Shown: positions 1-64,000 of the stretch, one piece after another
Layout: each line of letters opens with the position of its first letter
Numbering within the stretch: the stretch's first letter is position 1
Assembly (NCBI GenBank): GCA_964016885.1
Contig: OZ024742.1
Span: forward strand, 33,170,001 to 33,234,000
Source: Eledone cirrhosa
Lineage: Eukaryota
Length of the DNA: 64,000 nt
Direction of reading: 5' to 3'
The notes under the pieces: generated by a model
Database searches by the model: none
What the model was told of the DNA's origin: nothing
What the model saw: the letters and a program-made list of their open reading frames with translations, nothing else
Position numbers and translations under genes: made by a program

Positions 1-1810
1 TCACTGCCATGCAACATTGCTGTTCGTATGCAGGCATCATACAACCTGCCTTTCATTTTTAGGGAGAACCCTTTAGTGGCTAATAGTGGTATAAGCTCTC
101 TGAACTTTTTCCATCCAGTTCTGATTCTAGCTACTGTACTTTCAGAGCACCCTCCCCCACTGCTGATTTTGTCACCCAGGTAACGGAAGCTGTCCACTAT
201 TTCTATAGAACCCTCTGCGCAATTGAAAGAGCTAGTATTTTGTGGGCACTTGCTGCTACTTATTGCACCAGAGGACCGGCCACATGTAAAATCTATGTTC
301 TTAGTTAGCTTACCTGTGATCCCACTACATCTTTTATGCACCCATACTTTGCATTTGGGACATAAAATGGAGTTTCTACCTACGCCTTTCCTACACACTG
401 AGCATGGCCATTTCCCGGAAGGGACCGTCGCCTTATTTTCTTTCCTACAAACTAGAACTTTAGTCTTAGCCAGGTTAATTTTAAGGCCTTTTGATTCTAG
501 GCTGTGCTTCCATGTTTGGAATTTCTTCTCTAGCTCGGCCATTGATTCAGCTATGAGCATTAGATCATCTGCGTATAGGAGTTCCCATGTGCAGCCGGTC
601 TTGAACTCCACTGTTATAACCTGAAGGGCAATAATAAATAGTAGGGGGCTAAGAACAGAGCCCTGATGAACACCAACTTTTACACTAAACTCTTCACTAT
701 ATTCGTTGTTAATTCTAACCTTGCTGACTGTTTCTTTATACATGGCTTGTATAGCTCTCACAAGCCATTCGTCAACACCTAGTTTTCTAAGAGCCCACCA
801 GATAATGGAACGGGGGACTCTGTCGAAGGCTTTCTCCAAGTCAACAAAAGCTAAGTATAGGGGTTTACTTTTAGCTAGGTACTTCTCCTGTAGTTGTCGT
901 ACAATGAAAAGAGCGTCTGTGGTACTTTTGCCTGACACAAAACCGAACTGCATTTCATCTAGATCAATTCTCTCTCTGATTAGTTGCGCTATTACTTTTT
1001 CCGTGACCTTCATGACCTGGTCGATTAATTTAATGCCTCTATAGTTACTCCTATCTAGGGCATCTCCTTTACCCTTGTAACAGTTAATGATGATGCTGCT
1101 ACGCCAGTCCTTCGGAACAACCCCATTCTGTATGACTTGGTTTACTATCCGGGTGACCCACCGTTCCAGAGGCTTTCAGCATCTCAGCAACTATTTCCGA
1201 AGGCCCAGCCGCCTTACCCATCTTCATATCTTTGATTGCCTTACTTATTATACTACCCTCGACTAACACTGCCGGTCCCTCTATTGGGTCGATGTGGGGG
1301 AGACTGTCTTTCTCCCATTTATTCTCCTCATTTAGAAGCCTTTCGTAGTGACACTTCCAAGCTACCTTCTTATCAGCGTCAGTGATGGCAAGTACGCCAT
1401 CATCATTAAGTACACACTTCTCCCCGACAATATCACGGTTTTCCTTGACACATTGCCTAGCAATCCTGAACACCTCACGTTTTTGGTCCTCACGTTGTAG
1501 AACATGCTTGAACTTTCTTTCCTCTGCTTCCCTTCTTGCGAAGTACACTTGTCTCCTAGCTTCCCTCCTGGCCACTTGATAGTCTTCTCTACTTCCTCCA
1601 TCCCGCCATACTTTCCAAGCCTGCTTTTTGGCCTTAATTGACTCCTCCACCTTACTGTTCCACCACCATGTTACTCTCCTCCTACCTACAGGCCTGCTCC
1701 AGCCACAGACTTCGTCTGCCGCCGTCAGCAGGTTTGCTTTCAGTAATTCCCATTGTTCCTCTATATTATCTGACTCTAATTGCTCTTCCTTACTTGAAAG
1801 CATCAAGTAA
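1..1810 (-). mobile_element. RTE-clade non-LTR retrotransposon, 5'-truncated; linker plus RT, frameshift near 1160; runs off the window start
   Basis: ORF 1099-1806 has TWWWN and KAAGPSEI..EMLK. After a frameshift the minus strand reads VPKDWRSSIIINCYKGKGDALDRSNYRGIKL..QFGF..AFVDLEKAFDRVP..QGSVLSP..LYADDL, followed by a Cys/His cluster. Confidence 0.93.
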
Positions 1811-2359
1811 CATGCTTTGAAATTTATTTCTGTCTATATGTATACCTAAACTAAGAAATAGATAGCTGTTGTTTAGCTGTTAGTTGGCTCAAATTGAGCT
1901 CTTAGTTGGCTCATTTGACCTATGATCAAATGCATTCCAGCCATGACCATCTAGACTTTTAGAAGCATAGTGATTCTAGAAAAACACTATCCAATGTGTT
2001 CATTTTAAAGATGCAGCATGTAATTTGAAGGAGATTTGGATGATATTTCTAGCAGGTTGAGCAACCTATAGTAACTCAGAGTGGCCTAGATAGTAAGAAT
2101 GATACAGCCTCAGACTACATGCCTTACTGTATTTAATATCATCATTCTATGATTTGGGTTCAAATCTAACCAAGGCTGATATTGATTTGCCTTCCACGGG
2201 GGTTGATAAAATAAGTACTTGTAACATATGTAATGATGGTTGATTCAAATGATTATGTCATTCCATTGGACAAAACTTTGCCTTGTGTCTATTTCTAATA
2301 AAAATAATCAATTATATCTCTCTCTGTTTTACTCCTATTTTCCATGTTGGCATGGGTTA

Positions 2360-2470
2360 TACATACATACGGACAGACAAACATACATACATACGGACAG
2401 ACAAACATACATACATATGGACAGACAAACATACATACATACGGACAGACAAACATACATACATACATCG
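2360..2470. repeat. 24-bp tandem repeat (catacatacatacggacagacaaa) x4
   Basis: Direct tandem copies visible. Confidence 0.85.
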
Positions 2471-3378
2471 ATGCATACAAATACACTTGGGTAGAGGTGG
2501 TGTGAGCTTATCTCAGGAAGCAGAACCTCAGAGAGAAGACATAAAAATATGGATGTCAAAATGATGTCAATGATGATGGATAATTACTTAAAATTTTTGT
2601 TTTTGTGGCTAAGAGGAGAAAAGGCACTGACCATGACTTTTGTAGGATCACAAAGAATGGTGGCAAGAAATTGTTCTTAGATCAGGCACCTGATCTAAAT
2701 GTTTGCAATAGAGTGGGCTCCATTAAAGGCACCCAAACGTTAGGGAGTGTTAAACTGGGCAAATGGATTAAGTCTACCAGTCAATAACTAGTACAGATTA
2801 TCCAATGGGGTTTCACTCTCCATCAACCCAATTTCAATCATAAGACTTGGTAAAAGATACTTGCCTAAAGTGCCATAAACAATCACGTGATGTGAATCAA
2901 ACTTTTAAGCAGACATCCATGCACTCCCATTAACCTCAACATCACCATCTAATGTCCATTTTCCATGCTAGCATAGGTTAGACTAGTTGTCCTGTTGTGA
3001 AACAAGTCAGATTAGGTGACCATGCCTTGCTCATACAGAACTGTTTCTGGCCTGGTTTCTACAGCTGGATGCCCTTCCTAACAATCAACTAACAGGTTGT
3101 TGGACTGGGTTATTTTTCATTATGTCACATGTTGATAAAGAGAATATTTTTGTTTCCAATATATTACGACCCCACCACATTTTTTTTTTGCCTTTTGTTT
3201 TTTTTAATGGGTCCATATCATAGCAAGTTGTAGAATCATTAGGGTATTGGAATTAATACCTAACAGTATTTGGACTGGTTCACTGCACCCAGAATTCAAA
3301 TCCCTACAAGGTCAAATTTATCTTTCATCCTTTTGGGGGTCAATAAATAAACAACTAGGCGAGAGTGATGGTGTAGAA

Positions 3379-3590
3379 CAGAGGTTCTCACCCCCCTCCC
3401 ATCAGGGCCACATAATACCCTCAGCCCCCCCCCCCCCCCCCAACCCTATTTCCAGAGAGACCTACCTACACACAAATTGTAAATAATATATAATAAATAA
3501 AATCATTAATTTATATATAATAAATAATATAATATATACTATGTATAAAGAAAAATTATATATTCTTTATTTTACTATATTTATATATAA
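3379..3590 (-). mobile_element. Partial copy of the hAT-like MITE at 37753-38105
   Basis: Starts CAGAGGTTCTCA; body (ccctatttccagagagacctacctaca..aaattgtaaataat) is the reverse complement of ~37870-38105; interrupted by a SINE. Confidence 0.7.
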
Positions 3591-3591
3591 T

Positions 3592-3778
3592 TGTTTCTAC
3601 TTTTGGCACAAGGCCAGCAATTATCCCAGTGTATTACTGGTACTTTAATTTTACGGACCCCGTAAGGATGAAAAGCAAGGTTAACCTTGGCGGGATTTGA
3701 ACTCAGACCATAAAGGGCCGTAACTCTTTGCTGCAAATCATGGTGTCCGACCTTCTACCAATACTGCCAATCCACCAC
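3592..3778 (-). mobile_element. tRNA-derived SINE, family A
   Basis: Minus strand has A-box-like TGGCAGTATTGG, B-box GAGTTCAAATCC and the core TTTCATCCTTACGGGGTCCGTAAAAT; about 10 copies in the window. Confidence 0.85.
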
Positions 3779-3821
3779 ACTATATTTATATATAATATGT
3801 ATCATTTAATATTTATTATAT

Positions 3822-4335
3822 CCACCGCGGCCACCACCACCACAATGACCACGACGACCACCCTGACCACCCTGACCACCACTGCCACCACCACCACAAT
3901 GACCACGACGACCACCCTGACCACAACGACCACCACTGCCACCACCACCACAATGACCACGACGACCACCCTGACCACAACGACCACCACTGCCACCACC
4001 ACCACCACAATGACCACGACGACCACCCTGACCACAACGACCACCACTGCCACCACCACCACCACAATGACCACGACGACCACCCTGACCACAACGACCA
4101 CCACTGCCACCACCACCACCACCACAATGACCACGACGACCACCCTGACCACAACCACCGCCACTATGACCACCACCATCACAACGACCCCCCTCCCCTG
4201 ACCACAACCACCACCACCGTGACCTCCACCCCCAACCCCACCACCACCACCACTCTGACTACAACTACCGCCACCACCGCCACCGCCACCACCACCCCAA
4301 CCACCGCCACCATCACCACCACCATCACCACTACA
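3822..4335. repeat. ACC-rich minisatellite (unit about 51-57 bp, accacaatgaccacgacgaccaccctg...)
   Basis: Tandem units with a variable number of ACC triplets. Confidence 0.85.
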
Positions 4336-5151
4336 CCTGACCAACATCATCTCAGACACTTCACTGACATTTTTCTACTTTTCATTCAGCTGACACTTTA
4401 CCCTTCAATCTCACCTGTCCTCTACTGTCTCCTGTCTTTCTAAGGTAACTTCAGTTCCCCTTCCTCCTACCATCACTAACTGCCCCTCCCCCTAGTCGAT
4501 TCTTCTCAGATATTTTCAGCAGCTTCAACTCTGGCATTTCATCACCACCATCATCATCGTCATCACCATCATCACTGGCATCATCACCATCACCACCACC
4601 ATCACCATCATTATTGCAGTCATCACTGGCATCATCACCACCACCATCATCATCATCATCATCGCCATGCCTTCCTTGATTACCCTTCTTCTTCTTTCCA
4701 AGTAAACTCACCAACACACACATGTACATACATTCCATCCCACATATATACAAACACACACAAACACCCTCTCTCTCTCTCTCCCTTTCTCTCACACACT
4801 CTTAGACTCAGACATACATCCACAAACTCTCTCTCTCTTACACACACAGTGATGCTTAGACACAGACATATATACATACACACAAACACACACATACACA
4901 AAGTGATGCTCAGATACAGACATACACAATCTCGCAGACACAGACATATACACACATAGGCTCTCAGAAACAAATATATACATACAGACATACACATACA
5001 GACACACAAACTCTCAAAAACAGACACACATGTATTAACACATGCTAACATACACAGGTATACACACAAATTTGCAGAAATAGAAACACACACACACACA
5101 CATATACACTCATATACACTAACAGATACAAACATATAACAATTTCTCAGA

Positions 5152-5285
5152 AGTAGACACTCACATACACACACATTTACACGGAGTAGACACTCACATA
5201 CACACACATTTACACGGAGTAGACACTCACATACACACACATTTACACGGAGTAGACACTCACATACACACACATTTACACGGAG
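5152..5285. repeat. 33-bp tandem repeat x4 in a CA-rich tract
   Basis: agtagacactcacatacacacacatttacacgg repeated. Confidence 0.85.
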
Positions 5286-5641
5286 ACTCTCACACAGATA
5301 TATACACAAACTTTCAGAAATAGACACATGCACTAACAGACACAAACATACACATATATAATCGCTCAGAAATAGACACCCACACACACAAACACACATA
5401 TGATGACTGATCTCAGTTTCAAGTATTGCCACCACATGTTGCTCTGCCAAGGATTTACATTCCTTTCTGCAAATGCTGCAGTCATCAATGTTACATCCTC
5501 TTTATTTCTCTATTTTGTTTTGGTGAGTTTTCAAATTATGTTGGGGTCCACCGGCTGCAGCACAAAGAGACCATAATCAGCAACATATTATACAGGGCTT
5601 CTATGATAACTTCTAAGACCAGTATATATATATATATAATG

Positions 5642-5870
5642 GTTTCATATATAGGCACAAGGCCAGCAATCTTTTGTGTGTGTGTGGGGGGGGGGGGGGG
5701 GGTCGATGAAATTGACCCCAGTGCGTGACTGGTACTTTATTTTATCGACTCCATAAGGATGAAAGGCAAAGTTAACCTCGGCGGAATTTGAACAAAGATG
5801 ATAAAGGGCCGTAACTCTATGCGGCAAAGCATGGCGTCCGACCCTCTACCAATACTGCCAATCCACCGCC
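5642..5870 (-). mobile_element. tRNA-derived SINE, family A
   Basis: Same head and core as 3592-3778; ends atccaccgcc on + strand. Confidence 0.85.
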
Positions 5871-6098
5871 CAAGTATATATATATAATAAGAAGTTGACG
5901 GACCCAGCATAGGTCAATGCTAGGACTGGTTGCATCTCAGCGTACTCAATAGGTAATGTAAAATATATATGTATATATATAAATGTAATCTGAGTTTTTC
6001 GAATATTAATAATAACATTCGATTCATTTGCAATTATGCAAACAAGCCTCATTTTTAAAGCCATGTCAGTAGAATGAACCCTTCATTCTTGCTCTTGT

Positions 6099-6180
6099 GT
6101 TGGCATGTAAACAGAACTGCAGACACTAATGTTTCTGGGTATCACCCTTCATCAGTACAGCCCACTGTTCACCTGCCAAC
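6099..6180 (-). ncRNA. Type-I hammerhead ribozyme in a Penelope-like terminal-repeat remnant (element about 5886-6205)
   Basis: Minus strand: GTTGGCAGGTGAACAGtggg-CTGTA-CTGATGA-a-GGGT gat ACCC-a-GAAA-CAT ta GTG-TC^-TGCAG-ttCTGTTTACaTGCCAAC. Core, three helices and GUC triplet are present. Confidence 0.85.
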
Positions 6181-6204
6181 TGTCAGAGCTTGTGAAAATA
6201 TATG

Positions 6205-6498
<294 letters not shown>

Positions 6499-6679
6499 CA
6501 TATATATATATATATATATACTGAGACCTTTGGCACCATGCAGTTGTACAGCAGACCGGACTGCCATTGCATACAAACGTAGAGTCAGTAGGCACCTCTT
6601 AACCCAATGAACACCACACCCCATCCTCCTTTTCCCGTTCCGTCCACTGTGTCGATGACACAACAGTCCACATTGTAAG

Positions 6680-6885
6680 GTGGTCGTGTAGGAGACACAG
6701 TGAAAAGGCTCCCAGTCCACACTGTAAATGTGGTTGGTGTTAGGAAGGGCATCCAGCTGTAAAAAACCTGCCAGAGATGCTTCCGTGCGAGCGAGACACA
6801 GTCTCCCCACCATTTCCGCATCAAATAGAACAAAATTGTCTAACCCATGCTAGCGTGGAAAATGGACGTTAAACGATGATGATGA
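6680..6885 (+). mobile_element. SINE 3' portion with RTE-type tail
   Basis: ggttggtgttaggaagggcatccagctgta...ctaacccatgctagcgtggaaaatggacgttaaacgatgatg. Confidence 0.75.
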
Positions 6886-6890
6886 TATAT

Positions 6891-7155
6891 ATCATCATCA
6901 CATCATCATCACCGTTTACGTCCGTTCTTCCACGCTAGCATGGGTTAGACGGGTTGTCCTGTTGTGGGCAGTGTCTGGTCAGCTGACCATGCCTTGCTCA
7001 TACAGGAACTGATTTGGCTTGACTTCTACAGCTGGATGCCCTTCCTAACACCAACCTCATTTACAGTGAGTGCTGGGTGCTTTTTCGTGGCGCCTACACG
7101 TCCACTTTACAGTGTGGGCTGGGTGCTTTTTTGCCGTGGCGCCTCCACGACCACC
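6891..7155 (-). mobile_element. SINE 3' portion with RTE-type tail, tail-to-tail with the previous copy
   Basis: Reverse complement of the same body and tail; a close copy of the tail is at 30460-30585. Confidence 0.75.
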
Positions 7156-7204
7156 TTGCAGTGGGGGGAGTGGGGGCATATTGTCTATATGCTTCAGCTT
7201 GTAC

Positions 7205-8603
7205 CCATGGGAGGTCGGGTATTCTGTATTACTGCGTGATGCCAGAAGTCACGGTCGTGTGTCATTGCCTTTGAGAGGTGTAATTGGGTAAGGTCGGCTT
7301 TTATCACCTCATCCCAGGTCATCTTGGGTCTCCCCACTCCGCGGTTTCCATCAACTTCTAGTGCTCTGCACCTTTTTATGCAGCTGTCATCCTTCATACG
7401 CATCACATGTCCATACCAGCGCAACCGCCTCTCCTGCACACACCATTTGATTCCTCTTATGCTCAGTCTCTCTCTCAATTCATTTATGCTTTGTCGTTCC
7501 CGTATACTACTGTTACACATCCATCGGAGCATGCAGGCTTCGTTTCTCTCTAATCTACGTAAGTCTTCCACCTTCAGCGCCCAGGTCTCACTACCATGCA
7601 ACATTGCTGTTCGGATACACGCATCATACAGTCTGCCTTTCATTCTGAGGGAGAAGCCTTTTGCAGCTAGCAGTGGTAGTAGTTCCCTAAACTTCTTCCA
7701 TCCCGTTCTTACCCTAGTTATTGTACTTTCTGAACACCCACCTCCGCTGCTAATTCGGTCACCTAGGTAGCAGAAGCTGTCTACTGTTTCTACAGAGCCC
7801 TCCCAGAGATTGGTGGTACTTGTTTCCTGTGGCTGTTTGCTGCTTGCTGTCTCATCACAGCTGCTGCATATGAAGCCTACATTCTTAATTAAGCTTCCTG
7901 AGATCCCGCTACATCTCTTGTGTACCCATTGTTTGCATTTGGGGCAGAGAATGGAGTTCCTACCTACACCTTTCCTACATACTGAGCAAGGCCATTTCCC
8001 TGAGGGGATCTGGGTTCTGTTTTCTCGTCTACTTACAAGGACCTTAGTCTTTGTCATGTTGATTTTGAGACCCTTTCTTTCTAGTCCCTGCTTCCAAGTT
8101 TGGAATTTATTCTCTAGTTCTACCATAGATTCAGCTATGAGTGCGAGGTCATCAGCATACAGGAGTTCCCATGGGCATTTGGTCTTAAACTCCTCCGTTA
8201 TTGCCTGCAGGACTATGATGAACAGGAGGGGGCTAAGAACAGAGCCCTGGTGGACCCCAACCTGTACGCTAAATTCCTCGCTATACTCATTGCTAATCCT
8301 AACTTTGCTGACTGCTCCCCTATACATGGCTTGTACCGCTTTCACAAGCCATTCATCTACTCCTAGTTTTCTAAGAGCCCACCAGATTACAGCACGTGGA
8401 ACTCTGTCAAAGGCTTTCTCAAGGTCGACAAATGCCAAGTAGAGTGGCTTACTTTTAGCTCGGTACTTTTCCTGTAATTGCCTCACAAGGAAGAGGGCAT
8501 CAGTGGTGCCTCTTCCTGGTACAAACCCAAATTGCATCTCGTCTATTTCCACCCGGTCCCTAATCAACTGTGCTATAACTCTTTCTGTTACTTTCATGAC
8601 CAT
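7205..8603 (-). mobile_element. RTE-clade LINE, 5'-truncated, open RT-to-C-terminus frame (469 aa)
   Basis: QFGF, AFVDLEKAFDRVP, QGSVLSP, LYADDL, FCYLG, MLHGSETW, RLRWYGHV, R.VGRPKMTW; internal C4HC3-like cluster. Confidence 0.95.
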
Positions 8604-8815
8604 ATATATATAATATATAATCTGTTACTTTCATGACCATATATATATAATATAAATATATATAATATATATATGTATATAATATATACATATATAATAT
8701 ATACATATATATATATAATATATACATATATAATATATACATATATAATATATACATATATATATATATAATATATACATATATATATATATAATATATA
8801 TATATAATATATACA

Positions 8816-9150
8816 GGAGGCACATGGCTTAATGGTTAGAGCATTGGCCTTGCAATCGAAAGGTTGTGAGTTCAATTCTCAGACCGGGTGATGTGTTGTT
8901 TCCTTGAGCAAGACACTTTATTTCACATTGCTCCAGTTTACTCAGCTGTAGAAATGAGATGATAGGTCCCTATCATTCCACTGCAAAGTGGTCGTGCAGG
9001 TGCCACGGCAAAAAAGCACCCAGCACTCACTGTAAATGAGGTTGGTGTTAGGAAGGGCATCCAGCTGTAGAAATCAAGCAAGAATCAGTTCCCGTCCCAC
9101 CCTTGCAAGCAGGGAAAAGCAGACGTAAAATGAAATGATGATGATGATGA
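8816..9150 (+). mobile_element. tRNA-derived SINE, family B, full length, RTE tail
   Basis: GGAGGCACATGGCTTAATGGTTAG (A box), GAGTTCAATTCT (B box), ccttgagcaagacacttta core, 3' cccacccttgcaagcagggaaaagcagacgtaaaatg(atg)n; near-identical copies at 39348 and 62349. Confidence 0.9.
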
Positions 9151-9374
9151 TATATCTGTAAAGTGGTTGTGTAGGTGACAAGACAAAAAGCTGTCATCCC
9201 ACACTGTAAAGTGGTCCTGTAGGTGTCATGACAAAAAGCACCCAGTACACTCTGTTAAGAAGAGCATCCAGTCGTAGAAACCAAACCAAAATCAGTCCTG
9301 TATGAGCAAATCATGCTAACGTGGAAAATGGACGTTAAATGGTGATGATATATATATATATATATGTATATATA

Positions 9375-9983
9375 TAATATAAGATCAAAAGATGGTTAAA
9401 GGAGTTCCATGTATTTTATTATGCGCATTTCAAAAACAAACATCATCATGCGAGGAAAAAGTATTTTATAAAATACTTTTTCCTCGCACATATCCTCCTT
9501 TCGTTGATTTTCAAAAAATTTTTGGGGTTTATACATTATCTTCCAACGGTTTTCAACCTCTCTGTGTGGGACAGTATATCTCCTCTCAGTTATAAAAGCT
9601 ATCTCTTTCTCTCTATCACCCATCTCTCCCTCTCATCTCCTCCCCCTTTTTCATCCTTTCCACCCCCCCCCCCTCTCTAAATAAAATATTTTTCCCAATA
9701 TCACACATCAATCTAAAACCACTTTTCATATGTAGATTTAAAACTGCACTATCCACAAGTGTTTTTTAGCCTTCATATCATGTTCTCCTGTTTTATCTGA
9801 TGAAAACACAAATATTATTGCATGATGATGTTTGTTTTTGAAATGCGCATAATAAAATACATGGAACTCCTTTAACCATCTTTTGATCTTATATTATGCA
9901 TACTCCAGTCCTACAAACTGTAGAGTGCTTCTTATCCGATATCTGCATTGCTTTATTGTACTACAATAAAACTCACCTCCTAC
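9375..9983 (+). mobile_element. Penelope-like element 3' remnant with an inverted terminal arm
   Basis: Perfect inverted arms about 9375-9451 / 9820-9896; 40-bp junction palindrome 9449-9488; about 87-nt unpaired tail; hammerhead in the right arm; (TA)n flanks. Confidence 0.8.
9782..9867 (+). ncRNA. Type-I hammerhead ribozyme
   Basis: gttctcctgTTTTAT-CTGATGA(9797-9803)-helix II CAAATATTAT/ATGATGTTTG-GAAA(9840-9843)-palindromic ATGCGCAT-A^(9851)-ATAAAAtacatggaac. Confidence 0.8.
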
Positions 9984-10381
9984 ATATGTATATATATATA
10001 TATATATATCATCATCATCGTTTAACGTCCATTTTCCACACTAGCATATATATATATATATATATATTATGTGTTAGTATATATATATATATATATATGT
10101 GTTAGTATATATAAATATATGTATATATAGTGAGAGAGACTGTTAGACACACATACACTAACATACACTCAAACTCTCAGTGATAGAAACACACAAACAT
10201 ACACACTAACATACCTACACAAACACACATACAAGCACACACACAAGCACACACACACACAAGCACACATACACACACATACATTTGTCTCTTCTTCAGC
10301 CTTGCACTGCAATAATAATAATTCCAATTCCACAGACTGAATACACATCCTCCCACACATCTCCCAAAAATAGATTCTCTG

Positions 10382-11335
10382 TCACACACACACAACCACA
10401 CATGTGTACACACACATGTACACACACATAAACAACCACACATGTACACACACACATGTACACACACATAAACAACCACACATGTACACACACACACAAA
10501 CAACCACACATGTACACACACAAACAACCACACATGTACACACACACACAACCACACATGTACACACACACACACACAACCACACACGGACACACACACA
10601 TGTACACACACAAACAACCACACATGTACACACACACACAAACAACCACACATGTACACACACAAACAACCATACATGTACACACACAAACAATCACACA
10701 TGTACACACACACACAAACAACCACACATGTACACACACACATGTACACACACATAAACAACCACACATGTACACACACACACAAACAACCACACATGTA
10801 CACACACAAACAACCACACATGTACACACACACACAACCACACATGTACACACACACACACACACACAACCACACATGTACACACACACACACACAACCA
10901 CACACGGACACACACACATGTACACACACAAACAACCACACATGTACACACACACACAAACAACCACACATGTACACACACACACAAACAACCACACATG
11001 TACACACACACACACACACATAAACAACCATACATGTACACACACACACAAACAACCACACATGTACATGCACACACAAACAACCACACATGTACACACA
11101 CAAACAACCACACATGTACATGCACACACAAACAACCACACATGTACACACACAAACAACCACACATGTACATGCACACACAAACAACCACACATGTACA
11201 CACACAACCACATGTACACACACAACCACACATGTACACACACAAACAACCACACATGTACACACACACACAAACAACCACGCATGTACACACACACACA
11301 ACCACATGTACACACACATAACCACACACAAACAA
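10382..11335. repeat. CA-rich minisatellite (acacacaaacaaccacacatgt)n
   Basis: Many tandem units with variable CA number. Confidence 0.92.
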
Positions 11336-11428
11336 TGACATATACACACATACACACTGTCCCATTCCTTCTTTCCCTTCATCTCATTTCAGTCCATCTT
11401 TCTCTCAAATACTGTTTATATTCATCTA

Positions 11429-11434
<6 letters not shown>

Positions 11435-11491
<57 letters not shown>

Positions 11492-11938
11492 ATTACAACT
11501 TTGTTGGCTCATCTACACACACACACACACATTACAACTTTGTTGGCTCATCTACACACACACACACACATATTACAACTTTGTCGGCTCATCTACACAC
11601 ACACTCACACACACACACACACACATTACAACTTTGTCGGCTCATCTACACACACACACACACATTACAACTTTGTTGGCTCATCTACACACACACACAC
11701 ACATATTACAACTTTGTTGGCTCATCTACACACACATATTACAACTTTGTTGGCTCATCTACACACACACACACACATATTACAACTTTGTTGGCTCATC
11801 TACACATACACACACACACACACATATTACAACTTTGTTAGCTTATCTACACACACACACACACACATAACTTTGTCGGCTCATCTACACACACACACAC
11901 TCACACATATTACAACTTTGTTGGCCCTACACACACAC
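11435..11938. repeat. (CA)n plus minisatellite attacaactttgttggctcatctac(ac)n, about 10 copies
   Basis: Tandem units visible. Confidence 0.9.
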
Positions 11939-12654
11939 ATAAGTGGTTGAGTATTCCACAGAGACACATACCTGTAACATGATCCCCAAGCTGAATCAGC
12001 ATGACACATCATGTGACATGGCTAGATCTTTGAATTACAGGTACAATTGATCTGACAGGCTTCCACACAGTTTCAGTCTACCCAATTTCAATTAAAAGGC
12101 TTATGTTGACCCAAGGCTATAATAAAGACATTTGCCCAAGTTGCCAAGCAGTGGAATTGAACTCAGAACTTCTTAACCACACAACCAAACCCATCCACCT
12201 ACCTACCTCTCTAAGTACACTCGAGTGCCAAATAATAGGTGAGGGAGTGGGGGCGTTAGAATAAGCACGGGGCTGGCAAATCAGTAATTTTTCTTGGTTG
12301 TCTCTGTGGGTTTTTGTAAAAACCAGAATTAGTAGTTTAGTTTACATATGACGACCCCAACCCATCCTATTTATTTTATAACGTATGGGATTTCTAGTAA
12401 TGTACTTTTTTTGCCATGTATAATGTTTTTTAATATATAAGGAAAATTAATTGTGGCAAGAATGCAACCACTTAAAATAAGATTTCACCGGAGATAGATT
12501 AACCAAATTTAATAAACAGAGGTGTTCTTGGAAGAAAAACATCTGAAAAAGTAACAAGCGGGGTGGGGGTGGGGCGTTATTCGATACCTAAGAGTACCTA
12601 ACCTGCCCATTTCACAGTTGATAATTTGTTAAGGAAACACTTGGCAAAGAGGTT

Positions 12655-12870
12655 CTTAGCTGCCGAGAAACTGCATCCTTTAAAACCTCCACGATTCCTG
12701 AAATTCGCCAACACCTGATATTCCTCCTCCATACACATGCACGCATGTATATCATATCTCATACACTTTACTTTCCTGACATTTGTTCATTATTCTATGT
12801 TCTATATATGCACCTTTGATGAGTTGTAGTGCACCTGAGCACTGTACACAATAATTTCATTGTATTATTT
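12655..12870 (+). mobile_element. CR1-clade LINE 3' end
   Basis: Matches the reverse complement of 28068-28300; ends gcacctgagcactgtacacaataatttcatt. Confidence 0.7.
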
Positions 12871-13128
12871 TAGTGCAAAATCTGGGGGTGGGGATAGCAG
12901 GGATAATGTGAATAGAACTGAATGTATTGGTTGGGTTTGAGTAGGGAGGGGAGTTACATGACTAACTAGTTTGGAGGAGCAGAGGCCATAAGAATAGGCA
13001 GTGTGAGGATATAGTGCATCAGTGAGCCAGAGTTTGGAGAGTGTTGGTTAGTGAATGTTTGTCAATCAATCCGGTGAAGGTGTGCAGTGTAGTGGTTAGG
13101 GTTTTAGGCTTATTATTGTAACATTGCA

Positions 13129-13315
13129 GGGCGGTGGATTGGCAGTATCGGTAGAGGGTCGGACGCCATGCTTTGATGCATAGAATTACGGCCCTTTCCA
13201 TTCTGAGTTCAAATCCCGCCAAGGTTAACTTTGCTTTTCATCCTTACGGGGTCGATAAAATAAGTACCAGTAATGCACTGGGTGATTGCTGGCCTTGTGC
13301 CAAAAGTAGAAACAA
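13129..13315 (+). mobile_element. tRNA-derived SINE, family A
   Basis: GGCGGTGGATTGGCAGTATCGG..GAGTTCAAATCCCGCC..GCTTTTCATCCTTACGGGGTCGATAAAATAAGTACCAG. Confidence 0.88.
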
Positions 13316-13588
13316 TTATTGTAACATTGTGGGTTTCATTCCTGGATTGGGCATTGTGCCAGGCCATGTTGTTCCAGTTCACTCAGCTAAAAAGGAGTAC
13401 CAGTAGTAACTGCAGGGTTAACTTTGTAATAGACTGGTGTTCCACAGTTCCTTATTGTAAATGAAACTGGGATAAGCTCTTGCTTGTGGGGCCTCTTGGC
13501 TTGAGACAAACTTTTACTAACTTAATTAATTGGATGACTTTTGAATGTGGTCTGGTTTGTTTGTGTGTTTAGCATTAACATTGAAGTT

Positions 13589-13890
13589 GTGTGGCTTTGT
13601 GGTTAGGGTGCTCAACGTATGATCATAAGGTTGTGTGTTTGATTCCTCGTAGTTCATTGTGTCCTTGAGCAAGGCACTTTATTTCAAATTGTTCCAGGCC
13701 AATCAACTGGTAAAAATGAGTTGTACCTATAATTCAAAGAGCCAGCCTTGCCACACACTGTGCCATGCTGAATTTCCCTGAGAACTACGTTAAAAGTAGA
13801 TGGGTCAGTGGAATGCTCAGCCACTTGCACATTGATTTCATGAGCAGGCTGTTCTAATGATCAAACAACTAGGACACTCATCATCAGAAG
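13589..13890 (+). mobile_element. Older tRNA-derived SINE with B-like head/core and a different tail
   Basis: tggctttgtggttag..gtccttgagcaaggcactttatttca; its tail matches the reverse complement of about 11940-12050. Confidence 0.6.
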
Positions 13891-15980
13891 CAACAGAGGT
13901 CTAACACACACATATAGCAGCAGAAGCAGCACTGTCCCATTGTGGGATTCACATGAGCTGTGTAGAGAACTAGCAGTGGAGCTAAACTAATTTCTGGCCC
14001 TGAAATGGAAAGTTAGTCTTTAGGATGTAGTTTTAGCTATTGCTATATATGTGGAGTGAAAGCATGAGGCTTAGTGATTAGACTGTTGGGTTCATGGTCA
14101 TAAGTTTGTGTGTTTGATTCTCAGAACAGATGACATATTGTGTCCTTAGCAAGGTATTTTATTTCACTCAGCTGGGAGTTGACTCTGTGACAGGCTGAAG
14201 AAAAGTCTTGAAATCTCATGCACTTAACACATGTAATCACAGAAAAGCTGATGTAAAATGATAAAGTTACAATAATCCGAGATTCTGAGGCCCCAATATT
14301 TGTAGCGACTTTAAGAGCTTTAGTTATGTAGTGTGCAAGACTAGGTCGCTTTTTTGTAATATTTAGATAAGGGAGAAAAGGGTAGAGGACATAACTCATT
14401 TAAGGGCCTTGGTAGGATAGAAAGAAGAAGGAAACCCCAAAAAGACAATCAAGAGTCATTTAGTGAGAATAGGCCAGATGAGAAATTAAGTCTGCTACCC
14501 ACATATCCTTGATATAAGCAGCAAGCGCATATTTAGGTCGTTCTCATAACTCCAAATTGAAGGTTGTTTCCTAAATCTCTGTTGATGGAAACTGATGGTT
14601 TGACATGAGGAGCCCAGTTTGTATATGGATAATGCCAAAGACAAACATGGGGGAGAGAGAACCTTTCAGTCAGGTGAAGGGCATGAAAACCTCTCAGCTG
14701 TTGCCACAAGAAAATGCACCCAGAACACTCTGTAAAGTGGTTGATGTGAGGAAATATACAAAAAATTGTATATATGGGTGAAACGTGGTCGTATCACCCA
14801 TATAGTAAGGCAGCAACTCTGAATAAGAACTGACTCAGACCATAGCAACCCAGCCATCCCATGCCAACATGGAAAACAGAAGCATGATGATGATGATGAT
14901 GATGATGATTAATTTATTCATATGCTTTATAGTGAGTTATGTTATTTTCTTCCCTAACAGAATACAAAAGGTAATATCTTCAGTAATACAAGTACAATGG
15001 ACTGGTTCTAGAGGAGACATTTATTTGAGCCCATTATAGATGTGGCAGAAACAGCAGGGAGAGGATGGCAGAAACAGCAGGGAGAGGAAACAACACAGTA
15101 GGAGGAGAGGTCAAAGATTTTCATTATGAGAAGGTTCATCAGTCAGGTACATGGTATGTTTCTCGATTCAATTTAAGATGCCAATCAATCTACCAGTCTT
15201 AACTATATCTATTAACTTTTCACATTATATATTTGTCTATCTATCTACCTATCTATCTATCTGTCAATGTTTCTATCTATGTATCCATCCATATGTCTAT
15301 TTATCCACCTATCTATCCATCCATCATCCATCTAACACCACACCCTACCTCTATGTCTATATGCCTTGTAACTATCCTTCAAACCTACCTATCAAACCCA
15401 CTGTCACTGTCATCCTCATATCCTTCCATATCTTCCTTCCATATTCTCCTCTCTTTTACCCCGCTGTTCCGTATTCTTCCTTTTTCTGCCAACTTGGCTT
15501 TTCACTTTGCTTAGCGGAAATCTATTTTCTCGTCGTGTTCTTGACATCAATGCTAGCTACAACAACAACAACAACAACAGTGAAGTTATTGATTTTCAGG
15601 GAGTGGGAGTGTGGGCAAAAACAAAAGATTTCTAACAAGAAAGAGAAAATGAAAGAAAGAGGGAAAATAGTAAATTAAGAAAGGAAGGGCAAGGGGGGCG
15701 ATGAGAGTAAGAAGATAGAAATGAAAGAAAAGGAGAAAATATGAAAGTAAGAAAGAGAAAAATGGAAGAGGGGAAGAAAGAAAAATTGAAATGAAAGAGA
15801 AATATGAATGTAAGAGAGAGAAAAATGGAAGTGGAGAATGATGGAAGGAAAAAAATGAAAAGAAGGAGGAAAAAAAAGAAAAAGAAACAAAGAGAAAAAA
15901 GAAGGAATGAGGAGAATAAAAATAAAAAGAGGAAGAAAAAAGAAAGAAGGAAAGTGTAACGACATCGAAAATGACAATTG

Positions 15981-16008
<28 letters not shown>

Positions 16009-16014
<6 letters not shown>

Positions 16015-16421
16015 GATTGTAGTTGTAAGGCCAAGACAATGCAGGTATGGATATAGAATATAAATGCAAATGCAAAAGATATTGTTGACAATTAGTCTTT
16101 TACCTTAAATTTATTTAAATATCCTTAATTTTCGAGATAATATCTCTTCTTCGGAGGGAAGTAAAGGGGTTAGTCCAGCGTTCTAATTAGCTTGCAAGCT
16201 AATTAGAATGCTGGACTAACCACTTTACTTCCCTCCGAAGAAGAGATATTATCTCGAAAATTAAGGATATTTAAATAAATTTAAGGTAAAAGACTAATTG
16301 TCAACAATATCTTTTGCATTTGCATTTATATTCTATATCCATACCTGCATTGTTTTGGCCTTACAACTACAATCGTTTATACCTCATTACACAATGCTTC
16401 AAGTGAACTATAACTTCCTCC
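16009..16421 (+). mobile_element. 372-bp spacerless palindrome plus 41-nt tail; Penelope-like inverted terminal repeat
   Basis: Arms 16009-16194 / 16195-16380 centred on TTG|CAA with about 3 mismatches; hammerhead-like CCT-CCGAAGA-a-GAGAT att ATCTC-GAAAATTA^AGG at 16232-16266; (TA)n on both sides. Confidence 0.8.
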
Positions 16422-16929
16422 ATATATATATATATATATAAGTAGTGCCCTAGCATGATTACAGTCTAATGATCAAAACTAATAAAAGAATATATCATCA
16501 TTTAAAATATATTTTTTCCTGCTAGCTAGGGTTGGACGGCTTGCCATAGAATGAGTGAGTACTTAAGCAAAGCTACTGGTTTCTCAGATGGATCAGGAGA
16601 GACCTGCATGTCGCTTCTATTGAGGGCTTGTTTACATACATTCCCGCACTTTACAGAGTGCATTTTATCATGGCATCAGCACTAAGGAGGGTGTCACATC
16701 TTTGACACAACACAAGAAAGTTGTCTACATAAGAAATAGGAGAATTTAGAAGATTGTGTTAGTATGGATGGCATTTTGAAAAGGTTTTCAGAGATCTGTG
16801 TTGGCAATTAAAAATTCTGATACGCCTTAAGTTTAATAGATCTTTTCCAGTCATAGTCTCCAATACTTCTAAAGAACAAAGTTAGCAATCATGTCTTTCC
16901 CTCTGATATACATATATATAGTGGTGTAT

Positions 16930-17122
16930 ATGAAGGATGTGAGCTGCATAATGAACTGCAGGACACTCAAAGTTGAGGGAACTCGTGGAAGAGGAAAACC
17001 TAAGAAAACACGAGATGATATGGTAAAGGCTGATTTCACAAAGATGACACAGGATTGTTTCCAATGGTGGTTTGCAAAAGACAAGCCCTCCCATGTCACC
17101 AGAATGAGACCTATATGAACAT
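16930..17122 (+). mobile_element. RTE LINE 3' fragment
   Basis: MKDVSCIMNCRTLKVEGTRGRGKPKKTRDDMVKADF, homologous to the C-terminus of the 7194-8603 ORF. Confidence 0.8.
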
Positions 17123-17458
17123 GTAAGTCCCTTCCTCCCATACTCTTGCACAAGATTATCAGCCCTCTCTGTACTTATCAATCTCAGGAGCCTAACTTGT
17201 CCACATAGCTGCCAGCCATCCTGTGTAATGAGAGCTACCTTCACAATCTAGCACCTGCTTTCATTTCACTCTCCTTCCCTCCCTGAGTGATAACCTCCTC
17301 CCAACCCACCCACTCCCATCACAAACTCTTTCTGTCCAGCTAAGGACACAGCTACTGCACTAGTGTTAATGCCACACTGGAATGCATGCAGTGCATTCTG
17401 CATTTGATGGCAATCGTGTTCTGATAATATGGACCCATCCCACTATGTATAGTGGAGG

Positions 17459-19052
17459 TGCTGGTGCTACAATAAAATGCACCCATCACACTCAGTAAAG
17501 TTGTAGTGTTGGTGCTGCAATAAAATGCACCCACCACACTCAGTAAAGTTGTAGTGTTGGTGCTGCAATAAAATGCACCCATCACACTCAGTAAAGTTGT
17601 GGTGCTGGTGCTGCAATAAAATGCACCCACCACACTCAGTAAAGTTGTGGTGCTGGTGCTGCAATAAAATGCACCCACCACACTCAGTAAAGTTGTAGTG
17701 CTGGTGCTGCAATAAAATGCACCCATCACACTCAGTAAAGTTGTGGTGCTGGTGCTGCAATAAAATGCACCCATCACACTCAGTAAAGTTGTGGTGCTGG
17801 TGCTGCAATAAAATGCACCCATCACACTCAGTAAAGTTGTGGTGCTGGTGCTGCAATAAAATGCACCCATCACACTCAGTAAAGTTGTGGTGCTGGTGCT
17901 GCAATAAAATGCACCCACCACACTCAGTAAAGTTGTGGTGCTGGTGCTGCAATAAAATGCACCCATCACACTCAGTAAAGTTGTGGTGCTGGTGCTGCAA
18001 TAAAATGCACCCATCACACTCAGTAAAGTTGTGGTGCTGGTGCTGCAATAAAATGCACCCATCACACTCAGTAAAGTTGTGGTGCTGGTGCTGCAATAAA
18101 ATGCACCCATCACACTCAGTAAAGTTGTGGTGCTGGTGCTGCAATAAAATGCACCCACCACACTCAGTAAAGTTGTGGTGCTGGTGCTGCAATAAAATGC
18201 ACCCACCACACTCAGTAAAGTTGTGGTGCTGGTGCTGCAATAAAATGCACCCACCACACTCAGTAAAGTTGTGGTGCTGGTGCTGCAATAAAATGCACCC
18301 ACCACACTCAGTAAAGTTGTGGTGCTGGTGCTGCAATAAAATGCACCCATCACACTCAGTAAAGTTGTGGTGCTGGTGCTGCAATAAAATGCACCCATCA
18401 CACTCAGTAAAGTTGTGGTGCTGGTGCTGCAATAAAATGCACCCATCACACTCAGTAAAGTTGTGGTGCTGGTGCTGCAATAAAATGCACCCACCACACT
18501 CAGTAAAGTTGTGGTGCTGGTGCTGCAATAAAATGCACCCATCACACTCAGTAAAGTTGTGGTGCTGGTGCTGCAATAAAATGCACCCACCACACTCAGT
18601 AAAGTTGTAGTGCTGGTGCTGCAATAAAATGCACCCATCACACTCAGTAAAGTTGTGGTGCTGGTGCTGCAATAAAATGCACCCACCACACTCAGTAAAG
18701 TTGTGGTGCTGGTGCTGCAATAAAATGCACCCATCACACTCAGTAAAGTTGTGGTGCTGGTGCTGCAATAAAATGCACCCACCACACTCAGTAAAGTTGT
18801 AGTGCTGGTGCTGCAATAAAATGCACCCACCACACTCAGTAAAGTTGTGGTGCTGGTGCTGCAATAAAATGCACCCATCACACTCAGTAAAGTTGTGGTG
18901 CTGGTGCTGCAATAAAATGCACCCATCACACTCAGTAAAGTTGTGGTGCTGGTGCTGCAATAAAATGCACCCACCACACTCAGTAAAGTTGTGGTGCTGG
19001 TGCTGCAATAAAATGCACCCACCACACTCAGTAAAGTTGTGGTGCTGGTGCC
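17459..19052. repeat. 48-bp minisatellite, about 33 copies, derived from a SINE internal segment
   Basis: Unit ctggtgctgcaataaaatgcaccc(a/t)cacactcagtaaagttgtggtg, period 48 (17701 to 17749); runs directly into SINE 3' body and tail at 19053-19235. Confidence 0.95.
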
Positions 19053-19268
19053 AGAATAGAACACACCGAATACATCCTGTAAAGTGGTTGGTGTTAAGAA
19101 GGGTATCGAGCTGTAGAAATCATGTGAAACTGGAATGTATGAATAAACTGTGGTCATCTGACCTATCTAGTCTCAGAGTGTGAGAACTCGTCTAACCCAT
19201 GCCTGCATGGGGCACGGATATAAAATAGTGACGATGGTTTTCATATCTATACATACACACATATATAT

Positions 19269-19514
19269 ATAATTACAACAGTGACATAAACAGGTACTTA
19301 AGTTTCGTTGAGCCAACTCATTCAGCCTGTCAAGAAAAATAAAAATAAAGAGGGCGATCTTTATTTTTATTATGACAGGCTGAATGAGTTGGGGTCCAGA
19401 GCCCAACGAAACTTAAGTACCTGTTTATGACACTGCTGTAATTATTTATACCAAACTTGTCCTACGGACTGAGTGCTCTTACCATTGGATATTTCTACCA
19501 AACTTTTACTACAG
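19269..19514 (+). mobile_element. Fold-back Penelope-like remnant with a hammerhead in each arm
   Basis: Arms about 19269-19350 / 19359-19445, tail to about 19514, (TA)n flanks. Confidence 0.82.
19375..19424 (+). ncRNA. Type-I hammerhead ribozyme
   Basis: ACAGG-CTGAATGA-GTTGGG gtccagag CCCAAC-GAAA-CTTAAG-TA^-CCTGT: perfect helices I and II, palindromic helix III, GUA triplet, one extra nt in the core. Confidence 0.85.
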
Positions 19515-19557
19515 TATATATAATATATATGATATATATAAAGACTTATAATAATTA

Positions 19558-19742
19558 TTTCTACCTTTGGCACAAGGCCAGCAATTACCCCAGTGTATTA
19601 CTGGTGCTTTATTTTATCGATCCCGTAAGGATGAAAGGCAAAGTTAACCTTGGCGGGATTTGAACTCAGACCATAAAGGGCCGTAACTCTTTGCTGCAAA
19701 GCATGGCGTCCGACCCTCTATCGATACTGCCAATCCACCGCC
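19558..19742 (-). mobile_element. tRNA-derived SINE, family A
   Basis: Near-identical to 3592-3778 and 13129-13315. Confidence 0.88.
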
Positions 19743-20269
19743 ATAAAAACTTATAATAATGATATAGTATAAATTAGATATTGCAGAATATAGATTGCAG
19801 ATGGTATGTATATGTGAAGAATTTGGCAAAAATTGATTTAAAAATAAAAGGAAAAGAAAATCCCTATACCAACACCATCTTAGCTTCAAAAATGAAAAGT
19901 GCTGGACCTAAATATATCTTTTATTTTTAATATGTATTATTTGCAAAAATCTATAGAAGCTATTAAGTTATTTTTGCTCAGCATTGAGTGAGTAAACATC
20001 ACCAAAGATGGATAAAGATCCTGAAATACTAGTACTTGACATTATCATATATTTACTGAGGTAGCTGTGACATGATCACAGCTTAAAATACCCACAGAAA
20101 GCCTATTGTATGTGTACCATGCTGTGTTAGTGCTGCTGTTAATCTTTTAATTATCCCACATAAATTTGAGAAAAAAATTCTTCATATCGCCAGTATACTC
20201 TGTGGTCAGATTTTCACCCCTCCCTCTCTCTATATATATGCCCCCACCTATGCCCCCACATATGCTTCC

Positions 20270-20480
20270 CACTATAAAGTGGTCGTGTAGGCGCCACAGT
20301 TAAAAAAAACACCCAATACTCACTGTAAATGAGGTTGGTGTTAGGAAGGGCATCCAGCTGTAGAAATCAAGCAAGTATGAGCAAGACATGGTCACCTGAC
20401 CTGGCACTGCCCACAGCAGGACAACCCGTCTAACCCATGCTAATGTGAAAGAATGAATGTAAGACGGTTATGATGATGAT
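20270..20480 (+). mobile_element. SINE 3' portion with RTE-type tail
   Basis: gaggttggtgttaggaagggcatccagctgtagaaatc..cccgtctaacccatgcta..(atg)n. Confidence 0.75.
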
Positions 20481-21781
20481 TATATATATATATATATGAA
20501 AGAGTCAGGACCCCAGTGGCTGAGCTGTTGCCGTTTCAACAGCTAGTTCCAGTCTGGTAGGGCATTTTAGCTGCAGGGAGACAAACATGTTTGTTTCTGG
20601 GTGGGGCTGGATGTCATATGAAGTGGTGTGGAAGGGGAGGAGGAAGTAGTGAAAGAGTGAGAAGTAGGAGGAGGAGGATGGAAAAGAAGAAGAGGAAGAT
20701 GGAGAAGAAATAAGGAAGTAATGAGAAAAAGAAGGAAAAAAGGAAATGAAAGAGAGATAAGAGAAAGAGAGATAAAAGGAAGATGAAGGAAGAGGTAGAA
20801 AAGAACAAAGAAAGGAAGGGAAGGAAGGAAAGAGAAGGAATTAGAAAATGAAGGAAAAAACGAAGTGAATGAAAAAGGAGAGATAAAGAAAGATGACCAG
20901 GGGGGGGGGGGTACGGAAGAGGAAGAGTGAGAGATAGAAGAAATAAAGAAGCAAAGGAAGAAAGAGGGAAGCAGTAAAAGAAAGTGGAATGAGGGGAAGT
21001 GAGAAAGATAGAAAGCGATAGAGTGAAAGTTGTAGACCGAAAGTTCTGTAAATGGATACACATGTATACACTCGCTGTCCCACACAAATGTATACATATT
21101 ATTATTAGAATTCTGACATAGTATGTATACATTTTTGGGGAACACCTTGTGTCTATATATATATATAAATAAAATGAGTCCTTCATCAGTAATCTTCCAG
21201 CCTTCATTGGTATTTCATCGCTTTAAAGATCATATACCTCTGGTTGGTGCGAGCAACGGCTAAAGAAAGTCGTTGGGACACGTAAATAGGGCGAACGAGC
21301 GAGACAGTAAACAAACAAACAAATATGGTAATGCAACGAAATATATATAAGGAAAGAAAGAGAGACAGCCAGAGACGGAGAAGAGAAAGATTGGCTATCT
21401 GTGGTGCTGATAGTGACTGACCAGTCGCTATTCTACAGCATGTTGTCAAAGATTCAGCAGAGATTTCCAGAATGTTATTTACATAAATACACACACTCAC
21501 ATGTGCATGCACACAGACATACACTCGAAGAGTTATTTAGGTAAATACGTTCACATACATAGAATCATGTACAGAGCCACAAAATGATAATCACACAGAT
21601 AAAACACACACACACACACACACATACATAGATACCTACATACATACATATCTACCTATATACAATACATACATACATATCTACCTACATACATACGTAC
21701 ATACATATCTACCTATATACAATACATACATACGTACACACATACAATACATACACACATATAAAACATACATACATGGAT

Positions 21782-22366
21782 ACATGGTGGCTGCCAACTC
21801 GTTTTCGAGTACGGCCACTACTTTATATCCATGTAGGAGAACCCCTACCGATGCGCTGAACGAGTGTGACTTTTTAGTCCAGCCAGCGACTTGAAAACTC
21901 TGGTACAAACACTACACCTGTGACAATTATTGACACATACTGCTGGGCCCATGGTACCATGTGACGACAAGTGCAGGGAGATCTCCAGATATAAAGCAAT
22001 GCCAGTGCCGTGAGCAAAGGCACTGCACAAAGCCAGTCCCACTCTCTTAATCAAGATGATATTTACCAAAAAGAAGAACAAGTCAACATCATTGGATACC
22101 ATCAGGGTTGCAGGTGTTATATCAGAGTTTTCCTTCTCCTAGAATTCTGCCTTGACAAAGGCTAAGGGGTCATCTCTCCCGGTGATTTTGGATGGCCATT
22201 GACTCTTAAGAGCTCCTTTGCCCTTTGACAGGTTTTGTTTTTAGTCCTGCAGGATGTCCAAAGTCACCCTCCTCACCAAGAAACCTTGGTGGGGTTGCCA
22301 GTTTAGTTGCCAACGACTCGACCATGAGACAGGTTGTACTGGGATACATGTTACCAGTAGCACCAA
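21782..22366 (-). mobile_element. Non-autonomous RTE-derived retroposon (5' UTR-like part fused to a C2H2-finger 3' end) in (CATA)n
   Basis: Near-identical inverted copy at 52736-53310; ctaggagaaggaaaactctg motif; CSVCTRVFKSLAGLKSHTRSAH; terminal hairpin ctcgaaaacgag. Confidence 0.75.
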
Positions 22367-22919
22367 CATGGATACATAGATACATACATACATACAATAC
22401 AAACATACATACATACCTACACACATGCATGCACACATACACATCCACACAATAACATCCATATCTACACATGCATGCATGCATACATATCTACCTAGTT
22501 GATGTTGTGTAAATTCCAATGAGAGAGTCTTGTGTCTATGTTAGAAACCGACTCTCTCTCTATTGGTAAAACTTTGTGAAATTATAAAACCAGAAGAACA
22601 TACATACATACATACATACATACATACATACATACATACATACATACATACATACATACAATAGACACATACATACAATACACACACATACATACGCACA
22701 CACACAGATAATCACAGATGCATAAACGTAACAGGATGAAATGTAAAACTGTTTTAGTTTATGTTTGTAGGGACCCACTTCCTGATTGAGCTATAGGGCA
22801 CATTTAATTTGGAAGAGCCCATCCACTCTCCTGCATAACCGATTCCTTCCACAGCATGGCTCCTTTAGGGGTTACAGGTTAAAGAAGAAATATTTAATAT
22901 CAAACCACAGCAGTCTGTG

Positions 22920-23250
22920 ACTAACCCAGGTACTACAAGTCGGGCTGAGGAGGCCAAACTCTCCAAGTACCGGTAGCTCTCCGATAGGTTCGCGGTCGTA
23001 CCCTTGGCAGTGGAGACCTCTGGTGTCCTCGGCCCTAGGGCTACCTCCCTATCACCACCATAAGTGGCTGAGCTGACCAGACGCAGGTGTGAACCTCGCG
23101 AGTTGGAATGGCTCATCCAGCGCTTCTCCCTTACCATCCTCCGGGAAACCCCTTCTGCATCCTATCCGCCGGGGCTGTGGGGAGGCCAGTACATGGGACC
23201 CCATTTGCTCACCATACGGATTAATAGGCAAAGTTATAAACTATTGTAAA
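22920..23250 (+). mobile_element. Restriction-like-endonuclease (CRE-type) non-LTR retrotransposon 3' remnant
   Basis: Reads SRAEEAKLSKYR*LSDRFAVVPLAVETSGVLGPRA..RRCEPRELEWLIQRFSLTILR, matching the K..KY / P.AVET.G..G / QR.S pattern of RLE C-termini; contains stops. Confidence 0.7.
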
Positions 23251-23524
23251 TAAATCTATTTAATTGTCAAATGATGAAAAAAAAACCCCAGTAAAAGTGA
23301 TTAATTATATATTAAGATAGACACTCATTTATTCAAAACTATGGAAGACAGGTGTGCAAGATGGTGTGTAGTTCAAATGAATTAGCAACTATGTGGGGGG
23401 TGAAACAAACTTTTTAGTCACATCAACTTTGGATTCCAGCTGCAGAAACCATGTTCAAATTTTTGAACATATAAGTATGACATAACAGTAGACATAAAAT
23501 GATGACAGTTAAACCTGCACCCAA

Positions 23525-23638
<114 letters not shown>

Positions 23639-23736
23639 GCAGAAGTTATATTTAATTTGTTGGGATTCCAACAAGCTTAAAAGTTTATAACTGATATAAA
23701 GCACTCAACAATTTACTGGAGTAAATATTCAATATA

Positions 23737-23800
<64 letters not shown>

Positions 23801-25499
23801 CATAATAAACAACACAATATAATTATTTCATTACTGAAGGTTTCAAGAAATTAGATGATTCTTGCAAGGAACATCCAGTTAGTTTGTCAGACAAAATAAT
23901 TATAAATACACACACTCACTATATACATACTCAATACATGTAGTAAAGTTCATTTAATCATTCAAAGCTAATGATGCACTTTGTTGCTACAACTTTGTTT
24001 TCAACAACTGTAAATGTTATATAAATATTTATAGTAGCTGGTGATACAAAGGGCTTCCAGTGACTGAAAGCAAGCCACTACACCCTGTAAGGTTGTTGGT
24101 TATAGGAAGGCATAAGAGGTCTATTCAGTTGTGACAAGGGCATGGCAACCTCTCTAGTGTTTGTGATCTACACAACAAATGTACACAGTAAACTCTGTAA
24201 AATGGTTTGTGACTGGAAAAGCATCCAGCCCTAGAAAACCTGTGAGAATACGTGAATACTTGTGAGTATCTGTTTTATATACATATATATATGAGAGAGA
24301 GAGAGAGTGATGTTTGTGAATATAAGAGTGGGGGCCAAATTGGAACCATGTTGATGAATAGACAGTTGTGTAAATACATAGCTTGAAAGCAATGAAAGCT
24401 AGGGGCAGTTATTTTAATAGATATATAGGTAGATACAAAAGTAGCTATATAGATGAAAAGGTAAAAATCGACAGATTGCAGCTACAGAGAGTGAATATGA
24501 TGGAAATCTCCCCCACAGTCTCATCCTCTCTAGTGCCATCATTGCCTTCCCAACATGGTGGAGAATGACACAATGAGCCCCTTAGTGTCAATAAGTGGTA
24601 GAGCCACAATAAAACACATAGGAAGGACATCCAGTCATTGAAACTGTGCCAGAGTTGAATGTGTGAGTGAGACACAGTCACCTGACCTGTCTAGTCCCAG
24701 AATGTGATAACCCATCTTATCATTGCAAGCATGGAAAATAGAGATTAAATGTTGATGATACTCAATAGGGATGTAGGGGGGAGTAATGTTAGCATAAAAC
24801 ATGACAGCAATGCTAGACCATTGTAATTAGTGTCCACACTCAAGGTTTAAAGTTCAAATCCTAAAGGGAATAGCTTAGTCATTTCATTACTTGTAAATTA
24901 GTAAAATATGTTCCAGTAATATACTGAAAGAAAGATTCATTTAACTGTAAACTTCCCCTATGGAAACTGCCTTGTGTCAAGTAAATGTCCCAGTAAATAT
25001 ATAGGTATAGCTATATGGTTAATAAGTTTGCTTCATAACCTCATGGGTTTGGAATTAGTACTATTGCACACCACCTTGGGAAAATGTCTTCTACTATAGT
25101 CCCAGATTAAACAATGCCTTGTGAGTGAAATTTGGTAGAGGAAAACTGCAGAACCCTGTCATATGTGTGTTTCTGTGCCTGTGTTTATATCCCATAACTT
25201 AGTGCTGCAGCAAGGATATCAATGAAATAAGGATCAGATTTGAACAAAATAAATATTAGGATAGATATGGTTCACTTTAAGATACTGTTTAATGACTGAA
25301 ACCAGTTTAATACGAAGACAATAGAATGGATTAAACATTTCTTCCTCTACACACACACAATTCTAACAGGAAACAAAACATAGAATTGAAGGGCAACAAA
25401 GTAAACCAAATTTCTAGTAAGTAAAAAAAAGACAGGATCATGCTGCCAGTAAGGAAATGTTAATTCTCAATTTTCAGAAAAAGATGAACTCCATAAAAA

Positions 25500-25837
25500 A
25501 GGTAGATACACCATTCGGTGTACCCATGTAAACATTGAGTGTACAAGAGATGTAGTGAGATCACAGGTAGGCCAACACAGATTTTGTGGGTGGCAGATGC
25601 CCAAGAGCAGCTATTAGTAAGAGAACCAGTAAAATAAACTTTTTTCCAATCTTAGAAATAGTTGGTAACTTCTGTTGCCAAGGTGAACAAATTAGTAGTT
25701 GGAGAGGGTGCTCTGAAAGTATAGTAGTCATCAGAACTCAATGTGAGGGAATTGTACCTTCAGTTCGCTCAATAAAAATACATACTCTACTTATACATTG
25801 AGTTCTTTTTGTTATAAAGATAACTATTAACAGCATG

Positions 25838-25893
<56 letters not shown>

Positions 25894-26215
25894 CCTCAAG
25901 GAAATAAACTTGTTCAGTGTGTAGGAAAAGTCTAAGTAGAAATTCAATCCACTGTCCTAAATGCAAACTTTGGGTACACAAAAGATGTAGTGGGATCTCA
26001 CGTAGTTTAGTTAAGAATGTAGGTTTTACATGTAGCCATTGTACTGGGTCAGTAAGTAGCAAACAACCACAGGAAACAAGAGCTATCAAATTCTGGGAAG
26101 GTTTGGTATACAGCTTCTGCTACCTAGGTGACCAAATTAGGAGTTGGGTGTTCTGAAAGTACAGTAGCCAGAGTGAGGATGGGATGGAAGAAGTTCAAGG
26201 AACTACTATCAGTGC
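25500..26215 (+). mobile_element. Degraded RTE fragments (Cys/His insert region present twice), split by a TA-rich insertion
   Basis: CRKSLSRNSIHCPKCKLWVHKRCSGIS..FCYLGDQI at 25910-26200; a more decayed similar piece at 25500-25740. Confidence 0.8.
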
Positions 26216-26529
26216 ATTTCTGAAGTATAAGCAGGACCGAGTTTATGTACATTTAGAAATGTGCATTTATCAGTGTAATAAAGATAAAGGTGGAATGAAA
26301 TAAATATGTTTTATATGTGATAGGATAAACTGAAATTACAGAGGGTAGGTCCAAGATAATTTAAGAAAGCTGAGAGAAACATCACCCTCTAGGCAGTTTT
26401 ATTCTTGTGTATCTTATCTTGATATATATGTGTGCATATGTGTATGTGTGTGCGTGTTTGTATGTGTGTGTGCGTGTGTGTGTGTGTGCGTGTGTGTGTA
26501 TATGTATGTTCTTTTGGTGTTATTATTTT

Positions 26530-26714
26530 GTGGATTGGCAGTATCGGTAGAGGGTCGGACGCCATGCTTCCCAGCATAGAGTTACATTCCTGTATGGTCT
26601 GAGTTCAAATCTCGCTGAGGTTAACTTTGCCTTTCATCTGTATGGGATCGATAAAATAAAGTACCAGTAATGTACTAAGATAATTGCTGACCTTGTGCCA
26701 AAAGTAGAAACAAT
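26530..26714 (+). mobile_element. tRNA-derived SINE, family A
   Basis: gtggattggcagtatcggtagagggtcggacgccatgc..gagttcaaatctcgc..core. Confidence 0.85.
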
Positions 26715-27807
26715 TATTTTATAAATGTTTACCAATAGATAAAGAGCCAGTTTCTAACAGAGACACAATACTTTTTCATTGGAATTTAGACAACATCAAT
26801 AAGTTAAATACCTATATATGACTGTATGTGTTTGTGTGTATGTATGTCTGTATGTATTGATCTGCATATTTTCAGTTATATGTGTACACGTGCATATGTT
26901 TCTGTGTCTATACATGTGTATATGCAGTTATTACATGAAAACTTTCTGAAATGTTTTACATATTTTTACAGTTCCATTAATGGACCTTATGCATGTTCTA
27001 AGCTGTAGGCCAGAGTTATGTACCCAGGTAGATGAAACTTTACATAAAGACAGTATGGATTAAGGGGTGGTGGTGGCTGACTGAGCTGTAGCCAGGGACC
27101 TACAATATTTATTCAAATTAATTTTTTTGCTATTATAAATAAAATATAGGTATATGTAGCTGCTATTTTTAGCAGCCAGAGTGACTAGTTAGAGGCTTCC
27201 TTGTTTGTTTGAGTAGATCACGAGAGCGGCTAGCAGATGTAGGAGGAAAAATTATGTTAACAACACAAGTACAACAATAACAAAGTCATAGAAAAAGCAA
27301 CAATAAGTAAATATTACGATAAGCCAATATGAGAACCTTTACATGGTTACTTATCATGCTAGAAATAGCAGCCAAATCACTCTCATTTTCCTAAATTTTA
27401 CATTATATATTTTTAATACTAAACATGTTTTCAGATTGAGTGGGGAGGTACACCAAGTTTTTTGAGGTGTTGTGGTGGGCATGGAGCAAAAAAAGGTTAA
27501 GAAACACTGCATAAGACATAGCTTTAAAATGATGGGATAGCTATAGTTGGAATTCTTTCTGTCCATAAACCTATTTGATCAAGGCTAAATGACAATAGAA
27601 CATACTACATAAGTACTCAATGTGCTAGAAATAACAGCCCCAATTCACACTCTATAATCTTACCAAAGAAAAAATACTGTAATCCTACTATATTTAAATA
27701 TAAGACAGGATGGTCATTAATGGAATACCTTTGATCATGTGTACTTAAACAGAGCTGACTTGGAGTTAAACAACATCTTAAGCAAGAGTTCTAACTTGCT
27801 CATATAG

Positions 27808-27995
27808 CTGGGAATAAAGTCTATTGCTACCCTGTTGATATTCATGGCAGTGGTGGAGATGACACTTGACTGGGAATAAAGTCTATTGCTACCCTGTTGA
27901 TATTCATGGCAGTGGTGGAGATGACACTTGACTGGGAATAAAGTCTATTGCTACCCTGTTGATATTCATGGCAGTGGTGGAGATGACACTTGACT
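27808..27995. repeat. 62-bp tandem triplication
   Basis: ctgggaataaagtctattgctaccctgttgatattcatggcagtggtggagatgacacttga at 27808, 27870 and 27932. Confidence 0.93.
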
Positions 27996-28067
27996 ATATG
28001 TATATGTCATGTGATAAGCCCAGAATTTGATTTGATGTTTTTTCTTCAAGACTCCTAAACTTATTTT

Positions 28068-28395
28068 AATAATAATAATAATGAAATTATTGTGTACAGT
28101 GCTCAGGTGTACTACAACTCATTAAAGGTGCATGTATAGAACATAGAATAATGTACAAATGTCAGGAAAGTAAACAGTGTATGAGTCATGATATACACAC
28201 AGATACATGCGTGCGTGTGTATAGAGGTGGAATATCAGATGTAGTGTTGGCGAATTTCAGGAAGCATGGAGGTTTTGAAGGATGCAGTGTCCCGACAACT
28301 AACAACCGATGCAGGTAGTTTGTTCCATGCTTCAGCAACTCTGAGCATGAAAAGAATGTTTCCGAAAGTCATTGGAGCTGTGGTGTTTTGTTGCA
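28068..28395 (-). mobile_element. CR1-clade LINE 3' end with (ATT)n tail
   Basis: Minus strand reads FRKH/FFMLRVAEAWNKLPASVVSCRDTASFK (the CR1 FF..RV...WN.LP..VV motif). Confidence 0.8.
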
Positions 28396-28454
28396 GAACA
28401 CATAATTTTCTAAAAATCGCAGAATCTTTAATTAAATTATATGGACAATAAATG

Positions 28455-28711
28455 ACACCCCTTTTAATAAACTTCCTGAAGCAATGAAACCACTCCTGGT
28501 TCTATGATACAAAGCTACTTATTTTAAAGTACTTATATTTATCTAAAAATTTTCCATCACAATTTTATGTTCCAAACGCCAAGCTTGATAGTAAGAAAGT
28601 TAGTAACTAAATTGAGTTACAAAATCCATTCAAATTTTTTATTATTTTCAAGATTATTTGAAAATCATCGACAGTGTTTTTCTGTAGAAATATGGTAATG
28701 GAAGGGTTAAA
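28455..28711. mobile_element. Degenerate piggyBac-type MITE
   Basis: Body similar to 50051-50273; right end gaaatatggtaatggaagggTTAA. Confidence 0.55.
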
Positions 28712-28751
28712 TGAAACAAAACATGGTATTGAGGAGAGTATATATATATAT

Positions 28752-28944
28752 ATACTGGAAAATATGTGAAATCCTTGGTAGAGTTAAGTATATTTGAAAA
28801 AAGGGAAAGAATGACTTCACTTGTAGTTCTAAACAATTTCATTTTGTGATATTACAAGTTTACATTGTAGATCTACATAGATGTACACAGTAAAATTGTA
28901 ATATCACAAAATTAAATTGTTTAGAACAAGTGAAGCCATTCTTT
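28752..28944 (-). mobile_element. Fold-back element between TA runs
   Basis: Inverted arms 28806-28863 / 28890-28944, one-sided tail of about 55 nt; no complete hammerhead core. Confidence 0.6.
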
Positions 28945-29632
28945 ATATATATATATAGTTATGGGTGGATTCCTGATGGGTATCGGGAGGTGACCACAGT
29001 TAATGTGGTACTCAATATATTAGTATAGTGTATGTATCTCTCTCTATCTATAGTTGTGTCAAGGACATGAGAAACTCTCTAATGCTAGTGGTCTACACGA
29101 TAAAAGCAGCCAGTACACACTGTAAAGTGGTTAGGAAGTGCAACCAGTCATAGAAATCTTGCCAAACAAGTGGTTGGAAGGACCCTTCCGTTTGTGTCAA
29201 AAGACATGGCAACTTCTCTGCACTTGACCGTATGTAAGCAAGATGCAGGCCCCTCAGCCTGTTTTCAGTACTGACATAGACCCACTCAACCCTTGCTAGT
29301 AGGGAAAGTGGATATTAAACAATGATGATGATGGTGATGGTGGTATATCATAATACTACTACTAATAATTTTCTATTAAATTTTATTAAAAGATCCCTTA
29401 TCTAGTGGAACCCCAGATTTTTTGTGAAGCCCTGAGGTTCCTCATAATTTACTTTAGGAAACCTAGCTCCAGACTACTAGATTCCTATCTCTCAGCAGAA
29501 GTCCTGGGTGAGGAGGGTGAGGAGGGTGACTGATGGAAACTGCGGGAAGATGAATGTATTCTAACTTTATACAATATATCATTGTTTATATATTCTTTAG
29601 TTCATTTTTGAGAGAGGAGAGAGAGGAGGGAG

Positions 29633-29664
<32 letters not shown>

Positions 29665-29759
29665 CAAAGAAGGAGGATGAGAGAAGGGGAGAAAAAAGAA
29701 ACAGGAGAGTGAGAGAAAGAGAGGAAGAGTAAAGTACAGATACCAAGAGAAAGAGGAAA

Positions 29760-30032
29760 AATACATATATACACACACACATATATATATGCGAGTGTGT
29801 GTATACACACACACATACATATATATATATATACACATATATACATATATACACACATATATATATATATATACACACATATATAAATATATACATACAC
29901 ACACACACACATATATATATATATACACACATATATATATATATATACACACACATATATATATACACACACATATAAATATATACATACACACACACAC
30001 ATATATATGTGCGTGTGTGTGTGTGTAAATAT

Positions 30033-30073
<41 letters not shown>

Positions 30074-30457
30074 TATATACATATATATACACACACACAC
30101 TCATATATAAATATATATATATACACACACACATATATATATATATATACACACACACATAAATATATATATACACACATACATATATATATATATACAC
30201 ATATACATACACACACATACATATATATATACACACATTTATATATACATATACATACACACACACATATATATATATACACACATATATATACACATAT
30301 ACACATACACACACAGACATATATATATACACATACACACACACACATATATATACACATATATACACACACATATATATACACATATATACACACACGC
30401 ACATATATATATATACACACACATATATACATACACACACACACATATATATATATA
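29760..30457. repeat. (TA)/(CA) compound microsatellite
   Basis: Alternating purine-pyrimidine tract. Confidence 0.95.
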
Positions 30458-30616
30458 TAAAATCAGTTCCTGTATGAGCAAGGCATGGTCAGCCGACTAG
30501 ACACTGCCCACAACAGGACAACCCGTCTAACCCATGCTAGCGTGGAAGAACGGACGTAAAACGGTGATGATGATGATGATGATGATATATATATATATAT
30601 ATATATAAATATATAT

Positions 30617-30843
30617 ATAGGAACGAGTAGGACCCCGACGGCTGAGCTCAAGCCGTTTCGACGGCTAATTCTGGACTAATTCGACGGCTAATTCTGTCTA
30701 CCTGAGTCCAGAATTAGCCATCGAAACGGCTTGAGCTCAGCCGTCGGGGTCCTACTCGTTCCTATTACCCACTCTACTACCCTAAGTATTAAGTACTTTG
30801 GTACGTTATGGTCCACCTGGTTCCTTACCACATTTCCTTCGTT
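30617..30843 (+). mobile_element. Fold-back Penelope-like remnant with the 3' half of a hammerhead
   Basis: Arms 30617-30677 / 30705-30765; GAAA-CGGCT tgagctc AGCCG-TC^-GGGG at 30723-30749; tail to 30843; a related degraded copy lies at about 20500-20580 (-). Confidence 0.72.
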
Positions 30844-31153
30844 ATATATATATAGAGAGAGACGGATAGAGAGTTAGAGAGATAATGGATAAAAGAAAAG
30901 TAAGAAAAACGAAGTAGAAAATTAAGTTGAAGAATTCCAGTCAATTTTCAGACCATGATGTAATCTATTTGTTTTTTTAATTTCTAACAGAAGAGAAACT
31001 CAAGTAGCTGTTACATCTCATTCCTACCTGTCATACAACTACAATATATATATATATACAGGTATGTATATACACCTGTATACCTGTCACACACAACTAC
31101 TATATATATATATATATATAGTTAAGAGGGGCACAAGGAGGGCTAAAATATAT

Positions 31154-31219
31154 GTTTATCCCGGGTTCAATCGGGAGTACCTTACTTACTGTGGTTACCC
31201 CTGATTGAACCCGGGATAA
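31154..31219. mobile_element. Small hairpin made of the 3' tail of the 6313-6498 family
   Basis: ttatcccgggttcaatcggg / cctgattgaacccgggataa inverted, enclosing gagtaccttacttactgtggttacc. Confidence 0.65.
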
Positions 31220-31261
31220 TTATCATCATCTTCGTTTAACGTCCATTTTCCACGCTAGCAT

Positions 31262-31345
31262 GTTACTCCTATCTACCTGTCACACACAACTACAATATAT
31301 ATATATATATATATATATCTACTCCTGTCTACCTGCCACACAACT

Positions 31346-31382
<37 letters not shown>

Positions 31383-34300
31383 ACTCCTGTCTACCTGCCA
31401 CACAACTACAGTATATATACACACCTGTCCTCCTGTCACACACAACTACAATATATATATACACACCTGTCTACCTGTCACACACAACTACAATATATAT
31501 ATATACACACCTGTCCTCCTGTCACACACAACTACAATATATATATATGCACACCTGTCTACCTGTCACACACAACTACAATATATATATACACACCTGT
31601 CCTCCTGTCACACACAACTACAGTATATATATACACACCTGTCCTCCTGTCACACACAACTACAATATATATATATACACACCTGTCCTCCTGTCACACA
31701 CAACTACAATATATATATACACACCTGTCCTCCTGTCACACACAACTACAGTATATATATACACACCTGTCCTCCTGTCACACACAACTACAATATATAT
31801 ATATACACACCTGTCCTCCTGTCACACACAACTACAATATATATATACACACCTGTCTACCTGTCACACACAACTACAGTATATATATATATACACCTGT
31901 CCTCCTGTCACACACAACTACGATATATATATATACACACCTGTCTACCTGTCACACACAACTACAATATATATATACACACCTGTCTACCTGTCACACA
32001 CAACTACAATATATATACACACCTGTCTACCTGTCACACACAACTACAATATATATACACACCAGTCTACCTGTCACACACAACTACAATATATATATAT
32101 ACACACCTGTCCTCCTGTCACACACAACTACAATATATATATATACACACCTGTCTACCTGTCACACACAACTACAATATATATATACACACCTGTCTAC
32201 CTGTCACACACAACTACAATATATATATACACACCTGTCCTCCTGTCACACACAACTACAATATATATATATACACACCTGTCCTCCTGTCACACACAAC
32301 TACAATATATATATATACACACCTGTCCTCCTGTCACACACAACTACAGTATATATATACACACCTGTCCTCCTGTCACACACAACTACAATATATATAT
32401 ACACACCTGTCCTCCTGTCACACACAACTACAATATATATATACACACCTGTCTACCTGTCACACACAACTACAATATATATACACCTGTCTACCTGTCA
32501 CACACAACTACAATATATATACACTCCTGTCTTCCTGTCACACACAACTACAATATATATATATACACACCTGTCTACCTGTCACACACAACTACAATAT
32601 ATATACACACCTGTCTTCCTGTCACACACAACTACAATATATATATATACACACCTGTCTACCTGTCACACACAACTACAATATATATATACACACCTGT
32701 CTACCTGTCACACACAACTACAATATATATACACACCTGTCTACCTGTCACACACAACTACAATATATATACACACCAGTCTACCTGTCACACACAACTA
32801 CAATATATATATATACACACCTGTCTACCTGTCACACACAACTACAATATATATATATACACACCTGTCCTCCTGTCACACACAACTACAGTATATATAT
32901 ACACACCTGTCTACCTGTCACACACAACTACAATATATATACACACCTGTCTACCTGTCACACACAACTACAATATATATATATGCACACCTGTCCTCCT
33001 GTCACACACAACTACAATATATATATACACACCTGTCCTCCTGTCACACACAACTACAGTATATATATACACACCTGTCCTCCTGTCACACACAACTACA
33101 ATATATATATATACACACCTGTCCTCCTGTCACACACAACTACAATATATATATACACACCTGTCTACCTGTCACACACAACTACAATATATATACACAC
33201 CTGTCCTCCTGTCACACACAACTACAATATATATATACACACCTGTCCTCCTGTCACACACAACTACAATATATATATACACACCTGTCCTCCTGTCACA
33301 CACAACTACAATATATATACACCTGTCTACCTGTCACACACATATACAATATATATATATACACCTGTCCTCCTGTCACACACAACTACAATATATATAT
33401 ACACACCTGTCCTCCTGTCACACACAACTACAATATATATATACACACCTGTCTACCTGTCACACACAACTACAATATATATATACACACCTGTCCTCCT
33501 GTCACACACAACTACAATATATATATATATACACACCTGTCCTCCTGTCACACACAACTACAATATATATACACACCTGTCTACCTGTCACACACAACTA
33601 CAATATATATACACTCCTGTCTACCTGTCACACACAACTACAATATATATACACACCTGTCTACCTGTCACACACAACTACAATATATATATACACACCT
33701 GTCCTCCTGTCACACACAACTACAATATATATATACACACCTGTCTACCTGTCACACACAACTACAATATATATACACACCTGTCTACCTGTCACACACA
33801 ACTACAATATATATATACACACCTGTCTACCTGTCACACACAACTACAATATATATATACACACCTGTCTACCTGTCACACACAACTACAATATATATAC
33901 ACTCCTGTCTACCTGTCACACACAACTACAATATATATACACACCTGTCCTCCTGTCACACACAACTACAGTATATATACACACCTGTCTACCTGTCACA
34001 CACAACTACAATATATATATACACACCTGTCTACCTGTCACACACAACTACAATATATATATACACACCTGTCTTCCTGTCACACACAACTACAATATAT
34101 ATATACACACCTGTCCTCCTGTCACACACAACTACAATATATATATACACACCTGTCTACCTGTCACACACAACTACAATATATATATACACACCTGTCT
34201 ACCTGTCACACACAACTACGATATATATATATACACCTGTCTACCTGTCACACACAACTACAGTATATATATACACACCTGTCCTCCTGTCACACACAAC

Positions 34301-37300
34301 TACAATATATATATACACACCTGTCTACCTGTCACACACAACTACGATATATATATATACACCTGTCTACCTGTCACACACAACTACAATATATATATAC
34401 ACACCTGTCCTCCTGTCACACACAACTACAATATATATATACACACCTGTCCTCCTGTCACACACAACTACAATATATATATACACACCTGTCCTCCTGT
34501 CACACACAACTACAATATATATACACTCCTGTCCTCCTGTCACACACAACTACAATATATATACACACCTGTCCTCCTGTCACACACAACTACAATATAT
34601 ATACACTCCTGTCCTCCTGTCACACACAACTACAATATATATATACACACCTGTCCTCCTGTCACACACAACTACAGTATATATACACACCTGTCCTCCT
34701 GTCACACACAACTACAATATATATATATATACACCTGTCTACCTGTCACACACAACTACAGTATATATATACACACCTGCCCTCCTGTCACACACAACTA
34801 CAATATATATATATACACACCTGTCTACCTGTCACACACAACTACAATATATATACACCTGCCCTCCTGTCACACACAACTACAATATATATACACTCCT
34901 GTCCTCCTGTCACACACAACTACAATATATATATATACACCTGTCCTCCTGTCACACACAACTACAATATATATACACACCTGTCCTCCTGTCACACACA
35001 ACTACAATATATATATATATACACACCTGTCTACCTGTCACACACAACTACAATATATATATATACACCTGTCTTCGTGTCACACACAACTACAATATAT
35101 ATATATATACACACCTGTTCTCCTGTCACACACAACTACAATATATATATACACACCTGTCCTCCTGTCACACACAACTACAATATATATATACACACCT
35201 GTCTACCTGTCACACACAACTACAATATATATACACTCCTGTCCTCCTGTCACACACAACTACAATATATATATACACACCTGTCCTCCTGTCACACACA
35301 ACTACAATATATATACACACCTGTCTACCTGTCACACACAACTACAGTATATATATACACCTGTCTACCTGTCACACACAACTACAATATATATATATAC
35401 ACACCTGTCCTCCTGTCACACACAACTACAATATATATATACACACCTGTCCTCCTGTCACACACAACTACAGTATATATATACACACCTGTCCTCCTGT
35501 CACACACAACTACAATATATATATACACACCTGTCCTCCTGTCACACACAACTACAATATATATATACACACCTGTCCTCCTGTCACACACAACTACAAT
35601 ATATATATACACACCTGTCCTCCTGTCACACACAACTACAATATATATATACACACCTGTCCTCCTGTCACACACAACTACAATATATATATACACACCT
35701 GTCTACCTGTCACACACAACTACAATATATATATACACACCTGTCCTCCTGTCACACACAACTACAATATATATATATATACACACCTGTCCTCCTGTCA
35801 CACACAACTACAATATATATACACACCTGTCTACCTGTCACACACAACTACAATATATATACACTCCTGTCTACCTGTCACACACAACTACAATATATAT
35901 ACACACCTGTCTACCTGTCACACACAACTACAATATATATATACACACCTGTCCTCCTGTCACACACAACTACAATATATATATACACACCTGTCTACCT
36001 GTCACACACAACTACAATATATATATACACACCTGTCTACCTGTCACACACAACTACAATATATATATACACACCAGTCTACCTGTCACACACAACTACA
36101 ATATATATACACACACCTGTCCTCCTGTCACACACAACTACAATATATATACACACCTGTCCTCCTGTCACACACAACTACAGTATATATATACACACCT
36201 GTCTACCTGTCACACACAACTACAATATATATACACCCCTGTCTACCTGTCACACACAACTACAATATATATACACTCCTGTCCTCCTGTCACACACAAC
36301 TACAATATATATACACACCTGTCCTCCTGTCACACACAACTACAGTATATATACACACCTGTCTACCTGTCACACACAACTACAATATATATACACTCCT
36401 GTCTACCTGTCACACACAACTACAATATATATACACACCTGTCCTCCTGTCACACACAACTACAGTATATATACACACCTGTCTACCTGTCACACACAAC
36501 TACAATATATATACACTCCTGTCTACCTGTCACACACAACTACAATATATATACACACCTGTCTACCTGTCACACACAACTACAATATATATATACACAC
36601 CTGTCCTCCTGTCACACACAACTACAATATATATATACACACCTGTCTACCTGTCACACACAACTACAATATATATATACACACCTGTCTACCTGTCACA
36701 CACAACTACAATATATATATACACACCTGTCTACCTGTCACACACAACTACAATATATATACACACACCTGTCCTCCTGTCACACACAACTACAATATAT
36801 ATACACACCTGTCCTCCTGTCACACACAACTACAGTATATATATACACACCTGTCTACCTGTCACACACAACTACAATATATATACACTCCTGTCTACCT
36901 GTCACACACAACTACAATATATATACACTCCTGTCCTCCTGTCACACACAACTACAATATATATACACACCTGTCCTCCTGTCACACACAACTACAGTAT
37001 ATATACACACCTGTCTACCTGTCACACACAACTACAATATATATACACTCCTGTCTACCTGTCACACACAACTACAATATATATACACACCTGTCCTCCT
37101 GTCACACACAACTACAGTATATATACACACCTGTCTACCTGTCACACACAACTACAATATATATACACTCCTGTCTACCTGTCACACACAACTACAATAT
37201 ATATACACTCCTGTCCTCCTGTCACACACAACTACAATATATATACACACCTGTCCTCCTGTCACACACAACTACAGTATATATACACACCTGTCTACCT

Positions 37301-37695
37301 GTCACACACAACTACAATATATATATACACACCTGTCTACCTGTCACACACAACTACAATATATATATACACACCTGTCTACCTGTCACACACAACTACA
37401 ATATATATATATACACACCTGTCCTCCTGTCACACACAACTACAATATATATACACACCTGTCTACCTGTCACACACAACTACAATATATATATATATAC
37501 ACACCTGTCCTCCTGTCACACACAACTACAATATATATATATACACACCTGTCTACCTGTCACACACAACTACAATATATATATACACACCTGTCTACCT
37601 GTCACACACAACTACAATATATATATATACACACCTGTCCTCCTGTCACACACAACTACAATATATATATATACACACCTGTCTACCTGTCACAT
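31262..37695. repeat. 6.4-kb minisatellite, unit about 37-45 bp: acacctgtc(ta/ct)cctgtcacacacaactaca(a/g)(ta)n
   Basis: Roughly 150 or more tandem units differing in TA number; precursor-like units at 31020-31100. Confidence 0.97.
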
Positions 37696-37752
37696 ATTCA
37701 CATATTAACTACATTGTTACTATGTATACAATCTTTTTTTATTCATCTAAGG

Positions 37753-38105
37753 CAGAGGTCCTCAAAGTCCCCCCCCCACCCACCGAGTGGTGTTAAGAAG
37801 CTCCAGAGGGAGGCTGGCGTCTAAGGAGGTGGTGGAGGGGTGGTAGAGATGATAAAATAGTACAGTAAATATCAAATGATATATTATATATAAGTATAGG
37901 AAAATAAAAATTATATAATATTTATTTATACATAGTATATATTATATTATTTATTATATATAAATTAACGGTTTTATTTATTATACATTATTTACAATTT
38001 GCATGTAGGCAGGTCTCTCTGGAAATAGGGTTGGGAGGGAGGGGACGCCGAGGGCATTACGTGCCGTGAGGGGGGGGGGGGGTCCAAAAAGTTTGAAAAC
38101 CTCCG
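37753..38105. mobile_element. hAT-type MITE
   Basis: TIRs CAGAGGTCCTCAAA / TTTGAAAACCTCCG; 8-bp target duplication atctaagg (37745-37752) / atctaaag (38106-38113). Confidence 0.8.
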
Positions 38106-38284
38106 ATCTAAAGTCTGATTTTCCATCCAGATAGGGACCCTCTTCTATGTGGTCAGTTGATTGACCTGCTAGAAATAGCAGGAAAGTCTTCCTCAAACCA
38201 TACCACTTCACACTACTTCCTATCATCCTATCTTATTTATCTCTCCGGACAACAACTGATTCTTTTTTTCAAATACCACTTTAG

Positions 38285-38625
38285 AAGAAGAATCAGGATG
38301 GAGAGAGAGCAAGTTTTATGAAAGGTGAGTGATAGTTGCGAGAATGGCCCGAGTGAATGGGCCTTCTCTCTATATCAGCCTGTAGGTTGAGGAAAAAGAG
38401 GAAGAGAGGAAGGGGGTACAAACTCTTCGTACTCCTGGAGATGAGGGTTGCACATTTTTTTCGGGGGTATGTGTTACCCATATGAAATGTCTCCCCCTAT
38501 TGGGGAAAATCAATTAACTTTTAAATTGTATTTGTGATAATATTTTACACGTTTTTATTGTATGTAAACTTCCCTCTTTGTATTTGTCCCCTTCTTTTGT
38601 GCCCCTGTGGCTAATAAAGAAACAT
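38285..38625 (+). mobile_element. 3' fragment of the Tx1-like family
   Basis: Homologous to the reverse complement of 56628-56955 (ARMARVNGPSLY.., 3' UTR ending aataaagaaa). Confidence 0.8.
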
Positions 38626-39281
38626 TTCTTATTTATCTAGCACAACATTAGATAATATATGTAGTCCTAGATATTCTATGTCTGAAAGAAAGACAGGAGG
38701 ATCACAGCCAGAACATTTTTGATTTTAAATCTACTTGATCAGGACTGACTTGGGACTTAACAATCCCAATAACAAAAACCAATGGCAGCAGCAGGCATGA
38801 CTTTTAAAAGTCCCTGCTAGAATTGGTTGGCTCAGCAAAATTTAAAACAGAAATCACTCAAACAAATCAAGGAGACTCAACCTCAAGGAATAGCAGCCAA
38901 ATCACCCTCAAATTACACACTACTATCTCACAAAGAAGGACACACTGGAACATGTAGTACAGGACAACCAATGCCCTCTCCTCCGTCTAACAATAAAATA
39001 CATCCTGTGGGGGAGGGTGGAGGTCTGATTCGTGTTTAGGTAGGGGATTCTGGGGAAAATAGTTCTAAACTAAGGTTAAACACCACATCCAGGCCATGCT
39101 GGAGTATCACATAGATATAAACAACAACAACAGCAGAAGAAGATTAACATCCCTTAATATAATGGTATTCCCTGTAAATGAGAGAAAGGACTTTGGGTAG
39201 ATACCAAAGTTAGAATACATAACAAAAACCAAGATAGATTATAAAGGTCTGTTATTTGGCTCTTTATTCTTTTGTTGTCCA

Positions 39282-39347
<66 letters not shown>

Positions 39348-39351
<4 letters not shown>

Positions 39352-39683
39352 TCGTTGCATTTTACGTCCGCTTTTTCCCTGCTTGCAAGGGTGGGACGGG
39401 AACTGATGCTGGCTTGATTTCTACAGCTGGGTGCCCTTCCTAACACCAACCCCATTTACAGTGAGTGCTGGGTGCTTTTTTGCCGTGGCACCTCCACGAC
39501 CACTTTTCAGTGAAATGATATGGACGCCAGTCCCTATCATCTCATTTCTACAGCTGAGTAAACTGGAGCAATGTGAAATAAAGTGTCTTGCTCAAGGAAA
39601 CAACACATCACCCGGTCTGAGGATTGAACTCACAATCTTTCGATTGCAAGGCCAATGCTCTAACCACTAAGCCATGTGCCTCC
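39348..39683 (-). mobile_element. tRNA-derived SINE, family B, full length
   Basis: Reverse complement of 8816-9150 and 62349-62690. Confidence 0.9.
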
Positions 39684-39994
<311 letters not shown>

Positions 39995-40044
39995 GGGGGC
40001 ACATGGGAAAAGCGGACGTAAAATGATGATGATGATATATATAT

Positions 40045-40433
40045 AATTGAAAAAGTGGAGAATAAAATGGTCAACAGTACAAAAAAGGGGATTTATTTAC
40101 AGTCTAACAATTGTTTCACTGATAAAGATGTCTAAAAATTGCTGAACACTAGAAGCAGTGCCACTCAATTTTAAATACGATGTTAGCTTGATCGGATCTT
40201 CAGAAATTGTTAGACTGTAAATAAATCTTCTTTTTTGTACTGTTGACCATGTTATTCTCCACGTTTTCAATTTTATTACTCCAAGATAAACTTACATAGG
40301 AATACAAGTGAAATCATAAACTCGTTATCTACGTAAACCTTTTGTTGAGTCAACGCTGTACGCTAAAACTATCCATAATAAGAAGTATTCACAACCTCTA
40401 ACTGGATTACCTATAACGATATTTTGTTATCCT
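40045..40433. mobile_element. Fold-back Penelope-like remnant; hammerhead-like motif on the minus strand
   Basis: Arms 40045-40112 / 40205-40272. Minus strand: ttt-CTGAAGA (40203-40197), helix II region of about 80 nt, GAAA (40117-40114), CAATTG-TT-aga. Long tail to 40433. Confidence 0.7.
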
Positions 40434-40567
40434 TTATATATATATGTATTATATTTATATATATACTTGTGTGTGTGTATATATGTATATCTATGTGTGT
40501 ATATATATATATATGTATGTATATATGTATGTATATGTATGTATATGTATGTATGCATGTGTGTGTT

Positions 40568-40608
<41 letters not shown>

Positions 40609-41900
40609 TAGCCTCAGGTGAGCATCAATTTAAGAGATCTATGATCAAAAGTATTCCAGCTGTGATCATACCATTTATTCAGGGTCACATTGTCTAACTG
40701 TTATTTCAACATAGGATATATAACACTGCCAAATAAAAACTATCAAGCACTATAAACTATGAAAAGAAGGCTGTCCCAGCTCAGTCAATAAGGACCTCTC
40801 AAACAAGATAAAAGGGGGTATGTGTGATTTAAAAACGGGATGGATTTAGAATATTTATTTAAAGAAATGAAATGAATATTTATAAACGAAATAGTGAAAA
40901 TATTTTTTTTTTGTCTTTGATGCAATGAATTTGAAAACAACCAATACTAACAATTTCATCCAAATGAAAGTTATTTTTATTTTAGAAAATAAAGCACCAT
41001 TCCAGGACAGTAGATTGGCTGTATTATTTAGTGACAGCCAAGATACCTTGTGGTATTTGTTCTCACTTCTTAAATTCTAAGTTGAAATCCTACTATGACT
41101 TCAGTGGAAGATATAATTCGTTAACCAGTTTATCACCATTACCTGGCCCTTGGATGCTCTTAGCTAAGTCCAGGGGCTCTGGTTTGAAGGTATTTTCCTT
41201 TTTCCTCTAGTTTTGGAGACCCTGAATAGGATCATGGGCACAGCTAATCCCTTCAAGCCCTGGGGTGTCTTTAGCAGAGCCCATTCTGTTGCAAGTATTT
41301 GCACCAGATCTCTGGTTTCAGGAGACCCTATTCCTTCACTTAGCCTTCCCACCAGTCTCAGAGGCATTAAAATGGAAACTGCCTTTGCCTCCCTTACTAA
41401 ATAGTAAAATAATAAAAAATTAAAAGATAAAAGAAAAGAAAAATTCCACTAAGGTAATTCTTTACAACAAAACAAAATCTGAAAGTACCAAAACAAATCA
41501 CAAAATGTCCCAAGAAAAACTGAGAGAAAATTGTTTATTTTTTTTTTATTTTGTTAAAAGAAAATATAAAAATCAAAAAAATCATACCCCCCCCCCCCCC
41601 GTCATATACACAAACAACAACACACAGCTGAAAGAACAAAAGTGAAAGTAAAAGAGAATTGAAGAATGAATTTAAAGAATTTGTCCCACAGACAGTGAAA
41701 TCTTCGAGAAAGAATATACCTATATGTATATAACATTTGCAACATGTATTATTATTAGTAGTAAAAACATTATTATTATGATTAATTATAATAATAATAA
41801 CAACAACCTCAATAACAACAATCATAATAATATTAAGGTGAAAGTAGAGCAACACCAGTAGAGAAAAAAAAAAGATTTAAAAAGATTTGGTCAGACTCAC

Positions 41901-41919
41901 CGTAGATTTTAGTAGACCT
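41901..41919 (-). other. Candidate 19-nt micro-exon of an unidentified host gene
   Basis: Minus strand ttaattaaattactttaccttcag|AGGTCTACTAAAATCTACG|gtgagt; splice signals only. Confidence 0.3.
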
Positions 41920-42957
41920 CTGAAGGTAAAGTAATTTAATTAATGAAATAAGTCCTGCTTTGATTATTTGATGAAGTGAAGACTGGTGTAATAAGGAAAG
42001 CAATGAATGTTGTATAAAAAAAAAATCTAAAGTTCTCCGGAGATAGTGGGTGAACCCGGATGGGATTAGGCAAGGCAGGCAAGGTAAGGCAAAGAAAGGC
42101 AAGGCAAGGCAGGAAGGAAGAGGCTTACAGTTCACTCAGAGACACTATATTTAGTGTAGTTGATGACAGCTAGCCAACCACAAGAGCCATCAACATTGCA
42201 TGGACAAAGCAAAAGCAAAGCAGGCTCTCCTGAGTGCAGCCAGTCAGCCAGTCAGCCAGCCAACACGTGTAATGTGGATAGATAATAGATAGATTGATGG
42301 AAGGATGGATTGACAGATAGACAAGCTGGAAGAATTGATGGATAGATAGATAGATATAGAAATAAATGGATGAATAGATGGATGAATGGATGCAGAGATG
42401 GTTAGCAGGCTGACTGGCCGGCTAGTCAATGGTGGTGGTGGTGATAATAGTGGTCATGATGGTATTGATGGTGGCAGTGGTGATGGTCGTGGTGGTAGAG
42501 GTGGCATCAACAGCACAACTGTTGTGGTGGTAGTGTTGGAGGTGGAAGTGGTATCAACAGCCCCAACCATGGTGGGGATGATAGCATTAACACCATAGCC
42601 ATGATGGAAGTGGTGGTGATAGTGATGGTAGTGGTGGCTGTAGTAGTAGTTGTGGTTGAGGTAGTGATGGTGGAGGTAGTGGTAGTTGAGGTAGGTAGTG
42701 GTGGTAGCGGTAGTTGTGGTGATGATGGTGAAGGTAGTGGTGGTGGAAGTAATGATGGTGGAGGTGGTGGCCTCAACAGCCCAGCCCAGCCAACCGCTAT
42801 GGTGGAGGCAAGGATAAAGAAAATGATTCTCTAAGATGAGAAATTAAAGAGTTGCCATGTGTTATAAAGGCCAGCAACAGTAGCAGATAGAAGGACAAAG
42901 AATCAATATCACAGCTGAGGCACATATCTTACAGCTAGGTATATTAACTGAAGATAA

Positions 42958-43310
42958 ACAACAACAACACCGCCACCACCACCAACAACAACAACAACAC
43001 CTCCACCACCACCACCACCAACAACAACACCTCCACCACCACCACCAACAACAACACCTCCACCACCACTACCACCACCAACAACAACAACACCACCTCC
43101 ACCAACAACAAAAACACCTCCACCACCACCAACAACAACAACACCACCTCCACCAACAACAAAAACACCTCCACCACCACCACCAACACCTCCACCACCA
43201 ACAACAACAACAACACCACCACCACCACCAACAACACCTCCACCACCACCACCATCAACAACAACACCACCACCACCATCAACAACAACACCACCACCAC
43301 CACCAACAAC
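42958..43310. repeat. (ACC/AAC)n low-complexity tract
   Basis: Trinucleotide-derived. Confidence 0.9.
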
Positions 43311-43567
43311 ACTATGATCACTACCACCACCTCCACCAACAACAACAACATTAACATGAACAACTACTACTACAGTCAGTATGTGTTTGTGTGTGTGTAT
43401 GTGTGTGTTGGGGAAGGGGATGAAAACAAACAACAACATCAATAACAACAACATTAATATCATCATCATCAACATGGCTATTGGTATCAATATCATCAGC
43501 ATCAACACTAACATCAACATCATCACCACTGGCAACAATACCAACTTGAACAACTATTATTGCAAGC

Positions 43568-44325
43568 TGTATGTATATGTATGTGTGTGTGTATATGTAT
43601 GTGTGTGTATGTGTGTGTGTGTATGTATATGTATATGTATGTGTATGTATATGTATGTGTGTGTATGTATGTATATGTGTGAGAGTGTATATGTATATGA
43701 GTGTGTATGTATATGTGTGAGAGTGTGTGTGTGTATGTATATGTATATGTGTGTATGTATATGTGTGAGAGTGTGTGTATGTGTGTGAGAGTGTGTGTAT
43801 GCATATGAGTATGTGTGTATGTATGTGTATGTGTGTGAGTGTGTATGTATATGTGTGAGAGTGTGTATGTATATGAGTGTGAGTGTGTGTATATGTATGT
43901 GTGCGTGTATATGTATGAGTGTGTGTAGGTATGTGTGAGTGTATGTGTATGTATATGAGTGTGTGTATATATGCATGTGTGAGTGCGTGTATATATATAT
44001 ATATGTGTGCATGTATGTGTGTGTGTGTATATGTATGTGTGAGTGTGTGTATAGGTATGTATGTATGTGTGTGTGTATGTATGTGTGTATGTATAGATAT
44101 GTGTGTGTTCGTTTGATAGAGGTGGAACTGATAACAACAACACTAACATCATCAATGGCAACAAGATGAACAACAATTACAAATGCAAGTAGTGTTGTGT
44201 GTGTGTGTGTGTGTGTATATGTGCTTGTGTGAGTGTGTGTTATGTATGTATGTGCTTGTGTGAGTGTATGTTTGTGTGTGTGTATGTTTGTGTGTGTGTG
44301 TGCGTGTGTGTGCGTGTGTGTGTTT
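43568..44325. repeat. (GT/AT) compound microsatellite
   Basis: Alternating purine-pyrimidine tract. Confidence 0.92.
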
Positions 44326-44424
44326 GTGATAACAGCAACAGCATCATTGATAAGGACATCAACAAGAACTATAGTTGCATGTGGTGTGAGTGTGAGTAGG
44401 GTGGAAGGGAGTGTCGGTGATAGT

Positions 44425-45195
44425 AACCATACCACCACTACCACCACAACTACCACTACAACCACCACCACCACTACCGCCACAACTACCACCACCACCA
44501 GTACAACCACCACCACCACCACCACCACCACTACCACCCAACCACCACCACTACCACCAATACCAGCACCACCACCACAATGACCACCACCATTACAACT
44601 ACCCCTAACACAACTACCACCACTACCACCACCACCACCATCACCAACACTACCACCACCACCACAACCATCACCAACACCACTATCACCATCACTACCA
44701 CCACCACCACAACCATCTCCAACACTACTACCACAACCATCACCATCACCACCACCACAACCATCACCAACACCACTATCACCACCACCACAACCATCTC
44801 CAACACTACTACCACAACCATCACCATCACCAACACTACCACCACCACCACCATCACCAACACTACCACCACAACCATCACCAACACTACCACCATCACT
44901 ACCAACACTATCACCACAACCATCACCAACACTACCACCACCATCACCAACACTACCACCACCATCACCAACACTACCACCACCACCACCAACACTACCA
45001 CCACCATCACCAACACTACCACCACAACCATCACCACCACTACCACAACCACCACCACCACAACCACCACCACCACCACCACCACCACTACCACCACAAC
45101 CACAACCAACACAACCACCACAACCACCACCACCACCACCACTACCACCACAACCAACACAACCACCACAACCACCACCACCACCACCACCACCA
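44425..45195. repeat. (ACC)n-derived low-complexity tract
   Basis: Source of the poly-Thr, poly-Gly and poly-Val ORFs. Confidence 0.92.
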
Positions 45196-46309
45196 AGAAC
45201 AATTAGAGGCAGTGTCTGGTGTGTATGTTGGTGGAGGGAATGGTACATGATAACAGTAACAACAACAATAATACACCAACATTGCAATTGTCATCATCAT
45301 CAGCACCAACAAGAACAACAACCACTGTTGCATGCAGTGTGTGTGTGTGTGTGTGCGTGTGTGTGTGTGGTGGAAGTTGGTGTAGATAACAACAACAACC
45401 AGCATCATCAATATCAATAAGTTTCTACTTTAGGCACAAGGCCAGCAATTCTGGGGGAGGGGAAAGTTGATTAAATCGACCCCCCACACCCCAGTATGTT
45501 ACTGGTACTTTATTTTATCGAACCCCAATAAGGATGAATGGCAAAGTGGGGTAGGAGGTGGGGTGGTTTAGGAGGTGGGGATGTGGATGGGGTAGGAAGT
45601 GGGGCGGGGTAGGAGGTGGGGGTTGGGGTGGAGTGGGGTAGGAAGTGGTGGTGGGGTAGGAGGCTGTGTGGGGTGAGCGAAGGTGTTATCAACAATAACA
45701 AGAACCTTAAAGATATGTTTTTTTTTCTTGTGTTAGCAACTGCAATAAACTGGCTAATGTACAAATGGTGGTGGAGGTGGCAGTGGTGGATGGTGGCGGT
45801 GGTGGTTGTGAAGACGGATGTAGAGGAGAAGGTGGAGGTAGTGGAAATAGTAGTGGTAGAGGTGGTGGTGGAGATGGAGGTGGTGGTTGTGAAGATAGAG
45901 GTAGAGGTGAAAGTGGAGGTAGTGGAAATAGTGATGGTGGTGGTGGTGACAGGGTGGAGAATAAGGTATTGATGATGATTGTGGCCATGGTAGAGTTGGA
46001 GGCAGTAGAGATATAGGTGGTAGTGGTGATGGAGGTGGCAGTGGTGGAGATAGTGGTAGTTGTGGTGACAGAGTAGAGATAGTGGTGGTGGTGGCCATGG
46101 TTGAGTTGGAGGCAGTAGAGATATAGGTGGTTGTGAAGATGTTGGTGATAGATGCAATAGTGGTAGAGAAATAGGTAATGTAGGTTGTGATTAAAAGGGT
46201 TGGCACCAGGAAGGATATCCAGCCTTAAAACATTGTGTCAAAATATCCCATCCAACCCATACCAGCATAGAAAAGTTGATGTAAAAACGATGATGATGAT
46301 ATGTGTGTG

Positions 46310-46682
46310 TGTACCCTAGTGCACAGTTAGCCCACCAGGAGTGAGGGACCCTTATCTTGTGAGGACATCATTCTAGGAGAAGGAAAACTCTATAAAACCC
46401 ACGACTCGATGAAAGCTAATGATGTTAACTTGTGATTCTTTTTGGATACCTGAAACCATTGTTCAGAGAGTGGGACTAATCAGTACAAGGCATTTCTTCA
46501 CTTAAAAAAGCTTCAAGCACAGGATCTAAATAATTTCAACGTGTGTTGCATGAGTATGGCCTTTTCTTTTTTCTATCACTGCAGCATATGCAGAAAGGAA
46601 TCTAAGTACTTGGCAGGGTTAAAATGTCATGCTCGAGCCACTCATGTTAAGGGATGGCAGTTCTCGAAATGGAGAAGCAGCA
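46310..46682 (+). mobile_element. Diverged non-autonomous RTE derivative with the same design as 21782-22366
   Basis: ttctaggagaaggaaaactct, gagagtgggact, CSICRKESKYLAGLKCHARATH, terminal hairpin. Confidence 0.65.
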
Positions 46683-46696
46683 ATATATATATATAT

Positions 46697-46727
<31 letters not shown>

Positions 46728-47250
46728 GCAATAATAATATATGTGAAGACTAAAATCCGAAGAGGGCTCAATAAGGATAATATATATATAAACCATTACG
46801 GGTGAAAGCAGCAATTCTTTGTTTAAACTTTAATCTGCTATTTCAATATATATATATATATATATAAACTTTTGAAATTGGAAAACGCGAGTGTCTCAGA
46901 CAGAAACATGACTGTAACAAGGAATTGAACCTCACATCTCTTATATAAATTAGTTTTGTGAGCTCAGCAGTGTTTCATAAACAGTTTCTTTTTTTACATT
47001 AGACTTTATGCCAGTACTTCATAATTACCTTCAAATTGATGGCACTCCAGATGTAAAGATTTAGAACAAATACTGTAGGGCATCTCATCTCACAATCTAA
47101 CAACTCTGCCGATCTACTACTCTGGACTGCTACTTTATTAACCTCCAAAAGAAGGAGAAGTCAAAGTTGACATAGGTGGGATTTGTGGCAAAAATAAAGT
47201 AAAGATCAAAGGATTTTATTTATTCCTTTTTAAATATCTACATTATCTAG

Positions 47251-47726
47251 TTAAACCTTTTGATACCAAGCCAACTGAAACTATTCTGGATTTATGATAC
47301 AATAATACCTATTTTTAACCTTTTAGCATTTAAACCGGCTGTATCCGGAGAGTATTCTCTCACCTCTTTTTGTTCAAACTGGCCATAACTGGCCACTCGT
47401 ACGGACGTTAAGGTATTGTTCTCAAAATAAATAATATCAAAATCTCATAGATTCGATATTATGTGAGGTAAAGCCTTTACCATGAAAATACAATAGTAAA
47501 TATAGAGTAATTCAAATGCTAAAGGGTTAAACATTCATACTTATATTAAAACTTTCCATTATAATTTTATATAAGAAATTTTTTGAATTTTTATGTTTGA
47601 AACATCAGTTTACTAATGAAAAAGTTTATTATATTATTAATTCCTCCAGATTTGTTATTATTTACAAAATAAATTAAAACACATGGACTGTGTAATTTAT
47701 TATAAGTGTGATAACAAAAGAGTTAA
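47251..47726. mobile_element. piggyBac-type MITE containing a nested second piggyBac-type MITE
   Basis: Outer TTAAaccttttgatacc...taacaaaagagTTAA; inner TTAAccttttagcatttaaa (47315)...ttcaaatgctaaagggTTAA (47530). Confidence 0.72.
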
Positions 47727-48299
47727 ACAGAATTATCCTCTTTAGACACTGACTATGATATTACATAGAGGCAGAGTTGTTAGAACGTCAGAATGTTTGG
47801 CAGTATTCATTCCAGATCTCTACTCTCTGAGTTCAAATCCCACTGAGGTCATCTTTGCCTTTCATCCATTTGAGGTCGATAAAAAAGTATCAGTCTAGTA
47901 ACGGGGTAGATTCTTTCCCTATATCTCTTTCTCACTTCCATTCTCGCACTCTCTCCTTCTCTAAAAGAAATCTGCTGTATTCAGACCTGAGGAGGAGATG
48001 GGCTTTGCCAGGTTTAAAAATGCCCTAGAAACACTGTATGTCAATATGGCACCACTATGATCCATCAGGATTTGCAGAACCATGCATGATATTACATATT
48101 GTTGAAATGTATGGAACACCAAGTGAATAAATTTATTATATATCAAGATATGTCAAATCTTTCCAAATGTATGGCTCAGTATAGTGACAAGTGGTAAAAG
48201 TTTGACACTGTTAGAAATTTCTCTCTATCATCTTAAAATAAAAAAAACAACATATTAAATATGAGGGCAGAGTCCTCAGACACACCTTCCAGAGGGTCC

Positions 48300-48610
48300 T
48301 ATCAAAACTATCTCTCTCCATTTGATCCGAATGGATCCCCAAGGAAGACCAACTGATCTCATGGATGTTATTCAACTATCTTACTATCTCCTTCAGGGTC
48401 TCCTGCAGGTTGGTTTTCTTCATAAAATCTGTCCAGTGTTTCTTTCCTTAAACATTTTAACATGTCCAAAGTATCATAGCTGTGATCTCTCAATTAAAAA
48501 AAGTAGTGGCTTTACCTGGAGTGATTCCTTGATTTCTAAGCTGTCCCCTATCAAGTAACATTACTCCAAAGACCCTTCAAAGAAACCCCATTTCGGCTAT
48601 TTTCGGTCAT
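48300..48610 (-). mobile_element. Degraded RTE-like LINE 3' fragment
   Basis: Minus strand EIKESLQVKPLLFLIERSQL*YFGHV. Confidence 0.5.
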
Positions 48611-48669
48611 ATATATATATATATAAAATAAATGCTTGTTTTATAGGTCTGCGTCTATAAATACATTAA

Positions 48670-48716
<47 letters not shown>

Positions 48717-49039
48717 GATGTAGATTATTTTTGTTTCTAAGAGTACACTTAATTGTTTTTATTTGTTTATTTGTGTGTGAAAGATAATACTATTTTTCAA
48801 ACCTTTCTACGTTAGATGATTAGGATAGCTGACTTTTATTAGTTTTTGTAAGAATATATGAACACGAAGAAAGCTTTAGAGTAAAAGTACTATTAACAAG
48901 AAGTTTTAATAGGTCCTACATCCAAGTTATGCCATCCTAAAAAATAAACACGTTTGGTGATGATCCACAAGACTCCCTTCAATGGTTGAGGTGTTATTCA
49001 TTTTTTCCCCTAGTTATACTGTGTCATGTGACATATTCA

Positions 49040-50040
49040 CAATGGATAGAGAGACAGATCAAGATTAGTGAGCCAGACTAAAGTGTCATTTGTAGTATTA
49101 TGGATTGCCTCCAGGCTGCCGGGAAAACATCTGAGGGAGCAATCCCGAACAACATGCAGCACTGTCTAGTTAGGGTCCCCACAGTCACATGTTGGTCTGT
49201 CTTTCATTTTCCATTGATGGAGATGATGGGCTGTCCTGGCATGTGTTGTGTGGATCAGATTAAAGGACACCCATTGCTTTCTAGGAAAGATGAAGTTGGC
49301 TGGTTTAGATGTGAGGTCCTGGATAAGGTCTTGATTGGCAAATTTGGATTCATTCCATGATCTTCGCCACTCTTCCTTCAAATCAAGTTATTGTCTTAAA
49401 GGGTCTTCATTCCCAGAATGGCTTTCATGATTTCAAGCACATGTTGGGAAAGTTTTCCAGATCTTCATGGACGGGAAGGTGGGGCTTGGACTTGGTAAGG
49501 AGAGCTGCCCTGCATATCATCTCCTGATGCCACATGTGAGAAGGAGCTATATGAGAAAGGTTTGCAGTCACTTCACTGAGTAGGTGTCAATTTGCTTGGC
49601 CTGCCCAGACCGGTAAACAGTACTCTGCAACTGAGTATGCAAGTGCTAAGCACGCAATTTGGAGTGTGCATGCATCAGACCCCCAGCTGTTTCTTGCTAA
49701 TTTGCAGATGATATTATTCCTGGTCTTGAGCTTCCTAGCAAACCTCTTTAGGTGCTCTCAGTAGGACAGGACGTGATCCAATGTTATACCAAGATATTTG
49801 GGGTGTGGTTCATTCTTAACAGGTCTGCCACAGAAAGAGACTTTGAATTCTATCCTAGCTTGTCTGGTGCTGAGATGGAAGGCTGTCACAGTGGTCTTGC
49901 TTGAGTTGGGCTGAGGGCGTCAGTAGAAGTAGTAGTAGTCCTCCAACTTCTTCAGGTCTTCTGTGAGTGTAAAGTTGAGTTTGTCAAAGTCAGTAGATTG
50001 GGTAGCCAAGGCAGGATCATCTGCATATGCCAGGTTGTTT
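49040..50040 (-). mobile_element. Degraded LINE, Vingi/Ingi-like RT C-terminal half
   Basis: LAYADD..ATQ, PKYLGITLD, KTRNNIICKLARNSWG, LALAYSVAEYC, C-terminal W..FN.IHT..PTCDCG; many disruptions. Clade assignment is inferred. Confidence 0.7.
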
Positions 50041-50050
50041 CTTTCTACTG

Positions 50051-50273
50051 TTAACCTTTCGATATTAAACCACCTAAAACTGGTCCTGGTTCTATCATAC
50101 AAAACTATATTTTAAAGTGTTTATATTTACCTAAAAACCTTTGTTAAGTTAGGGTTAGAAACACCAGCTTAATAATGAGAATGTTAAATCCCACTAAATT
50201 CTTGTTCATTTTCAAAATTAATTGAAAGTCATAGGCAAGTGTTTTGTTAGAAATATGGTAACAAAAGGGTTAA
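50051..50273. mobile_element. piggyBac-type MITE
   Basis: TTAAcctttcgatatt...ggtaacaaaagggTTAA; homologous to the outer element at 47251. Confidence 0.7.
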
Positions 50274-50838
50274 ACTCTCTCTTCTCTGAAGTAGGAATAC
50301 CAAATGAGAACAACAAATGTTTTAAAGTCATTTCCCTACAAAAGTAGGGATTAGCCTTGTGGGGCTCCATAAAAAGTTTCTTCATTTTTCTCTATACACA
50401 TTTCATTTTACATCATCCTTAATTGTTTCTTGGTATTCCCCTTCCTCTGACACCCATTTCTACTACTCCTCTCACCCAGTCACTTTCATCCTTCTTCAAA
50501 CACATAACCCCCATGAAAGTGAGGCAGAAGAACAAATGATGCCTAGCCCAAGGGCCCACAATGTGATGTGTTTAGCAAGGTTTTAACTTCTTGACCTTGT
50601 AAGTTAGTTGTCTGTCAGCTTAACCTCTTACAGTTGTAGTTGATTGTCTTGATAGATGGACTGTCTGTTGTGTGGTTACAGTTAGCAAGGAGATGGCTTC
50701 TTCTTCTACTTCTTCTTTGGTCAGCTTATTATTATTAATATTATTATTATTGTTATCATTGAAGTAATCTTCGATACTTGCTTACTTACTTCTTATGTTA
50801 ACCATTTCTAGCAGCAAATGAACTTGATTAAGATGATG

Positions 50839-52175
<1,337 letters not shown>

Positions 52176-52735
52176 TGTGTGAAGGAGTGAATGCTGTAAA
52201 AAGATGGATTATTCCACGGCACTATATTAATAACATGTCAACTACCAACAATCAGACGAAGGTTAGGTGACCAAAAATAGCTCAGAAATATAAGAGCAAC
52301 GAGTCAGGGCTGCAAACAAGTGAATTTCTTTGGGAAGTTGCAGAACATTGATTACTCTATGTGTACATGTGAGTGTATATATGTGTATATTTGTTTGTTT
52401 GTATGTGTGTATGTGTAGAGGATTATCAACATCTTAACACTTTATTTTGATATCACATTCTTTGTTTGAATCATACTCTGTCTCTTTCTGTACATAGCTT
52501 TAATATCGTCTGCCACAGCTCAGAATATTACAGCTACATCTCCCTCTCTCTCTTTATATACATATCCTTCTATACATACATACATACATGCAAGTATGCA
52601 TGTGTATGTGTATGTATGTATGTATGTATGTATGTATGTATGTATGTATGTATGTATGTATGTATGTATGTGTGTGTGTATGTATGTATGTAAATATATA
52701 TGTATGTAAATATGTATGTATGTAAATTTATGTCA

Positions 52736-53310
52736 GGTGCTACTGGTAACATGTATTCCAGTACAACCTGTCCCATGGCCGGGTCGTTGGCGACTAAACT
52801 GGCAACCCCACCAAGGTGAGGAGGGTGACTTTGGACATCCTGCAGGACTAAAAACAAAACCTGTCAAAGGGCAAAGGAGCTCTTAAGAGTCAATGGCCAT
52901 CCAAAATCACCGGGAGAGATGACCCCTTAGCCTTTGTCAAGGCAGAATTCTAGGAGAAGGAAAACTCTGATATAACACCTGCAACCCTGATGGTATCCAA
53001 TGATGTTGACTTGTTCTTCTTTTTGGTAAATATCATCTTGGTTAAGAGAGTGGGACTGGCTTTGTGCAGTGCCTTTGCTCACGGCACTGGCATTGCTTTA
53101 TATCTGGAGATCTCCCTGCACTTGTCGTCACATGGTACCATGGGCCCAGCACTATGTGTCAATAATTGTCACAAGTGTAGTGTTTGTACCAGAGTTTTCA
53201 AGTCGCTGGCTGGATTAAAAAGTCACACTTGTTCAGCGCATCGGTAGGGGTTCTCCTACATGGATATAAAGTAGTGGCCGTACTCGAAAACGAGTTGGCA
53301 GCCACCATGT
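52736..53310 (+). mobile_element. Non-autonomous RTE-derived retroposon, inverted twin of 21782-22366
   Basis: Only scattered substitutions and one 8-nt indel relative to the first copy; (GTAT)n flanks. Confidence 0.78.
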
Positions 53311-53448
53311 ATGTATGTATGTAAATATGTATGTATATATTTTGTATTGTCCCCTACATGTCGGCCCTTGTGGCTAATAAATGAAATCATTATTATTATT
53401 GTTATTAATGTATGTGTGTGTGTATATGTGTATGTATGTGTGTATGTA

Positions 53449-53479
<31 letters not shown>

Positions 53480-55859
53480 TTTTTCTTTTCTTTTTTTATT
53501 TATTTATTATTATTATTTTTTTTTTTTTCTCCTCGTGCAATGGCCATACTCGATAACGAGGGGGCAGCCATCATATATGTATGTATGTATGTATGTAAAT
53601 ATACATGTATTTGTGTATGTAAATATGTACATATGTATGTATGTATGTACGTAAGTACATATGTATGTATGTATGTAAATATGTATGTATGTAAATATGC
53701 ATGTATGTATATATGTATGTATGTATGTACTTGCATCAATGAAATACTGTCGATTCAGGAGATGTAGTATAGGCAGGAGCAGTCACAGTTCCTCATTGAT
53801 CTCTGTTGATATGTCCTATGTTGGATTGTTGTCAGTGCCTTGTGAGGGGGGGGGGGGTCTTGCTTTTCTTGCTGGATTGAAAAGCCACCTCAATGCACAT
53901 GAATGGGGTTGACTTGCATCTAACAAGTTGATACAGTCATCATGTATATATACATAGTCATCAGTCCCATTCATGCTTAAACCCTTCCAGCATCCCTCTT
54001 TAGTAACTATTCTCACTGCCAAAATTCTTCCATATTACTCATAGCTCTTTAGGAACTTTTATCATCACTGTACGTCCCATTCTATCTGAGATCACCTCTT
54101 TCCTATCTCACATCACCCTGTTAAATCCCAACACACTTGTCATACACCCATAACATATATTTTCATCCATTTTCTCACTCACATCACCCCTTTAAATTCC
54201 ACCACACTTAACATATGCTCATGACATCATCTTCCCTACATCTTGCTGTCATTTGAACATTATTCTATGTACTATACATGCACCTTTGATGAGTTGTAGT
54301 GCACCTGAGCACTGTACACAATAATTCCATTATTATTTATTATTATTATATTGTCACTTACCTATGATATCATATTTATCCTTCTTACCTCCCTTCCATT
54401 CTATTTTCACCGCTCCTTCTGAACATGGCTAACTTGGGACATGTTATCACCCCCACCCCCCACTCCACTTGGGTAGAAAGGATTCTACAGTCAAGCCTAT
54501 GATCAACAACTTCTCTAGTGCTGGTGCCACAAATGCACCTAGTGTATTTTGCAAAGTGATCAGTGTTTGGAAGGGTATCCATCTGTAGAAATCATGCCAA
54601 AAAGGGTTTGAAATGACTCTTCTGTCATGTCTTAGATATGACAACCTCTCTAATATGCATTTAGTACACCGTGTATACTAGTTGGCATTAGGAAGAGTAT
54701 CTAGCCCTAGAAAACCTGCCGAAGAAAAGGTTGCGATGACTCTTTAGTTGTGCTGGTGCTGCAATAAAGCGTACCCAGTACACTCTGTAAAGAAGAGGAA
54801 GGTATGTAAGAGAGATGCAGCCCCCAGACCATGTTAGAGGTCAGTAGCTGCAATTAAGTACTGACTTGGTCTGTGACAACTCATCCAACTCTTGCTAGCA
54901 AGGAAATTAAATGATGATGATATATATATGCAGAGGGAGAGAGTTCCCTCTCCCCAACTTCATATGGAATGTTAGTTGCTGCTTCACCCCATGATATATC
55001 ATTATAAGTTTTATTGTTTTTCGTTTTTACTTTGTTCTGAAATTAATGTACTTAATGTTGCTCTCCAATAGGTTAATTGTTGAATCCCTAAAGGTGCAAA
55101 CATCTGGTGTCCTATGTCTTCAAACCTCTCCCTATTTACTGAGAGTGAGATGAAGATGGCCATCTACAAGAATGAGTCCAGTGAGTTGGAATAACTCTTT
55201 CAGTACATCTACCTTGCCATCCTCTGGTATAACACATATTCCATTTTGTCCATTGGGACCATGAAGCAACATTTATTTGATGTTTTGCAAAGACATGAGT
55301 GTGAACAGAGATGGAGGTGGTGGATAGTAACTAATTACTAGGTCTCTGCATGTGTATATACCATAGCTGTGTGTATATGCATTCATGTGTATCTCTAGGC
55401 CAGTCACAGACTCTGTAAACCACAGGGAAGACAGCTGTCTAGGAGGTGAGTTGCCTGAATAAATAAGACTGTATAGGGTAGATCTGAGCTCCATAAGATG
55501 TGGGGAAGTTAGCTCATCTAGGAGGGCAGTTACTGTGAGTAAATAAAACCACATAAGTTAAATGTGAGCTGCATAAGGCAATCTGTCTTGTAGAGCAGTC
55601 ACTCTAAATAAATACTGATACAGGGTAGATAAGACTCTTAAGTCCTGAAAGACAACCCCTCTAGTGCTGGTGGCATGATAAAATGTTCCCAGTTCATGTT
55701 GTAAAGTGATTGGAGATAGGAAGGGACCCCAGACAGAAAAAATTATGAAAAGCACAATTTATAACATACAAACATTCTATATACAGGACTAACATTAATC
55801 ATGTTAGTGCTGCATAAAGTAGTGGGGTAAGTACAGAGAGCTGCTACCAAATGACAAAC

Positions 55860-56270
55860 CAACCACCACTGTCAAGTAACAGAGTGCAGGGTCACCACTC
55901 TTAATGTCAGCACACTGAAAGGTAGATTGAAAGAAATTGTGGAGATGCTTGAGTGAAGACAAGTAGATATAAGGTGTGTTCAAGAGGTGAGATGGAGAGT
56001 CCCATCAGCCATATTCCTCACAGGCAAACAGTGAAGATATAAGCTCTTCTGGGTAGGGAATAATGATGAGATAGGTGGAGTAGGCATTCTACTAGCTGAG
56101 AAGTGGATAGATAAGGTAATTGAGGCAAATAAGTAAATGACAGAATTATCAAACTCAGAATAGTCAAATGGTGATTGACAACAGTTATCTCTACTTATGT
56201 GGCACGATCAGGACCAAGTAAAGAACAGAAAGACAACCTCAATAATATGATGATTTGAATGGAAATGTTG
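55860..56270 (+). mobile_element. Degraded RTE AP-endonuclease N-terminus
   Basis: RVTTLNVSTLKGRLKEIVEMLE*RQVDIRCVQEVRW...GGVGILLAEKW. Confidence 0.75.
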
Positions 56271-56627
56271 GTCAATACCAGGTTGGCTACTTGGGAGTGT
56301 ATTGTGAGTATAGATATAAAATTAAGAGGGATCAAGGCTCCAAGAATCAAGTGTTGCAAATTATCTATTTGCACTCTCTCACTCTTTCACATACATACAC
56401 TCACACCATCACTTTTCCCATAAAGACTGGTTACAGCATTGGGATTAACAAAATTGGATATATACATATACTTATTGTATATAAGAAAATATACAGATAC
56501 TTGTACAAAAATGTAAAAGTGCTTAAAACAACCATATATTAGAAATGTATGTTGGTAGCATTATAAAAGTTTTGTATGATTATGGTTAACACACACATAC
56601 ACATAGATATATAAACAAAGAGATATA

Positions 56628-59600
56628 TTTCTTTATTTACCATAAAGGCATAAAAAGAAGGGACAAATACAAAGGGAGAGTTTACATAAAACCGAGTAAA
56701 AAGGGTATAAAATGAAAATAATCGAAAACAACCTCAAAAGGGAGGGACGTGATGGGGGTTGCACACACCCCCGAAAAAGTGTGCAATCCTTTGCCCGGGG
56801 AGCACATGGAGAAGGTGCTCCCCTCTCCTTCACTTCTTTACCTACAGGATGGTATACAGAGAAGGCCCATTTACACGAGCCATTCTCGCCACTATCACCC
56901 ACCTTTCATAAAACTGCCTGTGGCCAAGCACCTCTCTCTCTATTCTTATCCTTCTTCCGAAGTGATATCGGAAGAAGTAGACCAGACTATGGCCAGAGAG
57001 GAAGTTGCCTGACCTCAGACCTTTCAATCGTGTCCACCAAACAACCTCTTTCAACATGGCTATTACGCACAGAAAAACCGCCTTTGCTTCCTTTGTGAAG
57101 AGGGGAGGCGGTTTGATTGTCATCACGGACTCGGCGGTCAATTGAATCGGCGCCACCCGCGACAGCAGTTGTTCGGCGTAGCCCCACAGATCAGCCACGC
57201 CCGGACATTGCACCAATGCGTGCGCAACGGTTTCTTCGTGATGCACGCATCTAGGGCAAATCTTTTTCGAGGGATCCCTGCCCGGGCGCCCGTGTCTGTA
57301 GAGCTTTTCTCGAACGGGTAGAGCCCCCCGGTAGCACTGCCAGGCCAGTGACTTCTGGAAGTTGTCCATTGGTCCCGGGCTGAAAGTCCTACCGAACAGG
57401 CTGGCCAGTTCGTCCTCTTCCATGTCCAGCGACTCTCCAAGGGTGTCATCGGCCCTGCTAACCACCAGCCCTCTATAGAATGACGAGGTGGATTCTCCAC
57501 CGATGGCCGGGTCCGCTTGCCAGAGAGCCCTGAGCGCCTGAGCACACTCAGTGTGCCAGTGGCCCAGTTTTCCGGATCTTTGCTTGACCCAGGACTGCAG
57601 CTCGGTGAGCGAGACGAGTCTCGGAAAGGCTTGTCTCACGAACGGAGCCCACACCGGTTGACCAGTGAGGAATACCTGTAGGTGCCGTAGCCTTAATGCG
57701 TGCCTATGCATCATCAACCACGGCATCCCCAGCCCTCCTTTCGAAGGTTGTTGGCAGCAGATGGATCTTCTCACCATAGGAGGGCGCTTTTTCCAAAGAA
57801 ATTGAAAGAGCATGCGTTCCATGGTGGTGAGTGTTTCCTTAGGGCAAGGCACGACAGTCAGGCGGTAGTAGGTGACGGACGCTATGTAAATGTTCGCCAC
57901 CTCCGCCTGACCTTTCAGGGACAGCTTACACTTGGCCCATTTCTGGGTCAGTGCAAACACCTTGCTCGTAACCTTGCCCCAGTTCTTTTCCACCTGGAGG
58001 TCCGGTCCAAACCAGACCCCAAGCAACTTCACTGGGCCTTCCGTCCAGTGTCCGACGACACCGTCGGGAGGCATCGGTCTGCCTCTCCCCGTTCCGAGTT
58101 GCAGCCCGATGGATTTTTCCCGGTTCAGTTTCGCTCCTGACAACCTTTCGTATTCCTCCAGTAAGGTGCCTATCGCCTCGATCTCCGAGTCGGTCGATAC
58201 CATTACTGTTACGTCATCGGCATAGGCCGACACCGCTTTGCTCAATCCTGGTTCCAGGGGGATACCCTGCAACAACTCCAACTTCCTCAGTAAAGGCTCG
58301 AGAGTCAATACATACAGAAGGGAGGAGAGAGGGCACCCCTGTCGAATGGATCGTGTGATTTCGAACGGCTTCGAAAGGTAGCCGTTCACCTTGATCCTAG
58401 AACAGATGTGGTTGCTATGTAAAGCAGTGATCCAGCCTCTGAAAACAGGGCCGAACCCAGCCGCCGCTAGCACCGCATCCAGGTAACCATGGTCGACCCT
58501 ATCGAACGCCTTAGACTGATTCAAGTTGATCAGGGCCCCACCAAAGCCGGGTTTGTTGCCAACCCTCTCTATGATGTATCGCATGAGGTGGAGGTTGTCG
58601 TGAATGGACCTGGATGGGATAGCACATGTCTGCGCATCTCCCACCAGGCTACTCACGACAAGCACCAACGTCTTTGCTAACACCTTGGCCAAAATCTTTA
58701 ACTCTGTGTTTAGCTATGGGCCGAAAATTATTTATACTATCCCCCTTGTTCTCGTCCTTCCTCACCAGCGAGACTACGCCCTTGGCTACAGAACAAGGAA
58801 TTCTCCCGTTCTGCTGCCAATTATAGTAGACTGCTTCAAGGAGTTCGGAGAAGAAGACCGGCATTGCCAAATAAAGTTTGTAAGGTATACCATCGAGACC
58901 TGGAGATTTGCGTTTGCTGCATTGGCTCAGCGCATCCTCGCTCTCATCAGTCGAGATTGGTCCCTCGCAGGATTCTGCCTCTTCGCTCAAGAGACGCGGC
59001 AGGCCGTCGAGGTATGGACAGAAATCCACGTCCCCGCCCGGACCCCCGCCTCCCCAGAACAATCGGGCAAAGTGCCTTTGAAAGGGATCGCACATCTGCT
59101 TAGGCTCCCGGATCACCCGCCCATCCTCGTCTTGCAAAGACCGGATGGTGGATCAATTTCCACTCTTAGCTTCTGTCACGTGGGCCCAGCCAACGGCTTT
59201 GGCCCCCTCATTACCTAGAGCACGTATTTTACTTCGAATGACGCAGCCTTCGTGCTTTGCATCGAAAAACTGGCTCAAGGCCGTCCCCGATGCCAGCACT
59301 CTGGCCACATCTTCGCTCTTGATTGCCTCTTCTAATTTACCTGTTAATTCTTTCTCGTTCCTATTCCTATCGGCAGCTAACATCTTGCTATAACTTATTG
59401 ATTCTGTTCTAATCTCTCTTTTGAGAGATGCCCACCATCGGTTGTTGACAATTGCACCCATCAACCTCTCCTTAACTAATCTGCTAATTCGGTCTCTGTA
59501 AGCCTCTTTTGCCGGTAAAGACAAATTAAGTTTCCAGTAACCGGGACCCTGTCTATGTGTTCTCTCAAGGTTGACTACGCAGGTCACTAATTTGTGATCT

Positions 59601-61178
59601 GTATAGCCAACCGTGAGCATTTCTGGACAGCTTAATATGTCCCTATCCTTACTTCTAACTAAGAATCTATCTAAGTGGTTCGTCCAAGTCCAGGTTGGCA
59701 CAGTTGGAAAATCTAGTCGATATCTATCGACCAAGTTAAACAGTCGAGTAACCCCTTGAGGCTGTTGCACCCCCCTCTATTAGGAGATGCTCCTGCATAG
59801 TCCTAACGTGCATCTAGGATGTCATTCCAGTCCCCCGCTAGAAGCAGGGAACGCGACGTTCCCAGAAAAGTCTCCAGACGCTGGAAGAAGTCGGGTCGTT
59901 CAGCTCCGAAAGGGGAGTAGACGGCGACCAGTCTCAAGGCCGCACCTCCACTACTGCCAACATCTAGCACCAACAAACGACCTTCCGGGTCCGAGTGAAC
60001 AACCTGTACGGCGAGACCCAGGTGTTTTTCCAGCAGTACGACAACCCCACCCCCACCTCCAGGTTGACAGAGAGATGCGTGCACCTCAAAGTCATCGAAG
60101 GTAAGGGTCAGCTGCCGCACGACACTGATCCGAGTCTCACAGATAACCATTACATTTATACCACGTGACCTGAGGTCATTTAGAAGCTTTGCTTGCTTCC
60201 AAGTTGAGCCCAGGCCACGTGCATTCAAACATCCTACTCTTAACACATCCATGTGGGCGGCAAAGCCAAAGGAGAGTGTAGAGACTTACCTTTCTGCTTC
60301 CCAGGGTTCGGGTCGCACGACTTCCATGGGGTCGGGGGTGTTGGGTGAAGGGGTGTCTTGTGGTGGTGTGGGGTCGTCAGTGTGTGATGGGGTTGGGGTG
60401 TTTGGAGTTGTGTTGGGGAGGGGAAGGGGAGGGGGAAAGCTTTTTAGGAGGACGCGGTTTATGGGTTTGACAGAGGGTGGTCCTACTTCCTCCTTAAAAT
60501 CCTTTTTTAGTTTTTGGAAGAGGTTCATTGGGATCTTTATTAATTTTAAATGTGGGTAGTTTTCTGAAGAAACAAAGTTTACCCCTTCGGTTTGTACCGA
60601 AGGATTATTGTTTATGAGTTCATTTAATTTATTATTGTTTCTGTTGATGTAAGTATAGTGTAATGTCTTTTTTTCGGATGGTGTGAGTGTTTCGAAGAGG
60701 GGAAGGGCAGGTTTGGTTTTGTTTGTTGCTGGAGGGGTGTTTTGTGTTTTGTTGGATTGTGTTGACATTTGGGTAGGGGTTGTTTGTCCTTGTGTGTTTT
60801 GCACATGCTTTCTTTTTTTCCTTTTGATTTGTCTGAAGGACTCCGTTTCTTCCTCCGAATTCGTTGGGTTATCTTCAGTGTTGGAGGGAAGAGGTATGTT
60901 TGCTGGTAATGTTTCCGTGTTGGTTTTCTTTGTGGGGGAGATGGATGTCACTATGTTAGACTGTGTTGTGTGTTGTGGCTGCGGTGGTTGTGTTGTTTTA
61001 TTGAGTGAGGGGTTGGGTGGGACTGTGTTTTGTTTTTGGATAATGTGTTGTGTCTGTTTGTGTTGTGGTGGTGGTGTAGTTTTACTGAGGGACGGGTTGG
61101 GTGGGACTGAGTTTTGTTGTTTGTTTATCTGTTGTGGTGGTGGTGGAGTTGGTGTTGGTAGCAGGGTTTTCTTCTTGT
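56628..61178 (-). mobile_element. Tx1/L1-clade non-LTR retrotransposon, 5'-truncated, frameshifted
   Basis: ORF1 remnant (to 60286). ORF2 has APE (CLNARGL, CET, AVYSP, AGDWN, LDRFLV, TDHK, GPGYWKLN), RT (KSPGLDG, QSKAFDRV, RQGCPLS, AYADDV, LLGVWFG) and a C-terminal CPRC..ETVAHALVQC; the 3' UTR ends aataaagaaa. Confidence 0.93.
56842..60252 (-). pseudogene. Tx1-like ORF2 (APE-RT-CCHC) broken into four frames
   Basis: ORFs 59803-60252, 59153-59770, 58649-59137 and 56842-58692 are collinear pieces of one polyprotein. Confidence 0.9.
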
Positions 61179-61230
61179 TATATATATATAGACAAAGAGA
61201 TAGTTAGATAGATAGATAGCTAGATGGATG

Positions 61231-61280
<50 letters not shown>

Positions 61281-61314
61281 TAGATAGATAGATAAACAAC
61301 ATTAAACAAATAAT

Positions 61315-61595
61315 TGTTTCTACTTTAGGCACAAGGCCAGCATGACTGGTACTTTATTTTATCGACCCTGTAAGGATGAAAGGCAAAGTTAACCTTGGCG
61401 GGATTTGAACTCAGATCATAAAGGGGGGGTAACTCTATGCTTCAAAGCATGGCACCCGACCCTCTACCGATACTGCCAATCCACTGCCCTTATAATTGTT
61501 TCTATTTTTAGGCACAAGGCCAGCAATTACTCAGTACATTACTGGTACTTTATTATATCGACCCCGTAAGGATGAAAGACAAAGTTAACCTCGGC
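61315..61595 (-). mobile_element. Two tandem family-A SINEs (one full, one partial)
   Basis: 61315-61489 and 61497-61595; partial copies also at 45421-45546 and 47768-47900. Confidence 0.82.
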
Positions 61596-62112
61596 AGATA
61601 GACAAACAGCTTGAGATCTTCAGGTAGTTGTCAGACAGGCAAAACATTAGAATTAAACAGGGCCACCGCCACCATGGCTGTAGCAACAACAACAAATGCC
61701 ACCACCTCTGCCCTGAAACAACAACAACAAACACCATCACCACCTCCACCCCATCGAACACAACAACAACAACAAACACCACCACCACCTCCACCCCATC
61801 TAACACAACAAACACCATCACCACCTCCACCCCATCTAACACAACAACAACAAACACCACCACCACCTCCACCCCATCTAACACAACAACAAACACCATC
61901 ACCACCTCCACCACAACTAACACAACAATAACAATCAGCCTCCTCCTCCCATCATCATCAGTCTTGCCACCCCATTACTGTATACACCACAGCTGTGCTG
62001 TAGTAACTGACAGTTAAGTAGTATTACAAACATAAGTGAAGCCAAGTAGTTTATGTAATAGGAAAAGGAGTAAGGAAGGCTTGGGGAATATATGTATATA
62101 TATATATATATA

Positions 62113-62335
62113 TTTTACTCTCTATAAAAATTGCCCCCCCCCCTTTTTTTTAAATGTCTTTCCACCACTCCCCCACACACCCTCGGAACTCTCTTCCTAC
62201 CCACTTTTCTCCTGATGAAGGGCTTATGTCCAAAACGTCGTCCCCCACCCCCACTCTCAAGTGTGAAACTAATACAAATATCATTTGTACTGCCTCTCTA
62301 TTTTTTGTTCTCTGTTCATTTATTAAACTCTCTCT
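62113..62335 (+). mobile_element. Penelope-like terminal remnant with a mutated minimal hammerhead
   Basis: c-CTGATGA-a-GGGC ttat GTCC-aAAA-CG-TC-g at 62211-62240 (GAAA reads AAAA); between TA runs. Confidence 0.6.
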
Positions 62336-62348
62336 ATATATATATAAT

Positions 62349-62690
62349 GGAGGCACATGGCTTAGTGGTTAGAGCATTGGCCTTGCAATCGAAAGGTTGT
62401 GAGTTCAATTCTCAGACCGGGTGATGTGTTGTTTCCTTGAGCAAGACACTTTATTTCACATTGCTCCAGTTTACTCAGCTGTAGAAATGAGATGATAGGG
62501 ACTGGGGTCAATATCATTCCACTGCAAAGTGGTCGTGGAGGTGCCACAGCAAAAAAGCACCCAGCACTCACTGTAAATGAGGTTGGTGTTAGGAAGGGCA
62601 TCCAGCTGTAGAAATCAAGCCAGAATCAGTTCCTGTCCCACCCTTGCAAGCAGGGAAAAAGCGGACATAAAATGAAATGATGATGATGAT
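62349..62690 (+). mobile_element. tRNA-derived SINE, family B, full length
   Basis: Near-identical to 8816-9150. Confidence 0.9.
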
Positions 62691-62694
62691 ATAT

Positions 62695-62871
62695 AGGTAA
62701 AGAGGCAGGCTGTGTGGTTACTGAAAACGAAGTGTAAGAAGGTAATAGGAATGTAAACAAGAGAAGAAAAGTTGCCCTTCGTAAGCGCCAAAACATATAT
62801 GATCCATAGTAAACAGCTGACGAAGGGCAACTTTTCTTCTCTTGTTTACATCCCTATTACCTTCTTACACT
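62695..62871. mobile_element. Fold-back element between TA runs
   Basis: Arms 62731-62786 / 62816-62871 (about 2 mismatches), one-sided tail of about 36 nt. Confidence 0.65.
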
Positions 62872-62880
62872 ATATATATA

Positions 62881-63348
62881 TATCATCATCATCATCATTT
62901 TACGTCCGCTCTTCCCTGCTCGCAAGGGTGGGACGGGTCTTATTCAGCACAGCATCTCTCCACTCGTCATGGTCCCTCGTCATCTCCACCGTGAGCTTCA
63001 GCAATCTGAGGTCTGTTCTCACCACCTCCGCCCATGTTTTTCGTGGTCTACCTCTACCACGTCTTCCTTCAACTGGCATTTCCTGGCACTTCTTCACCCA
63101 CTGGTCATCCTCCATGCGCATCACATGTCCATACCACCTCAGTCTCCTCTCCCGTACACTACATCCTATGCCTCGCAGACACAGTTTCTCTCTCAACACA
63201 TTCATGCTGGGTCGTTCATGCACATTTACACTGCACATCCAATGGAACATGCTTGCCTCATTTCTTTCCAGCCGTCGCATATCATCCTCTGCAGTTGCTG
63301 CCCATGTCTCACTACCATGCAGCATCGCGCTCCTCACACAGGCATCAT
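62881..63348 (-). mobile_element. RTE LINE 3' end with intact (ATG)n tail
   Basis: YDACVRSAMLHGSETW..RLRWYGHV..GRRGRGRPRKTW..TRPTLASREERT*. Confidence 0.92.
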
Positions 63349-63372
63349 ATGTATATATACATATATATACAC

Positions 63373-63735
63373 ACAGTTGCCCCACCTCGTATTCGCGGGA
63401 GGGGGGGGTGGTTACGTTCCTAGAGCACCCCATGAAGAATGAAAAGCCGCGAATATTGGACATGGTCCATAAAAATGCCTATAAATGTCAAAATATGACG
63501 TAAAATATAATAAAATAAAAAAAGAGGGATTGTCTTATGTGAAGGGCCGTCCAATAGGCCGGCAAATATGGTATATTGTTATTAATAATTTAGCATTAAA
63601 AAATATATATATTGCCATGCAAAAAATCGCGGATGATATTTATGATTCTGCGAAACCATTATTAGTTGGGTTCTAAGGAAAATTCAGCGAATAACTGGGA
63701 CCGCGAGTGTCGGGACTGTGAAGGGTGAGCACTCG
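63373..63735. mobile_element. Possible Tigger/pogo-type MITE
   Basis: Left end cagttgccccacctcgtattcgcggg..ggttacgttcc with internal ccgcgaa repeats; right terminus unclear. Confidence 0.35.
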
Positions 63736-63803
63736 ATGTTTAGGTTCACTTCAGTGTCGAGGTGTAGAGCTAGACAGAGTGTATTATTGTGAAATAAAAT
63801 AAC

Positions 63804-63978
63804 TGTTTCTACTTTTGGTTCGAGGCCAGCTATTACCCAAGTGTATTACTGGTACTTTATTTTATTGACCCCGTAAGGATGAAAGGCAAAGCTAACCTCG
63901 GCGGGATTTGAACTCAGAATGGCAAGGGCCGTAACTCAATACGTCCGACCCTCTACCAATACTGCCAATCCACCGCCC
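63804..63978 (-). mobile_element. tRNA-derived SINE, family A
   Basis: Same head and core as the other copies. Confidence 0.85.
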
Positions 63979-64000
63979 TTGTGAAATAAAATAACAAGGA

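What the first reader, a model, noticed from the sequence alone, without database searches (positions are those of the whole stretch)
19269..19514. Hairpin element with hammerheads on both strands that differ in helix II
The plus arm has ACAGG-CUGAAUGA-GUUGGG(8 nt)CCCAAC-GAAACUUAAGUA^CCUGU. The minus arm has the same core with a shortened helix II (GUUG gcu CAAC). Both share an unusual CUGAAUGA core with one extra nucleotide, and a palindromic ACUUAAGU helix III typical of dimer-acting minimal hammerheads. A transcript from either strand would contain one ribozyme and its antisense copy, so hairpin formation could switch cleavage off (inference).
Basis: partly seen in the sequence, partly recalled or inferred. 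Interest (0 to 1): 0.7.

Follow-up and report, generated by a model that had tools for sequence, protein, structure and literature searches.

The report
Head-to-head Penelope stub, odd hammerhead core
This DNA hairpin is two short copies of the end of a very common animal repeat joined head to head, most likely a dead insertion made by a Penelope-type jumping gene, so its two self-cutting-RNA motifs are likely a by-product that is predicted to stay folded shut rather than act as a switch; the one unusual point is an extra base in the motif's core that most related copies appear to share.

Summary
The hairpin and both hammerhead motifs are real (fold z = -19.7; motif in 0 of 100 shuffles). They are two 5'-truncated copies of one high-copy repeat end (1,530 contigs laid in one run; also in a second species), joined head to head, with a ~65-70-nt tail on one arm and a 10-bp repeat in TA-rich DNA on both sides. 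That is the published layout of Penelope-like insertions; opposite-strand hammerhead pairs were reported in 2014, and this scan noted such stubs before in sharks and in this genome. The switch idea fails: on either strand the antisense arm is transcribed first and fold-back wins by 54-59 kcal/mol; all 11 other junctions shown differ and none shows two whole cores. The short helix II is unstable (+0.2 kcal/mol) and not listed as a family variant, so it is probably decay. CUGAAUGA appears to be the family majority; 0 of 56 published Penelope-type cores have it, and the same kind of insertion (A6a) was reported to give low activity. No coding parent was found, so autonomous pLTR versus retrozyme parent is open. 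Ordinary structure, minor core variant.

The parts
19264..19273 (+). Left copy of a 10-bp direct repeat TATATATAAT (likely target-site duplication); its last 5 nt overlap the end of the left arm
   Evidence: low-complexity sequence, so moderate weight
19269..19354 (-). Left arm: inverted, 5'-truncated copy of the repeat end, without tail
   Evidence: family's short 3' end at 19443-19450 equivalent runs into TA (tables 6, 7)
19289..19331 (-). Minus-strand type I minimal hammerhead motif: core 19325-19318, shortened helix II 19317-19307 (9-nt deletion plus one substitution against the right arm), GAAA 19306-19303, palindrome 19303-19296, cut site after 19295
   Evidence: helix II +0.2 kcal/mol, pair probability 0.01
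19349..19360 (.). Fold-back centre, axis 19354|19355, no spacer; two mismatches away from a perfect palindrome; family sequence upstream of this point reads ..GGCCATCTTT in blurred loose-end consensus lines
   Evidence: (symmetry), table 7 (agreement 0.53-0.56); ancestral GGCC axis is inference
19358..19379 (+). U-rich tract ending in CAG|G inside helix I; resembles a splice acceptor, as at the D. virilis Penelope intron end
   Evidence: 72% pyrimidine right arm, 82% left arm; PMC4209133; splicing not tested
19355..19445 (+). Right arm: 5'-truncated copy of the repeat end
19374..19425 (+). Plus-strand type I minimal hammerhead motif: core CUGAAUGA 19380-19387 (A6a insertion), helix II 19388-19407, GAAA 19408-19411, palindrome 19411-19418, cut site after 19419
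   Evidence: helix II -8.5 kcal/mol, pair probability 0.86-0.97; monomer helix III probability under 0.01
19446..19514 (+). One-sided tail of about 65-70 nt, part of the family sequence, between the family's two 3' ends
   Evidence: loose ends into TA runs behind 19450 (46, 38, 34 contigs) and behind 19522 (83, 96, 43 contigs, 130 reads)
19515..19524 (+). Right copy of the 10-bp direct repeat TATATATAAT

Best explanation
This is a head-to-head pair of 5'-truncated copies of one abundant hammerhead-bearing repeat end, most likely inserted in one event by Penelope-type reverse transcriptase and endonuclease, so the two motifs are likely a by-product and are predicted to be silent at this locus. 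Inferred steps: (1) the endonuclease cut TA-rich DNA on both strands about 10 nt apart; (2) one 3' end primed cDNA at the distal start (tail end, 19514) and the other at the proximal start (19441-19450), where the RNA matches the overhang at 9 of 10 letters; (3) both cDNAs ran through the uncleaved hammerhead and stopped about 25 nt upstream of the core; (4) they joined at a short self-complementary word, which leaves a palindrome without spacer; (5) the arms then decayed separately, one losing 9 nt of helix II. In the parent RNA the motif would work, if at all, as a dimer through the 8-bp palindromic helix III or with protein help, and the A6a core would make it slow.
For: Shown: anatomy, symmetry and flanking repeat. 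Family of at least 1,530, 1,629 and 734 contigs in runs X1, X2 (one sample) and X4 (second species label) and 698 reads in X5. Two family 3' ends, both running into TA (tables 6, 7). 11 of the 15 joints shown are opposite-strand, each with its own second-arm start between 19404 and 19477 (7 further joints not shown). The right arm and tail differ from the majority letter at 7 listed places (19369, 19401, 19430, 19436, 19458, 19465, 19484); at 19369, 19430 and 19436 the left arm has the majority letter, so these changes break the hairpin and none is compensated. The common helix III variant 19415 A>G (66, 56, 73 contigs; 57 of 323 reads) keeps the dimer duplex (-5.8 against -6.6 kcal/mol) whereas C or U would not (-0.7, -2.4). 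Best 10-mer match of the overhang in 19355-19514 is at 19441 (9 of 10; next 7 of 10). Published: inverted truncated copy plus one-sided tail and microsatellite bias (10.1101/2021.04.23.441226); 8-10-bp TSDs and palindromes at inverted junctions (PMC3846280); dual min-HHRs on opposite strands 100-700 bp apart (PMC4209133); both strands nicked and extended, two internal RT starts define the tail, hammerhead cleavage not needed (PMC11167929).
Against: No RT/GIY-YIG ORF was linked to this sequence: none among 28 ORFs and 148 of 174 candidate frames in the window, and the open 32-codon frame after the motif hit only 4 unrelated repetitive proteins. The tail is about twice the 30-40 nt usually quoted. 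In the anole element RT starts were not homologous to the cut DNA, whereas here one start is; TA-rich sequence also makes both the TSD and that match easier to get by chance. The core departs from the published consensus twice (extra base after A6, none after A9). No compensatory change in helix I or II is visible, and several G>A changes break stems or G12 in a share of copies.
Confidence: 0.82

Rival explanations
1. Same insertion mechanism, other parent: the repeat end belongs to a non-coding retrozyme-like monomer that borrows Penelope enzymes, not to the pLTR of an autonomous element. This changes the family label, not the reading of the hairpin.
For: No coding parent found. Earlier notes on this genome describe 310-, 420- and 450-nt hammerhead monomers with Penelope-type ends (unchecked AI notes). 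10.64898/2026.07.22.740005 proposes that retrozymes derive from pLTRs (passages). Both alleles at 19414-19416 are stops in the frame of the core AUG.
Against: No tandem monomer at this locus. The best-supported loose ends behind the tail are TA runs in all 4 runs (543 rows not shown, and contigs collapse identical arrays). The U-rich tract and CAG|G in helix I match the Penelope intron-end layout. The motif lacks the canonical loop-loop build described for coral retrozymes.
Confidence: 0.3
2. Same parent, other route to the hairpin: a single cDNA or antisense template folded back at the short central palindrome and primed its own copy, instead of two cDNAs primed from the two target strands.
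For: The centre has no spacer and lies two changes from a perfect palindrome; PMC3846280 reads such junction palindromes as self-priming on an antisense template.
Against: Self-priming gives equal arms unless a second step trims one; the arms end at the family's two standard 3' ends, and the 11 other junctions shown are asymmetric (symmetric ones may be under-reported in contigs). Both strands are extended in vitro by a PLE protein.
Confidence: 0.3
3. The hairpin is itself the mobile unit (MITE-like DNA element or a viroid-like RNA with a ribozyme in each polarity) and spreads as such.
For: Near-perfect fold-back with a motif on each strand; flanking direct repeat.
Against: Depth is not confined to the hairpin, the tail is one-sided, 31-36 contigs per run continue upstream of the centre into other family sequence, and all 11 junctions shown differ. 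The two motifs are one sequence duplicated.
Confidence: 0.05
4. One reading: fold-back is used to turn cleavage on and off, and the two helix II forms are tuned for different activity.
For: Each strand's transcript does hold a motif and its complement; 6 of 56 published motifs have a 3-nt loop II and one of them a 4-bp stem, so the short form is not impossible.
Against: No on state: antisense arm first, gap 54-59 kcal/mol; no cis partner for the dimer; arm differences break pairs and are not compensated; the short helix is not predicted to form; no gene was found around the locus.
Confidence: 0.03

Closest known systems
Insertion units of endonuclease-positive Penelope-like elements (Pen2a_Av, PMC3846280; general scheme in 10.1101/2021.04.23.441226 / PMC8557442 Fig. 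2 legend)
   Same: Inverted 5'-truncated copy joined at the 5' end, tail on one end only, 8-10-bp TSD, AT-rich or microsatellite target, palindrome at the junction.
   Different: Here both copies are cut down to about 90 nt, no ORF is present, and the tail is about 65-70 nt instead of 30-40.
Minimal type I hammerheads of metazoan PLEs (Cervera and De la Pena 2014, PMC4209133)
   Same: 5-6-bp helix I, U-rich 5' flank, G10.1-C11.1, GAAA, palindromic helix III, NUH site (GUA), opposite-strand pairs (S. mansoni, Cotesia Fig. S4A), intron-end-like site in helix I.
   Different: Two bases between A6 and G8 (0 of 56 in Fig. S3) and no base between A9 and G10.1 (present in 54 of 56). No cephalopod is among the 56.
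A6a core insertion (Perreault et al. 2011, PMC3088659)
   Same: One extra base after A6 of the CUGA turn.
   Different: Reported as a rare natural variant with low activity; here it appears to be the majority form of a family with over a thousand copies in two species. The text of Fig. S6 did not let me tell which host carried A6a.
Poseidon element of Anolis (PAc; Frangieh et al. 2024, PMC11167929)
   Same: Two 3' ends a tail apart, AT-rich target, insertion copied through an uncleaved hammerhead.
   Different: PAc RT starts were not homologous to the cut DNA; here the proximal end matches the flank at 9 of 10 letters. PAc's ORF starts at stem II; here the AUG in the core meets a stop after 10 codons.
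Metazoan non-LTR retrozymes (PMC7229834; 10.64898/2026.07.22.740005)
   Same: Non-coding, abundant, type I hammerhead with weak helix III.
   Different: They are tandem 150-450-bp monomers giving circular RNA; this locus is a single fold-back with no tandem unit.

Membership tests
EN+ Penelope-like insertion unit | Inverted 5'-truncated copy joined head to head | tested here: met
   11 more such joints
EN+ Penelope-like insertion unit | Tail on one end only, between two standard 3' ends | tested here: met
   tables 6, 7; length about 65-70 nt, longer than the 30-40 nt quoted
EN+ Penelope-like insertion unit | Short TSD in AT-rich target | tested here: inconclusive
   10-bp direct repeat at both ends, but low complexity and no empty allele seen
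EN+ Penelope-like insertion unit | Terminal repeat belongs to an element with an RT plus GIY-YIG ORF | tested here: inconclusive
   none in the window; tail frame has no real homologue; no whole genome held
PLE minimal type I hammerhead | CUGANGA core | tested here: not met
   CUGAAUGA, one extra base after A6; 0 of 56 published rows
PLE minimal type I hammerhead | Unpaired base between A9 and G10.1 | tested here: not met
   absent here; present in 54 of 56 published rows, absent in Marsupenaeus and Saccoglossus(2)
PLE minimal type I hammerhead | G10.1-C11.1, GAAA, NUH site, short helix I, U-rich 5' flank | tested here: met
PLE minimal type I hammerhead | Palindromic helix III, unstable as monomer, stable as dimer | tested here: met
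   monomer P under 0.01; duplex -6.6 kcal/mol; double-hammerhead fold within 1.6 kcal/mol of the cofold minimum for two right arms; family variant keeps pairing
PLE minimal type I hammerhead | Self-cleavage (weak, dimeric or protein-assisted) | not testable with these tools
   needs an in vitro assay
Rfam hammerhead families | Covariance-model match | tested here: not met
   0 matches at gathering score in 64 kb; no hammerhead among 14 matches at E up to 10
Non-LTR retrozyme | Tandem 150-450-bp monomers with one hammerhead each | tested here: inconclusive
   not at this locus; family level not excluded because contigs collapse arrays
Non-LTR retrozyme | Circular RNA expression | not testable with these tools
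   no RNA holder listed
Fold-back unit that spreads as such (MITE-like or two-polarity ribozyme RNA) | Many copies share one centre and both ends | tested here: not met
   11 of 11 shown junctions differ; many contigs continue upstream of the centre

The most novel reading that the evidence does not exclude
This family keeps a deliberately slowed hammerhead (A6a core) whose real job is to pair two element RNAs through the palindromic helix III, so that two different RNA molecules prime on the two strands of one cut; the short-helix-II arm here would then be the copy of a second, variant RNA, and hairpins like this one would record RNA dimers during Penelope insertion.
Probability: 0.1. Interest if true: 0.6.

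Novelty: new variant of a known kind. Interest (0 to 1): 0.24.

Why it matters
The structure is ordinary for Penelope-type insertions and has been described. Two small things are of use. First, a family with over a thousand copies appears to carry a core (CUGAAUGA) that standard CUGANGA descriptors and Rfam miss, and that was reported to be slow; if it still cleaves as a dimer or with protein, descriptors need widening, and if it does not, it supports the view that the fold is kept for something other than cutting. Second, stubs like this keep both priming sites and the junction in under 270 bp, so a genome-wide set could test whether the two arms come from one RNA or two, which is an open point of Penelope transposition.

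Tried and rejected
Rfam at gathering score and by E-value: only generic hairpin matches (FasX, miRNA models) far below their cut-offs. No whole genome is held. No second family copy in the window; the ACTACAGTATATATA matches at 31-37 kb belong to an unrelated 42-nt satellite. Pattern scans: 6 metagenome loci, none with helix I or II, taken as chance; 0 in viral contigs. Pfam on 28 ORFs and on 148 of 174 candidate frames: LINE-type RT with PHD, RT with zf-RVT, an AP endonuclease piece and one C2H2 finger, no GIY-YIG. The 32-codon frame 19417-19512 against 1.84 billion proteins: 4 hits, all repetitive and unrelated. No RNA holder listed; this says nothing on expression. ADAR scar, a lead from earlier notes: of 7 listed differences from the majority letter on the plus strand 1 is A>G and 2 are T>C, so no bias. 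Second arms starting at the cut site: 3 of 11 within 19417-19425, P = 0.14, not significant. A fixed stop point for stubs, another lead: not seen, junctions vary. Literature: no paper held hammerhead plus CUGAAUGA-type terms at the thresholds used (0 papers; 3 papers, only PMC3088659 relevant); octopus plus hammerhead gave 7 listings, none on this family by title or abstract start. Subscription papers, Repbase and Dfam were not searched, and bioRxiv supplements were closed, so the family or its core may be on record there.

Full report
Setting. The window is repeat-rich animal-type DNA: microsatellites, a 48-nt satellite ending at 19051, several SINE-like repeats and LINE fragments. No whole genome is held. 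I took it for an octopus genome from recall of the repeats; earlier notes on the same genome say so too (unchecked). I did not test this.

Observation. The arms 19269-19445 fold to -104.4 kcal/mol, z = -19.7, 0 of 200 shuffles as good. A descriptor with helix I of 5 or more and helix II of 4 or more pairs finds one motif per strand in the window and none in 100 shuffled windows. Rfam has no hammerhead match. The isolated arms fold only slightly better than shuffles, as expected for motifs this small.

Anatomy. The two motifs point away from the centre, so the copies are joined 5' to 5'. The axis is 19354|19355 with no spacer: one pair, two mismatches, then unbroken pairing. The right arm goes on for about 65-70 nt without a partner (19446-19514). 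TATATATAAT lies at 19264-19273 and at 19515-19524. Its reverse complement matches the element at 19441-19450 in 9 of 10 letters, the best match in the unit (next best 7 of 10), which is where the short arm ends. A U-rich tract ending in CAG|G leads into helix I on both arms.

Family. Seven runs were listed, none on record as RNA. Four of them were laid on the right arm and tail at 80% likeness: 1,530 and 1,629 contigs from two runs of one sample, 734 from a run with another species label, and 698 RAD reads. Depth sums are not copy numbers, but the family has at least this many distinct contigs. It has two 3' ends, at 19443-19450 and at the tail end, and both run into TA. Between 31 and 36 contigs per run in X1 and X2 continue upstream of 19360 or 19371 into other sequence, so the centre of this hairpin is a truncation point and not the family's start. 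Of 15 joints shown (7 more hidden), 11 switch strand; the geometry makes them head-to-head, all 11 second-arm starts differ (19404-19477), and none lies upstream of the core. Symmetric hairpins may be under-reported in such contigs.

The core. Among the 40 difference rows shown (56 hidden) none falls on 19380-19386, and the table of left-out or put-in letters, which has a single row at a 3% threshold, lists no loss of an A there. So CUGAAUGA appears to be the majority in all four runs. Limits: the laying selects look-alikes, and one blurred loose-end line (X1, 25 contigs, agreement 0.56) reads with a single A, while the matching lines in X2, X4 and X5 keep two. A CUGAUGA subfamily is not excluded. 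Loop II varies in a block (19396, 19397, 19399, 19401). The frequent 19415 A>G keeps the intermolecular helix III through U.G pairs. I saw no compensatory pair in helix I or II, and G>A changes at 19374, 19379, 19392, 19393, 19408 and 19423 damage the fold in a share of copies, as in decaying repeats.

The helix II difference. The left arm lacks 9 nt and has one substitution, leaving a 4-bp stem with a GCU loop at +0.2 kcal/mol and pair probability 0.01, against -8.5 and 0.86-0.97 on the right. No 9-letter loss is listed at 3% or more. Where the majority letter is known, the left arm has it and the right arm has drifted (19369, 19430, 19436), so the arms look like identical copies that decayed separately, about 4% on the right arm and tail (7 listed places in about 160 nt). 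Published motifs include 6 of 56 with a 3-nt loop II.

The switch. In a read-through RNA of either strand the antisense arm comes first, and the free fold beats the best fold with a forced hammerhead by 53.9 and 58.8 kcal/mol. The monomer's helix III has probability under 0.01, and each RNA has only one sense copy. Splicing at CAG|G would remove the antisense arm but also most of helix I (inference). So the locus is predicted to be off in every state I can draw. No host gene was found around it, and nothing is known of its transcription.

Mechanism. Shown: the parts above. Inferred: a staggered cut of about 10 nt in TA-rich DNA, cDNA primed from both 3' ends at the family's two start points, both cDNAs running through an uncleaved hammerhead, and joining at a short self-complementary word. 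PMC11167929 (parts 1-2 of 4 read) shows that a PLE protein nicks and extends both strands, starts at two internal sites that bound the tail, and does not need hammerhead cleavage; there the hammerhead cut only with protein present, and the starts were not homologous to the target. PMC3846280 (passages and Discussion) favours self-priming on an antisense template for junction palindromes; this remains a rival.

Comparison. PMC4209133 (main text parts 1-2 of 4, supplement parts 1-2 of 3) reports dual minimal hammerheads on opposite strands 100-700 bp apart in Schistosoma and an opposite-strand copy in a Cotesia element, palindromic helix III, no cleavage by the monomer and weak cleavage by dimers. 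Its conserved extra base lies after A9 (54 of 56 rows), and 0 of 56 rows have two bases between A6 and G8. 10.1101/2021.04.23.441226 (12 passages) gives the inverted copy, one-sided 30-40-bp tail and microsatellite bias. PMC3088659 (passages, section 8, Fig. S6 text) names a natural A6a insertion with low activity. PMC7229834, PMC6155905, PMC8967140 and 10.64898/2026.07.22.740005 were seen as passages only. So the unit works like a Penelope insertion and the motif works like a PLE minimal hammerhead, but strict membership is not shown: the core fails the consensus, and no coding parent was linked. A retrozyme parent is a fair rival (notes).

Verdict. Real, explained, of a known kind; the scan has noted such stubs before in other genomes and in this one. 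What is left is a core variant that seems family-wide and that I did not find in print for Penelope-type motifs (subscription papers, repeat databases and bioRxiv supplements not covered). Interest 0.24.

Noticed in passing
window 19384-19514 (+): The AUG inside the core opens a frame of 43 codons that is broken only once, by a stop in helix III; both common alleles there (TAA, TGA) are stops. The 32 codons after it found no real homologue.
   Followed up: partly
window 19504-19514 (+): The tail ends in a pyrimidine-rich run and CAG, which looks like a second splice acceptor; may be chance.
   Followed up: no
   Followed up: partly
run X4 joints: Three second arms start at 19419, 19421 and 19425, at or just after the predicted cut site, all in the second species; P = 0.14 over 11 joints.
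   Followed up: partly
window 19546-19742 and 19070-19245: Two SINE-like repeats flank the element; the right one has 9 further matches in the window at 80-92% identity, the left one 8 shorter or weaker ones.
   Followed up: partly
window 17424-19051: 48-nt satellite, 33.9 copies at 97% match, ending 200 nt left of the hairpin.
   Followed up: no
window 31260-37800: About 6.5 kb satellite of roughly 42-nt units with a variable TA run; it yields long stop-free frames (over 2,000 codons) that are artefacts of the repeat.
   Followed up: partly
window 21769-22277 and 52815-53323: 509-nt inverted pair, 99% identical, 30.5 kb apart; the first copy overlaps a frame with one weak C2H2 finger match.
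   Followed up: no
window 3-1175 (-), 7197-8624 (-), 25908-26153 (+), 56845-60285 (-): LINE fragments: RT followed by a PHD finger (two copies and a lone PHD piece) and an AP endonuclease, RT, zf-RVT element.
   Followed up: partly
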